Source: Spirochaetota bacterium
GTDB lineage: Bacteria > Spirochaetota > UBA4802 > UBA5550
NCBI GenBank assembly: GCA_050298055.1
Contig: JBNKTL010000030.1
Location: forward strand, 1-64,000
DNA length: 64,000 bases
Direction of reading: 5' to 3'
A program made the translations under genes and the position numbers. Of the stretch, positions 1-64,000 are shown piece by piece (positions within the stretch are counted from its first letter, which is position 1; each line of letters opens with the position of its first letter). The notes beneath the pieces are model-generated. The model was not told the origin of the DNA, searched no databases, and saw nothing but the letters and a program-made list of their open reading frames with translations.

Positions 1-489
1 ATGTCAAATTAATAAATAATTTTGAATCCTGTTTTTACAGGGTGCATGTTTGTTTTTTCTTTACTAATCCGTTTATTTTAATACTGTTTTTGCCCTTCAC
101 ATCTCATATAATGTCCGGTTGTGCCGTTTCCGGACAAAAAAATTTATTATTTCATCCATGCTCTGACCCTTTTTATAATTTCCTGCCGCTTTGACCTTTA
201 TGCTCTGACCCCTTTACATCTGAATAAAGCCGTTCTTCATAAGAGACACCATTATCCTGTCCGTACAATCTTCAACGGACAAGGAATCCGCAGCAACCAC
301 AATCTGAAAGCCTGTTGCTGTTCATTTTTCTGTTCTTACATAATCCTCTGTTTTTTGGAAATTATTATTCCTCCAGGGATTCAATATTTCAATATATATT
401 TAAAAAATACTTGAAATTATGCAAATCTTTATTATTTTCAAATTAGCAACTGTCCAAGCAGAGAAAACATAAAAAGAAGAGGTCATTCA

Positions 490-1809
490 ATGACAAATAA
501 AAAAGCAGCATTCTTTTATATTATTATCTTTATTTTCGGTATATTATTAAGCTGTTCTTCAAATGATACTTCTTCCGTTACTATCAGGATTAACCTGGGG
601 CTTCAAAAAGAAAAGTCAGTGTCTTATGAGAAGTCCATTATAGATAAAATTTTAAATATATTTGAAACAAAGGCTTTTGCCCAGACAGCGCCTTCAAACC
701 TCACTTCACTTGTACTCAACGTAACAGGATCGGGTATGGATACGATAACCCAGCAGTTTACTGACACTTTTCCTTCGGAAATTACCCTTTCCGTTCCTGC
801 GGGAAGCGGCAGGTTATTCGAGGTCCTTGCTTACACTCCCAGCGCCACTCTCAGGGGAGCCGTAACAAGAGACCTGTCTCCCGGTGCTGTCGTGGATATT
901 CCCATTGATATGGGGCTTTATGAGACGAAGATTGTTATTCCCGATCCTCAAGGCTCCTTTGGTACTCCAAGACTTTGTCAGATAGATGATATAAGTGGCG
1001 GATGGACGACTCCTCTTACAGCAGTATCGGGAGTTACATATTTTAAGCCATATGACGTCGATTTTGATACACAGGGCAGGATTTATTTTGCAAATAACTA
1101 TGCATCTACCGGAGGTGATTATATAGTAAGAATTGACGATATTAATGGAGGAAATCCATTATTATTAGGTGCAAACGGTTCAGGGTACAATGCAATAGCC
1201 ATAGATAGAAGAAATAATATAATATATTCCGCAAGAAGCGGTGTCAATACATTGTGGCAATGTGATATTGGAAATACAACTTTTAATCAAATTATTTTAA
1301 CAGGTAAAACTTTTACAGCGATTCGGGGACTTGCTGTGGATGACGATGGCAATCTTTATATAGCTGCCACAACAAGTGGTCCTGTCTATGAAGTTATAAA
1401 ATGGACTCCCCCCAATCTAACTAATTTTATTTCCTACTCTACTAATCTTGCCGAACCTTGGGATGTTCTGGTAACAGAAAATTCTTTGTACATTACAAAT
1501 CGTGACGGTGCCGATGGATACAAGATAATAAGACTTGATTTAAGTCTTAATTTATTAGGAAATACTGGAAATCAATCAACTTCACAAGATTCAGTACCGA
1601 ATAATTTTTATGGACCAAAACGTTTTCTGGCAATACTTAATCGAGGACTTTTTATAATTGATGAAGCTAGTCAGAATGAAGGAGATCCATTTTCAGGACT
1701 TCCAGGAGATAGGTTGGTATATTTTGATGACATTTCACTAAATGGATGGCAGACATTTGGTTCTACGGGAACAGGTGATAATCAATTTAATTTTTTCTGG
1801 GAATGCTAA
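490..1809 (+). CDS. Surface lipoprotein with C-terminal NHL/beta-propeller-like repeats
   Basis: Lipobox LLSC after a hydrophobic stretch; repeated PYDVDFDTQGRIYFAN / IRGLAVDDDGNLYIA / PWDVLVTENSLYIT blades; purine-rich AAGAAGAGG upstream. Confidence 0.7.
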   Translation: MTNKKAAFFYIIIFIFGILLSCSSNDTSSVTIRINLGLQKEKSVSYEKSIIDKILNIFETKAFAQTAPSNLTSLVLNVTGSGMDTITQQFTDTFPSEITLSVPAGSGRLFEVLAYTPSATLRGAVTRDLSPGAVVDIPIDMGLYETKIVIPDPQGSFGTPRLCQIDDISGGWTTPLTAVSGVTYFKPYDVDFDTQGRIYFANNYASTGGDYIVRIDDINGGNPLLLGANGSGYNAIAIDRRNNIIYSARSGVNTLWQCDIGNTTFNQIILTGKTFTAIRGLAVDDDGNLYIAATTSGPVYEVIKWTPPNLTNFISYSTNLAEPWDVLVTENSLYITNRDGADGYKIIRLDLSLNLLGNTGNQSTSQDSVPNNFYGPKRFLAILNRGLFIIDEASQNEGDPFSGLPGDRLVYFDDISLNGWQTFGSTGTGDNQFNFFWEC

Positions 1810-2693
1810 AGATCAAAGTTGCATACTATACATCTGGAATAACTGGATCCGGACGTATTGTACGAGGAATAGCAATTGGAAATACCTTTAAACGTAAGAA
1901 AATCGAAGTTGATTATTACATTCTCCATGCATCGGATTTTGGGTTTTTATTGGATAAATTCCAGTCTCAGTCAGTAAAAATTGGACCTGAAAATATTGAT
2001 CGTTTTAGTAAGGAAAACTATCCTTCTTCTCTTAGTTACCAGGCATTAATTTCCCTTAAGCCTGATATACTGATTGTTGATCTCCTCTGGTTTCCCCTCT
2101 TCCATTTTATTGAAGAGCTCCCCTGCAAAAAAATATTCCTTTGCAGACAGGTCAGCGATAGTTTTTTCACTATCCCCCTGGAAAATGAACCGAAAATATT
2201 TAACAAAGATCACTATGATGCAATTATTGCAATAGAACCTTTCTCCAGCAAATTATCTTTTACACATCATATAAATCCAATAGTTATCCGTAATAGAGAT
2301 GAAATTTTATCCAGAGAACAGGCTCTTGATATCTTAAACACCAATGGGGTAAAGAAAAACTGCTTGATCTATATAAATGGCAATCCGGGTGATCTTGACA
2401 AAGTATTAAACAATCATTCTTATTTTGAAAATGAAGGGTATAATATTATTCCATCAACTAATTATGACAGAGGTTTATTTCCCGTTGTTGATTATTTTAA
2501 TGCATGTGATTTAATTGTTTGTGGAGCCGGATATAATTCATATTGGGAATCCAGATTTTTCGGGAATGAAACGATCGTTATACCTACTTATGCTCAATTT
2601 GAAAGCGGGGAACGGCGAATAAATGAATGTGCGGATTATTATTTTAGAGAAAACGGCGCTGACCAACTGGTTGATATAATAATGAATTTATAA
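1803..2693 (+). CDS. GT-B fold glycosyltransferase-like protein (GT28 C-terminal-like)
   Basis: N-terminal GITGSGRIVR, LKPDILIVD and C-terminal CDLIVCGAGYNSYWE motifs typical of the GT-B fold; overlaps upstream gene by 7 nt. Confidence 0.55.
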   Translation: MLKIKVAYYTSGITGSGRIVRGIAIGNTFKRKKIEVDYYILHASDFGFLLDKFQSQSVKIGPENIDRFSKENYPSSLSYQALISLKPDILIVDLLWFPLFHFIEELPCKKIFLCRQVSDSFFTIPLENEPKIFNKDHYDAIIAIEPFSSKLSFTHHINPIVIRNRDEILSREQALDILNTNGVKKNCLIYINGNPGDLDKVLNNHSYFENEGYNIIPSTNYDRGLFPVVDYFNACDLIVCGAGYNSYWESRFFGNETIVIPTYAQFESGERRINECADYYFRENGADQLVDIIMNL

Positions 2694-2719
2694 ATTAATT
2701 TCAATTTAGTATTATATAA

Positions 2720-4969
2720 CTATGGAGATGTTTGTATTTCTCCATTACTCCCAACAATAACAAATTTTCCATTACCTCCGGTTATACCCAAAAAAACGCC
2801 TGAAAACCCATTTGCAGGTGTTTGATGTGTCCAGTTTATCACGTCTGTGGATGTTTGAATTTCTCCATTATGACCAATGGATACAAAAAGACCATTATAA
2901 AAATGGACCCCAAAGAAAGGACCTGAAAACACATTTGCCTGGGTTCTTTTTGTCCATACAATACCATCCTGTGAAGTCTGGATTTCTCCAGATGAACCTA
3001 CAATAACAAATTGCCTATTTGCAAATTCTGCACATGCGAAATCACCATAATAGTTTCCTGCTGAAGCTCTTTTTGTCCATGTTATACAATCAGGTGATGT
3101 CTGTATTTCTCCACTCTCACCAACAACAAGATAAAGACCGTTTCCGTAAGTAACACCATCAAATATACCGGAATATCCTCCCGCTGATGTTTGATGTGTC
3201 CAGTTAATTCCATCTGAAGATGTTTGAATTTCACCACCAAGACCTACAATTATAAATTGACCGTTTTCATATGCGGCTTTGGTAAACAAATTATTGTACC
3301 CATTTGCAGCTGTTCTCTGTGTCCAGGTTATTCCATTTGAGGACGTTTGTATTTCTCCATTAAGACCAACAGCCACATAAATACCATTTCCATAAGTTAT
3401 TCCCCAAAAAACATCTGAAAACCCATTTGCAGGTGTTTGATGTGTCCAGGTGATCCCGTCTGCGGATGTTTGAATTTCTCCAGAATTACCAACAATTACG
3501 AAAAGGCCATTCCCATAAGTAATTCTACACAAAGGACTACTAAAACTATTGGCAGGTGCCTGATGCGTCCAATACCTGGCCACTGCCTGCCCCTTCAAAC
3601 TATAAACAGAAACATTTCCCCCTTCATCGCTCACAAGCACATTATAATAATATGTGGAAAGTTCATACGGCGATTTATCAAAATCAATTGTAGTAATATC
3701 AGAAGTCCAGTCAGTAATTTCAAATACCTCATTAAGTACAAGACCGGCTTCAATGTTTGAAACCTTGTCAATATTGTTATTTTCAGAATACACGACTTTG
3801 TATTTCAAATTTCCCTGGGCACTTTTTTCATCTGTAGCTCTCTCCCAGCTCAGAGTAAGGCTGTTATCCGTGACATTGGATATGAGAATATTTCCCGAAT
3901 TTCCCGGAACCGGAGGAATATTGTCATCCATATCAATACTGTAGCATGAATAAACTGAAATGACCCTGTCGCTATCCCTCACAAGCACTACAAAATAATA
4001 TCTTTTTGAAGATTGAAGCCCTGTAATTGCATAACTGTTTATATTTTGAGTCCAATCCTGGAGTGAAATCCCATTTGTTACCGCTTCTACTGCAGAATTA
4101 ATGTTATAATACATGGAATAATAGATACTATACTCCAGATCCCCCTGGGATGTTTCAATATCGGAAGACGGGACCCAGTTCAAAGTAAAACCGTCACCTG
4201 TTTTGTCCGTTGCCCCGAGTAAAGGGTTCCCGTTACCGGGATTCGGCGTAGTACCGGAAGAAGTCATTGGAATCGTTATATATGAATACTGGTCCATTTT
4301 GTCAACAACCAGAATGTGCACATCCTGTTCCGCGGTTGTTGAAGCAAGGCGGGGTATTCCGGGAATGTACCTGTCACCCGAATAAAGGGGCCCGCAAATA
4401 TCGATTGCTGTGTTTTTATCTTTTTTAAGAGCAAAGAGCGGCCGCACGGGATCCAACACGGGAGCATCATCCACAAGCACCTGGTAGTACCCGCTGCTGT
4501 TTGAACTTAATGTGATTGTGGCGTAGCCGTCGGCCCCGATTGCTGAGAGAGGACTGTCACAGGTAATAACTGGCCCCAGCCTGCTGGTCCCCAGGTCCAG
4601 GCTCTGTGACGCGGAAGCGTTTTTCTGGTCGGTGACCGTTACGCTTACGTTTACGTTTTGTCCCCCGGTAATCTCCCCGGTTATAAAGATAACGCTGGAA
4701 CCGGTCCCGGTGCGGGTCTAGCCGGAGAAGCTCCCCGAATCCGAGGAGTAGGTATATGTCAGGGTGTCCGCCCCGTTGGGATCGCTTGCCTCACAGGTAA
4801 TCAGGACCACGTCCCCCGGTTCGGGAGACCCGGAGAAGTCACTGGTGAAGGAAACGATAACAGGGGCACGGTTGGGTTCATGGTCCATATAGGAGTCCCA
4901 TGCCCCTTCTTTGCAGCCGGACAGGGTCATTATGAGAAGAAACATGAACACGGAAAATTTTTTCACCAT
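2720..4969 (-). pseudogene. Lipoprotein with Ig/FN3-like domains and a 7-blade repeat propeller, interrupted by one in-frame TAG at 4718-4720
   Basis: ORFs 4718..4969 and 2720..4480 share a frame, and the sequence between them translates with no further stop (TRTGTGSSVIFITGEITGGQNVNVSVTVTDQKNASASQSLDLG...YYQVLVDD); lipobox LSGC; seven 41-aa GEIQTS repeats. Confidence 0.75.
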
Positions 4970-5127
4970 CTTTTGCCTCCCCTGCTTATCAAAAAAACCG
5001 GTTTATAATGGTGTAGATGAATTCAATTTCTGGCAACAGATTATTACGGATTTTCGGTTTTTTCTGTAATTGACGATTTAAATAATCCGTTCAAAACCGC
5101 TGCTAAAAACTCTTTTAACCCAATCAT

Positions 5128-5325
5128 TTAAAACATCTCAAGAAACTCAAAAAGGTTCCCCGCCATAATATTATCTCTCACGGGATACGATTCCTTCACC
5201 GGGGTGATTGTCCAGGCACTGCTGATGTTCAGGTCTTTCAGCGACTGGATGAAACCCTTTGAAACTTCCGGCGCACTTGAAATCTTGCATATTCTAAATG
5301 CAGCTTCCAATTTGCAAGGTTTCAA
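5128..5325 (-). pseudogene. Probable C-terminal remnant of an AAA+ ATPase/DUF4143-type protein
   Basis: CKISSAPEVSKGFIQSLKDL...AWTITPVKESYPV resembles the C-terminal nuclease-like tail of AAA_14/DUF4143 proteins; no ATPase portion upstream. Confidence 0.4.
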
Positions 5326-5368
5326 GGATTATTGAAATTATTTTTAAAAAATGATGCGACTTAAAGAG

Positions 5369-7573
5369 TTATTTTCCATTCACCATATACTCAACATCGT
5401 AAGCCCCGGCGTTTCTCCCGTCATCGGCAAGATTTTTAGCCGGGGAGTCCGCAGAATAACCTGTCTCCTTTACCCGGATATTCAGGTCGACATCATCGGG
5501 GATTCCCGTGTTTTCGTTCACATAGCGGGGATCTTCCGTAACAACTCCGGTACCATAAGTAACGTTGATCAACAAATCGGTAATAGCTGAACATGATAAT
5601 GTAATACTGCTGTCCGCGTTAATTCCATAAAGGCTGTTGTTATGAAAGATGGAGTTCCTGACGATCTCGGTTATACCGCTATTGCCCGCAAATCGTATTC
5701 CCCCGTAGTTGTTGAAAAAATCGGTGTGATTGACGCTTATATCTCCCTCCGAAACCGCCGCTCCATCAATAGTCAACGCGTAACCGCTGCTGTTGAGATA
5801 GAAGTGCGAATCACTTACCCGGATATTATTTGTCTGCGCCGATACTCCCCTGTCATTATTGTATATTTTTGAATGCGAGATATTCACTTCGCTGTCCGAA
5901 TAGACCGCATAACAGTCAACACCCGGGGCGGCGTCTTCCCGGCAGTCTTTTATATTTGAGTATTTTATATCAAGCAGTGCCGAATTGACTTCAATAAGAT
6001 TTTCTATCCCGCCCCGGATGGCCGGTGAAATTTCCAGGCCGTTGATTTCCGCATCTGTTGAGACCCGGATACCGGTCCATGAATAGGGATACCATATTCT
6101 ATAATAGTATCCGGTATAAAAGAATATCAAATTCCCGTTGGGGAGGGACTGCAGAGCATGTGATGTAATACCGGGGTCTGCATATGTTGCGGCATTCCTC
6201 ATGATGATCCCATCTTCATCATAGATCTTAAATTTACCTGAACCTGTTGCATCGATATAAGCCACCGCCCACCATCTTCCGTTGCTGAGGACCGTGGGAA
6301 CGGGATTTGTTATTCCGGTCCCACCAATTATTATGGACGGAAGAATTTCCGTGCCGGAGGAATCCCTGATTGTAAAGAAAGATGTATTACCATTATCAGT
6401 GGCCTTGTAAGTGGTGACCCAAACGTCGTTGTCCAGCACGGCAATCCCCCCCCACCCCGACATCCTCGAAGCCGGATCAAGGACACCGGTTATTGGCAAA
6501 GGATTCCCATAAGGATTACCTTCCTGGTCAAATATCGCGAATTTAGTCGTAAATTCCGCCGGGTCGGGATCGATCGCAGGCTTGGTATTACTCCAGACAA
6601 CAACGAAATTGCCGTTATGGAAAGGGGCGATAAGATTTACTCCCACATACTCGGAACTATTATCAACTAATGTCCCTTCGCTTCCCACAGTTTCTCCATC
6701 CCTGTCAAATATCTGGAAAAGCAAGTCTTCTCCTGTATCTGAAAAATACGTTACAACCCAGTTCCCGTTTTCAAGACTCGTGCAATTCGCCCATGAACCT
6801 CCCGGGCTTTTAATAAGCGTTTCCGTCTTTACAATAGTCCCGCTGCTATTTCTGATCTGAAAATAAATAACTCCGGTATCGGACCGGTTATAGACAATGA
6901 CCCAGTTGCCGTTATCAAGGGCCGTAACAGAGGGGGTCGAAACACCGCCGCTGCCGATATCACCAATACTATAATTTGGAACCACCACTGTCCCGTTCTC
7001 ATCTATTATTGAATAAAAGACCCCTGAAGTTGAACCGTTGGCAACCACAATGCTGCCGTTGGCAATCACTGCCGATCGCTCCATATATTCATTGGTACCG
7101 GTCCCCGACCCCGTTTCACTGACCAGCTCAGTGGCCGCACTTATATTACAGAGGTCCGGACCGGGACTGAGTTGTAATAAGGGCTTCTCTCCCAGTGCCG
7201 CGTAGAGTCCCCTGAAGTCCCCGGTAAACTCAAACCCTTTCTCCGCATATGTTCCGCTGTCAAGGATAACGATCTTCCGGTGCGCGGCATCGCAGAGGGT
7301 GATGGCATGGTTTATGGATGCTACGGGGTTTGCTTCTGTTCCGGTACCGGTTGAATCGCTGCCGGTTTTTGCCACAAAAACGGAGTTCTCGCTGACCGGT
7401 GTAAAGTCCAGGCTGCGAAGGGTTGTTGAATTCGTGGCACCAACGATATTTTTCCGTATAACACTGTCGCCACTACCTCCATACTCAGCTATCATATTGG
7501 AACAGCCGATAAAAACAGACAGTATAAACATTAAAAGTGCGGTTATACACCTTAAATGCCTGTTCTTCCCCAT
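5369..7573 (-). CDS. Large lipoprotein: parallel beta-helix (pectin-lyase-like) with inserted repeat domain
   Basis: Lipobox FIGC; VFVAKTGSDSTGTGTEANPVASINHAI beta-helix cap; repeated xLxNGNWVIVY units; Asn-ladder C-terminus ending AGAYD. Confidence 0.65.
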   Translation of the reverse strand: MGKNRHLRCITALLMFILSVFIGCSNMIAEYGGSGDSVIRKNIVGATNSTTLRSLDFTPVSENSVFVAKTGSDSTGTGTEANPVASINHAITLCDAAHRKIVILDSGTYAEKGFEFTGDFRGLYAALGEKPLLQLSPGPDLCNISAATELVSETGSGTGTNEYMERSAVIANGSIVVANGSTSGVFYSIIDENGTVVVPNYSIGDIGSGGVSTPSVTALDNGNWVIVYNRSDTGVIYFQIRNSSGTIVKTETLIKSPGGSWANCTSLENGNWVVTYFSDTGEDLLFQIFDRDGETVGSEGTLVDNSSEYVGVNLIAPFHNGNFVVVWSNTKPAIDPDPAEFTTKFAIFDQEGNPYGNPLPITGVLDPASRMSGWGGIAVLDNDVWVTTYKATDNGNTSFFTIRDSSGTEILPSIIIGGTGITNPVPTVLSNGRWWAVAYIDATGSGKFKIYDEDGIIMRNAATYADPGITSHALQSLPNGNLIFFYTGYYYRIWYPYSWTGIRVSTDAEINGLEISPAIRGGIENLIEVNSALLDIKYSNIKDCREDAAPGVDCYAVYSDSEVNISHSKIYNNDRGVSAQTNNIRVSDSHFYLNSSGYALTIDGAAVSEGDISVNHTDFFNNYGGIRFAGNSGITEIVRNSIFHNNSLYGINADSSITLSCSAITDLLINVTYGTGVVTEDPRYVNENTGIPDDVDLNIRVKETGYSADSPAKNLADDGRNAGAYDVEYMVNGK

Positions 7574-7658
7574 TACTTTACTCCAGATGTCACACGTTTT
7601 GCAGGATGTTAAAAATCTGATAAACTACTTAACGCTGTAGCAAATACACTTCTTTGCC

Positions 7659-7736
7659 AAAATATCAACAATATGTCCCCGCCGCCGAAGGCGGCGGGGA
7701 CATAATCAGTTATCTTTTTTCATGAATATGATTATT
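7659..7736. repeat. REP-like palindromic element, copy 1
   Basis: TATGTCCCCGCCGCC-GAA-GGCGGCGGGGACATA hairpin at 7672-7704; flanks shared with the copy at 61477. Confidence 0.85.
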
Positions 7737-7846
7737 CGTATACACTGATAAAAATCTAATAATATAATGACTATTTATCAAGTAAAAAAAGAGAAATATC
7801 TTGACATTTTTAATTTTTTTAAACAGTTCTTATTCTGGTGTGCATA

Positions 7847-7902
7847 GTTTACTCTGAGCAGTTTACTCTGAGCAGTTTACTCTGAGCAGGTTACTCTGAG
7901 CA
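7847..7902 (+). repeat. Four tandem 14-bp repeats GKTTACTCTGAGCA
   Basis: Units at 7847, 7861, 7875 and 7889, lying between a TTGACA (7801) and the ATG at 7938. Confidence 0.95.
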
Positions 7903-7937
7903 GGTTTTTTAAAGGATATATTAACATATTTAAAATT

Positions 7938-8933
7938 ATGGTTAAAAAATTAATCGCTGCATTCTTTATCCCACTCTTTGTTGTAACGTTTCTCTATGCC
8001 GGGAACGGGAAAAAGAGCATTAAGCCGTTAAAAATAGTCTTTTTTGACATCAGGGACAATTATACCCAGGGCAGTTCATCCAACAAACTGCGTACAGGTC
8101 TCTCCATGGTTCTTAATACTATCCTTCTGGGAAATAAGTATGTGAAATCTGTTCTTCAGAAGAAGGGCAGAAAGAGCAGTTGTTTCAACAGCAGCTGTGC
8201 GGGAGAACGGGGAAAAATTTTAAAGGCCGATAAAGTCGTAACCGGTGAAATAAAATCATTGAATAAATCATCCTACCTCCTTCTCCTTACAATTACCGAT
8301 GTAAAAACGGGCAATGTTGATCTAACCATTAAGGAAAAATCCTCCATACCCGGGATTGAGAAGGCAGTGGATAGAGCCCTTGAGAAGATAAAAAACTTTT
8401 TTAAAAATGTAAAGAGAGGAGGTGACAAACCGCCCCCCCCGAACAGGACACCAATTCCTTCCCGTAAAATATCAATAAACATCCTGGGTTCCCGGATATT
8501 CACCTATGGCGCATTCAGGAGCATGTCAACATCCGGTTACGGTTTAAAAATAAAGCCGGAAATAAAAGATATTTTTTTCAGCAAATCGGTCTTTCAGTTT
8601 TCAGCTTCCTGGTATTCATTCAGGAACGAAAATGATAACTTCAACAGCTTCAGCTCAACGGAACTGGGACTACTGGCCGGATATTCACTGGGTATTAAAA
8701 GACAGTGGGACATCACTCCGCTCCTGGGTGCCGGCTACAATATCCATATTGTTAACGAAAATGGGGACAGGAAGATTTACTCTGATCCTCAGATTACCGC
8801 AGGTCTGGACATCAGCTACATTTTTTTTAACGACCTGAAATTTGTCTTTTCACCGTCATACACCTTTTTTCTTGAGAAGGATAATACCGGCAGATACCTG
8901 GGGATAAACGCCGGCCTGGGCTTAAACTTTTAA
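7938..8933 (+). CDS. Secreted/outer-membrane protein: N-terminal TolB/CsgG-like domain plus C-terminal beta-barrel
   Basis: Signal peptide; CFNSSCAGERGKILKADKVVTG motif; Pro-rich linker; amphipathic strands ending in terminal Phe (AGLGLNF). Confidence 0.55.
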   Translation: MVKKLIAAFFIPLFVVTFLYAGNGKKSIKPLKIVFFDIRDNYTQGSSSNKLRTGLSMVLNTILLGNKYVKSVLQKKGRKSSCFNSSCAGERGKILKADKVVTGEIKSLNKSSYLLLLTITDVKTGNVDLTIKEKSSIPGIEKAVDRALEKIKNFFKNVKRGGDKPPPPNRTPIPSRKISINILGSRIFTYGAFRSMSTSGYGLKIKPEIKDIFFSKSVFQFSASWYSFRNENDNFNSFSSTELGLLAGYSLGIKRQWDITPLLGAGYNIHIVNENGDRKIYSDPQITAGLDISYIFFNDLKFVFSPSYTFFLEKDNTGRYLGINAGLGLNF

Positions 8934-8937
8934 TTCA

Positions 8938-10074
8938 TCACAGAGCCTTCTCCGCTTCCCGGGCAATAACCATCCTCTGGATCTCTGAAGTCCCCTCGTA
9001 AATAGTCGTGACCCTGGCATCACGATAGATTCTCTCTATCTTGTAGTCGCGGATGTAACCGTATCCTCCGAATACCTGGAGTGCTTTGTACGCGCACCTG
9101 TTTGCCGCTTCGGAAGCATAGAGCTTGGCCATGGACGCCTCCTTTGTGAAGGGCTTGCCGTCATCCTTCAGGGAAGAAGCGCTCCAGGTGAGAAGCGCCG
9201 CAGCCTCGTAATCCACGGAGATATCGGCGATCATATTCTGTATGGACTGGTGCCTGATTATGGCCTTACCGAACTGTTTTCTCTCTCCCGCGTAGCGTAC
9301 CGCTTCACTGAGGCACGCGCTGATCAGTCCCGTTGCCTGGGACGCGATCCCGATCCGACCGCTGTCAAGGGCGTTGAGGGCGACCTTCAGGCCCAGGCCT
9401 TCACCCCCCAGAACCAGTTCCCCGGGGACCTCGCAGTCATCCATAATGATCTGCACCGTACTTGACGCATTAAGCCCCATCTTCTTCTCTTCTTTCCCTC
9501 TGACAAGACCCTTTGTTCCTCCGGGGACCAGGAAAGCCGTAAGTCCTCCCCTTCCGGGCGAGGTCCTCGCGATAAGAATAAAAATATCCGCATATTTCCC
9601 GTTGGTAATGAACTGTTTCCTGCCGTTTATAATATACCTGTTTCCTTTCTTCACCGCAGTGGTTTTGAGCCCCGAAGGGTCAGAGCCCGCGTCCAGCTCC
9701 GTAAGGGCAAAAGCGCCGAGAGACTCCCCGGATGCCAGGGGGATGAGAAACTCCCTCTTCTGCTCCTCTGTTCCGAAATTCATCAGGGGCTCTGTTGTGA
9801 GATTGGTCACGCTCAGAGTCACCGCCACAGAGGCGCATGCAAAGGCGATCTCCTGCAGCGCCAGGCTGTAGCTCACGGCGCCTGCTTCCGATCCGCCGTA
9901 GCGCTCGGGGACCATCATTCCGAAGAGCCCGAGACCTGCCAGTTCATTAATGATCTTTTCAGGATACTCCCCGTTCTCATTATACTCCCGGGCAAAGGGT
10001 TCGATATGGCTCCTGGCATACTGCCTGATCATCTCCCTTATCATCCGCTGTTCTTCGGTAAAGTGGAGATCCAT
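8938..10074 (-). CDS. Acyl-CoA dehydrogenase (butyryl-CoA dehydrogenase-like)
   Basis: FALTELDAGSD, INGRKQFITNG, GGYGYIRDYKIERIYRDARVTTIYEGTSEIQR. Confidence 0.95.
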   Translation of the reverse strand: MDLHFTEEQRMIREMIRQYARSHIEPFAREYNENGEYPEKIINELAGLGLFGMMVPERYGGSEAGAVSYSLALQEIAFACASVAVTLSVTNLTTEPLMNFGTEEQKREFLIPLASGESLGAFALTELDAGSDPSGLKTTAVKKGNRYIINGRKQFITNGKYADIFILIARTSPGRGGLTAFLVPGGTKGLVRGKEEKKMGLNASSTVQIIMDDCEVPGELVLGGEGLGLKVALNALDSGRIGIASQATGLISACLSEAVRYAGERKQFGKAIIRHQSIQNMIADISVDYEAAALLTWSASSLKDDGKPFTKEASMAKLYASEAANRCAYKALQVFGGYGYIRDYKIERIYRDARVTTIYEGTSEIQRMVIAREAEKAL

Positions 10075-10077
10075 CTA

Positions 10078-10641
10078 TTATATTTCCGGGGAGTAGATAG
10101 TCACAAGAAGAAGGGTCTCTTTGCTCCCGGGATTTTTCAGGGTATGTTTTACTCCCGAGTTAAAGAGCAGGGCATCATCCTTTTTAAGTTTATGGAGCTT
10201 CTGCCCCACTTTCACCTCAACCTCACCTTTAAGTACATAGATCAGTTCCTCCCCCTCATGCTGGTACTTCACCCTGGGGTGTTCCGATTTAGCCGGAATG
10301 CTCACACTGAACGCCCTCATCCGCTTTTTCTTCGCATCGGGAGTGAGCAGTGTATACTGGTAGAGATCCTCCCTCTTCTGTTCCTTTTTTCCCCCCGGCT
10401 TCTTCCCCGGTTTTTTCTCATACTGGAGATTGAGAAGTTCGTCGGGATTAATGGTCAGTGCCCGGGAGATCTTCAGGATGTCGCCAACAGGAGCAAAGTC
10501 CTTCCCTTCCTCAATTCTCTCAAGGTGGGAGATCTTCAACCCAGTTTTTTCCGAGAGCTCGTCAAGGGAGACCTTCCTCCTCTTCCTCAAACGTGCCAGT
10601 TTCCGGCCGATAGGGAGACTCTCTTTTCCTTTTTTATTCAT
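10078..10641 (-). CDS. XRE-family HTH regulator with cupin domain
   Basis: N-terminal HTH (LRKRRKVSLDELSEKTGL) and HEGEELIYVLKG cupin motif. Confidence 0.9.
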   Translation of the reverse strand: MNKKGKESLPIGRKLARLRKRRKVSLDELSEKTGLKISHLERIEEGKDFAPVGDILKISRALTINPDELLNLQYEKKPGKKPGGKKEQKREDLYQYTLLTPDAKKKRMRAFSVSIPAKSEHPRVKYQHEGEELIYVLKGEVEVKVGQKLHKLKKDDALLFNSGVKHTLKNPGSKETLLLVTIYSPEI

Positions 10642-10837
10642 TTTTCATCGCACGCCCCTGGATTTTTTTTCTCCCCGTTGTTCCGGGTAGATTGTGACGG
10701 GAAATTACAGGCACGTCAAGAATAATTTGCCGGGACGTTATTCGAAGAATTTCGTCCTGGAATAAAAATAAATTGAAAAAAATTCTGTTTCAATGTAATG
10801 TAAAATATCTTGTATATTTTTAACAAAGGAGAGTCAA

Positions 10838-11002
10838 ATGAGAAAAGTCATTAAAATCAACGAATTTGCCGATGAACTGATACGAAGAATCGAAGACGCA
10901 AAGGACATCGAATGCTGCAAATTAGAGATAATGAACCTGGCAAATATCGCCAAGGAGAAGCTGGGGGACCACGATATCGAGGTCGAATGGAAAGAGGATT
11001 AG
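10838..11002 (+). CDS. Small 54-aa hypothetical protein (below the ORF-track cutoff)
   Basis: AAGGAG RBS then ATG; MRKVIKINEFADELIRRIEDAKDIECCKLEIMNLANIAKEKLGDHDIEVEWKED; fills the intergenic gap and converges on the TrxR gene. Confidence 0.75.
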   Translation: MRKVIKINEFADELIRRIEDAKDIECCKLEIMNLANIAKEKLGDHDIEVEWKED

Positions 11003-11008
11003 GTCCGG

Positions 11009-12304
11009 CTAACCCTCTGACTCTTCAATCTCCCTGGCGGCTGTTATTGCCGCTATGGTCCCATCCGCCACTGAAGTTGTAATCTGCCTGTAGGCCTTGG
11101 TCTTAACGTCCCCTGCGGCAAAGATATCATCGATATTTGTATGCATAAAGTCATCGGTATCCAGATAACCCCATTCGTCTACCATGAGTGAATCACCGAA
11201 GAGTTCAAGGTTGGGCTTCATCCCCGCAAAGATAAAGACCCCGTCACAGGAGAGGGTATGATATTTACCTGTTTTCAGGTCCTCAATTCTGATCTCCATT
11301 GTTCCGTCATCCAGCTTTTTAAACTCCCTGGGTTCATGCTCAAAAATAAAATTGATCTTCTCATTGGCAAATGCCCTCTCCTGGGCAACCCTGTTGGCCT
11401 GGAGTTTGTCAAACTGGTGTACAATGGTCACCTTTTCGGCAAATTTCGTGATAAAGAGCGATTCTTCGATGGCCGAGTTCCCCCCGCCGACAACCACCAC
11501 GTGCTTATCATCATAGTATTTGGCATCACATGTGGCGCAGTATGAAATTCCCTTCCCCTTGTACTCAACCTCGCCGGGAACACCCAGACTCCTGTAGGAT
11601 GAACCTGTTGCTATGATGATCTTTTTGGCAATGATGGTTTCAAAACCGTCAACAAGGATCTTTTTCTTTTCCAGATCAACATCCGTAATTTCAACGGCAG
11701 ATCTGAAAATAACTCCCGCGTTTTTTGCCTGTTCGGTCATATAGTGCATGAGCATGAAGCCCTCTATGGGCTTTTCAAAACCGGGAAAATTTGACACAAG
11801 ATGTGTGGTCGTTACCTGGCCTCCCGGAAGGGCAATATCCGCGACAATAGTCTTCATCCTGGCCTGTGACGCATAGATGCCCGCCGTAAGTCCGGAGGGA
11901 CCGCCGCCGATGATGAGTATATCACATTCCGTTTTGACTTTTTTTATGGCTGATTTTATCTCTGCTGCCCTCTCACCAGGTATCAGGGCATCGAGATTTT
12001 TGATAAGGTCAGACCTCTTTATTCCGCCGCTCAGAATATCCCCCGTCTGTTTACCGTCTTTATAGAACAGAACAGTAGGGGATGAATGGATGTCCATGGA
12101 CTCGGCAAGTTCCCTGTTCTCCTGCCTGAATATTTTTAAAAACTTTATATCGTCCCCGTAGAGTTCGCTCAGTGACTCATACTTCGGTGCAAGTGCTTCA
12201 CAGGGAGGACATTCCGTGGAATAGAAATCAACAACCACCCTGCCTCCCTGAAGCACCTCCTTTTTGTACAGGTCGGAACCGATTTCATTTATTTTACCTG
12301 CCAT
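11009..12304 (-). CDS. Thioredoxin-thioredoxin reductase fusion
   Basis: N-terminal Trx domain (VVDFYSTECPPC); TrxB-type GGGPSG, SYCATCD, GGGNSA and FAAGD motifs; RBS AAGGAG before ATG at 12304. Confidence 0.9.
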   Translation of the reverse strand: MAGKINEIGSDLYKKEVLQGGRVVVDFYSTECPPCEALAPKYESLSELYGDDIKFLKIFRQENRELAESMDIHSSPTVLFYKDGKQTGDILSGGIKRSDLIKNLDALIPGERAAEIKSAIKKVKTECDILIIGGGPSGLTAGIYASQARMKTIVADIALPGGQVTTTHLVSNFPGFEKPIEGFMLMHYMTEQAKNAGVIFRSAVEITDVDLEKKKILVDGFETIIAKKIIIATGSSYRSLGVPGEVEYKGKGISYCATCDAKYYDDKHVVVVGGGNSAIEESLFITKFAEKVTIVHQFDKLQANRVAQERAFANEKINFIFEHEPREFKKLDDGTMEIRIEDLKTGKYHTLSCDGVFIFAGMKPNLELFGDSLMVDEWGYLDTDDFMHTNIDDIFAAGDVKTKAYRQITTSVADGTIAAITAAREIEESEG

Positions 12305-13622
12305 TGTCTGTCTCCTTTTCAAAATAGAGTGATAATCCCATCTCCATAAGTTCTTTTACCGGCCGGCAGTCCGGGGCCGATATACTGCCGGTACTATTTT
12401 CTGCAACGGATGCACAGCCTCCTCCGCATAACAGCTGCAGTGAACACTCCCGGCATTCACTGATTGTTGTTACGTCTCTTTTTTGCCAGTTCCGGATAAT
12501 TTCAGTTTCTGTCTCAACAACGGGGAAAAACTTCCCTATTGATTCACCCGCCTTTCCCGCTGTGGCCGTACAGGAGTATATTTTTCCGGTGTGGTCAAAG
12601 GCCCATTCGGTTTTACATCCGGGACATGAATCAAAAAGCGGGTCCGGCATCTCGCCGTTTTCTTTGAGAAACCGGGAGATTGAAAATGCCGGCCTGTGAA
12701 ACCGGAGTATCCGGGGATATTCATCAATCAGCCGGTAAATATCTTCATAGAGCTCAACCCTGTTATAGAGCGATTCCCTGTTTTTGAAACAGTGATGAAG
12801 TTCATAGTTCCTGCCAAGCTGTGTCTTAAAGAGCGGGTCGTCACTCCATCCTTTCTCCATGGCAAAATCCGAAAGACGGGGAAGGTCATTGATATTTTCC
12901 CTGTCCAGGACGACCCTCAGGTTAACGGGGATCCTGTTTTCCAGGGCAAAATCAACCCCCTCAACGATTTTCCGGAAGGTGGGACCCCCTCCTGCGAGAC
13001 CTCTTCTTGAGTTATGGACCTCCTCGGTCCCGTCCAAAGTCACCTGGATCTCCCTGATATCACCCCCCTGGAAAAGGTCCATATAATCGGAAAGATGATA
13101 CCCGTTTGTCACAACTGCCACCTGGAGCCCGTCCCGGGCTGCTCCTTCAAGAAGCATTTTTATGCTCTCCCGTGCTCTTACCGTATTGAGAAGCGGCTCC
13201 CCCCCGAAGATTGTAATATATTTATTCCTGTGGCTGAAATTTTCAGCAATATAGTTGAAGAACGATTCAATAACTTCACCGTTTCCCGCGGGCCCCTCAT
13301 GCTGATATTCATCCTGGTAGCAGTAAGAACATTTGAAATTACAGCCGTATCCGGGAACATAGAATATCTGGATCTCAGAGCTGTCCCTGGTTTTGATAAA
13401 CTTTTCGTATTCGCTCCTGTACTTTTTCTCCTCATCGTCCCTGTTCGCCAGGTATCCCTTTTCCACATACTCCTCAATATCAGTATACCTCTTTTCCAGG
13501 ATCTCTTTCGCCTTGTCAGGATTGAGGATATCGGCATTCCCTGAGAGGGAGTTGAGGATAAAGTAATTTTCAGAATTCTTTATCCGGGAAAAAATATTGT
13601 ACTTTGAAAAATATGTTATCAT
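12294..13622 (-). CDS. Radical SAM/SPASM-domain peptide maturase
   Basis: CNFKCSYC (CX3CX2C), GGEPLL, VTNG, QVTLDG; SPASM cysteines CPGC...GKIYSC...CRECSLQLLCGGGC...C; about 80-aa N-terminal RRE-like extension. Confidence 0.92.
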   Translation of the reverse strand: MITYFSKYNIFSRIKNSENYFILNSLSGNADILNPDKAKEILEKRYTDIEEYVEKGYLANRDDEEKKYRSEYEKFIKTRDSSEIQIFYVPGYGCNFKCSYCYQDEYQHEGPAGNGEVIESFFNYIAENFSHRNKYITIFGGEPLLNTVRARESIKMLLEGAARDGLQVAVVTNGYHLSDYMDLFQGGDIREIQVTLDGTEEVHNSRRGLAGGGPTFRKIVEGVDFALENRIPVNLRVVLDRENINDLPRLSDFAMEKGWSDDPLFKTQLGRNYELHHCFKNRESLYNRVELYEDIYRLIDEYPRILRFHRPAFSISRFLKENGEMPDPLFDSCPGCKTEWAFDHTGKIYSCTATAGKAGESIGKFFPVVETETEIIRNWQKRDVTTISECRECSLQLLCGGGCASVAENSTGSISAPDCRPVKELMEMGLSLYFEKETDNGR

Positions 13623-13635
13623 AATTATTAACTTT

Positions 13636-13659
13636 CTGCTGCCGGTTACCCGGCAGCAG
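13636..13659 (-). promoter_or_regulatory. GC-rich hairpin between the precursor peptide and maturase genes (possible attenuator or stability element)
   Basis: Perfect 10-bp stem CTGCTGCCGG-TTAC-CCGGCAGCAG, 13 nt upstream of the rSAM ATG; no poly-U tail on the minus strand. Confidence 0.55.
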
Positions 13660-13762
13660 CCTGTCTCGAACTTCCACTGCGTGATTATTAACTAATGATT
13701 GGTTAACTGCTGGAATATACAGCTATTAAGAATTATATGTACAAAATCACGCGGGCTCAGCA

Positions 13763-13858
13763 CTAGTCGTGACACCCGGCAACAATAGGTGAAATTTTCG
13801 CACAGCACTGTGCCACGCAGCAGCATTCTGATTCCTTCTTTTTAATCAGTGAAATCAT
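13763..13858 (-). CDS. Cys-rich 31-aa putative RiPP precursor peptide
   Basis: AGGAG (13866-13870) 7 nt before ATG; MISLIKKKESECCCVAQCCAKISPIVAGCHD*; sits directly upstream of the rSAM/SPASM gene. Confidence 0.88.
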   Translation of the reverse strand: MISLIKKKESECCCVAQCCAKISPIVAGCHD

Positions 13859-13887
13859 CTTTTAACTCCTTTTCGATAATAGCTTTT

Positions 13888-14532
13888 TCAATAAGGCTTA
13901 TGACCTTTTATTGTAAAACTCACCAGTTCGGCCTCTCCCCTCCTGTAAGGAGAGCTCTCCCCGGAAATTGTTACTTGAATAAAACCTGCAGATTCGACCG
14001 TCTCAAGATATTCATCCCGGGGAACAGCCCCTGCCCAGCAGCCGGCAACCGCTTCGGGATCACCGCTGTATTTTTCCGGGATCTTCTCCGTTGAGTAGAC
14101 ATCATTAACGATAAACTCTCCCCCCTTTTTCAGGACCCTGAAAACCTCTTCCCAGACACGCTCCTTGTTCTGTGCATGGTTAATGGTGCAGTTGGATATT
14201 ATGAGGTCAAGAGTATCATCCTCCAGGCAGATCTTTTCCAGGCTGCTCTGCACAATCTCCGCATTACTGAGACCGCTCTCATCAATTGCCTCCCTGGCCT
14301 TCCTGACCATCCCCTCGGATACGTCGATACCATAAACATATCCGCTTTTTCCCGCACGCCGGGCAAGCTTTATAACATCACCACCCCTGCCGCAGCCAAG
14401 ATCAGCACAGAAAAATCCCTCTCTGACCTCCTGGTAATCCCTTGAAGCTCCGCAGGAGAGGGAAGAGCTTTCCGCAGCCAGGCCGCTGTACCTCTTATTA
14501 ATACTCTTAATTCTTGATAAGTTCTCAGTCAT
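13888..14532 (-). CDS. ArsM (arsenite methyltransferase)-like class I SAM methyltransferase
   Basis: DLGCGRGGD motif I; SLSCG, ISNCTIN and AGCWAGA match the ArsM Cys motifs; start overlaps the MarR stop. Confidence 0.75.
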   Translation of the reverse strand: MTENLSRIKSINKRYSGLAAESSSLSCGASRDYQEVREGFFCADLGCGRGGDVIKLARRAGKSGYVYGIDVSEGMVRKAREAIDESGLSNAEIVQSSLEKICLEDDTLDLIISNCTINHAQNKERVWEEVFRVLKKGGEFIVNDVYSTEKIPEKYSGDPEAVAGCWAGAVPRDEYLETVESAGFIQVTISGESSPYRRGEAELVSFTIKGHKPY

Positions 14533-14830
14533 TCTTTTCTTCAAGTACCTTTAGAAGAACACCCAGCGCCCTGTCAACTGTCTTTCGTTCATTTTCTGTA
14601 AGCCTGTTTTTAAGCCTCGATTCACACAATTTCTTAGCGGCTGTAATCTCTTTCCTGCAGAGATTTCCCGATTGTGAGAGTGATATCTCAATGGCCCTTC
14701 TGTCCCCCGGCGATATCTTCCGTTTAAGATACCCTTTATTTATCAGATTGTCAACTATTCTGCTTACCCGTGACGGAGAAAGATCCATCCTTCGGGAAAC
14801 TTCATGCGATGCCACTCTCTCATTTATCAA
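14525..14830 (-). CDS. MarR-family winged-helix regulator, apparently lacking the N-terminal helices
   Basis: EVSRRMDLSPSRVSRIVDNLINKGYLKRKISPGDRRAIEISLS; the extension to 14938 overlaps the divergent thiolase start, so TTG at 14830 is the more plausible start. Confidence 0.65.
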   Translation of the reverse strand: MINERVASHEVSRRMDLSPSRVSRIVDNLINKGYLKRKISPGDRRAIEISLSQSGNLCRKEITAAKKLCESRLKNRLTENERKTVDRALGVLLKVLEEKND

Positions 14831-14931
14831 CTTTTTTTTAAAATAACTTGTTAAATATTTGACGCCCGGTATTTTGTATTTTGCGAGATAAAAATTACAA
14901 ACCGATATTGTGGAAACAAAAGGAGAATATA

Positions 14932-16119
<1,188 letters not shown>

Positions 16120-16701
16120 TCAGTTTTTTAAGACCTTTTTGACAAAATCGGTAATTATCCTGGCGGTAAGCCCCCATATTTCATGGCCTTCATGGATGTA
16201 GTAGTAAACCGTATGTTCCACACCGTCAATATTGAATCTTTCTACCCGGTCAAACTCCATGCGGGAAAAGATTGAGAAGGGGACTTCAATGTGTTCATCG
16301 ATCTCATGCTCGTTGAGATCGTATTCCACCGGGTACTTAACGGAACCAACAAATGTTGAGACCCTGTACCCGGAAATCGAGACATAATCGTCAAACCTTC
16401 CGAGGTATTCAATATCACTTTCGGGAATTCCCACCTCTTCAAAAGTCTCCCTGTATGCTGTGGCCAGGAGGTCTCCATCTTCATCATCATAGGCTCCGCC
16501 GGGAAAGGATATCTGGCCCTTGTGGTCTTTCACTTTTTCTGTTCTTTTGGTCAGGAGAATATGCGGTTCCTCCTCCTTCTTCATGAAAAGCATGAATACG
16601 GAAGCAGGTCTCAGGTTTTCCTGAAGAATTTTCCTGACTGTGTGAAGATCAAGCCTCTTTTTTAAGTCATTCAGGAATGTTATATAAGAATCCCGTGTCA
16701 T
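16120..16701 (-). CDS. Nudix CoA pyrophosphatase
   Basis: LLTKR...HKGQISFPGG...AYRETFEEVG and IWGLTA. Confidence 0.9.
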   Translation of the reverse strand: MTRDSYITFLNDLKKRLDLHTVRKILQENLRPASVFMLFMKKEEEPHILLTKRTEKVKDHKGQISFPGGAYDDEDGDLLATAYRETFEEVGIPESDIEYLGRFDDYVSISGYRVSTFVGSVKYPVEYDLNEHEIDEHIEVPFSIFSRMEFDRVERFNIDGVEHTVYYYIHEGHEIWGLTARIITDFVKKVLKN

Positions 16702-16876
16702 AAATCAGATATTCAAAAAAGTCCTGTTTCGCAATCGCACCGTTACTTTTAATATTATTAAAATCAGGAAAGTCAAGATTATTTTACGGTTCATGTGTCA
16801 CTAAATGTCTGTCTTTTTCTTGACAATTAGATGTGATAATAATTATTTCATAACAATACATTTAGTTATTACTGTA

Positions 16877-17974
16877 ATGGAAATGAAGATACCTGTAAAA
16901 TTAGTATACACCCTGGTGGTCCTGGTGGGAGCGTTATCATGCTCAAGCTCCGAAAAAAGACCGGTAATAAAAAGACCGTCCCCTGTCAAAAAAGACAGCA
17001 GCAAACACTCCATCCTCTGCATGGGGGACCTGCTGGTAGTCAGGGAAGCCGAAGAACAGCTCGAAGTAAACGGGGAGGACTACCCTTTTGAAAAAATCGA
17101 GGACGAGTTCAGGAAATACGATGTTGTTTTTGCGAACTTTGAGATGTCCATCACCTACAGGGGATCGGTTCATCCGAGAAAACCATACACGTTCAGACTC
17201 CACCCGGACAATGCCAGCTATTTCAAAGAACTGAAAATTGACGTTGTCTCAATTGCCAACAACCATATCCTTGATTACGGAAACCCGGGACTTTTTGATA
17301 CCATGTCATTCCTCGGGGAGTGGGGTGTGAAATATTCCGGAGCCGGTAAGAACCTGGATGTCGCACGAAAACCGGCTGTACTGAACAAAAACGGTACTGA
17401 TGTTCTGTTTCTCTCATATTGCGAAAGACCTCCTTCAGACTTCTATGCAACTGAGAACAGTCCCGGTACTGCGCCCATGAACATAAAATACATAATTGAA
17501 GATGTGAAAAGACATAAGAAGGCAAACAACATAGTCCTTGTTTCACTGCACTGGGGGATAGAACACGATGACTTTCCCAGGAAATACCAGGTGACCGTTG
17601 CCCATTCCATAATTGACGCAGGTGCCGATGGAATTATCGGACATCATCCCCATGTCCCCCAGGGAATTGAAATCTATAACGGTAAACCGATTATTTATTC
17701 ACTGGGCAATGCCATAACAGGTTTTTATAATCCAAACTATAAAAACAACATAATGGTATCTCTCCAGTACAGGGGGCCTGACCTTCTCGATATAATGATA
17801 ATACCCATTGCAGGCAAGTTTAAGGAGATCAAGTCTCAACCGCATATTCTCAATGGGAATAAGGCAGTAAAAATACTCAAACATATGCAGAGAGTCTCCA
17901 GGCCCTTTAAAACCGATATTATCATTAAGGATGACAAGGGACTCATTCATGTTGATAATATCCTTAACATGTAA
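16877..17974 (+). CDS. CapA (PGA_cap) family metallophosphoesterase-like lipoprotein
   Basis: GD, ANFE, ANNHILDYG, HWG, GHHPHV and YSLGN motifs; lipobox ALSC. Confidence 0.88.
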   Translation: MEMKIPVKLVYTLVVLVGALSCSSSEKRPVIKRPSPVKKDSSKHSILCMGDLLVVREAEEQLEVNGEDYPFEKIEDEFRKYDVVFANFEMSITYRGSVHPRKPYTFRLHPDNASYFKELKIDVVSIANNHILDYGNPGLFDTMSFLGEWGVKYSGAGKNLDVARKPAVLNKNGTDVLFLSYCERPPSDFYATENSPGTAPMNIKYIIEDVKRHKKANNIVLVSLHWGIEHDDFPRKYQVTVAHSIIDAGADGIIGHHPHVPQGIEIYNGKPIIYSLGNAITGFYNPNYKNNIMVSLQYRGPDLLDIMIIPIAGKFKEIKSQPHILNGNKAVKILKHMQRVSRPFKTDIIIKDDKGLIHVDNILNM

Positions 17975-18121
17975 GATTTCCGGGAAATCGTTCTTCTGTT
18001 GAAAGTTTACAACCAGCTTTATTTTTTTTGTTGATTTTTTTTTAAAACTATCATAATTTTGTTGATATTAAATAACATTGTGTTATGAGAGAAACAATTT
18101 AAAAAATTGAGGAGATTAAAA

Positions 18122-18628
18122 ATGAAAAGAATTTCTCTACTTATATTGACTGCTATTGTAACAATTTTTATTGCATGTGAATCAGCTCCAAAGAAAGCTG
18201 GATCAACACCGCAAACAGATACATCATCACTGTTTGTATCATCATCTAATGAACAGCTTGCTAATATTCCTGTGGGCGGATTCGGTTATAAAAGCTCTCA
18301 GGTGCCTCCGCAAAAGTGGGACACATGGGCAAAGGCTGCAGCTCCCGTTGTAAAAGGGATTATTGACAAACTTCCTGAAGGATATGTTCTCCAGGTAACC
18401 GGACATACCGATTCAAGCGGACCTGAAGAACCGGTAGGCAACAAGCCGGGAAATATAAAGATTTCCACAGACAGGGCAATGACTGTTTTTAATTCACTGA
18501 AGAAGCAGGGGATAAATTCTCCAAACATGACCTACAAAGGTGTGGGATCATCAGAGCCTCTTGAGGGAGTTGACTCAAGAGATCCAAGCCAGAGAAGAGT
18601 AACATTCAAAGTGGTACCCAAAGAATAA
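18122..18628 (+). CDS. OmpA-domain lipoprotein, Loa22-like
   Basis: Lipobox FIAC; GFGYK..KLPEGYVLQVTGHTD..GPE..GNIKISTDRA..RRVTF closely parallels Leptospira Loa22. Confidence 0.85.
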   Translation: MKRISLLILTAIVTIFIACESAPKKAGSTPQTDTSSLFVSSSNEQLANIPVGGFGYKSSQVPPQKWDTWAKAAAPVVKGIIDKLPEGYVLQVTGHTDSSGPEEPVGNKPGNIKISTDRAMTVFNSLKKQGINSPNMTYKGVGSSEPLEGVDSRDPSQRRVTFKVVPKE

Positions 18629-18646
18629 TCAGAACTTTCATTATAT

Positions 18647-18680
18647 AAAAAAATGCCCGGTAAAAACCGGGCATTTTTTT
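18647..18680 (+). terminator. Intrinsic terminator
   Basis: AAAAAAATGCCCGG-TAAAAA-CCGGGCATTTTTTT just after the stop codon. Confidence 0.85.
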
Positions 18681-18780
18681 GTCGATTAACCATACACGAT
18701 CAATCTGTTATTGACAAAACTCCCTGTAAATTATTAATTAATTTTTCACTGCCCGGTTATATGGCATTAATAAATGGATA

Positions 18781-18830
18781 ATACCCGCCGCGGTCGGTGG
18801 CGGGGACACATAAGTTATCTTTTATTCAAT
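18781..18830. repeat. REP-like palindromic element, degenerate copy 2
   Basis: CCCGCCGCGGTCGGTGGCGGGGACACATAAGTTATCTTTT matches the hairpin and right flank of copy 1. Confidence 0.65.
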
Positions 18831-18889
18831 ACATCAATTTAAAAAATATACTCAGTGATAAAAACAATGGATAAATTTTCGGAGGAGTA

Positions 18890-20032
18890 ATGCTCAGATT
18901 ATTTACGGTCATCCTTTTATTTACAATAACAATCCAGGCAGATGCCTATACTATTCCTGAAAGAAAGAACAACAGGGGCGATTATATCATTGTGGGGCAG
19001 AATACGGTCCAGAAAATCAGGTATATAACCAGTTCAACTTTCAGTGAAATTCACAGGGGAAACAGGGCCCTGGACAGCGACAGGAACACTTCATGGATTT
19101 CGAAGAATGGGAAGACACCCCACTGGCTTGAAATTGACTTCGGGGTTAAAAGGCTCATGAGTACTATCATAATATATCCCGGGAAGAAGGATAACTATAA
19201 GACTATAAAATATCTCGACATCCAGTTTATGTATAGAAACAGATGGTTTACTTTTTCCAGGGTTCATTTTTCCCCGGAAACCACACAGGAAGGTGAACCG
19301 GTTTACAGTGACAGGGCTGATATTGACCTTGGAGGTATTGATGCCAGTTCATTCAGAATACTTATACCTGAAAATGCAACCTATGACGGCTATGCTTCAA
19401 TTTCTGAGATAGAAACACACCTGGGATCATCAAAGATAAAATACTTCGATGAAAGACTTAAAGGGCTCTTTCTTCCCATAAAAAACGGATTCCTTCCCGA
19501 AAAGGATTCCGGGTATCCCAATGCACCACGCAGGTACAGGGGGGGGCGGCATGTTGGGATAGACTTCTTTTACCGGCATACCGAAGATTCATATGAACCT
19601 GTCCTTGTGACAAAAAAAACACCGGTACACGCAGCAGACAGCGGCACAATAATCAGGTGTGACCTTAACTATAAACCGATGACGGCAAAGGAGTGGAAGA
19701 CCCGGTCAGAATACTATAAAAAACATCCCCGAACATTTGTGATGCGGTCTTTTGGAGGCAGGCAGGTCTGGATTGACCATAATAACGGCATTGTAACCAC
19801 ATATAATCATCTCTCAGGGATTGATCACGAGTTAAAAAAAGGTTCAAAGGTTAAAAAGGGTCAGAGGATAGGATGGGTTGGCAACTCCGGTCTCTATGGT
19901 GAAGCACTGGGAAAAGACTGGGGGGCTCACCTCCATATGGAGATATGGATTGACGGGTATTATCTCGGTTACGGGATGAAGATGGAAGATGTAAAAAAGT
20001 ATGTAAAATGGGTATTTTTCCCGCTCCAGTAA
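18890..20032 (+). CDS. M23 metallopeptidase with N-terminal F5/8 type C (discoidin) domain
   Basis: ALDSDRNTSW..HWLEIDFG discoidin motif; HVGID, YNHL and HLHMEI M23 motifs. Confidence 0.88.
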   Translation: MLRLFTVILLFTITIQADAYTIPERKNNRGDYIIVGQNTVQKIRYITSSTFSEIHRGNRALDSDRNTSWISKNGKTPHWLEIDFGVKRLMSTIIIYPGKKDNYKTIKYLDIQFMYRNRWFTFSRVHFSPETTQEGEPVYSDRADIDLGGIDASSFRILIPENATYDGYASISEIETHLGSSKIKYFDERLKGLFLPIKNGFLPEKDSGYPNAPRRYRGGRHVGIDFFYRHTEDSYEPVLVTKKTPVHAADSGTIIRCDLNYKPMTAKEWKTRSEYYKKHPRTFVMRSFGGRQVWIDHNNGIVTTYNHLSGIDHELKKGSKVKKGQRIGWVGNSGLYGEALGKDWGAHLHMEIWIDGYYLGYGMKMEDVKKYVKWVFFPLQ

Positions 20033-20035
20033 CGG

Positions 20036-21469
20036 TTATTTCCCAAGATATTTGTCTCCATCCCACCAGCCAGTTGTTTCTCTGAGCAGGTTTCCGCTCC
20101 TCTCAAATTCATATTCCGAACCCTTCCCGAACTTTTTGCCATTCTTATATTGCCCGTCAAACTTGTAGATGATATTACCAAACCGGTCCTTCTTAATAAA
20201 AATACCGCTCCCATGCCTCATGTTATTTTCATAGCTTCCCGTATAGCTGGTGTTATCGTCATAATAATGGGTCCCCTGCCCGTGCATCATATTATCTTTC
20301 CAATCACCGTCGTATACCTTCTCTCCCTTTTTATTAAACAGAATCCCCTTTCCATTGTATTCACCGTTAAAGAATTCACCTTCATATTTTTTACCGTCCG
20401 GTCTGTGATGCGTACCCTTTCCATACCCGAGGATGTTCCCGTCTTTAAATTGCCCAACGATTTTTTCATTTTCACTGAAAAACTCATAAAGTATGCTGTT
20501 ACCTTTGTCTCCCAGAACCCACTTCTTGCTCAGAACATTGTTCCCTTTATACTCGTAGTAGGTCCCTATCCAGGTAAATTTATCATTTCTGTACACTCCG
20601 GCATATTTTTTGCTGATGTTCCCGTTTTTATAATACTGATATGTAGTACCCATGCCGTTTTTCTCGTCATTCTTCCATTGTCCTTTATAATACAGGCTTC
20701 CATTTCTTAGATAGAATTCACCCATGCCATCCCGTTTTCCGTTTTTGAACATACCGGTATACCTGTTCCCATTGGGGAAATAATAGGTCCCTCTGCCGTT
20801 ATAATAACCATTCCTGAACTCTCCCTTATAACGAGAACCGTTCACCCATGTTAATTCACCCTTGCCGTCTCTTCTATCATCTTTAAATTCACCTCTGTAT
20901 TCATGCCCCATAGCGTGAATACACCTCCCTTTCCCGTTTACCATACCTTCTTTGAATTTCCCCCTGCACTCCCAGCCGTCATTATAGAGCATAATTCCCT
21001 CATCATTCTCGCACTGACCGTCAATACACTTTGTCTTATATATATCGCCATCGTCATTATAAAAAGTCCCGTTATTACCGAACTTACCCCTGATAAAATC
21101 TCCAATATACCTCGATTTACTCTGAAAAACAAATTCTCCCCTGCCATGAATCATGTTATTACTGAATTCACCAGTGTAGAAAGCCCCATGGACATTCAAA
21201 GAACTATTATTGGCATCCTTCAGGTTGTTTATCACCCTTTCACTGAACTTGCTGGCTCCTGAAAAAAATATCTTTCCTTCACCCTCCATCTTCCCATTCC
21301 TGAATTGACCGATATACCTGCTCCCATCCCTGAGAACAATCTCACCCGTACCGTTCTTACAATCACCTTCAACACAGCTTTTATCATCAGCTGACAGAAT
21401 ACCATTTATGAACAATACTGCAAAAAACAGGAATAATCCGATAAATCTTTTAAAACCAACCACTCTCAC
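20036..21469 (-). CDS. Secreted MORN-repeat protein
   Basis: Many YxGxFxNGxxxGxG repeats; signal peptide; two CxxGxC caps. Confidence 0.9.
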   Translation of the reverse strand: MRVVGFKRFIGLFLFFAVLFINGILSADDKSCVEGDCKNGTGEIVLRDGSRYIGQFRNGKMEGEGKIFFSGASKFSERVINNLKDANNSSLNVHGAFYTGEFSNNMIHGRGEFVFQSKSRYIGDFIRGKFGNNGTFYNDDGDIYKTKCIDGQCENDEGIMLYNDGWECRGKFKEGMVNGKGRCIHAMGHEYRGEFKDDRRDGKGELTWVNGSRYKGEFRNGYYNGRGTYYFPNGNRYTGMFKNGKRDGMGEFYLRNGSLYYKGQWKNDEKNGMGTTYQYYKNGNISKKYAGVYRNDKFTWIGTYYEYKGNNVLSKKWVLGDKGNSILYEFFSENEKIVGQFKDGNILGYGKGTHHRPDGKKYEGEFFNGEYNGKGILFNKKGEKVYDGDWKDNMMHGQGTHYYDDNTSYTGSYENNMRHGSGIFIKKDRFGNIIYKFDGQYKNGKKFGKGSEYEFERSGNLLRETTGWWDGDKYLGK

Positions 21470-21632
21470 TTTATACCTTCTTAAAAGGAAAATAATTCTG
21501 TCTTGCGGACAGTTTTTTCAAATATTTTTATTTAAACAGTTTTAATTCATAGCAACAGTTCCATATGTCAAATTATTTTCACTGGTTTTTAATATTTGAT
21601 TTATTTACTCAACAATAAACAAACTGACATGT

Positions 21633-21694
21633 TTTATGAACAAAAGAAAACTCATATGTCCCCCGCCGCCGAAGGCGGCGGGGGACATATTGTT
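21633..21694. repeat. REP-like palindromic element, copy 3 (flanks inverted)
   Basis: ATATGTCCCCCGCCGCC-GAA-GGCGGCGGGGGACATAT at 21654-21690. Confidence 0.85.
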
Positions 21695-21859
21695 TACAGT
21701 TTATTAAAGATCTATTTTATTATCAATAGAGCTATGGAGAAACTATTTGATAACCGGGGCAAATATGTGGGTGCATTTTAAATTTCGGATGAACGAAATC
21801 TCTTTTTACGTGGTCTAAGGGGTGAAACCCCTTAAAAGCCCCGCAGGGTCCCTGCCATA

Positions 21860-21904
21860 TTTGGGTGCGAATTATTTTTACCTGAAAAATAATTCGCACC
21901 CAAA
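21860..21904. repeat. Perfect 20-bp inverted repeat
   Basis: TTTGGGTGCGAATTATTTTT-ACCTG-AAAAATAATTCGCACCCAAA. Confidence 0.9.
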
Positions 21905-21969
21905 CATGTTAATGGCATATGTCTATAAAATTGTTGACATATTGAAAAAATTAAAAATAGTCTAAAATT

Positions 21970-23919
21970 ATGTCAAACAGCCAGGAACTGAGAAGGATAA
22001 AACGAAAAGCCAGGGCCCTGATGCTCAACAAGGACATTCCAAAGGGCAAAATGGATGCCGTAAGGTCGCTTTTAAATAATGACAGTATTAATGACAGGGA
22101 ACGATATACCACAATAATAGACCTTATAAAAAACTGCCCCGACAAACCGGTCCCGAAAATCACAACCAAAGAACCTCCCGCAGTAAGGGAAAAGCCTTTA
22201 CTTATAGATATTGAGTCATTCCAAATTGAACCGGTACAGAATGAGACAGCAAGCTATGCACCCACAGAGACCAGTTATTATATCGATGATCTTAACAGGA
22301 GATACAAGTATCTTAAGATTTTTAAAAAGAGATACCTCGCTCACAGAAATAACCGTTTCGGTATCGGTTTCCGTAAACGGCTTATTCCCACTCAGAAGCT
22401 GTTAAAGATATTGAAATTTATCTCCGAGTCACAGGAAAAGATCATGCAGAGGCTTACTTCTCTTCTTACCAATATACTTAATGATGAAAACATTGATAAT
22501 CCGGTAAATTTCAATTATCTCCGGGCATTTAGAAAGTGGATGATGGGTACACCCCTTGCAAGTGATAAATTCGATTCAATAAAATGGATGGAGAGGAACA
22601 GTTTTGAAAGGGAATTTAAAAATTACATTATCAACTTCTACTCTTTTCTCAAGATGGAGACAAGCAGCAGGGAAGAGTTAATCGAACTTATTGAGATGAA
22701 ATTACGGGAAAATGATGATCTCGCAAAGGAAGTGATCGATCAATTTGATACTGACCTCATAAGAAGAGGGAAAGAAAAGAGAAACCTGGAAAAGGAGAAG
22801 GAGATCCATGAATATATCTCTCTCCTGAGATCATTTCTCGTCTCAAAATTAAACGATGAGTCCCTGATATCTGCGAAGCTGAAAAAACAGTATGGAATTG
22901 AGAACTTTTCAAATCTTCTTCTTATGATAAATGAATCACTGGTATTCCAGAGGCCGGTAACATTAAATGAAGTGGACAGGTATTTTGAAATATCATCGCC
23001 GGTTGTAAGCACCGAGAAGTGGGATTATAATGAGGAGACACTAAAAAAAATCGGAAAGGACCCGGCTTCAAGAAAACGAAGGGAAATTATAAAACTGAAA
23101 CTGAGGCTTGAACCCTATGATGAGATAGTTGTGTTCCTTAAATCTGAGAAAGAGGGTAAAAGTCATCTCATGCATGGTGTGGAAAAGCAGTGGGAACTTA
23201 TTGATAAAAAAAGACAGACAGCTGATAATGCTTATCGTGATGACTTTTTCTCTTTTATTGATGGTGCAATCCAGTATTTCAGAAATTCCTACCTGCAGCT
23301 CCTTGACGGCAGTTCCCTCTACCTCAGGGACCCGGAAAGAAATGAGTTTGAAACATCGTTCTTTTCAGTAAATTTTCTTAATGATGAACTTTCAGAACTG
23401 GATGCCATACTCGATGAAATGCATCTTTTTAAAAGTAACAATCCCACACTTACACTGAAGCATGGTGAAATAAAGAAGATCATGATGAAACAGCTGACAT
23501 CATTGAGTAACGTGGAAGATTATGTACGAAACATCGGAAGCTTTTTTTACAGACTTGCAAAAAAACTCCAGGAACCGTACGATTTGCACAGAAGATGGAT
23601 CTATAACGGATCACCTCCCGTGACTTTAGAGAAGATAAGGCATCCCCTTGAGAAAAAAGAGATGGACTCCATAAGCAAAGAAATGGGTGCACCCTTTCCC
23701 TATTACGATTGCACAATTAAGGAATTTTACCAGAACAACCAGTTGGTAAAAAGACTTACCGGGAAAAAGTTCATTGAGGAATCGGGTGATACGGGGATAT
23801 ATCCTGATATCCTCTCTTTCCTCTACCAGGCTGCCCATGAGTGTTATAATGATTACCTTCTGGGTGAACTTGATGAAAGAAAAAGATTGATGAGACAAAT
23901 CGAAGAAATCAGCAGGTAA
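21970..23919 (+). CDS. Hypothetical protein, 649 aa, probably helical and cytoplasmic
   Basis: Long uninterrupted ORF; TTGACA-type promoter element upstream; no motif recognised. Confidence 0.8.
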   Translation: MSNSQELRRIKRKARALMLNKDIPKGKMDAVRSLLNNDSINDRERYTTIIDLIKNCPDKPVPKITTKEPPAVREKPLLIDIESFQIEPVQNETASYAPTETSYYIDDLNRRYKYLKIFKKRYLAHRNNRFGIGFRKRLIPTQKLLKILKFISESQEKIMQRLTSLLTNILNDENIDNPVNFNYLRAFRKWMMGTPLASDKFDSIKWMERNSFEREFKNYIINFYSFLKMETSSREELIELIEMKLRENDDLAKEVIDQFDTDLIRRGKEKRNLEKEKEIHEYISLLRSFLVSKLNDESLISAKLKKQYGIENFSNLLLMINESLVFQRPVTLNEVDRYFEISSPVVSTEKWDYNEETLKKIGKDPASRKRREIIKLKLRLEPYDEIVVFLKSEKEGKSHLMHGVEKQWELIDKKRQTADNAYRDDFFSFIDGAIQYFRNSYLQLLDGSSLYLRDPERNEFETSFFSVNFLNDELSELDAILDEMHLFKSNNPTLTLKHGEIKKIMMKQLTSLSNVEDYVRNIGSFFYRLAKKLQEPYDLHRRWIYNGSPPVTLEKIRHPLEKKEMDSISKEMGAPFPYYDCTIKEFYQNNQLVKRLTGKKFIEESGDTGIYPDILSFLYQAAHECYNDYLLGELDERKRLMRQIEEISR

Positions 23920-23924
23920 ACGTA

Positions 23925-24638
23925 TTATTCATCCTGATCTGACTTTTTCTCAGGCTTCCTGAAATCATTCCCTCTATTCCTGTATTCAAATCTCTGAAAA
24001 TCAAAGTTGAGGACCTTCTTCTTTCCGGCATAATCGATATGGAAGTATACTCTGAAGTTTCTCTGTTCAACCGGAATCCAGGGAAAAGCAGTAAAATTCA
24101 GGACCGTATCAGAAGGCGGAATAAAATCAAATCGAAAAGGAAGAGTATCTTTATGATAGTCAATCTCCTTAAGGCAGTATTTATTACCCAGAAGCCTCTT
24201 TTCCCCGAAGAGCTTTTTGAATTCAAACACCTTATAAGCACTGGATTTATGACGAGACTGAAAACTCTGATAAGAAAGACTTTCAGATTTAATGTTCCCG
24301 TATTCAATAACAATTTTCTCAATCTTTACCGGCTCTCTTCCTGTATTCTTGACCACATAATGTAAAACCGGGTAGTTTGAAAACCTGTAATTTTCATTCT
24401 TCCGTGAAGGTGCAGCAAAGTAATGATTTTCAAAGAGGGTATGCCACTTTTCGCTGTCAAGAAGTTCAACATGGATATCGCAGTAGATGCTCCTGATTAC
24501 AGAACACCCATTCGCCTTCTGCTCAATATCATACCTCTCAACTGCATCAGTACTCCTCAATATCCCATACTTCCTCGAACATGAAATAAAGAGAATGACT
24601 GGAAGAAGAATTATGAAGAAATTTCTCAAAATTGTCAT
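23925..24638 (-). CDS. Hypothetical lipoprotein
   Basis: Lipobox FISC after a hydrophobic stretch. Confidence 0.7.
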   Translation of the reverse strand: MTILRNFFIILLPVILFISCSRKYGILRSTDAVERYDIEQKANGCSVIRSIYCDIHVELLDSEKWHTLFENHYFAAPSRKNENYRFSNYPVLHYVVKNTGREPVKIEKIVIEYGNIKSESLSYQSFQSRHKSSAYKVFEFKKLFGEKRLLGNKYCLKEIDYHKDTLPFRFDFIPPSDTVLNFTAFPWIPVEQRNFRVYFHIDYAGKKKVLNFDFQRFEYRNRGNDFRKPEKKSDQDE

Positions 24639-24829
24639 AATCTGAAATATTGGTTTAATAAAAAAATATGTCAATTAAGAAACAGGTAAGGATATTCTGT
24701 ATACTATTTATCTGCAATTTATATCCTTTTCTTGACAAGCAGTGTAGCTCAGAGTAACCTGAAAATCCCAATTTTACTCTGGGGTTCATTTTCAGATTGC
24801 TCAGAGTAAATTTAACAAAAAGAGGCTAT

Positions 24830-25912
24830 ATGGATACTATTAAAAGCACACGATTGACCAGTATCGATGCTCTCCGCGGAATTGCGGTAATACTGATGAT
24901 AGAACAGCATATGGGTTTCTGGCTTTGGAACATGTCAAGCAGTTCATTGAAGTTCCAAAATCATCCTTTTCTCATAGGATTTAATGCAATGGGCGGATAT
25001 GCAGCCCCTGCTTTTATTATACTTGCCGGTACAGGAACCGTCTTTTTTGTTTCAAAATATGGTCCAGCTGATATTGTTCTTGTCAAGAGAGGGATTGCTC
25101 TTCTTCTTTTCGGATATTTTCTCAACATTACGGTCCCCAGCTGGTTTACTGCCGGTTCATGGTATGTTCTCCATATGATAGGTTTTAGTTTCATTATTAC
25201 AATTTTTTTAAGGAGAATATCAAATATCGGACTTTTTATTTTTTTTATTCTTATCCTTTCCGCAACTGTTGCTATTCACCATTACCTGCAGACCCCGGAT
25301 TTCCTTGGCAACAGGCACATGAGCAACTATCACCTCCCGGGAGGTGTATTCAGGCTTGCACTTGCTGAGAGCCAGTTTCCTGTATTTCCCTGGCTTTCCC
25401 TGTTCATAGCCGGTATTATATCAGGCAGATATATCCTTGAAAATAAACTCAAAAAGATTCTGATAATAGCATTTCTGTTTCTTTTTTTCGGAATGCTCTT
25501 AACACTTCCTTCTATATCTGGACTTGAGGTTACCCAAAAAGGCCTTTTGAAAATGCTATTCAGGATATATCTTGGTTTCTATCCGGCAAATCCACCAATA
25601 GTACTTATCCTTATATCAATTGTTCTGTTCACTATTGTTATTTTTATTCATATTGACAGGAAGTGGATTATAAGTGAAAAAAATATTCTTGTCTGCCTGG
25701 GCAGAACTTCATTAACTTATCTGATAATCCATGTTATTCTTTTCAGGCAAATAGGCAAGTCCATGGGCATCTGGCACAAATTCACATCAACTGAGGCGTT
25801 GATCATTATTTTTATTACACTTGGTATTTTGGCTCTTCTGGCCAGGCTATGGAGAAAGGCAGAATATCAATATGGTGCTGAATGGGTAATCAGAAAGTTT
25901 GGTGGTAAGTGA
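24830..25912 (+). CDS. DUF1624/HGSNAT-like membrane acyltransferase
   Basis: RLTSIDALRGIAVILMIEQH, AAPAF, FPVFPW and LGRTSLTYLIIH motifs; multiple TM helices. Confidence 0.8.
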   Translation: MDTIKSTRLTSIDALRGIAVILMIEQHMGFWLWNMSSSSLKFQNHPFLIGFNAMGGYAAPAFIILAGTGTVFFVSKYGPADIVLVKRGIALLLFGYFLNITVPSWFTAGSWYVLHMIGFSFIITIFLRRISNIGLFIFFILILSATVAIHHYLQTPDFLGNRHMSNYHLPGGVFRLALAESQFPVFPWLSLFIAGIISGRYILENKLKKILIIAFLFLFFGMLLTLPSISGLEVTQKGLLKMLFRIYLGFYPANPPIVLILISIVLFTIVIFIHIDRKWIISEKNILVCLGRTSLTYLIIHVILFRQIGKSMGIWHKFTSTEALIIIFITLGILALLARLWRKAEYQYGAEWVIRKFGGK

Positions 25913-25922
25913 AGATAATTTT

Positions 25923-26261
25923 CTACCAGAAGTCTTTAAAAAAACCTTTAACTAAATCAGGCTCATACTTCATACCGAAATCTTCAGCAAGATTCTCAAT
26001 AATTGCCAGAGGATAATGCTCCTTTGTATTTATATCATGTTCGATCTTTTTTAATGATTCTATGATCCGGTCTAAAGCAGATCCAACTCCAGGATTTGAT
26101 GAATCTACAGTGAGAAAAACCTTTCCTTTATCACCATGATAGTTTATCCTTATAATTCCGGTGACCATTTCACCCTCCCAACCATAGTTTATCTCTACAG
26201 ACATGAATATATGGTTTTTTTCACTATCACGGTTTGAAATGTTTTTGAGAGTCAGGTTCAT
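25923..26261 (-). CDS. Hypothetical protein
   Basis: 112-aa ORF co-oriented downstream of the cNMP-binding gene. Confidence 0.6.
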   Translation of the reverse strand: MNLTLKNISNRDSEKNHIFMSVEINYGWEGEMVTGIIRINYHGDKGKVFLTVDSSNPGVGSALDRIIESLKKIEHDINTKEHYPLAIIENLAEDFGMKYEPDLVKGFFKDFW

Positions 26262-26315
26262 TTTTTTTTCTACAACTTTTGCTTTATTACTCTGCTTTTA
26301 CTCAGAGCTACTCAT

Positions 26316-26837
26316 TTAGTCATACTCCGATATCTCCTCAACCAATGCAGAAAAAAGTGTTATTACATCTGAAGTTGATTTTCTCAACTTTGAGCTCAAC
26401 TGACTGGCTATTACCCTTGTAATATTCAACCCAATTTCAGGATTTTCATCACCAAATTTGATGAATTCATTTCTGGTTATTACAAGACATTCGCAATCCG
26501 TTGTCGCATATACTGTTGCAGATCTCTGGTCATTATCGATAAGGGCCAATTCACCTACAGACAGGCCTCCCATTTCTGCATTGAGAGTTGTGACTGTATA
26601 TTTTTCATTTTGAAGGGTTTTTTTGAGAACATCAATTTTCCCACTGAGAATTATATAGAGAGTATCACCATAATCGCCCTCTTTGATCAAGTAGCTACCT
26701 TTTTTAAAAGTTTTTTTTGTACAGATATGAACAATTTTGCTGATAACTTCATCATTATCAGCATACATTTGAAAAAACGATACTTCCCTTAACCTTTTTA
26801 AAATAACTTCATCATCAAGAATAGTGTTATATGGCAT
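26316..26837 (-). CDS. Cyclic nucleotide-binding domain protein
   Basis: LIKEGDYGDTLYIILSG, GELALIDNDQRSATV; no HTH. Confidence 0.9.
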   Translation of the reverse strand: MPYNTILDDEVILKRLREVSFFQMYADNDEVISKIVHICTKKTFKKGSYLIKEGDYGDTLYIILSGKIDVLKKTLQNEKYTVTTLNAEMGGLSVGELALIDNDQRSATVYATTDCECLVITRNEFIKFGDENPEIGLNITRVIASQLSSKLRKSTSDVITLFSALVEEISEYD

Positions 26838-28110
26838 AGCTTCCTTCTTTCAGCTTCTTTTTCTCTGCAAGATGTCCACTTCCTTCAATTATAATAGCCC
26901 TGCTGTATTTTGCAATAATGTAATCAGGATTAGGATTTATTACAGGTAAGTTGGCAATCAAGTTCTTTACAATTTTAAGATTATCTACAAGTTTTGAGAT
27001 ATCCGGAGTTTTTTGGGCTTCTCTTATGGCTTCCTTTTTCCTTTCATAAAAGTTTCCGGTATTTTCAAGAATCCCAATAAGAAGAGAGTGGTCCTTCTCC
27101 AAAAAATATTTAAAAGCATTTTCATAAGTATTGCCAATAAACTGGTCAGGAAAATCAACTGTATTTATCGAAGTATCCGAATTTACATTTAATAGAGCAT
27201 TTACAACATGTGAGATCCCGCCACCTGCCGAAGCATTGGCTATGATGGCCCTGTTATAATCACTTGTAAGTACTATTTCATCGCAATTTGAAGATGCCAG
27301 ATATCTCTCAAATTTCGCATCAAGTAATTCTGCACAGGTATAAACAGATTTGGAAATGGATTTTATGGTGATTATACTCATAACTGTCCGTGAATCAATC
27401 TCCTGTACCGATCCTTCCACCATGGCATCTGCCAAAACAAGAACTTTTTTTGCTTTTTTTAAATTCGCTCTGTTCAAAACCCTCTCATCAATAAAATCTC
27501 CATGAATATAGTTGATACTTTCAAATTGTTTTTCAGATTTAAGATTTTCAATCCTTTCAGGATCAGCAGTATTAATAAGGACAATCTCAGACGCGAGGAA
27601 TAACCTGTTTTTTTCCATTATATCATTGAGTGTTGCGGCCATATTCCTCTTCCATCCGCAAATGATAAAATGATTTTTAAGTTTTAATCCTTTCAAGCCT
27701 CTACCCTCCTTTATATGTTTCTCAACAAGAAGTGATGCTATATTACCGGTAATGACACCAACAAGAGAAATTCCAAAAAACATGAGGAGTATTCCTGCAA
27801 CCCGTCCTATCTGTGTCCTGGGGTAATAATCTCCATATCCTACTGTCGTTGAAGTAACAATTGCCCACCAGATCGAGTCGCTGAAAGACCTGATATTGCT
27901 TGAATTGTCCAGATCTTCTATTTTTTTCCCATTTTCAATTTTATATGAAATATTTCTCTTTTCAACATAATAAACTGCTGCAGAGAAAGAAATGAGAATA
28001 ACTATACCCAGCAAAAGTATTTTAAATGCCAATGACCGCCAGACTTTAAGTACTATCTCTCTTAAAAACATACTCCTGAAAATTTTTAATTTTTTAATTT
28101 TCATACTCAA
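26827..28110 (-). CDS. Potassium channel with RCK/TrkA-N domain
   Basis: WWAIVTSTTVGYGD selectivity filter; NHFIICGW Rossmann start. Confidence 0.92.
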   Translation of the reverse strand: MSMKIKKLKIFRSMFLREIVLKVWRSLAFKILLLGIVILISFSAAVYYVEKRNISYKIENGKKIEDLDNSSNIRSFSDSIWWAIVTSTTVGYGDYYPRTQIGRVAGILLMFFGISLVGVITGNIASLLVEKHIKEGRGLKGLKLKNHFIICGWKRNMAATLNDIMEKNRLFLASEIVLINTADPERIENLKSEKQFESINYIHGDFIDERVLNRANLKKAKKVLVLADAMVEGSVQEIDSRTVMSIITIKSISKSVYTCAELLDAKFERYLASSNCDEIVLTSDYNRAIIANASAGGGISHVVNALLNVNSDTSINTVDFPDQFIGNTYENAFKYFLEKDHSLLIGILENTGNFYERKKEAIREAQKTPDISKLVDNLKIVKNLIANLPVINPNPDYIIAKYSRAIIIEGSGHLAEKKKLKEGSYAI

Positions 28111-28377
28111 GCTCAGAGGAATTTTCCCAAATTATTCTTTACTATTTAATTTATCCAAAATAATATTTATAGAAAATTATTTCATGTATATATTTTCGTA
28201 AATAAAAGGTTATTTATTGAGTAAATATAACCTAAATTATGAAAAATCAGAAACTCATTAGATTCTTCCACTATTTTGCTCTGAGCAATATAAAAATTTC
28301 AAACTATAATAAAAAATTTTTAATATTTCTTCACCTCAATAGTATTAATATAAAACAATTTTTAAAAAGAGGCGGAG

Positions 28378-28977
28378 ATGTCAAACAAGAGGAGAAGACG
28401 TGAACCTGAATTAACATATCATATTTTCTCAAGATGTATCAATAAATTGTTTCTCATGAAAAAAAACAGGATGAAAGATCTTATGATATTGGTCCTTAAT
28501 ATGGCTCTTGAAAAATATAATTTTCAATTATGTAACTATGTTCTTATGGATAATCACTTTCACTTTATTATTAAAACTGTGAATGGCGGGGCCGATATTT
28601 CCATTATTATGCAGTACATTAAATCACAATATGCACGCAGATATAATAAATTAATGAATAGAACCGGTCCATTCTGGAATGAACGCTATAGCGACAGGAT
28701 TATAGAGGAATCTGAAAATCCTCAGAAGACTTTTATCAAATTAATTCATTACATTAATAATAATCCTTTAAATGCACATTATGTAACTGATTCAAAAAAA
28801 TACAAATATGGATGTATAAATTTTTTTATTAATGAAGATTACAATCCCCCGGTAAAAGTCTCATATCATAAATATTTTCAGGAACTGGGAGATACTTTTA
28901 AAGAGAGGATGAAAAAAATAATGGAATTTGAAGAGTCATCAAAAGATCATGTTTTTGATTTTTCATTCCAAGTTTAA
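28378..28977 (+). mobile_element. Y1 (HUH) transposase, REP-associated tyrosine transposase (RAYT)-like
   Basis: YHIFSR, YVLMDNHFH (HUH), YARRYN..RTGPFWNERY and YINNNP motifs. Confidence 0.8.
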
Positions 28978-29345
28978 TTTCTTATTATTTATAATATCAA
29001 ATTTATTCATTTCATTTTCTTGAGATATTGAATACATTTTTTTCCATAAAAATTTATATCATAAATGTAGAATACTATAAAAAAAATTTCATTCTGGCAT
29101 TTAAATAATTGATTAATTTAAAGAAGATTTTAAACCATTAGACTGTAGATATTATTATTTTCTTTTTTTCAATTTATTACTTTGAGCTGATTGAAAATAA
29201 TGCAGTTTATTTTTACTCTTTTATAAATTTACTCTGAGCATTAACAGAGCAATTGCTGATCATGTTAAAAATCCAATTAGTCTTTATTATAATATTTAAA
29301 AAAAATTATCACTTTACTTATCTCACAGGATTATATTATTATATT

Positions 29346-30095
29346 ATGGAAAAAATTAGGATTTTAAATCTCTCAAAAAAAATTGGATCAAAACAGATAC
29401 TTTCCAGAGTTGATCTCAGAGTAAATAATGGTGAAATAGTATGTATTATCGGAAAAAGTGGTTCCGGCAAATCAGTCTTGATGAAACATTTGATTGGCAT
29501 TTTTCAACCCGATAGTGGTGAAATTTTTGTTGATGGGAGAAATTATACAAATGCAGACGAAAAATTAAAGATAGATATAGAATCAAAGTATGGTATCCTC
29601 TTTCAGGGAGCAGCATTATTTGATTCAATGAATATCTATGAAAATGTTGCTTTCGGTTTAAGAAGAATTAATACAGACGAAACTGAAATTAAGTCAATAG
29701 TTTTTGAAATGCTCGAGAAAGTTGGTTTGAGAAACATTGAACATAAGATGCCTGGTGAACTTTCAGGTGGAATGCAGAAACGAGTTGGTCTGGCAAGATC
29801 GCTTGCTCTGAAACCCGAAATTATGCTCTATGATGAACCCACTACCGGTGTTGATCCCATAACTGCCGCTGCTGTTGACAGACTTATTTCCAGGATGAAT
29901 GACATTTTTAAAATCACATCTATTATTGTAACGCATGATATGAAATCAGCGTACAGAATAGCTGATAAAATTGCAATGCTTCATGATGGAAAAATTATAT
30001 TTTCAGGAACTCCTGAAGATATTAAAAACACAGATAATCCATATGTGAAACAACTCATTGAGGGTAGAGCTGATGGTCCGATTACATTATCATAA
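29346..30095 (+). CDS. ABC transporter ATP-binding protein, MlaF/Mkl-like
   Basis: GKSGSGKS, LFQGAALFDSM, LSGGMQKRVGLAR, YDEPTTGVDP. Confidence 0.9.
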   Translation: MEKIRILNLSKKIGSKQILSRVDLRVNNGEIVCIIGKSGSGKSVLMKHLIGIFQPDSGEIFVDGRNYTNADEKLKIDIESKYGILFQGAALFDSMNIYENVAFGLRRINTDETEIKSIVFEMLEKVGLRNIEHKMPGELSGGMQKRVGLARSLALKPEIMLYDEPTTGVDPITAAAVDRLISRMNDIFKITSIIVTHDMKSAYRIADKIAMLHDGKIIFSGTPEDIKNTDNPYVKQLIEGRADGPITLS

Positions 30096-31539
30096 ATTTC
30101 TCATTTTAACAATTATTACTCTGAATATATTTCTTATAATTTCATGCAAAAGAGAAAATTATTCATACAATGGATCTATCAATCCTGAAAAACACACCTG
30201 GTTAAAAGGAAAAAGAATATTCATTGATCCGGGACATGGTGGAAAAGGTAAAACAGATAGATTCAGAGTTGGCCCAAACAATATATTAGAAGAGGAAGTC
30301 AACTTAAGAGTATCTCTCATACTTGAAAGTATACTCACCAAGTCAGGCGTTATAGTAAGGATGAGCAGGAGATCAAATATTGATATTGGTCTTAACGAGA
30401 GAGTGACAATGATCGAAGATTTCCAACCGCATCTTCTTATCAGCATACACCACAATGGTTCTTCTCGAAAACTTGATGGAGTAAATTATCCTACAACCCT
30501 TATCTGGGGAAACAGTCTTGTTCGACCAGCTAGCTATGATCTGGCACTCCTTTTACAGAGTGAACTAAATAAAATTATGGATACAAAGGGAGTAGTTTTA
30601 TCAGACTACTCTGTATACAGTGAAACAGGCACCCGGATATTAAGGGAAACGAGATATATTTGTCCCGGCGTACTTGGTGAAGGTGGTTTTTTTACTGATC
30701 CAGATCATTCCCTGCGATTAAAAGACATTCAATACAATCAACTTGAGGCAGAAGCCTACTTCAGATCGATATCTCAATATTTTAATAATGGGATACCATC
30801 GGCTTCAGTCCTGATATCCTCAAAAGTTGACAATACAAAAAATATGGTTAACCTTATTCAGGATAAATATCCTGCTATTGCAATAAAAATCGAAAGTGAC
30901 AACCCAGTAAAAGGCATTGCACAGAGTACGCTCAGAGTAACGCTGGATAATATCCCTGTAAAATACAGAAAACTTACCAGCGAACTATACCTTCTCAACT
31001 ACGGCAAACAGCTTTACCCTGGTGGACACAGCATCCGTTTCAGTTTCAGAAATAAGAAATATCAGAGCAGCATGATAATGAGCATACCTATAACAGTGAA
31101 TATCAAAGAAGGTGATTATAAGAGGCTGATAAAAAGAGGCCGATACCTTTTGAAAACAAAATATGGCAAGCGCGAAGGTCTCAGGATGCTTTTATCTGCA
31201 TACTCTATGGATAAAACCGGGCCATTTGCAGATTCCATTCTTTTTCATATTTCCCGCGGATTCATGTATCTGGGTGACCAGGCAAACTCCGACTTTTATC
31301 TTAAAAAGATATACTATTTTTACCCCCAGAGTAAATGCGCATGGAAAGTGAGACGCTGGATATCTCACAACAACAATTATAGATTTCCTGTTGATTATTA
31401 CGGAAAAAGGATAGAACTCATTGGTGATGTTGATATTCAGAGCTACAATAAATACTCAGAGTCAATGACAATTAATGATTGGTTCAGACTCATAAAGAAG
31501 AAAATATTAAAAAAGAAAAAGATAATTCTTCAGAGGTAG
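30073..31539 (+). CDS. N-acetylmuramoyl-L-alanine amidase (Amidase_3) lipoprotein
   Basis: IFIDPGHGG, EEEVNL, ISIHHN and VLGEGGF motifs; lipobox IISC. Confidence 0.85.
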   Translation: MVRLHYHKFLILTIITLNIFLIISCKRENYSYNGSINPEKHTWLKGKRIFIDPGHGGKGKTDRFRVGPNNILEEEVNLRVSLILESILTKSGVIVRMSRRSNIDIGLNERVTMIEDFQPHLLISIHHNGSSRKLDGVNYPTTLIWGNSLVRPASYDLALLLQSELNKIMDTKGVVLSDYSVYSETGTRILRETRYICPGVLGEGGFFTDPDHSLRLKDIQYNQLEAEAYFRSISQYFNNGIPSASVLISSKVDNTKNMVNLIQDKYPAIAIKIESDNPVKGIAQSTLRVTLDNIPVKYRKLTSELYLLNYGKQLYPGGHSIRFSFRNKKYQSSMIMSIPITVNIKEGDYKRLIKRGRYLLKTKYGKREGLRMLLSAYSMDKTGPFADSILFHISRGFMYLGDQANSDFYLKKIYYFYPQSKCAWKVRRWISHNNNYRFPVDYYGKRIELIGDVDIQSYNKYSESMTINDWFRLIKKKILKKKKIILQR

Positions 31540-31577
31540 TTTATTCAGGACGCAGATTACTGCGCCCTGAATTTAAA

Positions 31578-32072
31578 CTAATCAACTTTAAAAAATGCAG
31601 ATGAATTTGCCTTGCATACAGGACAGGTATCAGGAGCTCCGCCCTCAACCGTATATCCGCAAACTGAACACACATGTATATCTGCTTCAGTGAGATTATC
31701 GAGGTTGTCCAGGGCTTTCTGGTAAAGTTCCGCATGTACCTTTTCCACTTCATTAGCAAAAAAGAAGCTGTTTTCAGCTTTTTTATTCCCATCGGTCTTT
31801 GCAGTTTCGATCATTTCAGGATACATGTTTTTAAATTCATGTGTCTCTCCGGCAATTGCTGCCTTTAAATTTTCGACAGTACTCCCCACCTGGTTTGCTG
31901 CATTGAAATGTGCATGGGCATGTACGGTTTCAGCTTCTGCGGCTGCTCTGAAAAGCCTTGCTGCCTGGGGATAGCCTTCTTTGTCTGCCTTTTTGGCAAA
32001 TGCCAGATATTTCCTGTTTGCCTGTGATTCACCGGCAAATGCTTCCATTAAATTTTCATCAGTTTTGCTCAT
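31578..32072 (-). CDS. rbr: Rubrerythrin
   Basis: AFAGESQANRKY, EAETVHA, EKVHA; CSVC..CPVC rubredoxin domain. Confidence 0.93.
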   Translation of the reverse strand: MSKTDENLMEAFAGESQANRKYLAFAKKADKEGYPQAARLFRAAAEAETVHAHAHFNAANQVGSTVENLKAAIAGETHEFKNMYPEMIETAKTDGNKKAENSFFFANEVEKVHAELYQKALDNLDNLTEADIHVCSVCGYTVEGGAPDTCPVCKANSSAFFKVD

Positions 32073-32274
32073 AAAATTCCTCCTTGTTAAATAAATTACC
32101 ATACAAATGTAATTATTTTAATTTTATAATAATACCATGTCTATCTGTTTTTAGAGAGCTATAAACTTTTTTCTATTTTTTGATACTACTCATCATAATG
32201 GATTAATATGGAAGATAACTGATGTCTCTTTACCGCCACATGCAGTAGAGTGATCACATCAGTTATATGATTTT

Positions 32275-32296
32275 TCCTCAGAGTAAGCTCAGAGTA
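32275..32296. repeat. Tandem pair of the 11-bp palindrome motif
   Basis: TCCTCAGAGTA-AGCTCAGAGTA. Confidence 0.7.
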
Positions 32297-32474
32297 AAAT
32301 TTAAAGTAAAAAAAAATTTTATTTTTTCTTCATTAATCTTGACAAAATTACTTTAAACAATGATAAAATCTAAATAACAAAAATGGTATAGATAAAAAAT
32401 ATAAAACTGTTCACTATCTATCTTTTTTTTGTCCATAATTACAATTAATCGAAACTATTTTTAAGGAACAAGTA

Positions 32475-32993
32475 ATGGGTGACACTTCTGATAATGATGT
32501 GTTTATCGATGCATATCTTGATTATTACCCTGTTATTTACAGTGCTGTTTATGCAAGTATCAATAACAAGGATGATGCGGATGATATCTGTCAGGAGATA
32601 TTTCTTATCTTCTATGACAAGTTTGACACTATTCAGAGCAGAAGAACATGGCTCCATGTAACCATGAAAAATGTTCTCAGTAACTATTACAGAAAAAAAA
32701 AGTCATCGAAGTCAGACAACGTTGAAAACATGGACACAACAGGTGTTGTCTATGTCAATGGTTTCAGGGACACGAGAATACTCATACAGGAGGCTATTGA
32801 TAACATCGAATGTACTGATGCCGAAAAAAATATCCTGGATATGATAGCAGTCCACAGATTCACACAGGAAAAAACTGCTGAGCTTCTCGGTATGACACGC
32901 AGGCAGGTCAGATACAGGATGGAAACAGTATCAAAGAGGATCATTAATTACCTGAAGCAAAAAGGAATTAATGATATTGAGGAGCTTTTATGA
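32475..32993 (+). CDS. ECF sigma-70 factor
   Basis: DADDICQEIF, WLHVTMKN and region 4 TQEKTAELLGMT. Confidence 0.85.
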   Translation: MGDTSDNDVFIDAYLDYYPVIYSAVYASINNKDDADDICQEIFLIFYDKFDTIQSRRTWLHVTMKNVLSNYYRKKKSSKSDNVENMDTTGVVYVNGFRDTRILIQEAIDNIECTDAEKNILDMIAVHRFTQEKTAELLGMTRRQVRYRMETVSKRIINYLKQKGINDIEELL

Positions 32994-34153
32994 ATAATAG
33001 CGAAAAAATATCAACGCTCCTTGAGAAATTTAAACTTACAAAAGAAATACCTGAGCCCGTAAGGGATCATGTGAAGAACAATCTTAAACCGTCACTGGGA
33101 AAAATACTCAGGAAGAGAAACAGATACAGCATTGCAGTTTCTTTTATGGTATCATTAAAGATTTTTACCCGGAAACTCGGTATTAATACAGAATTAATAA
33201 CTGGAAACAGGATAAAACGTACAGCAGCTTTTGCAGCAACACTTGTTATTTTTATTTTACTCTATACTCTGAAAGAGAAGATCTTCATAAAGGCCCCCTC
33301 AGAAGGGCAGAAGATAATTCTTTCCCAAGGTGATGTTAAAATAATGAAAAAGCGTCAATCCTTGTCAGCAAAAATTAACCACACAATTCCCGATAATGTT
33401 GTGATAAAAACTGGAAGCGACTCCAACATTTTTTTCCAGAACAGCAGCATTTCATTAACAGGAGTAATGGAAAACTCAGAGGCTGAGATCATATCCCGTT
33501 CCGATAATTCAGGATCGATAATCAGCCTGAAAAATGGTCTTCTCCTCTCCAGGGTAGAAAAGCTTCAAAAAATACAGGACTATATCATCAGAACTCCGAA
33601 TTCAGAAACTCATGTCAGGGGAACGGCTTTCAGTATAAGATACCATAATGATATAACTGAGGTGGCGCTTGTATCCGGGAAAATTGCAGTGAAAAACAGA
33701 ACCCAAAACGAAAAAGTTTTAAGAAATGGAGAGACCGCAATAATATCAGACAAAATCGAAATTCGCAAAATCTCAGAAATAGAAATTCTTCAGATACAGA
33801 AAATTATACTTCTTAAACTTATAAAAAATAACGAACTTCATAAATTCAATATTTCAGAAGAGCAGGCCAGGCAGGATAAGGCTAAACTGGAACAAATCGA
33901 TAAAAAGATTAAAGAATTAATTGAAATAGAGAGGATACACCGGAAAGCAGAACTTGAGAAATGGAAAAGACTTCCCCCCCTTGAACGACTCATGAGAGAA
34001 GGGAAGTATATTACAATGTTTCATATGAGGGACGGCTCAAGAGTTGCCGGAAGCATTATCTCCCAGAATGAAACTGCCATAAAGCTTGATACTGGTGATG
34101 GTATCATTAAAGTACTAAAAAAAGAGATCATAAGAAGAGAAAAAATTAAATAG
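32990..34153 (+). CDS. FecR-domain anti-sigma factor
   Basis: TM helix; IKTGSDS and IRTPNSETHVRGTAF FecR motifs; ATGA overlap with the sigma gene. Confidence 0.85.
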   Translation: MNNSEKISTLLEKFKLTKEIPEPVRDHVKNNLKPSLGKILRKRNRYSIAVSFMVSLKIFTRKLGINTELITGNRIKRTAAFAATLVIFILLYTLKEKIFIKAPSEGQKIILSQGDVKIMKKRQSLSAKINHTIPDNVVIKTGSDSNIFFQNSSISLTGVMENSEAEIISRSDNSGSIISLKNGLLLSRVEKLQKIQDYIIRTPNSETHVRGTAFSIRYHNDITEVALVSGKIAVKNRTQNEKVLRNGETAIISDKIEIRKISEIEILQIQKIILLKLIKNNELHKFNISEEQARQDKAKLEQIDKKIKELIEIERIHRKAELEKWKRLPPLERLMREGKYITMFHMRDGSRVAGSIISQNETAIKLDTGDGIIKVLKKEIIRREKIK

Positions 34154-34204
34154 TTATCTACTTCATTAAATTTATCTAATTTTTTCAGCCAGAATCTCCA
34201 TTAA

Positions 34205-34309
34205 TACTCAGAGTAAATCTCCCAAGACCTCTATTCTCTTTTAATAATCACAGTTAACAATAAATTATTCGCCTTATCATGCAATTTTACTCTGAGCTTA
34301 CTCTGAGCA
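34205..34309. repeat. Three copies of the 11-bp palindrome motif
   Basis: TACTCAGAGTA at 34205; TACTCTGAGCT-TACTCTGAGCA at 34288-34309. Confidence 0.8.
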
Positions 34310-34387
34310 AAAATATCAATTTTTCGCGATATTAACATAAAAATTTTATTGACTATATTAATGGCCTAATTAGTATAAAGTGACATA

Positions 34388-36655
34388 ATGTCATTTTGCA
34401 TTAAGCATAGGAAAATTTTGAAAAAAACTATCATGTCCATAGGCGGAGGTTTGTTACAGCTTCCGGTAATCCTCAGTGCAAAAAAAATGGGGTACCAGGT
34501 GATCGTATCCGATTATAATCCAGATTCTATTGGGATGAAAGATGCCGATATCCCCCTCATCATGAGCACAAAGGACATTGAGGGCTCTGTGCGGATAGCA
34601 AAAGCACAGAACGAGATAACCCCCATAAGCGCTGTACTTACAGTGGGAACCGACGCATCCATGACAGTTGCCGCCGTGGCCAATGCGCTGGGGCTGCCCG
34701 GAATCAAGTTCGAAGACGCTGAAGCTGCAACTAACAAGATTAAAATGAGAATGCGTTTTAAGGAGCATGACGTTCCCTCCCCGGCATTCCTCCCCGTATG
34801 GTCACTTTCAGATGCAAAAAAGGCGTGCAAAATACTTAAGCTTCCATTGGTCATCAAACCCTCTGACAACATGGGAGCACGGGGCGTTATGCGTATCGAT
34901 AACTTCAACCAGATATCCGACGCGTTTCACTTTTCAAAGAACGCTTCACCCAGCGGTGAACTCATTATTGAAGAATACATGGATGGCCCGGAACTTTCAA
35001 TCGATGCAATTATATACAACAACGAGGTAACAATAACCGGGGTTGCCGATCGTATCATCGAACATCCGCCCTACTTTATTGAAACGGGCCATACTATGCC
35101 CTCCGCACTTCCAAAAAAAACATTAAAAAACGCCATTGATGTGATGGTTCGGGGAATAAAAACTCTTGGAATCACAATTGGTGCTGCAAAGGGTGATATT
35201 AAAATTACAGAAAAAGGGGCCATGATAGGCGAACTTGCGGCCCGTCTGTCAGGGGGATTTATGTCCGCCTATACATATCCACTTTCAACAGGAGTCGACC
35301 TTATGAAAGCTGTAATTGAAGTAGCAATGGGACAGGAACCGGGAAATCTTGAACCGGTAATGAACAGGGTTGCAATAGAAAGGGCAATAATAGCAACTCC
35401 AGGAATAGTCAAACGTATCAGCGGACTTGATGACGCCTTGAAAATATCCGGTATTGAGGAAATATTCCTGAATGTTACAGAAGGGGACAGGGTGACATTT
35501 CCCCGATCAAATGTTGAAAAGACCGGTCATATTATTGCCGTTGGAGATACCCTTACTAAAGCCGAAGAAAGTGTAAAAAAATGTATGGAGATTCTGGTCA
35601 TTGAGATCATTGAGGAACCGGAGATTTCACTGGAGTCCATACACAATGCCGCCAGGGCTAAGTTTAAGAAGATCTGCTATGTCTGCAAAAACTGCGACGG
35701 CAGGGACTGCCCCACCGGTATTCCGGGAATGGGCGGTACCGGTACCGGTGCGTCTTTTAGAAGAAATCTTGAGTCTCTCAGAAACTACAAGATCAATACG
35801 CGGCTTATTCATGATATAGATGAACCTGATCCTTCTACTGACTTTCTTGGGATAAAACTATCCCTGCCGGTAATGGCTGCCCCTATAACTGGCGCTGTGA
35901 CCAATATGGGCGGAGCCGTAGACGAACTTGACTACAATATGCATGTACTCAGCGGATGCTCCCACGCAGGAACAGTGGCATTTGTAGGTGACGGTGCCTC
36001 TCCTGATAAATATAAAATAGGACTCAAAGCAATTAATAAACACAAAGGAGCAGGAATCCCCGTTTTCAAACCGAGAAGTGACAACAGGGAGATACTTAAA
36101 AGAATAAAAGCAGCTGAAGAAGTCTGCGCCAGAGCGGTGGGAATCGATATCGACGCTGCGGTACTGAAAACAATGAAGTTGAAGAACCAGGCTGTGGGCC
36201 CAAAGAGCTTTAAAGACCTCAGTGAGATCATCTCATCGACAAAACTCCCCGTCATTCTCAAGGGAATTATGAATCCCCGGGACGCAGTTGCAGCCGTAGA
36301 AATGGGTGCATCAGGGATAATTGTATCCAATCATGGGGGACGTGTTCTGGACGAAATGCCGGGAGCAATGGATGTTCTTGAATCTATCGTCCATGAAGTG
36401 AAGGGGAAGGTGACCATAATGGTTGACGGAGGGTTCAGAAACGGTGTTGATATTATTAAAGCCCTCGCAGTGGGCGCCGAATATGTTCTCATCGGAAGAC
36501 CGGTTGCAATTGCAACTGTGGGCATGGGTGCTGAGGGGACATCCTTCTATTTCAATAAGCTCAGAAATGAACTGAAAAAGGCCATGAAACTTACCGGCTG
36601 CAAAACGCTGAAGGATATTACAAACGATATTCTCATTAAAGTAAATGAGTGTTGA
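34388..36655 (+). CDS. ATP-grasp domain fused to FMN-dependent alpha-hydroxy-acid dehydrogenase
   Basis: N-half: IKPSDNMGARGV, IEEYMDGPELS, ELAARLSG; C-half: CYVCKNCDGRDC, MAAPITG, LKGI, VSNHGGR, DGGFRNG, IGRP. Confidence 0.85.
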   Translation: MSFCIKHRKILKKTIMSIGGGLLQLPVILSAKKMGYQVIVSDYNPDSIGMKDADIPLIMSTKDIEGSVRIAKAQNEITPISAVLTVGTDASMTVAAVANALGLPGIKFEDAEAATNKIKMRMRFKEHDVPSPAFLPVWSLSDAKKACKILKLPLVIKPSDNMGARGVMRIDNFNQISDAFHFSKNASPSGELIIEEYMDGPELSIDAIIYNNEVTITGVADRIIEHPPYFIETGHTMPSALPKKTLKNAIDVMVRGIKTLGITIGAAKGDIKITEKGAMIGELAARLSGGFMSAYTYPLSTGVDLMKAVIEVAMGQEPGNLEPVMNRVAIERAIIATPGIVKRISGLDDALKISGIEEIFLNVTEGDRVTFPRSNVEKTGHIIAVGDTLTKAEESVKKCMEILVIEIIEEPEISLESIHNAARAKFKKICYVCKNCDGRDCPTGIPGMGGTGTGASFRRNLESLRNYKINTRLIHDIDEPDPSTDFLGIKLSLPVMAAPITGAVTNMGGAVDELDYNMHVLSGCSHAGTVAFVGDGASPDKYKIGLKAINKHKGAGIPVFKPRSDNREILKRIKAAEEVCARAVGIDIDAAVLKTMKLKNQAVGPKSFKDLSEIISSTKLPVILKGIMNPRDAVAAVEMGASGIIVSNHGGRVLDEMPGAMDVLESIVHEVKGKVTIMVDGGFRNGVDIIKALAVGAEYVLIGRPVAIATVGMGAEGTSFYFNKLRNELKKAMKLTGCKTLKDITNDILIKVNEC

Positions 36656-36671
36656 CTGTAAGACTCAATGA

Positions 36672-37295
36672 TCAGTATTTCCTGAACACCCCGGAGAGGA
36701 TCCCCAAAATTTTAACATCTGTAGTTATAATCGGCTGGTAAGCCGGATTCTCCGGGATCAGTTGTATGTTTTTACCTGTTTGTTTGAAGCGCTTGAGTGT
36801 GGCCTCTTCATCTTCAACCAGGGCGGCGACAATATCACCGTTGTTTGCCGTCTCCTGTTTTCTGATAATTGCAATATCCCCGTCCAGGATGCCCCCTTCA
36901 ATCATGGAGTCCCCCCTGACATCAAGAGCAAAAAAATCTCCTTTTCCGAACATAGATTTTGGGAAGCTGAGATACTCCTCGATATTCTCCTCGGCAAATA
37001 ACGGAGCACCGGCTGCAATCCTTCCAAGGAGGGGGATATTAACAGCATCTGTTTTTGCAATATCACTCTGATCTAAAACAATAATCGCTCTCGATTTGTT
37101 CTTCTCTGTACGAATATACCCCTTTTTCTCAATTGCTTTTACGTGGTCATATGCACCCTTTACTGTAATGCTAAACTCATCTCCGATTTCACGGACCGTT
37201 GGCGGAAAACCGGTTTCCCTGATATTATCTTTAATAAAGTTTAAAATATTGTCCTGCTTTGTGGTTAGCTTCTTTCCACCATTTTTATCAGCCAT
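36672..37295 (-). CDS. lexA: SOS repressor LexA
   Basis: GFPPTVREIG, GRIAAGAP (Ala-Gly cleavage site), GDSM (Ser) and ATLKR (Lys). Confidence 0.95.
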   Translation of the reverse strand: MADKNGGKKLTTKQDNILNFIKDNIRETGFPPTVREIGDEFSITVKGAYDHVKAIEKKGYIRTEKNKSRAIIVLDQSDIAKTDAVNIPLLGRIAAGAPLFAEENIEEYLSFPKSMFGKGDFFALDVRGDSMIEGGILDGDIAIIRKQETANNGDIVAALVEDEEATLKRFKQTGKNIQLIPENPAYQPIITTDVKILGILSGVFRKY

Positions 37296-37576
37296 AACAA
37301 CACCCCTCTTAAAATTACGGCAAGTGCGAACTTAAAATAATATCCAGCCAGGAAAAATGCTCACGCATTTTTGACTCAAACTAAAAATATTTTCCATAAA
37401 ATTCGTTTTTCATTAACAATTCAAAACTTGGTTCTTTTCTCAATTTAAAACTAATTATATAACTAATAATTCATTCTTCCCTTGATTATCTAAACAGAAA
37501 ATAAGCATACATAGGTTATGTGTCAAGTAAAAAAATAAATACTTGATATTTTTTAAAAAAAAATAATTTTTTTCTC

Positions 37577-38464
37577 ATGGACTTGAAAGAGTGCTATCAA
37601 TTGCTTCAGATACCTGAATCAGCAGATAATGATGCCGTTTCACGGGCATTCAAAAAACTTGCTCACAAATATCATCCCGATAAAAACCTGCACCGAGTTG
37701 AATGGGCCAACAATGCCATGAAAAAGCTTAACTCGGCTTATTCTCTTATTATGAGTTCACGCTTTGTTGAAGATTCTTTTCCGAAAGAAGGGGTTGAGGG
37801 GAAAGCAGAGGAGCATGTCTGGAGCGAAACCGATAACCTGAAGGAAAAAGAAAAAAGTTCAACGAAAAAAAAGAGGCCCGGCCCTTATAACTATTATGAA
37901 GATGTAGATAACAGTGATTTTCTTATAAACATGTTTATAAAGGAGAGAGAAAACGCAAAAGATTCGCTCTACAGGTTTTTCCAGTACAATCTTTTCAATA
38001 TTATTCGAAGGGAAAAGCCATCAAATATGGGGATTTTTAACAGGATTGTTTTTTCACTCAGGAAATCATATCACAACATCAGGAAACTCATAAGACAGAC
38101 TGAAGATCCCGAACTGCTGGAGCACTTCAATGTCTTTTCCCGGATGATATTTGATTTCTACAGGGCATCCGAGTGTCTCAATGTTATTGACTCATACAAC
38201 AACTCAATGGATGTGGATGCGTTCAGACTTTTTAAGTTTGGCGATGAGGCCCTTCACGCGTCGCACCGGGAGGTGTTTTTTGAGAGACATAACAGGGGAA
38301 GTTTCAGGCAGGACCTTGCTCAGAGCAACCTTTTAAAGGCAATCCAGATATTTAAGAACACCATCAGGGGCTATCCCTCTTCATCATGGATTGTTGAAAC
38401 CAGGATCAAACTTGAGTATGCGCTTTCCCTGAAAAATTACCTTGAGCTTTTTTTTACGGATTAG
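37577..38464 (+). CDS. DnaJ-domain protein
   Basis: N-terminal J domain (CYQLL..AFKKLAHKYHPDKN). Confidence 0.85.
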   Translation: MDLKECYQLLQIPESADNDAVSRAFKKLAHKYHPDKNLHRVEWANNAMKKLNSAYSLIMSSRFVEDSFPKEGVEGKAEEHVWSETDNLKEKEKSSTKKKRPGPYNYYEDVDNSDFLINMFIKERENAKDSLYRFFQYNLFNIIRREKPSNMGIFNRIVFSLRKSYHNIRKLIRQTEDPELLEHFNVFSRMIFDFYRASECLNVIDSYNNSMDVDAFRLFKFGDEALHASHREVFFERHNRGSFRQDLAQSNLLKAIQIFKNTIRGYPSSSWIVETRIKLEYALSLKNYLELFFTD

Positions 38465-38504
38465 GAGCTATTTTATTTGGAAAATTTGCTATTTTATGAT
38501 TTTT

Positions 38505-38526
38505 TACTCTGAGCTTACTCTGAGTA
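38505..38526. repeat. Tandem pair of the 11-bp palindrome motif
   Basis: TACTCTGAGCT-TACTCTGAGTA. Confidence 0.8.
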
Positions 38527-38654
38527 GATCGATAAAGAGAAAAAGCCAACCCGGAATAAATCAATATCCGGCAAAATCTCAATCTTAATATTTTACTAAT
38601 CTTATCCGATAATGGAAAAAAGACTTTGGGACAGATATTCACTTAAATCCAGAT

Positions 38655-39338
38655 ATGAAAAAACAGATATTTCTTATTATTATGCTTCTTTTCATTCAGC
38701 AGTCTCTTCTTTACTCAGAAGATTACCAGATCCAGTATTTCAAGAGTAAAAAGAAAAAGTATGTTCCCTTTTCAGATTATATCCCAAAAGTACGGCTGCA
38801 CTGGAACACTGTTCCCCATTACCTTGAAGATTACTATGAACTCTACGGAATGAAGCAGTACTACAATGTAAATTCCCTCAGGAAAAACATCCAGAGGCTG
38901 AAGACCGCTCTTAACTCAAAGTTCAGGCATCCTTCCAATGCCCTTGTGAAAGTGGAAAGTGAAGAGGAATATCTCAAGTACCGGAACCTTATGTTCATGC
39001 ACATAAACCTTTTGATCATGAGAAACTATATGAGGCTTGCTTCGCGATACGACAAGCATAAACTCTATTTTTACAGCACCGATTATGCAAATGAGATTTA
39101 TGAGAGCCTGGGAATAGCGGATAATTTTTTCAGGGAAGCAATACCCTACTGGAAGAAAGCAGAGAACTATGCAAAGAGATCAAGTAAAATAAAGATAACC
39201 ACCGACCTGTCATTTATCGAGTCAGAAAGATATTCAATAATACACAATGAACTCGACTATCAGAAGATTATAAACACACACAGAAAAAAAATTGCCGATA
39301 AAAGAAAACGTCTTGCGGAAAATACCTCTTCACAATAA
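38655..39338 (+). CDS. Secreted hypothetical protein
   Basis: Signal peptide; 227-aa ORF. Confidence 0.75.
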   Translation: MKKQIFLIIMLLFIQQSLLYSEDYQIQYFKSKKKKYVPFSDYIPKVRLHWNTVPHYLEDYYELYGMKQYYNVNSLRKNIQRLKTALNSKFRHPSNALVKVESEEEYLKYRNLMFMHINLLIMRNYMRLASRYDKHKLYFYSTDYANEIYESLGIADNFFREAIPYWKKAENYAKRSSKIKITTDLSFIESERYSIIHNELDYQKIINTHRKKIADKRKRLAENTSSQ

Positions 39339-39534
39339 TAGTCAGGATCTGCATTTGATATCAACGTTTTAACTTCTTTATCATATTGATAATAGCATCA
39401 TTGCTCTCTCAATTTATTTCTGTTTAAAAAAAAAAGTTGCTTTTAAAAGTAAATTTATTCTCATTATGTTAAATATTGTTATAATTCAGCTCTATGCCTT
39501 AAAATTGTCATATTGTTGAATAATTATTAATAAT

Positions 39535-39560
39535 GTCATTCCCGCGGAAGCGGGAATCTA
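39535..39560. repeat. GTCATTCCCGCG-type palindromic element
   Basis: GTCATTCCCGCGGAAGCGGGAATCTA, with ATTCCCGC/GCGGGAAT stem. Confidence 0.7.
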
Positions 39561-39632
39561 TTCTTTAGGAAAAAAGTAATTATCATAATATTGCTTGAGT
39601 CGTTATAAAATATTTTAACAAGAGAGAAAACT

Positions 39633-40157
39633 ATGGACCATGAAGAACTTTTATCTTTCATGAAATCAAGACGATCAATAAGAAAATACAAAAAAGAAAA
39701 AATTCCCACAGGAATAATTGATAAATTGCTTGAAGCAGGGAGGTGGGCGCCTTCAGGGAAAAATAATCAACCCTGGCGTTTTTCGGTTATCAGCAACAGT
39801 GAAGTAAAATCACAACTGTCAGGCCTGACAAAGTACAGACGCATTGTGGAAGAGTGCGATGTCTGTATTGCCGTATTTCTCAGCTTAACCGCAGCATATC
39901 ACAGGGACAAGGACATGATGTCAATGGGGGCATGTATACAGAACATTCTTCTTGCAGCGGAATCACACGGGATAGGGGCCGTGTGGCTTGGAGAAATTCT
40001 GAGCAGAAAAGATGAAGTAAACGACCTCCTGGGAATAGATCGTGACAATGAACTTGCAGCAGTTATCGCACTTGGTTATCCCGATGAAAAGCCGACAAAA
40101 GGAAGGCAGGATATTGAGACTCTCATGCTGAAAAGCCATACCGGAGAAACGGAATAA
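39633..40157 (+). CDS. Nitroreductase family protein
   Basis: SRRSIRKY, WAPSGKNNQPW, QNILLAA, IALGYP. Confidence 0.92.
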   Translation: MDHEELLSFMKSRRSIRKYKKEKIPTGIIDKLLEAGRWAPSGKNNQPWRFSVISNSEVKSQLSGLTKYRRIVEECDVCIAVFLSLTAAYHRDKDMMSMGACIQNILLAAESHGIGAVWLGEILSRKDEVNDLLGIDRDNELAAVIALGYPDEKPTKGRQDIETLMLKSHTGETE

Positions 40158-40159
40158 TT

Positions 40160-41020
40160 ATGAAAAGAACAATCTTTTTAATGATACTGCTGTTTTTCAT
40201 TCACCCTCTTTTCTCATTTGACAGAATCCATATGAAAGTTTCATCACTTTATGTTGAAAAAACCGGGCCCGGGACCTACCGGGTTGAAACATCCATTGAG
40301 CAGAGGGGACTTATTAAAGAACTCTTTGAAGACACAGGTATCATTATACCCATTGAGGACAAGGTTGTAACAGGAAACTTTCCGGATAACCGGATTACTG
40401 AAAGAAACTTCCTCTTCGCGGGAATCAATCTGGATATGAATAATGATGGAGATTTTGACGACACTTTCAGCATTTCTAAAAAAACGGGCAGATGGTTTAT
40501 TGACAAAATGGAAATCAGGCAGCTTCTCCTTCCAAAACTCTACAAAAGGCTCCAGGGAATTTCTTATTACTACGGGAATAAACAAGCTAAGGTCTATAAA
40601 ATCGGGGAGAAGGGAAACACCTTTATAATCTATACGGTAAATTCCAGGGATAAAAGGATAACAATAGGAATAGGGACGAAAAACCGTCCCATTCAACTCC
40701 GTGAATTTCCCAACCCCTGCATTCAGATATGTGTATTTAAGCCCATTGATAATTTTTCCCAAAAACCTTCATACACTATTGCGGATTTAAAAAACTATAT
40801 GACATTTACCAATGAAAAGATATTTGATGATCAGGGTGGTGAATGGCTTTCCGCAATATGGGCGGTAAAAAAATTTGACACTACAAAATCCCTTCAGAAG
40901 AAACATATCTTCACGATAACAGGGATTAGCGCACCATTTGCCGTTATCATCTATGGGAATCTTTCACTTGAAAAAGGTCTCAGGATCAGAACACAGCCAA
41001 TGGTAAGGATCGTAAAGTAA
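40160..41020 (+). CDS. Secreted hypothetical protein
   Basis: Signal peptide; DMNNDGDFDD Ca-binding-like loop. Confidence 0.7.
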   Translation: MKRTIFLMILLFFIHPLFSFDRIHMKVSSLYVEKTGPGTYRVETSIEQRGLIKELFEDTGIIIPIEDKVVTGNFPDNRITERNFLFAGINLDMNNDGDFDDTFSISKKTGRWFIDKMEIRQLLLPKLYKRLQGISYYYGNKQAKVYKIGEKGNTFIIYTVNSRDKRITIGIGTKNRPIQLREFPNPCIQICVFKPIDNFSQKPSYTIADLKNYMTFTNEKIFDDQGGEWLSAIWAVKKFDTTKSLQKKHIFTITGISAPFAVIIYGNLSLEKGLRIRTQPMVRIVK

Positions 41021-41052
41021 AAATTCATAAATATTTAAGAACCATATGCTCA

Positions 41053-42492
41053 ATGAATGAAATTTACTTAAATATATTTACTGTGGTCTTTGCTCTTTCA
41101 CTTTCAGAGATAATTGTATACAGTTTTTTCATCAGCAGAAATATTGCAAGATATACATTTCTTATTTCAGTTATTTCATCTTTACTCTCCTTTATCTATG
41201 TATTGATCTATCAGGGCCGTATCAGCTATGGGAGTTCTCATTTATTCATAACACCACTTCTCATGGTTTTCCCTCCGGTTATGGCCTCAATGACATCGGA
41301 ATATCTTGGTATTTTCAGAAAAAAATATGCTCTGGCCACACTGATTTTTTCCTTCATTCTGTCAGTATTTGCATCAGCTTTTCCACCTTTCTCATTTCTG
41401 ATTATTGCCGCATGGTTCATCATTTTTTTCCTCTATATCATCTATATTCTTCACAGAAAGAACAGTAAGATGTTTTCACTCCTCATTGAGTTTTATCTTG
41501 TTTTCAATATACCGTTCCTCATTGCAGCTATTCAATATGAATCCATTTTGATTATTTCACTGCTAACATGTTTTTCATCGATTCTTACATTTTTTACGTC
41601 CATGTGGCTGTGGAGAAAAAGAAATTTTGAGTATATCAGCCTCTACAACCGGTCAACGAGTATGATAAAAAAACTGAACCATAGAATCACCCGGTTAAAA
41701 CAGAGCAACGAAAACTATAAGAGGATCATATCCGAGAAAGATATTGAGATTCTCCAGGCGTCCCGCCATGCCAGCCTTGCCGAATTAACAAGCGGAATTG
41801 CTCACGAACTTGCACAGCCATTGACCGGAATCCGGGGAATAGCACAGAACATGATTGATGATATTGAATATGGTGAAATGGAAGAAAAACAGGCTGAATC
41901 AGACCTTATGAAAATCTGCTCACTGGTTGATAAATCAACATCCATTATTGATCATGTAAGAAACTTCACAAAAAAAAGCGGTTACTCAATGATGCCCATA
42001 GATCTTAACAGGGCAATTTTAAACGCAATTGACCTTGTTAATATTCAACTGAAAAATCTCTCTATTGATATCGTTTTTGAACTTACCGATCATATTCCCA
42101 AAATTATGGGGGACAATCTCTCCCTTGAACAGTTGATTGTTAATATCATACAAAACTCCCGGGATGCCATTCTGGAGAAGAAAGAGAATGTGGTTAAAAA
42201 ATCGGGACAGATCAAAATAGCCACATCCGTTGATGGGAACAGGATTCTCCTTACAATTGAAGATAACGGGATAGGTATTCCGGACGAAATTTTTCACAAG
42301 ATATGGTCACCCTTCTTCACCAGCAAAAAGAGGACACATGGGACCGGTATCGGCCTTTCTATCAGCAACAAAATACTCAAAGCCCACAATGCTGATGTTG
42401 ATATTAAAACTGATCGGAAAGGAACGAGATTTACTTTTCTTTTTCCCGCACTTAACAAAAAGACCGATGAAATCACTCATTCCGCTGTCTAA
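41053..42492 (+). CDS. Membrane sensor histidine kinase
   Basis: About 6 TM helices; GIAHELAQPL H-box; EQLIVNIIQNSRDA, EDNGIGI, FFTSK, GTGIGL. Confidence 0.92.
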   Translation: MNEIYLNIFTVVFALSLSEIIVYSFFISRNIARYTFLISVISSLLSFIYVLIYQGRISYGSSHLFITPLLMVFPPVMASMTSEYLGIFRKKYALATLIFSFILSVFASAFPPFSFLIIAAWFIIFFLYIIYILHRKNSKMFSLLIEFYLVFNIPFLIAAIQYESILIISLLTCFSSILTFFTSMWLWRKRNFEYISLYNRSTSMIKKLNHRITRLKQSNENYKRIISEKDIEILQASRHASLAELTSGIAHELAQPLTGIRGIAQNMIDDIEYGEMEEKQAESDLMKICSLVDKSTSIIDHVRNFTKKSGYSMMPIDLNRAILNAIDLVNIQLKNLSIDIVFELTDHIPKIMGDNLSLEQLIVNIIQNSRDAILEKKENVVKKSGQIKIATSVDGNRILLTIEDNGIGIPDEIFHKIWSPFFTSKKRTHGTGIGLSISNKILKAHNADVDIKTDRKGTRFTFLFPALNKKTDEITHSAV

Positions 42493-44765
42493 TCTTCTAT
42501 GAGGTCCATTACATAAGCGCTCTTCACAAAGAGAATAGCAGGCAGGTCATTGTACTTGTCTATTTCCTTTTTAAAGAAGTACTGGTTCAGGCTGAAGAAC
42601 CTGGTTTTTCCCTTCTCGGTATAATTCCCCGGAACACCCATCATGATAAGATCGGTACTCCCCGAATACTGGTGAAGAGTTTCGGTGAAAGACTCTTCCG
42701 TATAGGGGAGAATGACAATTTCCCCGTCCAGCCGCGCATTTCTGAGAAGTCTCTCAATCTCATTTCCGGCCGCATCCTGCTCTTCTTCCCTGTTAAGTCT
42801 TCTTATTATCCTTATCTTATAGCGGTTTCTGCTTTCAGATTTCAAAGAGCTCTTCATAATATACGCAAGGAGCACCATGAGGTTCCCGTTTCTCTCCCCT
42901 CTCCACCAAATATCAATGACTTCGTTTTTAATAAACCTCTCTCCGTTTTTCAGCATAAGGATGTTTTTTTCCAATGCTATTATTCTATCGATGACTTTTA
43001 CAAGGTCAACACTGTTAGTATATTCAATCAAAACCGTGTTATGGGTTATACCGCCCGGATTATTTGTCTGTACAAGGCTTAAAACAGATTCGGTAAGGTC
43101 TCCCGCGTGGATGATTCCCGGTTTAAGATTAAGGGGAGAAAAATTCTCTTCATCCACTTCATTACCATTTTTCACAAGCATGTTAAAATTGACCACCCCC
43201 TTGTATGAAACCATAAGTTCCGCAATATAGGAGATTTTATCTGAACAGTTCCCGGTTCCGGAAAATGAAATTGCAGTCAGTATTGGTCTCCAGTTCTTTT
43301 TTCCCTGAACTATTGAATTGAGCGACGACAGTCCCTTTGAAACCAGCCTGAAAAGGACCCCCCACCAAACGCCTTCAAGTTTTCTCCCCGGCCTGTATTT
43401 CATGATGAGACGGAACAGTATGAACTGTACGGTAATGACCATGAAACCTGCCTTCCAGCTGAAAAGGAGAACTGCCGTAAGCGAGGAGAGAAATCCGTAG
43501 AGGGAGATAAGCCAGTGCCCCTTTGAGGTGGGACGAAAAGTCGGGTTGCCGCTTATCCTTTCAAGAAACGCGGAGAGGTTTAACCATCCGTAGACACCCA
43601 GGAAACATATGCCTACAATGATCGCGGCCCGGTTCAGGTTACCGATCCAGATAATACCCAGACCGATGACAAATGTGATCAGGGTAGAATACCTCGGCTC
43701 ATGACCTCCTTTTCTGAAATCATTACCCAGAAATTTCAGAAATCCCGGAAGTATCTCATCATGAGCAAGTGACTGCAGTGTTCTCGGCGCGGAGATAAAT
43801 GAGCTCAGGGCGGATGAACTTGTGGCAAAAACAATACCGGTAAAAATAACAAGACCCGGAATATTTACCGGAAAACTTTTACCAAATCCAAGAAGTTCGG
43901 TGAGAAGAATTCCATAAGGCATTTCTCCGGAATAACCTGTAACAAGCAGGTCCTTCTCCATCATTGAAAAAACAAAGGCAGCTGCCATATAGAGTATGAA
44001 AGTTACAAAAATCGCTAAAAAGGTACCGGAGACCATGCTCCGCTTTGGATTTATCAAATCCCCACTCATTCCAGCACCGGCGCTTATCCCGGTAACCGCG
44101 GGGAAAAACTGTGTAAAGACCAGAAAAAATGTTCCCACACCAATTGATTTCATGCCGGTGAGATTAATATCAGACAATGAACCATAAAAAAGATTTCCTC
44201 CCTGAAATTCAAGTCCCAGGAAAGGCGAAAAGAATATGACGGCAATACTTCCGAAGAGAATGTAGAGAATAAGCATCTGGATCTTCAGTGTAAAATCAGC
44301 TCCAATGAGAACAATAAAGAAGAAAAGGATAAATATGACGCTTGCAAGCAGCTGTTTCTGTACAAGAACCTGCGCCATATTCATGCCGGTCATCCCCGCA
44401 TCAGTGAACAATGAGCTGACCAGGGGATAGACCGGTTCGGCAAAACCCATACAGTAAAATCCGATGGATGCCGCCTGTGCAAGGTAGAGCTGAATTCCTA
44501 TGGACCCGCCCAGGGCATTTCCCAGCGACCTCTTGCTCAGGGCATAGATGCCTCCCCCCCCGATCCTGTGGAGATTGGTTGCGCAGTCAGCAAGGGAGAA
44601 GGATGTGGCAATCGTTATAGTATGGGAGAGGATGATCACAACGATCATCACCAGGAGCCCCGCGTCTGCAGTGAGGACAGGAAGGAGAAGGAAGAGAACC
44701 GTTCCCAGTATTGCTTCAACAGAGGGTACAAAAACACCCTTGAATGTACCGAATTTTTTTTTCAT
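42489..44765 (-). CDS. Cation-chloride cotransporter (SLC12)-like APC permease
   Basis: KFGTFKGVFVP, GGGIYALSKRSLG, FFPAVTG, SGDL, KNWRP and IDIWW motifs. Confidence 0.85.
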   Translation of the reverse strand: MKKKFGTFKGVFVPSVEAILGTVLFLLLPVLTADAGLLVMIVVIILSHTITIATSFSLADCATNLHRIGGGGIYALSKRSLGNALGGSIGIQLYLAQAASIGFYCMGFAEPVYPLVSSLFTDAGMTGMNMAQVLVQKQLLASVIFILFFFIVLIGADFTLKIQMLILYILFGSIAVIFFSPFLGLEFQGGNLFYGSLSDINLTGMKSIGVGTFFLVFTQFFPAVTGISAGAGMSGDLINPKRSMVSGTFLAIFVTFILYMAAAFVFSMMEKDLLVTGYSGEMPYGILLTELLGFGKSFPVNIPGLVIFTGIVFATSSSALSSFISAPRTLQSLAHDEILPGFLKFLGNDFRKGGHEPRYSTLITFVIGLGIIWIGNLNRAAIIVGICFLGVYGWLNLSAFLERISGNPTFRPTSKGHWLISLYGFLSSLTAVLLFSWKAGFMVITVQFILFRLIMKYRPGRKLEGVWWGVLFRLVSKGLSSLNSIVQGKKNWRPILTAISFSGTGNCSDKISYIAELMVSYKGVVNFNMLVKNGNEVDEENFSPLNLKPGIIHAGDLTESVLSLVQTNNPGGITHNTVLIEYTNSVDLVKVIDRIIALEKNILMLKNGERFIKNEVIDIWWRGERNGNLMVLLAYIMKSSLKSESRNRYKIRIIRRLNREEEQDAAGNEIERLLRNARLDGEIVILPYTEESFTETLHQYSGSTDLIMMGVPGNYTEKGKTRFFSLNQYFFKKEIDKYNDLPAILFVKSAYVMDLIED

Positions 44766-44872
44766 TTTACTTTCAATGACTGTAAATATACGGAGATAAT
44801 TAAAGATTTTTTCTGCCTGCCATTGAAGTATCACACAGAGCGGTATTTCCCGCAAGTCAAATTATCATTTTT

Positions 44873-45253
44873 TTACGAAAAGAGCTCCCCGGGGAAAGCC
44901 CTCAGTTTGAATTTTTCATCAAGACAGATAATATCAACAACCGCCTGTATCAGTACGACACCTGTAAGCTCAATTCTCTGGTCGAGCTTCATCCTGTATT
45001 CACTTCCGCTCTCAACGGGACGTGTTATCACTTGTACCGTATCACCAAGACGGCCAGGTTTCAGGAATTTTATAGTCATTTCAAAAACGGCGAAATTATA
45101 TCCTTCACTGTTCCAGACCTGGATATCCTTTCCCTTTGAATTGATAAACTCGGTCCTTCCCCTTTCCATGTACTTGAGATAGTTTGCGTAATAGACGATA
45201 CCCAGTGCGTCGGTGTCCTCGTAGTAGACCTTTACATCAAGTGAATGCTCCAA
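44873..45253 (-). CDS. YbgC/FadM-family acyl-CoA thioesterase
   Basis: VYYEDTDALGIVYYANYLKYMERGRTE; AGGAGG RBS before TTG. Confidence 0.9.
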   Translation of the reverse strand: MEHSLDVKVYYEDTDALGIVYYANYLKYMERGRTEFINSKGKDIQVWNSEGYNFAVFEMTIKFLKPGRLGDTVQVITRPVESGSEYRMKLDQRIELTGVVLIQAVVDIICLDEKFKLRAFPGELFS

Positions 45254-45415
45254 TTTCTTTCCTCCTAAAAACGAAATTTCAATAGAGATTTTTAAAAATA
45301 ATGTTAAATCATGATCTTTATTATTTCCGGTACGTCAATTAGATTTGACATTAATTTTTTTTTGTATATAATAAAAAAGAATTAAACTTTCAATGGACCA
45401 ATAAATGAGGTGTAT

Positions 45416-46165
45416 ATGAAAAATTATCAAAAAAATCTCGGAGTATTAATCTTAATACTTTATGTTGGAACAGGTTGTCATAAGGGAGGCGTGCACTGGG
45501 GTTATGAAGGGAAAGAAGGCCCGGAACACTGGGGAAGCCTCTCGAAGGATTTTGTCCTCTGTAAAGACGGCAAAATGCAGTCTCCCATTGATATTTCAGG
45601 AAAAATGGTAAAGAGCAGTGTAAAACTGGAGTATAACTACAGTCAATTTCCCCTGAATATGGTAAATAACGGCCATGCCATACAGGTGAACTACGGAGGT
45701 AAAAGCCATCTTGCCATCGACAAGAAAAAATACGCGCTCCTGCAATTTCACTTTCACGCTCCCAGTGAAGGAGCGATAAACGGGAAGAGGTATGATCTCT
45801 GCGCACACCTTGTCCACAAGAGTATTGACGGAAAACTTGCAGTCATCGGGGTTTACTTTAAAAGAGGCGCTGAGAACAGTTTTTTTAAACAGTTTTGGAA
45901 CAGGATCCCGAAAAAAAGCGGAAGCACAATATCCGATCCATCGGTAAAGGTTAATGCAGCGGAAATTCTTCCCGGGAAGAAAAGTTTTTATCATTTCATG
46001 GGATCATTGACAACACCACCCTGCAGTGAGGGGGTCAAATGGTTTGTCATGGATAATATCGTTTCTCTATCTGAAGCTCAGCTTAAGGTCTTTACGGATA
46101 TTTTCAGCAAAAACGCGAGACCTCTGCAACCGCTTAATGGCAGGAAGATATCCAGAGGTATTTGA
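45416..46165 (+). CDS. Alpha-class carbonic anhydrase, secreted
   Basis: HWGY..GPEHWG, QSPIDI, NNGHAI, QFHFH, HLVH, GSLTTPPCSEGV, NARPLQPLNGR. Confidence 0.93.
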   Translation: MKNYQKNLGVLILILYVGTGCHKGGVHWGYEGKEGPEHWGSLSKDFVLCKDGKMQSPIDISGKMVKSSVKLEYNYSQFPLNMVNNGHAIQVNYGGKSHLAIDKKKYALLQFHFHAPSEGAINGKRYDLCAHLVHKSIDGKLAVIGVYFKRGAENSFFKQFWNRIPKKSGSTISDPSVKVNAAEILPGKKSFYHFMGSLTTPPCSEGVKWFVMDNIVSLSEAQLKVFTDIFSKNARPLQPLNGRKISRGI

Positions 46166-46185
46166 TTTACTTCCGGATTCGCTAA

Positions 46186-46219
46186 AAAAAACCCGAACTA
46201 TATTCTGTTCGGGTTTTTT
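46186..46219. terminator. Bidirectional intrinsic terminator
   Basis: AAAAAACCCGAAC...GTTCGGGTTTTTT between convergent genes. Confidence 0.8.
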
Positions 46220-46250
46220 CATCTTTTTATTTATTCCTTTCTCTATTTTC

Positions 46251-46673
46251 TTATCCCACCTTCTGTTCATAGTCCTTGACGGACTGCTGAGTAAAAAGAA
46301 CAACAAGAATAATTATCGGGATAATGAGATTTTTTATAAGTCCTCCAAAGGAAAAGGGCTGACTCAATGCTGCAGAAGCTATTATTTGCCAGAGAATTGA
46401 TGAACCAATTCCAATATATGTATAAAGCTTCAACATATTAACACCTTTTGGCTTATTTCCCATGATTTTAATACCGGCCATAAGTCCAATAACACCACCT
46501 GCCAGTGTCAAAACTGCAACGAGAAGAGAAAGAAGTCCCCATAAAGCACTCAGCTTAAATGCGCCGAAGGCAGCAATGAGGAAAAATAAACCTCCTATAA
46601 TGCTTAAAACACCTCCAATAATAGCTAAAACTCCGAGAACAGTTAAAATGGTAGGCCTCTCTACATCTGCCAT
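46251..46673 (-). CDS. Four-TM membrane protein
   Basis: RPTILTVL start followed by hydrophobic helices; GAGGAG RBS. Confidence 0.75.
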   Translation of the reverse strand: MADVERPTILTVLGVLAIIGGVLSIIGGLFFLIAAFGAFKLSALWGLLSLLVAVLTLAGGVIGLMAGIKIMGNKPKGVNMLKLYTYIGIGSSILWQIIASAALSQPFSFGGLIKNLIIPIIILVVLFTQQSVKDYEQKVG

Positions 46674-47017
46674 TGTGATCCTCCTCATAATTAATAGAAA
46701 TTTAAACTAACAGATATTATTATATACAAAAAACAGTGAAAGGTCAATACTATTTTTATTACATTTGTTTTTTAGTTTTATTTTGTTTTTAACAGGGCAC
46801 CGGCTGTTTATAATGAAAAAACAGGCCACTTACAGAAGGCAATGAGCGATGCCTGCCTAAAGCAAATTTTAATGAATTAATATATTCCAGCATGAGAACT
46901 CTGTTTGACAATAAAAAGGAATATTAATATAATAACAAATACTGAGAGTGAACGACAACTGGAGCATTTTTAATTTTCCTGTTATTTTAATCTGAACAGA
47001 GGAGATAAGAGGTTATA

Positions 47018-47812
47018 ATGACTGGACCAAAAGAGATAGGATTGTTAGCATCAATATTCAGAAGTATATACGATTTTAAAGCTTATAAAACCTTTAAAGA
47101 GAAAACGACCGGCCAGGCTTTTATTTACCTGCTTCTCCTTACGGTTATTTTTGGTGCAATAGGTTCAATAAACCTGCTGTATACAATGGACAAAGCCTTT
47201 AAGGACATAAACCACACCTTTGATAAGGACTTCCCGAAATTTACCTTAACAGGAAATGGTCTGGTAGTTAAAGAGAAAATGCCCATAATCTCAAAAAACA
47301 AAGATTTTTTCTATGCCATTGACACCACAGGTAAAATCGATAAAAGCATACTGAATGACCATGACAAGGGTATATTTATTTCTAAAACCAGTATGTACTA
47401 TAAAAAAAGCATTATTGAAACAAGGGAATATAACTTTGACTCGTTAACGCAGTTTGCTCCCATTACAAAAACCACGGTAAAAAATATCCTCTCCTATTCA
47501 TGGATTGTCAAGATAATTGCCGTACCTTTATATCTTATATATTTTTACTCAGGGAAAATTATCAGTGCATTTATCATCGGTCTCCTGGGCCTGGTATTTC
47601 AGGGTATAGTAAAATCAAAGGAAAATATCGGGACAATGTTTAAGCTCGGCCTCTATGCCATTACTCTCCCGGTGATAATCAAGATTATTACTGGATTCAT
47701 CCCTGTTGAGATACCAAACTTTTTCCTGATCTATTATCTCTCCGGCCTGGGATGCCTTATGATGGGATTAAAATCCATCTGGTCAGAGAATATGAAAAAA
47801 CCGTCACTTTGA
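47018..47812 (+). CDS. DUF1189-like membrane protein
   Basis: SIYDFKAY..GQAFIYL, PKFTL..G.L, YAITLP. Confidence 0.65.
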   Translation: MTGPKEIGLLASIFRSIYDFKAYKTFKEKTTGQAFIYLLLLTVIFGAIGSINLLYTMDKAFKDINHTFDKDFPKFTLTGNGLVVKEKMPIISKNKDFFYAIDTTGKIDKSILNDHDKGIFISKTSMYYKKSIIETREYNFDSLTQFAPITKTTVKNILSYSWIVKIIAVPLYLIYFYSGKIISAFIIGLLGLVFQGIVKSKENIGTMFKLGLYAITLPVIIKIITGFIPVEIPNFFLIYYLSGLGCLMMGLKSIWSENMKKPSL

Positions 47813-47823
47813 TACTACCGCTA

Positions 47824-48390
47824 CTAAAAGCCGGAAACATATTCTTCCAAAGGTATGAGCCTGGTGCAGTTTAATTCTTTTGATTTAATGGCATCAGCCA
47901 GTTTGCCGCTTATAAAATAATCCTTTGGGATACGGTTTACCCTGAAAATATTTCGTTGCTGTATTACTTCCTCTTTGAATTTGATTTTTTCGGCTTTTTC
48001 TATGACCGATGTCCCTTCATAGAGTTTAATTTCCGAATGTTCAGCATCAAGGCAATTAAGACTTTCAAGGACATTTAGTAAATATATTTGGGATATTTCA
48101 TTGATATTTGTATCAATTTTTTCGATCTGTAAATAGTGCGATTCATCGATCAGTTCAGCTTCCAGGATATCCTTGAGTTTCTTCGATATCAAAGGGACTC
48201 CCGCCTGATGATATACATAATCAGGTACCAACTCCCCTGAAAGATCAAACCGGATGGTTATACTTCTGATCATTTCAGGATTTACTTTTAACCCTTTCCT
48301 GATGGTTTTTGGTAAAGTGCTTTCATACTCAGAGTTGGATACTCTGTATATTGGTTTTTCAGTAACGCTCTGTAATGCAAAAAACTCCAT
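47824..48390 (-). CDS. Imm11/DUF1629-like immunity protein
   Basis: PDY..PLISKKLKDIL, YLLNVLESLNCLD..S, IFRV..FISGKLADAI pattern. Confidence 0.6.
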   Translation of the reverse strand: MEFFALQSVTEKPIYRVSNSEYESTLPKTIRKGLKVNPEMIRSITIRFDLSGELVPDYVYHQAGVPLISKKLKDILEAELIDESHYLQIEKIDTNINEISQIYLLNVLESLNCLDAEHSEIKLYEGTSVIEKAEKIKFKEEVIQQRNIFRVNRIPKDYFISGKLADAIKSKELNCTRLIPLEEYVSGF

Positions 48391-48392
48391 AA

Positions 48393-49721
48393 TTATCCCA
48401 CCTTTGTGAACCAGCATCTGTTCTCATAGAAGTATTCCTTCTTTGCTTTTGACTTTTCCTTTTTAAACTGCTCAATTGATTCCGTGATGGATGCTTTCAG
48501 CCCCCCCGCTTCGAGAACAGGTGAGAAAAGAAGAAAATCGAGGTTCTTTTCATGAAAAAAAATTATTCTGCCATCCGGGAGAGAACCGAAAAGCCTGTAG
48601 GGACGCAGGGGCTTTACTTCTTCATCAGAAAAATAATATTTTTCCAGGAGGTTTCCTTTATAATCGAAAAGATAAATACCGTAATCGTTTTTATGGAAGA
48701 TCCTTTCTTCTTTCCGGGAGACCGCGAAACTGAACTGTTCCTTTGTATAGACACTGTCTTCCCTGAAATCAAAACCCTTCAGGTCATGGAGAAAATCTCC
48801 CTTTTCATTCATAATAAAACCGAAAAAGGGATATCCCTTACCTCCCGTACGGAGCATCTCCATATAAACAGGAAGGAAGAAGAACCCCTTCCCCATTGCC
48901 AGGGGCTGCCCGGTCCAGAGTACGCCGGTAAGAAGATTGTGTCCCTTCTCCTTTAATTTCTTCACCAGGGGATCTTTGGGCCAGGAAATAAGGGTAAGGG
49001 GGGAGCCGCCGGCTGTTTTCACAAAGGGAACCGCCTGGTCTTTTTTCAGGCTTCCCTTAAACTCATCGTTAAAAACATGGAGAAGCTCCAGTTCCGGCTG
49101 AATTGAGTAATCGGTATATGGCTCTTTAGAGACGGCCAGGACCTCTCCCCTCATACGGCGTTCGCTTACCTGTTCCGCCGCCAGTGTATCCACCAGCGCC
49201 AGGAGGCGTCCCGTATGGGGGCATCGGGCACCCCGGGTTATGAAATTCTCTTTAAGAAGTTCTCCCGGATCATCCACATTGAGACTCTCAAAATTATCCT
49301 TTTTACTCAGGAAGGACTTAAGTTTCCTGTTATATCTTTTAATAATACTCTTCCCTTCTTTATCGAAAACATAGGCGCGGTTCAGGCTGGTGGTATAAAT
49401 AATCTCCCCTGAAGGGAGAGAAATAAGAGAGCCTTCATGCCGGCAATAGACACTGTGTATCTCTTCATAGAACTCCGTAAAGGAATGCTGTTCAATCAAT
49501 TGCAGGTCATTATTAAAACGGGAAAGAACTATTGTCCCCGCAACAGTATCCCTCCCTTTCTCCTCATCGGGACACAGTACCGTCACCTCTGAAAGAATAA
49601 GGAAAAAACCGTTACTCTCTTCCGTAAAGGCCGCGGGTTTTACGGTGACAGGATCACCTTTTGCTGCCTTTAAGTCCTCTAAAACCTCATCGGTGACAGG
49701 TATGCAGAAAAAATTTGTCAT
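48393..49721 (-). CDS. Hypothetical protein, possibly beta-propeller
   Basis: 442-aa ORF in tandem with the Imm11-like gene. Confidence 0.7.
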   Translation of the reverse strand: MTNFFCIPVTDEVLEDLKAAKGDPVTVKPAAFTEESNGFFLILSEVTVLCPDEEKGRDTVAGTIVLSRFNNDLQLIEQHSFTEFYEEIHSVYCRHEGSLISLPSGEIIYTTSLNRAYVFDKEGKSIIKRYNRKLKSFLSKKDNFESLNVDDPGELLKENFITRGARCPHTGRLLALVDTLAAEQVSERRMRGEVLAVSKEPYTDYSIQPELELLHVFNDEFKGSLKKDQAVPFVKTAGGSPLTLISWPKDPLVKKLKEKGHNLLTGVLWTGQPLAMGKGFFFLPVYMEMLRTGGKGYPFFGFIMNEKGDFLHDLKGFDFREDSVYTKEQFSFAVSRKEERIFHKNDYGIYLFDYKGNLLEKYYFSDEEVKPLRPYRLFGSLPDGRIIFFHEKNLDFLLFSPVLEAGGLKASITESIEQFKKEKSKAKKEYFYENRCWFTKVG

Positions 49722-49810
49722 TACTCTCTATCGCTCTTCTATGTATTATTCAAGGATAAAACTTTTTTATTTTTATGCCCGGTGAGTACTGTCAATAAAC
49801 TGAACAAGAC

Positions 49811-50740
49811 CTATTGCTTAATAAGATCAATAATTTTATCAATTTCCGGTTTTCCCCCTCTTACTTTTACTTTAAGGGCGAGGTCCATTAAGCTATGGTC
49901 ATAGCTATCCTTGATATCCGGATCTGCATTCCAGGCTATGAGTAATTCTGTTGCTCTATAACTGCCTTTAATAACCGCCTGGTGAAGGGGTGTTCTTCCC
50001 ACATTGTTCATCTCATCAGGGTCTGCCCCTGATTTTAATAAAAATTCCAGAATTTCATAGTGATTGTTTGTAATGGCATGATCTATACAGCCATGAAGAT
50101 CGGCTTTTTTATCAATCAATAGTTTTAAAATATCAAGGTTATTTCTCAGTGTTATAAATTGGACCGGAGTCAGTTTATTTTCAAAGGGAGTGTTTACATT
50201 CCAGCCAGCATCAATTAATTTTTTGATTTCATCATAGTCTTCATTCCTGAAATAATCTTCAAAGTTGCCTTTTGGATTATCCGGGATATTCCCCAATGAA
50301 CCTAAAAACGAGGTGAAATTCTCAGATACAAAGTAGATATTGGAGTATGTAATTTTTTCTGTTTCGCTTTCACCTTCATGCCACCAGAAGTAGATTTTAT
50401 TTTTATACTTTCCCCTCATACCAAGAATGATCTGGTTCCCTAACTGATCACAGCCAATGGAAATAAACTCATTGGGGATTCTTAAGATATATGTTTTTAA
50501 ATTACTCTGTATATCACGAACAGGTTCATTATCATATATTCCATATAATTCCTTTAGAATTGAGTCACCATATTTTTTAGTAGAAAACTTAAGTTTTTCC
50601 GGTATCCCGCCATTAAACGCAAGCAGGAATTTTCTGTAATCACCCGGTAATTTCAGGTTAGAATTTTGCTCAAGGAGTTGAACGTCTTTCTCATGAACTT
50701 TTGGGTTAGTGCATTGAATTTTCATCATGTTGAATATCAA
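49811..50740 (-). CDS. SMI1/KNR4 (SUKH) immunity domain plus ankyrin repeats
   Basis: LKLPGDYRKFLLAFNGG, IGCDQLGN, KIYFWWHE, VSENFTSFL; GRTPLHQAV ankyrin motif. Confidence 0.85.
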   Translation of the reverse strand: MIFNMMKIQCTNPKVHEKDVQLLEQNSNLKLPGDYRKFLLAFNGGIPEKLKFSTKKYGDSILKELYGIYDNEPVRDIQSNLKTYILRIPNEFISIGCDQLGNQIILGMRGKYKNKIYFWWHEGESETEKITYSNIYFVSENFTSFLGSLGNIPDNPKGNFEDYFRNEDYDEIKKLIDAGWNVNTPFENKLTPVQFITLRNNLDILKLLIDKKADLHGCIDHAITNNHYEILEFLLKSGADPDEMNNVGRTPLHQAVIKGSYRATELLIAWNADPDIKDSYDHSLMDLALKVKVRGGKPEIDKIIDLIKQ

Positions 50741-50814
50741 GATCCGGATATAAAAGTATTTTCTCTCAGGAAGTTTTTATTATTAATATCAAAAAATCAA
50801 TTACATAATTTAAA

Positions 50815-51009
50815 CTATGAATTTCTTATCTGTTTTACCAGTTCCTCAATATACTCTTTCCCCCTATTCATATAATTGTCAGTCTCATCCTTATTCAGAT
50901 AAATATTTCTTTCAAATAGACCCGCAGTACCGCACATTACAGAGAGCAGGTATCTCTCTTTGTCCCGGTAAAAAATATAATTCCATTGGGAGCGATATAA
51001 TTCTTTCAT
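50815..51009 (-). CDS. Small hypothetical protein
   Basis: 64-aa ORF (LSVMCGTAGLFERNIYL) co-oriented within the immunity-like cluster. Confidence 0.5.
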   Translation of the reverse strand: MKELYRSQWNYIFYRDKERYLLSVMCGTAGLFERNIYLNKDETDNYMNRGKEYIEELVKQIRNS

Positions 51010-51152
51010 TTACAAACTCAAATGAAATTTACCAATGCATTGAAAAATTCCTGGAATTAATCATAAAAGTTTTTCATTCCAATTCATTCTTGTTAAAATA
51101 CTTTATTTAGAGCAGTCCCCTGAATGCTTCCAGTCATTGAAGGATCTTTTCT

Positions 51153-52217
51153 TTAATCAAGAACCATTTCTATGACATCTTCCGCTATAGGTTGAAAATC
51201 CGATGGAGATAATGCCGTAACATTTTGTAAAATAATCACTGTAATATCTTCATCGATCACTCTTGTTATATACGATCCATAACCAAAAAACGATCCCCAG
51301 TGCCACGTCTGATCATATTTCTCACCATCAATCTCAAGCTTATCTATCCACCAACCGTATCCATAATTTCCAAGCCCTGGTGTAAAAATTTCATCCAGTG
51401 ATTCACGGGACACCAGAAATTCACAATTGAGAGCCATAGTCCATTTATAGAGATCTACAATCGTTGAATTCAAAGCACCGGCAGCATAGGCAATTGAAGG
51501 ATGAAAATACATTGCTTCCACAACAGGGTCTATTGAATCGTAACCTGAAGACCTGTTATGATAAATATCATCGTCTTCGGCATCATAAAATGTACGAAAC
51601 ATTCCCAGCCGGTTAAAAATATTTTGTTTCAAAAAAGTATTCAGGTCTTTCCCGCTGACTCTTTCCACAATGATCCCGAGAACAACATAATTCGTATTGC
51701 AATAGGACCAGGACGTACCGGGCTCCGTGACAAGATCTTCCTCTGCAAAATACTGCAATAAATCAGAAGGGGAATGTTGTTCCGTTGTATGCGACCAGAG
51801 TTCGCTGTTGTTAAGATATTCCGTAAGCCCTGATGTATGGTTTAAACACTGTTTAATTGTGATTTTATCTCCCCGTATAATTTCAGGGATATAAATATCA
51901 ACAGTATCATTCACGGACAATTTATCATCTTCAGCAAGCATCATTATAGCCATTGAAGTAAATTGTTTTGAAAGGGAAGCTATATTAAAAATTGTAGACT
52001 GATTATTTTTTTTGTTTAATTCAACATCTCTGAGTCCATAACCGCCGGAAAAAAGTATTTCCCCCTTTTTTGCTACAAGGACTGTTCCGTTGAATCCCTG
52101 TTCAGTGTGTAAATTATCAAAGTATTCTTTTAATTCCGTATAGTTCTGAAGGTCACAACCGGAAAAAATGAAAGCCAGTAAAAATAAAGGAATAAGAGTC
52201 TTTAAAAATTTTTTCAT
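51153..52217 (-). CDS. Serine hydrolase, beta-lactamase/AmpC-like lipoprotein
   Basis: FNIASLSK (SxxK), LNHTSG, YCNTNY, HWG; lipobox FSGC. Confidence 0.9.
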   Translation of the reverse strand: MKKFLKTLIPLFLLAFIFSGCDLQNYTELKEYFDNLHTEQGFNGTVLVAKKGEILFSGGYGLRDVELNKKNNQSTIFNIASLSKQFTSMAIMMLAEDDKLSVNDTVDIYIPEIIRGDKITIKQCLNHTSGLTEYLNNSELWSHTTEQHSPSDLLQYFAEEDLVTEPGTSWSYCNTNYVVLGIIVERVSGKDLNTFLKQNIFNRLGMFRTFYDAEDDDIYHNRSSGYDSIDPVVEAMYFHPSIAYAAGALNSTIVDLYKWTMALNCEFLVSRESLDEIFTPGLGNYGYGWWIDKLEIDGEKYDQTWHWGSFFGYGSYITRVIDEDITVIILQNVTALSPSDFQPIAEDVIEMVLD

Positions 52218-52526
52218 TTAATATCTCCTGTAATTTTTTCAGGGAAGATTTCCCTAATAACAGAAATGAGAATCTTCCCGGGATATGCTATATGAAACAC
52301 AATACCATTATGCGAACACATGATAATGACCGGCACTTTGGCGCAAAGGAACGATTGAACGATTTTCTGAAGACAGAAATTTCTCTTCATGTAACCGGTA
52401 ATAAGCATTTCGTTGAATAAACAGACTAACACACCACATATATTAAATAATATATATTAATAATTTTAAAGCGTCGATATATTTTTAATTTTATCCGGAT
52501 AATTTTAATTTTATAAAAAAAAGTCC

Positions 52527-52562
52527 AAAAAAAAAGGCGAGTGATAAAACACTCGCCTTTTT
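52527..52562 (-). terminator. Intrinsic terminator of the rRNA operon
   Basis: AAAAAGGCGAGTG/CACTCGCCTTTTT stem with a 9-nt U-tract on the minus strand, immediately 3' of 23S. Confidence 0.85.
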
Positions 52563-52570
52563 CATAATAT

Positions 52571-55578
<3,008 letters not shown>

Positions 55579-55746
55579 ATATTATCTTATCTGCTTGAAC
55601 AAAACAGACAATATGCTCGAAATTTTTTACATTCGCAATGAAATTGTGTTAAACCTGTATTTGTTGTTAATTTGGCTTAACCATGTTTTAAAAGATCAAA
55701 TCCTTTAAAAAGCTGATGCAATGTTGCATCACCTGTTAAAGGCATC

Positions 55747-55819
55747 TGGAGGTGAACGGGATCGAACCGTCGACCTACTGCGTGCAAGGCAGTTGCTCTC
55801 CCAGCTGAGCTACACCCCC
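55747..55819 (-). tRNA. tRNA-Ala(TGC)
   Basis: GGGGGTGTAGCTCAGCTGGGAGAGC..TTGCAC..GGTTCGATCCCG..CCTCCA; CCA not encoded. Confidence 0.95.
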
Positions 55820-55838
55820 GGAATGATAATTGTTTTAT

Positions 55839-55912
55839 TGGGCCTGAGTGGGATCGAACCACCGACCTTACGATTATCAGTCGTACGCTCTGACCAACTG
55901 AGCTACAGGCCC
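55839..55912 (-). tRNA. tRNA-Ile(GAT)
   Basis: GGGCCTGTAGCTCAGTTGGTCAGAGC..CTGATAA..GGTTCGATCCC..GGCCCA. Confidence 0.95.
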
Positions 55913-56040
55913 GTAATGTCATATTCGCCATATGCGGCCTATAGATGTTATCAATCAGCAGCAATACTTCCAGCATAGCTCTTTAAAAACTGAGTAGTAA
56001 TAATAGTCGTTCCTTTGTAATAAAGTTTTCATTCCTTTAA

Positions 56041-57590
<1,550 letters not shown>

Positions 57591-57819
57591 AATTTATCAT
57601 AGATAAATTTTTAATTCTAAAATTAGTAAAGAGTACAAAAGAAATTAACTAGGATACTACTCAGTTTTCAAAGAACCACGCTAAAAGATAAAAAAACCTC
57701 CATTTCATTTTTCGCCTAATGGAGATTTTGCCACCTTACAGCTTCGAAAGAACGAAGTAAATTTTGGAAAAATCAACTTCTCAAAGCAACTGTAGATTGT
57801 AACTCTAAAGCGCTTTGAA

Positions 57820-57943
57820 CATATATTTTAATGCCTTCCGCAAGTCAAGTAAATTAAGAAAAAATTCAAAATTACTCTAAAAAAGTTACGAAAAGTTTAA
57901 AATCAATAAAAAGGACGATATTTTTGGTACCCTTATCTGTCAA
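57820..57943 (-). promoter_or_regulatory. Two tandem sigma70-like promoters for the rRNA operon
   Basis: TTGACA-N17-TATCGT (57943-57915) and TTGACT-N17-TATATG (57848-57820). Confidence 0.55.
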
Positions 57944-58090
57944 TATTAATTATAAATTCTCAGGTAAAAATATAAAAAAAATTATAAAAATTCTCCTTTG
58001 CAGGTTTTACCTGTAATTCCTCTTACTTAATATAGATAGAGATTTCGGCAAAATCAAATTTTTCTTAAATAAAAAAATGAAAGATTGGAT

Positions 58091-58414
58091 TTAGGCCATT
58101 TCGGTATTTTCATTTATCCATTTCAGGTACGGGGGATGCCCGTCGTCAACAGCAAGCGAAATCACTTCCGGGACTTCATAGGGATGTATCTCAACGATCT
58201 TTTCCCTGACTTTCTCAAAAAGAGACCTTCTTGTTTTAATAAGCAGAACAAGTTCGCCCTCGGTACAGACCTCATTATTCCATTCATAGATTGAAGTAAC
58301 ACCGGGCACAATATTAACGCAGGCAGCCAGACGGCCCCTCACCAGAACATTTCCTAAATTAATACCCGTTTCCCTGTCAGGAACAGTGGATACAACCAGG
58401 ATAAAGTCATCCAT
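58091..58414 (-). CDS. cutA: Divalent-cation tolerance protein CutA
   Basis: LAACVNI..SIYEW..E..LLIKT..HPYEVPEVI. Confidence 0.93.
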   Translation of the reverse strand: MDDFILVVSTVPDRETGINLGNVLVRGRLAACVNIVPGVTSIYEWNNEVCTEGELVLLIKTRRSLFEKVREKIVEIHPYEVPEVISLAVDDGHPPYLKWINENTEMA

Positions 58415-58415
58415 A

Positions 58416-58799
58416 TTACTTCTTTCCTGTTTTTATTCCCGCAATATATATACCGGCGATGTCTACCCTGACACTTTTCTTCTCCGGGATCTTTTCAAAT
58501 ACCTTGTCATCACACATTAGGTCCATGACCTGGGGACCGATTTTCGCTTTAACAATGGGGACCTTTCGCACCCGGTAAATTTTCGGTATCTGCTCAAGAA
58601 CATGTTTGGGAAGATCGGTGTTGGTGACCTTGTCCATCCTCTTTTCCAGGACAAGGATCGACGTGGTCACCTTGTGCTGGTCAACAAGAGATTTCTGGTC
58701 ATCGACCCTTTTACTTATTCGCTTCTTAATAATAATATAGGCTGCAACAATTGCGGCTATGACCACACCAAGAATAATATAATAGTGATACCATTCCAC
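58416..58799 (-). CDS. Membrane-anchored conserved hypothetical protein
   Basis: N-terminal TM helix; KVPIVKAKIGPQVMDLMCD; GGAGG RBS. Confidence 0.8.
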   Translation of the reverse strand: MEWYHYYIILGVVIAAIVAAYIIIKKRISKRVDDQKSLVDQHKVTTSILVLEKRMDKVTNTDLPKHVLEQIPKIYRVRKVPIVKAKIGPQVMDLMCDDKVFEKIPEKKSVRVDIAGIYIAGIKTGKK

Positions 58800-59055
58800 T
58801 TTAATTCCTCCTGAATATCCGGATAAAGAGATATTATCCCGTTCATAAATATGAAAAGCACATTCTTTCCTAAAACAGGATACGTCAAGTTAATTATGAG
58901 GAAAAGAGATATCTACAGGCGTGAATTAAATTCAGGGAAATGATGATATGAATTCACTTTTTGTAAAAAGTTTTTATTAATCCCACTCCTCAATCGTATT
59001 AATGTTTGGGAAGAATAACTCTCTTCCCGCATTTTTCAATGAGAGGATGGATAAT

Positions 59056-59502
59056 ATGAGAACGACTATTAATGCCGACACATTACTGATCTTAAAGCTG
59101 AGAGAAGCCATGGCTGAAGTTGATCTGACAAAGGATGAACTGATCAAACTCTTAATATCACGGATCATTAAGAAAAACAGCTTTGTCCCTCAACCCGGTA
59201 AAACAGTCAAGTACCAGGGTGGCGGACCAGAGAGAGTTTGGAAAATTGAACATATCAACCTGGAGAGTATATTCTATGAGAAAGTACTTGATTTAAGGAG
59301 GCACTTTAAGTTTTCCGTTTCTTGGTTTGTTGCTTTTGCCATTATTAATTATCTTGATGAATTAGTAAATGATTTGAATCATTCAGGAAATAGTGCAAAA
59401 AATCTGGATAACTATACAGGAGATTATGTTTATATTTCTGAAATGGCAGGTAGTATTCTCGTATTTATCACAATGATGGAAACACAAAGCAATAAAACCT
59501 GA
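59056..59502 (+). CDS. DUF1564-like spirochaete protein (possible ribbon-helix-helix)
   Basis: TVKYQ...LDLRRHFKFSVSWFVAFAI pattern; start codon uncertain. Confidence 0.5.
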   Translation: MRTTINADTLLILKLREAMAEVDLTKDELIKLLISRIIKKNSFVPQPGKTVKYQGGGPERVWKIEHINLESIFYEKVLDLRRHFKFSVSWFVAFAIINYLDELVNDLNHSGNSAKNLDNYTGDYVYISEMAGSILVFITMMETQSNKT

Positions 59503-59760
59503 AAAAACCCTGAAAAACCCAAATAGTACGAAATTTTTATCAAAACCAAACATCCGGTCTCCGTCCCGGATTTTCAATCATGCCCGCGAGGAGGCATCAA
59601 TAGAATTATTGTTAAAACGGACATTTTTACTTCTACAGCTGTAGAGTATCCAAAAAGTAAAAATTGAACATATTTTATGCAAAAAGCTGGACTTAAGTTT
59701 TAAAAACTGCTATAATTATTTCACATTCGGATTATATTAAAAAATTTAAAGGTTATCATT

Positions 59761-61350
59761 ATGAGCATAAGAATAAAAGACTGGAAGATTGGTGTTAAAC
59801 TTTTTAGCAGTTTTGCCCTGATTCTGTTTATTTTCATTGGCATCCTGGGATACCAGGTGAGAGAGATCCTGTTGCTGGGTCATATGCAGGATATAGCTGC
59901 TGAACGGGCAGACCATGACATTGAGCTCAAGGACATGGAACTGAGACTTGAGGAGGTCTATACTATTTTTTCCGATGCAATAATCCACAGGCATCTGGAA
60001 AAGGTGCAGAAAAAATTTGATAAAACAAGGGAACATGTCTACAAGGATGCCGAGAAGCTTAAGAGCATCGTAAATACCAAAGAGGAGAGAGAACACGCTG
60101 AAGGATATGAAAAGGATCTTCATGCCTATCTGGAATACTTTCCCCAGCTTATGAAGATATTGAAAAACGACCCGAATAACATGGCTGCCATAAAGGCCCT
60201 TGATGAAAAAATTCTTATAACACGGGACCTGACAGTAAAAAATATTCTGGGCATATCGGAGTCCATGGACAAGGAGATGAAGGAAGCGGAAGCGGAATAT
60301 GACAGGATCGCGAAAGAGGCAATAAGGAATTCCGTTATTATCTCCGTCATTGGTGTGCTTATCGCCATTTTTATGGCTTTCATTATAACCAGGTACCTCT
60401 CACGTAAAATGACGCAGAGTGCAAGCTATGCCAGCAGTATTGCAGGGGGCGACCTCTCGGTTGATGTAATGGTTGAATCAAAGGATGAAACCGGTATGCT
60501 GCAGCAGGCCTTCAAAGAGATGGTGAAAAACCTGGCGGGGATTGTTGAGAAGATTGTCTCCAGCGCCAATGAACTGGCAAGCGCTTCGGAGGAGATGAGC
60601 GCTACCGCCCAGGGCCTCTCCCAGAGCTCCAGCGAACAGGCCGCCAATGTCCAGGAGATATCAAGCTCTCTTGAGGAGATGGGTGCCACTGTGACACAGA
60701 ACGCGGAGAATTCAAAGAACACAAACAGGATCGCCCAGGAGACTGCCACCAAGGCGGAAGAGGGGGGCAAAGCGGTATCCGATACCGTGGACGCCATGAA
60801 AAAGATCGCGGAGAAAATCAACCTTATTGATGACGTTGCCTACCAGACAAACCTTCTTGCACTCAATGCCGCCATCGAAGCGGCACGGGCGGGTGAGCAT
60901 GGCAAGGGCTTTGCGGTAGTTGCCGGGGAGGTCAGAAAGCTGGCTGAAAGGAGCCAGGTTGCTTCCCGGGAGATCGGAGAGCTTGCCAAAAGCAGCGTGG
61001 ATATGGCGGACAGGGCGGGAAAACTCCTTAATGAGATTGTCCCCAGTATCAAGGAGACCGCGGAACTTATCGCAAACATTACCGATGCCTCGGAGCAGCA
61101 GGACGCGGGTATCAACCAGATAACCTCCGGTATGGAGCAGTTGAACCTGATTACCCAGGGGAACGCCTCATCCTCCGAGGAACTGGCTTCTACATCCGAG
61201 ATGCTCAGCAGCAATTCCGTGAACCTTACGTCCCTGATGGATTTCTTTAGGCTTAAAGCGGGAGATATTAAAGTAACAAAGAGTGAAAAAGTCATGCACA
61301 TTGAAGACCGTACTGAAAAAGGGGATGATGTACAGGAGCAGGAGGGATAA
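59761..61350 (+). CDS. Methyl-accepting chemotaxis protein
   Basis: Two TM helices, HAMP domain, [43 protein letters not shown]. Confidence 0.96.
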
Positions 61351-61407
61351 ATGTAAAACCATGGGGGCAGGGCCCGTTACCCATACACCTTCATCAATAA
61401 AATATTA

Positions 61408-61443
61408 AAAAGCCGGCCCGGATTTCTTCCGGGACGGTTTTTT
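61408..61443 (+). terminator. Probable intrinsic terminator
   Basis: AAAAGCCGGCCCGGA..TCCGGGACGGTTTTTT downstream of the MCP gene. Confidence 0.6.
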
Positions 61444-61476
61444 AATATTTGTGGTTATAACTCAGTTCTATTTACT

Positions 61477-61552
61477 AAAATATCAACAATATATCCCCGC
61501 CGCCAAAGGCGGCGGGGACATATCAGTTATGTATTTCATAAATATGATTATT
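61477..61552. repeat. REP-like palindromic element, copy 4
   Basis: AAAATATCAACAATATATCCCCGCCGCC-AAA-GGCGGCGGGGACATATCAGTTAT..CATAAATATGATTATT, near-identical to copy 1. Confidence 0.85.
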
Positions 61553-61584
61553 TTTATGCATAACCGGGAAGTTGCAGGTTTATT

Positions 61585-62763
61585 TTATTGTTCCAGGACC
61601 CTCACCATGACAACGTCCTTAATGTTCCTGATCTTTTCAACGGTGCTCTCTTCAATATCACTGCCGATATCGATAATATTGTAGGCGTAATCTCCCTTGC
61701 TCTTGTTAAGCATATTTTCAATATTTATATTATCTTCCGCAAGGACATGTGTTATCTGTCCAATCATATTGGGAACATTTTTATTGGCCATTGTGATCCT
61801 GAATTTAGCATCGTTCCGGGGAAGAACGCAGTTGGGAAAGTTCACCGAGTTCTCAATGTTGCCGTCCTGAAGGTATGAGACGAGCTGGTCCACGGCCATT
61901 ATGGCGCAGTTTTCCTCGGATTCGGGAGTTGAGGCGCCCAGGTGCGGGATAGGGATGATGTCTTCATTGTCAAGAAGCTCATCTTCGGGAAAATCGGTCA
62001 CATAGCGCGCGACAATTCCTTCCTCAATGGCTTTCAGAAGGTCCCTGTTGTTTACCAGGCCCCCCCGGGCGAAGTTGAGGATCTTTACTCCCTTCTTCAT
62101 TATGCCAAATTTCTCCTTATTCAAAAGGCCCCTGGTGTCATCGTTCAGGGGGATATGAAGGCTGAGATAATCACACTGGGAAAGAAGGCTGTCCAGGCTA
62201 ATGGCCTTTTTCACCGCCCGGGAAAGTCCCCATGCGGCATCAACCGAGATGTAGGGATCAAATCCATAGACATCCATGCCCAGGGCGCCGCAGTCGTTTG
62301 CTACCATGACTCCTATTGCCCCGAGACCGATGACCCCCAGCGTCTTCCCCTTGATCTCCGGCCCGGTAAAGTTTGATTTTTCCGCTTCAACAAGCTTGGG
62401 GACCTCGTCACCCTTGCCCTTGATGCTCTTTACCCAGTTGATGCCTCTCAAGAGCTTTCTCGATGAAACGAGGAGGCCCATGAGTACAAGTTCCTTGACA
62501 CCGTTGGCATTTGCCCCCGGTGTATTAAACACGACGATCCCCTGCTCGGAACACTTGTCTACCGGTATGTTGTTGACTCCCGCGCCGGCCCGGGCAATGG
62601 CCTTAAGGGATTTTGGCAGTTCCATGTCGTGCATGCTTGCGCTCCTCACAAGGACGGCGTCGGGATTGAGTATGTCCGTGGCATACTCGTATTCATCGCC
62701 GGGGAACCTGCTGAGCCCGGCCGGTGAGATCTTGTTTAGTTTCTGAATTTTAAACATTTTCAT
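61585..62763 (-). CDS. serA: D-3-phosphoglycerate dehydrogenase with ACT domain
   Basis: RAGAGVNNI, GLGAIG, NFARG, PHLGAST, C-terminal ACT domain; downstream of serC. Confidence 0.92.
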   Translation of the reverse strand: MKMFKIQKLNKISPAGLSRFPGDEYEYATDILNPDAVLVRSASMHDMELPKSLKAIARAGAGVNNIPVDKCSEQGIVVFNTPGANANGVKELVLMGLLVSSRKLLRGINWVKSIKGKGDEVPKLVEAEKSNFTGPEIKGKTLGVIGLGAIGVMVANDCGALGMDVYGFDPYISVDAAWGLSRAVKKAISLDSLLSQCDYLSLHIPLNDDTRGLLNKEKFGIMKKGVKILNFARGGLVNNRDLLKAIEEGIVARYVTDFPEDELLDNEDIIPIPHLGASTPESEENCAIMAVDQLVSYLQDGNIENSVNFPNCVLPRNDAKFRITMANKNVPNMIGQITHVLAEDNINIENMLNKSKGDYAYNIIDIGSDIEESTVEKIRNIKDVVMVRVLEQ

Positions 62764-62784
62764 AACTCCTGTTGTTGTTTCTGT

Positions 62785-63867
62785 CTATGAATTATCCGAC
62801 TCAAATTTTTTCATGAACTCAATGAGTTTCTGTACACCTTCCGCGGGCATTGCGTTGTAGATGCTTGCCCTCATGCCGCCTACCGACCTGTGTCCCTTGA
62901 GGGTAACGAGGCCCTGGCCCGCGGCTTCTTTAATGAACCTGCTGTCCGTTTCATCTGACCCGGTGATAAAAGGAACGTTCATCAGGGAACGGTGTTTCTC
63001 TTCCACCGTTGAACTGAACAGTGAGGAGTTGTCCAGAAAATCGTAAAGGGCCCCGGCCTTCTCCCTGTTGATCTTCTCCATCTCCGCCACGCCGCCGAGG
63101 TCTTTTACAAACTCGAAAACGAGCTTTGCCAGGTAGACGGAATACGTGGGGGGAGTATTGAACATGGATTGGTTCTCCGCATGTGTCTTGTAATCGAACA
63201 TTGTGGGTGTCATCTCCATGGCATGGCCCACCAGGTCGTCCCGGACAATGACGATGGTCAGTCCCGCGGGGCCGACATTTTTCTGTGCCCCGGCAAAGAT
63301 TATCCCGAACCTGCTCACATCAATGACCTCTGAAAGGATGCAGGAAGACATGTCGGATACAAGGGGAACATCTCCCGTATCCGGGATCTCAGAGTATCTC
63401 GTACCATAGATCGTATTGTTGGAACAGATGTAGAAATAATCCGCGTCGGGAGAGAAACTCTTCTTATCCAGTTCCGGGATATATGAAAAGTTCCTGTCCT
63501 CCGATGATGCCAGGATGTTCACCGTGCCGTATCTCTTTGCCTCCGAAAGGGCCTTCTTTGTCCAGTTTCCCGTATGGACCAGGTCGCATTTTTTGCTGGA
63601 CCGGAAAAGGTTGAGCGGGACCATTGCAAACTGGCTGGATGCCCCTCCCTGGAGGAAGAGAACCCGGTAGTTGTCCGGAATATTCATGAGGTCCCTGATC
63701 AGGGACTCTGCATCGCTGATGATCTCTTCGAATTCCTTTGACCTGTGACTCATCTCCATAACAGACATCCCCGAGTTTCTGTAATCGAGCATTTCGTCTG
63801 CCGCTATTTTCAGGACCTGCTCCGGGAGCGTTGCGGGGCCCGCTGAAAAGTTGTATACTCGTGCCAT
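62785..63867 (-). CDS. serC: Phosphoserine aminotransferase
   Basis: YNFSAGPA, EMSHRS, GAQKNVGPAG, NTPP, GHRSVGGMRASIYNA. Confidence 0.96.
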   Translation of the reverse strand: MARVYNFSAGPATLPEQVLKIAADEMLDYRNSGMSVMEMSHRSKEFEEIISDAESLIRDLMNIPDNYRVLFLQGGASSQFAMVPLNLFRSSKKCDLVHTGNWTKKALSEAKRYGTVNILASSEDRNFSYIPELDKKSFSPDADYFYICSNNTIYGTRYSEIPDTGDVPLVSDMSSCILSEVIDVSRFGIIFAGAQKNVGPAGLTIVIVRDDLVGHAMEMTPTMFDYKTHAENQSMFNTPPTYSVYLAKLVFEFVKDLGGVAEMEKINREKAGALYDFLDNSSLFSSTVEEKHRSLMNVPFITGSDETDSRFIKEAAGQGLVTLKGHRSVGGMRASIYNAMPAEGVQKLIEFMKKFESDNS

Positions 63868-64000
63868 ATTTTTCTCCTTCAAATTGTTAAATTGTTGTTT
63901 TCTTTCTTCTATATCTAAAGTCATTTTAACCGCTAAGTTTTCATCTCACTACATCTTTCTTTATTGCCCCCCCCATCCCCCTTGTCTGTCGATTTTTACA

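Follow-up and report, generated by a model that had tools for sequence, protein, structure and literature searches.

What would a bacterium gain from encoding a transcriptional regulator, an arsenic methyltransferase-like enzyme, a very small cysteine-bearing peptide, a radical SAM/SPASM enzyme and a thioredoxin–thioredoxin reductase (Trx–TrxR) fusion in a single run of genes? In the window, by which we mean the whole 64,000-nucleotide stretch of DNA analysed here, all five reading frames lie co-oriented on the minus strand. The tight packing described in the original prediction is real: the MarR and methyltransferase genes overlap by 8 nt, 29 nt separate the methyltransferase gene from the peptide gene, and the radical SAM and Trx–TrxR genes overlap by 11 nt. 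To these we add a 140-nt spacer between the peptide and radical SAM genes, absent from that prediction, which contains a 10-bp hairpin. Pfam and NCBIfam searches uphold the families first assigned (MarR_2; ArsM-like methyltransferase; Radical_SAM with Fer4_12; Thioredoxin with Pyr_redox_2).

We found the same gene order in 9 reference-genome loci from three phyla, about 30 loci from the phylum to which the window belongs and 80 loci from metagenomes, a recurrence that places the arrangement far beyond chance. Among 301 sampled genomes of the window's phylum, the radical SAM gene is present in 33, a patchy, accessory distribution, and the peptide DNA motif in 27, all of them within those 33; the reversed pattern, used as a control, gave 0 matches in the 301 genomes. 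Of the six radical SAM-positive genomes without the standard motif, five encode a peptide with the variant AQCC[ST]K, and the locus of the sixth is truncated by a contig end. In the metagenome sample, counting for each gene only loci with enough flank, the radical SAM gene is accompanied by the adjoining peptide in 72/75 loci, by the methyltransferase in 55/60 and by the Trx–TrxR fusion in 50/55, the co-occurrence that had been put forward for checking. That these genes are chance neighbours without a common function, or that the small reading frame is not a gene, has a likelihood close to nil: beyond the peptide's lack of any match in NCBIfam or Pfam we found nothing in its favour, and it is already contradicted by an order shared by more than 100 loci in several phyla and by a peptide that has a good ribosome-binding site and whose motif occurs only beside the radical SAM gene. 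The methyltransferase, peptide, radical SAM/SPASM and Trx–TrxR genes are a conserved unit (here, the cassette), organized, as originally proposed, around a cysteine peptide and a radical SAM/SPASM enzyme bearing an RRE. We found no account of it in the literature or databases searched, and the gene set, recurrent in several bacterial phyla, is apparently undescribed.

The 31-residue precursor peptide (13763..13858, minus strand) was delineated by its ribosome-binding site, ortholog alignment and DNA motif. An AAGGAG sequence at 13866-13871 lies 7 nt before the ATG; the leader reads M-I/K-S-L-I-K-K-K, and the core, AQCCAKISPIVAGCHD, runs to the stop codon. In an alignment of 38 orthologs, M1, A16, Q17, C18, C19, K21, G28, C29, H30 and D31 are invariant and S23 is conserved in at least 90%; the C-terminal motif, AQCC[AST]K.[ST]....GCHD, lies in a core that is nearly invariant across phyla. 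The description of the peptide as cysteine-rich holds for the window's copy, with six cysteines, but conservation extends to only three, the CC pair and the GCHD cysteine; the extra CCC is lineage-specific. Spacer folding places a perfect 10-bp hairpin with a GUAA loop at 13636..13659 (minus strand), 14 nt before the radical SAM start and with no U tract; the 161-nt spacer folds at -46.8 kcal/mol (z = -3.7). An uninterrupted stem of at least 9 bp follows the peptide gene in 22/37 loci, versus 1/37 coding-region controls, and the stem sequences vary from locus to locus. Such a stem-loop 3' of the peptide gene may ensure that more peptide than enzyme is made.

The neighboring gene (12294..13622, minus strand) encodes a peptide maturase of the radical SAM/SPASM type, bearing an RRE at its N terminus, as judged by motifs, an AF2 model, fold and NCBIfam matches. 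Its CX3CX2C motif (C94/C98/C101) is conserved in 37/37 sequences, as are seven further cysteines (C333, C351, C390, C393, C399, C403 and C419). In the model (pLDDT 90.5), residues 9-81 form an RRE-like beta3-alpha3 domain. CteB, anSME and SuiB have the most similar folds, and CteB is the best PDB match both by fold (5wgg, E 1.9e-18, TM 0.67) and by sequence (E 4.1e-13). The NCBIfam run suggested at the outset left the enzyme below every cut-off among the matches listed and without an assigned family, the best score being CefB at 139 bits versus 600; the nearest models (CefB, TIGR04463, PapB and SCIFF) all derive from maturases of cysteine-rich peptides. On sequence and modeled structure, this enzyme probably cross-links the three-cysteine peptide.

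Is the product then a conventional RiPP, a ranthipeptide or sactipeptide acting outside the cell as an antimicrobial or signal, with the methyltransferase as a tailoring enzyme and Trx–TrxR keeping the precursor reduced? RiPP maturases are indeed the closest enzymes, the precursor has a leader/core layout, and a stem-loop after the precursor gene is found in many RiPP operons. Nonetheless, no recurrent exporter, leader protease or immunity gene is found among the neighbor clusters of 89 loci, which counts against a bacteriocin, and the core lacks the diversification of weapons and signals; moreover, neither a reductase of its own nor an ArsM-type methyltransferase with intact metalloid-site cysteines would be expected of a tailoring pathway. 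We consider an external RiPP quite unlikely. The preference for an intracellular role in the original prediction gains from the same 89 loci, but an exclusively intracellular role may not hold for every lineage, since loci of the Bacteroidota type also encode an exported thioredoxin and small membrane proteins that bear cysteines. In these loci, and in one genome of the phylum sample (G057), the exported thioredoxin is lipoprotein-like and is accompanied by membrane proteins of the DUF6132 or CcdA-like kind. Such envelope-facing proteins would suit an external product, and they point to an envelope step outside the model proposed below.

The methyltransferase (13888..14532, minus strand) is a short, 214-residue member of the ArsM family, assigned by fold and by its match to NF008823 (170.3 bits, under the 263 cut-off); it starts at an ATG, with a TTG further upstream at 14544. 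Unlike canonical ArsM, it lacks both the N-terminal cysteine-bearing extension and the C-terminal domain. The cysteines that align to C72, C174 and C224 of CmArsM, the arsenic site, are nevertheless invariant in 35/35 orthologs, and the top 12 Foldseek PDB matches of the AF2 model (pLDDT 91.8) are all ArsM/AS3MT (TMq 0.74-0.81). A CC-x-x-C motif occurs in 27-30 of the 35 orthologs; the window's own enzyme lacks the CC and reads SSLSCG. Full-length matches of the short type (frames of about 215-240 residues) were found in 32 of the 33 radical SAM-positive genomes, 29 of them with E<=1e-46 and 40-54% identity; the remaining three (G104, G119 and G044; 1e-30 to 1e-37, 33-34% identity) overlap canonical ArsM-like genes in score and were called short-type by synteny and coverage. 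Canonical ArsM-like genes elsewhere encode 256-370 residues. Outside the radical SAM-positive genomes of the phylum sample, the short type occurs only in G040, with a decayed cassette; G108 holds a second copy. The short type is thus confined almost only to cassette-bearing genomes, and this tie to the radical SAM enzyme and peptide favors peptide tailoring or, failing that, some function bound to the peptide.

The last gene (11009..12304, minus strand; ATG at 12304, with a TTG at 12322) fuses a thioredoxin (CPPC) to a thioredoxin-reductase-type flavoprotein (CATC), as assigned by TIGR01292 (318.8 bits, cut-off 343.45) and TIGR03140, with residues 33-428 collinear with positions 124-508 of the latter, AhpF profile. 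Both cysteine pairs are invariant in 33/33 sequences, and HQFD occupies the position of the S. aureus TrxR HRRD in 30/33. A separate housekeeping TrxR is encoded on contig C34 of the window's genome, and the fusion appears, from its sequence, to be a dedicated reductase of the cassette.

At the other end of the operon stands a MarR-family winged-helix regulator (14525..14938, minus strand; Pfam MarR_2, 40.9 bits). Its longest reading frame begins at TTG 14938, the TTG at 14830 chosen originally being an in-frame alternative start, and its N-terminal ~40 residues align poorly with orthologs. Orthologous MarR genes lie upstream of the methyltransferase gene in 13 other phylum-sample loci and 4/80 metagenome loci, and a cysteine in the C-terminal helix (QCE/LCE) is conserved in 14/14. 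Some lineages carry ArsR-type regulators with cysteine-rich tails ending in CxxxCxC. The recurrent neighbors of the cassette are of thiol, redox or unknown function (DUF6132, DUF302, YgaP-like TM, NifX-like, DUF134, OsmC and Crp), with no ars genes among them.

Could the peptide be a redox cofactor, a surrogate for a low-molecular-weight thiol with no metalloid involved? Its vicinal Cys–Cys pair, cycling between disulfide and dithiol, would buffer redox state or carry electrons and be regenerated by Trx–TrxR, and the methyltransferase would S-methylate the peptide or a by-product, as tailoring or as an off-switch. The extreme conservation of the core across phyla recalls cofactor precursors, and the dedicated reductase, the conserved MarR cysteine, the cassette-confined methyltransferase and neighbors such as OsmC, MsrAB, Crp/Fnr, extra thioredoxins and the CcdA-like or DUF6132 proteins with exported thioredoxin would all fit. 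Left unexplained are the three invariant arsenic-site cysteines around the methyl-transfer site; the accessory distribution is not that of a core function, and ArsR-type regulators and, in a few loci, ars genes do occur. We regard such a cofactor as possible, if rather unlikely.

The arsenic link of the cassette is itself weak. The surroundings of most loci contain no ars genes, and acr3 lies near the cassette in 3/123, two of which may come from related lineages. In G057, arsM-acr3-arsC abut the cassette, the canonical ArsM being a separate gene; at L120 and L125, acr3 is in the flanking sequence. Across the phylum sample, 27/33 cassette genomes have acr3, versus 110/268 others, but no signal is left after kinship is considered, as within the window's family the figures are 7/8 with the cassette and 10/13 without; in the window's own genome, acr3 lies on a different contig. 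A further proposal is that the radical SAM enzyme generates a carbon radical on the peptide that Cys-bound As(III) (or Se) captures, yielding a C–As bond, after which the ArsM-type methyltransferase methylates the arsenic; this would parallel the ArsL/ArsM (arsinothricin) and ArsS/ArsM (arsenosugar) pairs, but on a peptide. Pairing of a radical SAM enzyme with ArsM is a hallmark of known organoarsenical pathways, NCBIfam holding ArsM models for both; the invariant CC...C triad offers a possible binding site for As(III), and the methyltransferase retains its own arsenic-site cysteines. However, the radical SAM enzyme is a SPASM/RRE peptide maturase akin to enzymes that form thioethers, the matches listed (25 of 73 matched families) include neither an ArsL nor an ArsS model, ars genes are rarely nearby, and such a product has no known precedent. 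We judge it very improbable.

For the chemistry, the substrate of the methyltransferase and the inducer, we propose the following model, tentatively and at somewhat less than an even chance: a cross-linked thiol peptide and an ArsM-type methyltransferase act on a soft metalloid or thiol and are recycled by their own reductase. The cassette would be a self-contained, regulated module centered on the peptide, switched on through cysteine-bearing MarR- or ArsR-type repressors, a role that a Zn-ribbon protein may take in many Bacteroidota-type loci. On grounds of protein family and fold, we expect the ~31-residue precursor to dock on the RRE through its basic leader, and the enzyme to introduce one or more intramolecular cross-links into the invariant core AQCC.K.S....GCHD. 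These would most likely be thioethers from Cys sulfur to carbon, as made by CteB and PapB, joining C29 to D31, for instance, or C18/C19 to S/T23. The constrained product likely remains cell-associated, with at least its vicinal CC thiols retained, and may work with the short methyltransferase in one of two ways. It may deliver a soft metalloid, whether an As(III), Sb(III), Se or Te species, for methylation at the three-cysteine site, an option that gains from the invariant cysteines, the ArsM/AS3MT folds, the ArsR-type regulators and the nearby acr3 genes, or it may itself be the thiol substrate. Because ArsM/AS3MT enzymes are known to need a disulfide reductant, we infer that the AhpF-like Trx–TrxR re-reduces disulfides formed in the methyltransferase and/or the peptide, probably with NADH rather than NADPH as electron donor. 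If all three cysteines became thioethers, no thiol would be left for metalloid carriage, which counts against the model, as do the methyltransferase score below the ArsM cut-off and the missing CC in the window's copy.

How does the cassette relate to known systems? SCIFF (the ScfA peptide and its thioether-forming maturase ScfB/CteB; PDB 5WGG) likewise places a short, widely conserved cysteine-rich peptide beside an RRE-bearing radical SAM/SPASM enzyme, with no exporter. However, the maturase described here reaches 83.8 bits on TIGR03974, whose cut-off is 425, its peptide has three conserved cysteines, another motif and no NCBIfam match, and we know of no SCIFF locus with an ArsM-like methyltransferase or Trx–TrxR. 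The best-matching models, the ranthipeptide maturases CefB (Cys-every-fifth; 139 bits), TIGR04463 (121) and PapB (freyrasin; 105), all act on cysteine-rich cores, and PapB joins Cys to Asp, our peptide carrying an invariant C-x-D; scores are far under the cut-offs (600, 525 and 340), our peptide has another core motif, and its partner genes set the cassette apart.

ArsM/AS3MT enzymes, which depend on Trx/TrxR in vitro, share with the cassette the methyltransferase fold, the three arsenic-site cysteines and a disulfide reductase encoded alongside, but here the linkage is to a peptide and radical SAM gene, not to arsR/acr3/arsC. ArsL/ArsM and ArsS/ArsM also combine a radical SAM enzyme with an ArsM-type methyltransferase; on those ArsM models, however, our methyltransferase scores 91.7 versus 500 and 66.5 versus 400, and to our knowledge the ArsL and ArsS enzymes modify small molecules, with neither a precursor peptide nor the RRE/SPASM layout of a peptide maturase. 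AhpF, the alkyl hydroperoxide reductase subunit F, similarly carries a Trx-fold CxxC domain N-terminal to a TrxR-type flavoprotein and is dedicated to one partner, but the fusion here has a single Trx fold with CPPC and scores 225.5 versus 502.9 on TIGR03140, and no AhpC is present in the cassette.

CrpC of Methanococcus voltae, an RRE-bearing radical SAM/SPASM enzyme, introduces ranthionine cross-links into the genome-adjacent cysteine-rich protein CrpA, whose native function is unknown (PMC13692751); the likeness is one of description, CrpA is an archaeal protein and not a 31-residue peptide, and the abstract mentions no methyltransferase or reductase partner. The PQQ (PqqA/PqqE/PqqD) and mycofactocin (MftA/MftC/MftB) systems modify other residues, their loci lack cysteine chemistry, a methyltransferase and TrxR, and our enzyme scores 51.7 versus 265 on the mycofactocin maturase model. 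As proposed for the cassette, both nevertheless start from a tiny, highly conserved precursor whose C-terminal end is modified by a radical SAM/SPASM enzyme with an RRE, and both make an intracellular product with no exporter.

Our analyses of the cassette directly establish a four-gene unit, together with its catalytic residues and folds: a short ArsM-like SAM methyltransferase (MT), a small peptide, a radical SAM/SPASM enzyme (rSAM), and a fused thioredoxin/thioredoxin reductase (Trx-TrxR). It is very probable that the peptide is a substrate of the rSAM enzyme and that all four genes act in concert. We tentatively propose the following model, in which a cross-linked thiol peptide operates with an ArsM-type methyltransferase and a recycling Trx-TrxR, a plausible reading that we place somewhat short of even probability. 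The rSAM enzyme would bind the leader of the peptide via its RiPP recognition element (RRE) and cross-link the core, most likely through Cys-to-carbon thioethers. The resulting thiol peptide, constrained by its cross-links, would be produced in excess and stay with the cell. MT would act together with this peptide; its substrate would be a soft metalloid exchanged between the cysteines of peptide and enzyme, or else a peptide thiol, while the AhpF-like Trx-TrxR would recycle disulfides and Cys-bearing repressors would sense the trigger.

In the window, the cassette lies on the minus strand, with a MarR-like ORF (14525-14938) preceding the genes for MT (13888-14532), the peptide (a 31-codon ORF, 13763-13858), rSAM (12294-13622), and Trx-TrxR (11009-12304). 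Reading the DNA bore out the tight five-gene packing of the original prediction: the end of the MarR-like ORF overlaps the start of MT by 8 nt, 29 nt separate MT from the peptide gene, and rSAM and Trx-TrxR overlap by 11 nt. Absent from that earlier account is a spacer of 140 nt between the peptide and rSAM genes, in which a hairpin with a perfect stem of 10 bp stands 14 nt upstream of the rSAM start. The ATG of the peptide gene is preceded by AAGGAG at 7 nt. The flanking genes, encoding a thiolase, an acyl-CoA dehydrogenase, an XRE-cupin regulator, and a Nudix protein, are not conserved at other loci. Just past the 3' end of Trx-TrxR, on the opposite (plus) strand, is a short ORF (10838-11002, 54 aa) whose product contains ECCK; it was not among the recurrent neighbors at other loci.

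The order MT, peptide, rSAM, Trx-TrxR is kept, up to contig ends, at nine reference-genome loci from Bacteroidota, Acidobacteriota, and Oceanispirochaeta. In an even set of 301 genomes from the window's phylum, rSAM is present in 33, and a degenerate DNA pattern for the peptide (CCAK-x6-GCHD) occurs in 27, all of them among these 33; a reversed-pattern control gave no match. Five of the six remaining rSAM-positive genomes carry a variant AQCC[ST]K peptide beside rSAM, and the sixth is cut by a contig end. Metagenome loci, taken as the best 80 of 412 rSAM relatives, agree with the predicted conservation of a peptide adjacent to rSAM homologs: the peptide lies at most 600 nt upstream of rSAM in 72 of the 75 such loci whose flank measures 200 nt or more, MT is present in 55/60 with at least 1 kb upstream, and Trx-TrxR in 50/55 with at least 1.4 kb downstream. 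Genes at these loci were called as six-frame ORFs, and the counts describe samples rather than statistical tests, because kin are not independent. That the arrangement arose by chance has a negligible likelihood.

Eight of 122 loci lack any peptide match. Upstream DNA is missing at four (L003, L102, L108, and L137), L040 is truncated, and L074 sits on a contig of 2.4 kb; the peptide of L035 lies 2.3 kb off, beyond the stretch taken for that locus, and was found in L045. At L119, rSAM is split into two frames, and MT and the peptide are missing. A further locus, L143 (G040:C132), has MT followed directly by a C-terminal remnant of Trx-TrxR, its last ~80 codons. L119 and L143 are decayed cassettes. 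Genome G129 carries two near-identical full cassettes on contigs C91 and C92, so that the cassette is duplicated there or the assembly has split a single copy.

The rSAM enzyme has the cluster motif CX3CX2C (C94/C98/C101), invariant in 37/37 orthologs, and Pfam Radical_SAM scores 71.8 bits. Seven cysteines in the SPASM pattern (C333, C351, C390-x2-C393-x5-C399-x3-C403, and C419) are likewise present in all 37 orthologs, in a region that aligns to the SPASM regions of CteB and anSME; at E<=0.01, however, the region was not matched by the SPASM model of Pfam. An AF2 model of the enzyme (pLDDT 90.5) has an N-terminal domain of three strands and three helices (E9-13, E20-24, E29-33, H35-42, H49-55, and H61-81; pLDDT ~95), the usual form of the RiPP recognition element, and this domain is a predicted RRE, with leader binding as its predicted role. 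The nearest solved structure is the thioether synthase CteB (E 1.9e-18, TM 0.67), which is also the top match by sequence, followed by anSME, SuiB, TigE, and ChlB. Run against NCBIfam, as the original prediction had advised, rSAM reached the cut-off of no named family. The top-scoring families each consist of maturases acting on Cys-rich peptides, and every score is far under its cut-off: CefB (NF038107) at 139.2 bits against 600, TIGR04463 at 120.8 against 525, PapB (NF047865) at 104.9 against 340, and the SCIFF maturase TIGR03974 at 83.8 against 425. We rejected a SCIFF assignment on this last score and on the adjoining peptide, for which neither NCBIfam nor Pfam gave a family match at E<=0.01. 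On these matches, rSAM is predicted to work like a ranthipeptide or sactipeptide synthase, yet outside all named families. Its relatives number thousands, and the best 120 listed all score at least 600 bits at 55-81% identity. A member of the family is found in cultured Spirochaeta isovalerica, in which the rSAM gene alone was considered and is labeled by NCBI only as "radical SAM/SPASM domain-containing protein"; an ESM Atlas search returned generic radical-SAM clusters only.

What would such an enzyme act on? Among 38 peptide orthologs, aligned after exclusion of two exact duplicates, M1, A16, Q17, C18, C19, K21, G28, C29, H30, and D31 are invariant, S23 is kept in at least 90%, and a stop codon follows GCHD directly in every case. 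A conserved N-terminus, either MKSLIKKK or the MKS[VI]T.VNI of a second subfamily, is followed by an unconstrained middle part, which is the layout of a leader plus a core. Before AQCC, additional CC or CxC pairs are limited to particular lineages, the CCC of the window peptide being among them. Selenocysteine variants were not found, with TGA at a Cys position in 0 of 116 motif matches. At most loci, a stable stem-loop follows the peptide gene, although its sequence is unrelated between loci: an uninterrupted stem of at least 9 bp occurs in 22/37 spacers versus 1/37 coding controls, a T-rich tail follows the stem in 5 of these 22, and several further spacers form interrupted yet strong stems (RNAfold). 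In RiPP operons, such stem-loops keep the precursor transcript in excess.

With NF008823, the ArsM model, the window MT reaches 170.3 bits (cut-off 263) in an alignment that spans positions 56-233 of the 272 in the profile, and an ortholog in genome G057 scores 170.4 bits. Its structural model (pLDDT 91.8) matches ArsM and human AS3MT in the top 12 PDB hits across the full length of MT, which is without the N-terminal extension and the C-terminal domain of ArsM. Cysteines of the window MT align with C72, C174, and C224 of the Cyanidioschyzon ArsM (CmArsM) chain, and these equivalents are invariant in 35/35 MT orthologs; the titles of PDB entries for the C72A and C224A mutants identify those two residues as belonging to the arsenic site. 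An equivalent of CmArsM C44, the fourth conserved cysteine of ArsM, which lies in the N-terminal extension, is absent from MT, this extension being missing. A CC pair three residues before the C72 equivalent (CCLSCG) is found in 27-30 of the 35 orthologs, and the window MT reads SSLSCG at this place. We considered that extra peptide cysteines might compensate for the loss of this pair: an extra-Cys peptide occurs in 17/68 loci with a CC-type MT versus 5/8 with an MT missing one or both cysteines (76 of the 122 loci read), a difference too weak for use because a number of loci of subfamily B escaped the pattern and because kinship makes the rows non-independent.

In the 301 genomes already searched with rSAM, MT matches are of two kinds. 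Full-length matches, in frames of ~215-240 aa, occur in 32 of the 33 rSAM-positive genomes, in G040, which carries a decayed cassette, and as a second copy in G108. Among the 32 genomes, 29 score E<=1e-46 at 40-54% identity; the other three (G104, G119, and G044) reach only 1e-30 to 1e-37 at 33-34% identity, inside the score range of the second kind, and it was their synteny and full-length coverage that placed them with the cassette type. The second kind comprises partial matches at 29-42% identity, in frames mostly of 245-370 aa (two longer), to canonical ArsM-like genes of other genomes. Because the full-length matches are confined in this way, the short MT appears, within the 301-genome sample, to be specific to the cassette. 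Its methylation, whatever the substrate, would thus happen alongside the peptide system. No canonical ArsM above the cut-off was found in the window's genome. Five of the canonical ArsM-like, partial-match genes contain an in-frame TGA, a single one in each of G015, G042, G065, G085, and G215, which are complete genomes belonging to the same genus. These genes agree with the arsenite methyltransferase selenoproteins listed in PMC13188914.

Does the gene neighborhood link the cassette to arsenic? In G057, a canonical arsM, acr3 (437 bits, above the cut-off), and a thioredoxin-type arsC run convergent into the cassette. That cassette (L045, G057:C75:4000-12500) is rearranged, with the peptide gene divergent and 1.5 kb from MT, insertions encoding a CcdA/DsbD-like membrane protein, a secreted Trx-like protein, and an ArsR-family regulator, and only a Trx domain left after rSAM. 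At two metagenome loci, L120 (with an arsC-like match in addition) and L125, acr3 also lies within ~7 kb. Its proximity in 3 of 123 loci (0.92 Mb in all) exceeds chance for a single-copy gene, with small numbers and two cases that are perhaps kin. Ars genes beside the cassette are rare but real. Across the phylum sample, acr3 is present in 27/33 cassette genomes versus 110/268 others; within the window's family the figures are 7/8 with the cassette and 10/13 without, so that this phylogenetic profile is uninformative once kinship is considered. We regard arsenic as a lead rather than a finding, because acr3 neighbors are few, the profile is empty under kinship, and the acr3 of the window's genome lies on another contig. 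We also considered two bolder readings. In one, which we judge unlikely, the ribosomal peptide would be a dedicated metalloid carrier: its cysteines would hold an As, Sb, or Se atom that rSAM would shape or even join to carbon, MT would methylate this atom on the peptide, and Trx-TrxR would close the redox cycle. The other, a C-As "arsenopeptide", we hold to be very unlikely; the arsenic-site cysteines of MT speak for it and the sparse ars neighborhood against it.

The Trx-TrxR fusion scores 318.8 bits against TIGR01292, just under the cut-off of 343.45, and its CPPC (Trx domain) and CATC (reductase) motifs are invariant in 33/33 orthologs. At the site of HRRD in Staphylococcus aureus TrxR, 30 of the 33 read HQFD, with HRRK and YRGD as two exceptions. 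The arginines of HRRD bind the phosphate of NADPH. Since HQFD replaces HRRD and CPPC replaces CGPC, the motifs suggest that the electron donor is NADH or another donor rather than NADPH, and that the redox potential is unusual. The fusion is collinear with AhpF (TIGR03140), but AhpF identity was rejected at 225.5 bits versus the 502.9 needed, with no AhpC partner among the cassette genes or recurrent neighbors. The window's genome has a separate housekeeping TrxR, over its family cut-off. A private reductase is in keeping with a further alternative, a metalloid-free redox cofactor, against which speak the invariant arsenic-site cysteines of the accompanying MT; we consider this alternative possible though rather unlikely.

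Turning to regulation, the MarR-like protein scores 40.9 bits against Pfam MarR_2 (cut-off 27) and has the winged helix-turn-helix fold. A cysteine in the C-terminal helix is common to 14/14 MarR orthologs, whereas the N-terminal helix of the window protein, or its first ~40 residues, aligns poorly with the 13 others. The start of the ORF overlaps a divergent thiolase gene (14881-16119, plus strand), and the true start may be a TTG at 14830, giving a truncated, ~101-aa winged-helix protein. ArsR-type regulators of two Bacteroidota loci end in CxxxCxC.

Clustering of 875 neighboring ORFs from 89 loci yielded no recurrent transporter, protease, or immunity gene, extending to other loci what had been observed for the cassette in the window. 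The recurrent families are DUF6132, whose small, Cys-motif membrane proteins are usually encoded directly upstream of MT (25 loci), a divergent IS1595-type zinc-ribbon protein (21), DUF302 (13), a YgaP-like transmembrane protein (12), NifX-like proteins (10, plus 4 in a second cluster), Pyr_redox_2 (9), DUF134 (9), Crp/Fnr (8), OsmC (4), MarR (4), and ArsR (3). In 25 loci, a gene for a stand-alone thioredoxin (~153 aa) separates MT from the peptide gene. Judged by eye, most of these proteins have an N-terminal signal peptide whose last residue is Cys and are thus candidate exported lipoproteins; simple sequence patterns picked out 6 and 14 of them. In Bacteroidota-type loci, the DUF6132 proteins (~70-90 aa; for example, L004:3414-3626, L002:3867-4103, and L092:5348-5614) have GCxxGxC in the membrane segment and a Cys-rich tail, and are often accompanied by the lipoprotein-like thioredoxin. 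The two might together carry electrons to the envelope, a role that CcdA may have in G057. Such envelope-facing accessories, present at some loci, would suit a classical exported RiPP; given a neighborhood with no recurrent transporter, protease, or immunity gene, we find that alternative distinctly unlikely.

If the peptide of our proposed model is a thiol partner in metalloid methylation, it would bear on arsenic methylation by anaerobes without glutathione; as a redox cofactor, it would instead add a new member to the cofactors derived from peptides. Should the metalloid-carrier reading prove true, the cassette would encode the first metalloid-handling RiPP, and anaerobes without glutathione would gain a built-in partner for arsenic (or selenium) methylation. 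In each case, a widespread enzyme family is at hand whose chemistry is directly testable.

Full-text searching found no literature on the gene set, and the supplementary tables of the rSAM compendium PMC10288494 may list the family. The systems described in the consulted text of PMC13188914, PMC10352776, PMC10288494, 10.1101/2022.07.06.499078, and PMC13692751 are different ones. The peptide has no match among Pfam or NCBIfam models, and none of the enzymes attains the cut-off of a curated family. The pairing of an rSAM/SPASM enzyme with a peptide is itself of a known kind; neither the fixed partnership with an ArsM-type MT and a private Trx-TrxR nor this peptide core, which is nearly constant in sequence across Spirochaetota, Bacteroidota, Acidobacteriota, and other phyla, is described in NCBIfam (June 2026), Pfam, or the papers found by full-text searching. 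In the Haft preprint (10.1101/2022.07.06.499078), vicinal Cys-Sec or Cys-Cys motifs mark the organometallic systems SAO, HgcA, and MerT, and we would view this marker, by analogy rather than as evidence, as a parallel to the cassette peptide.
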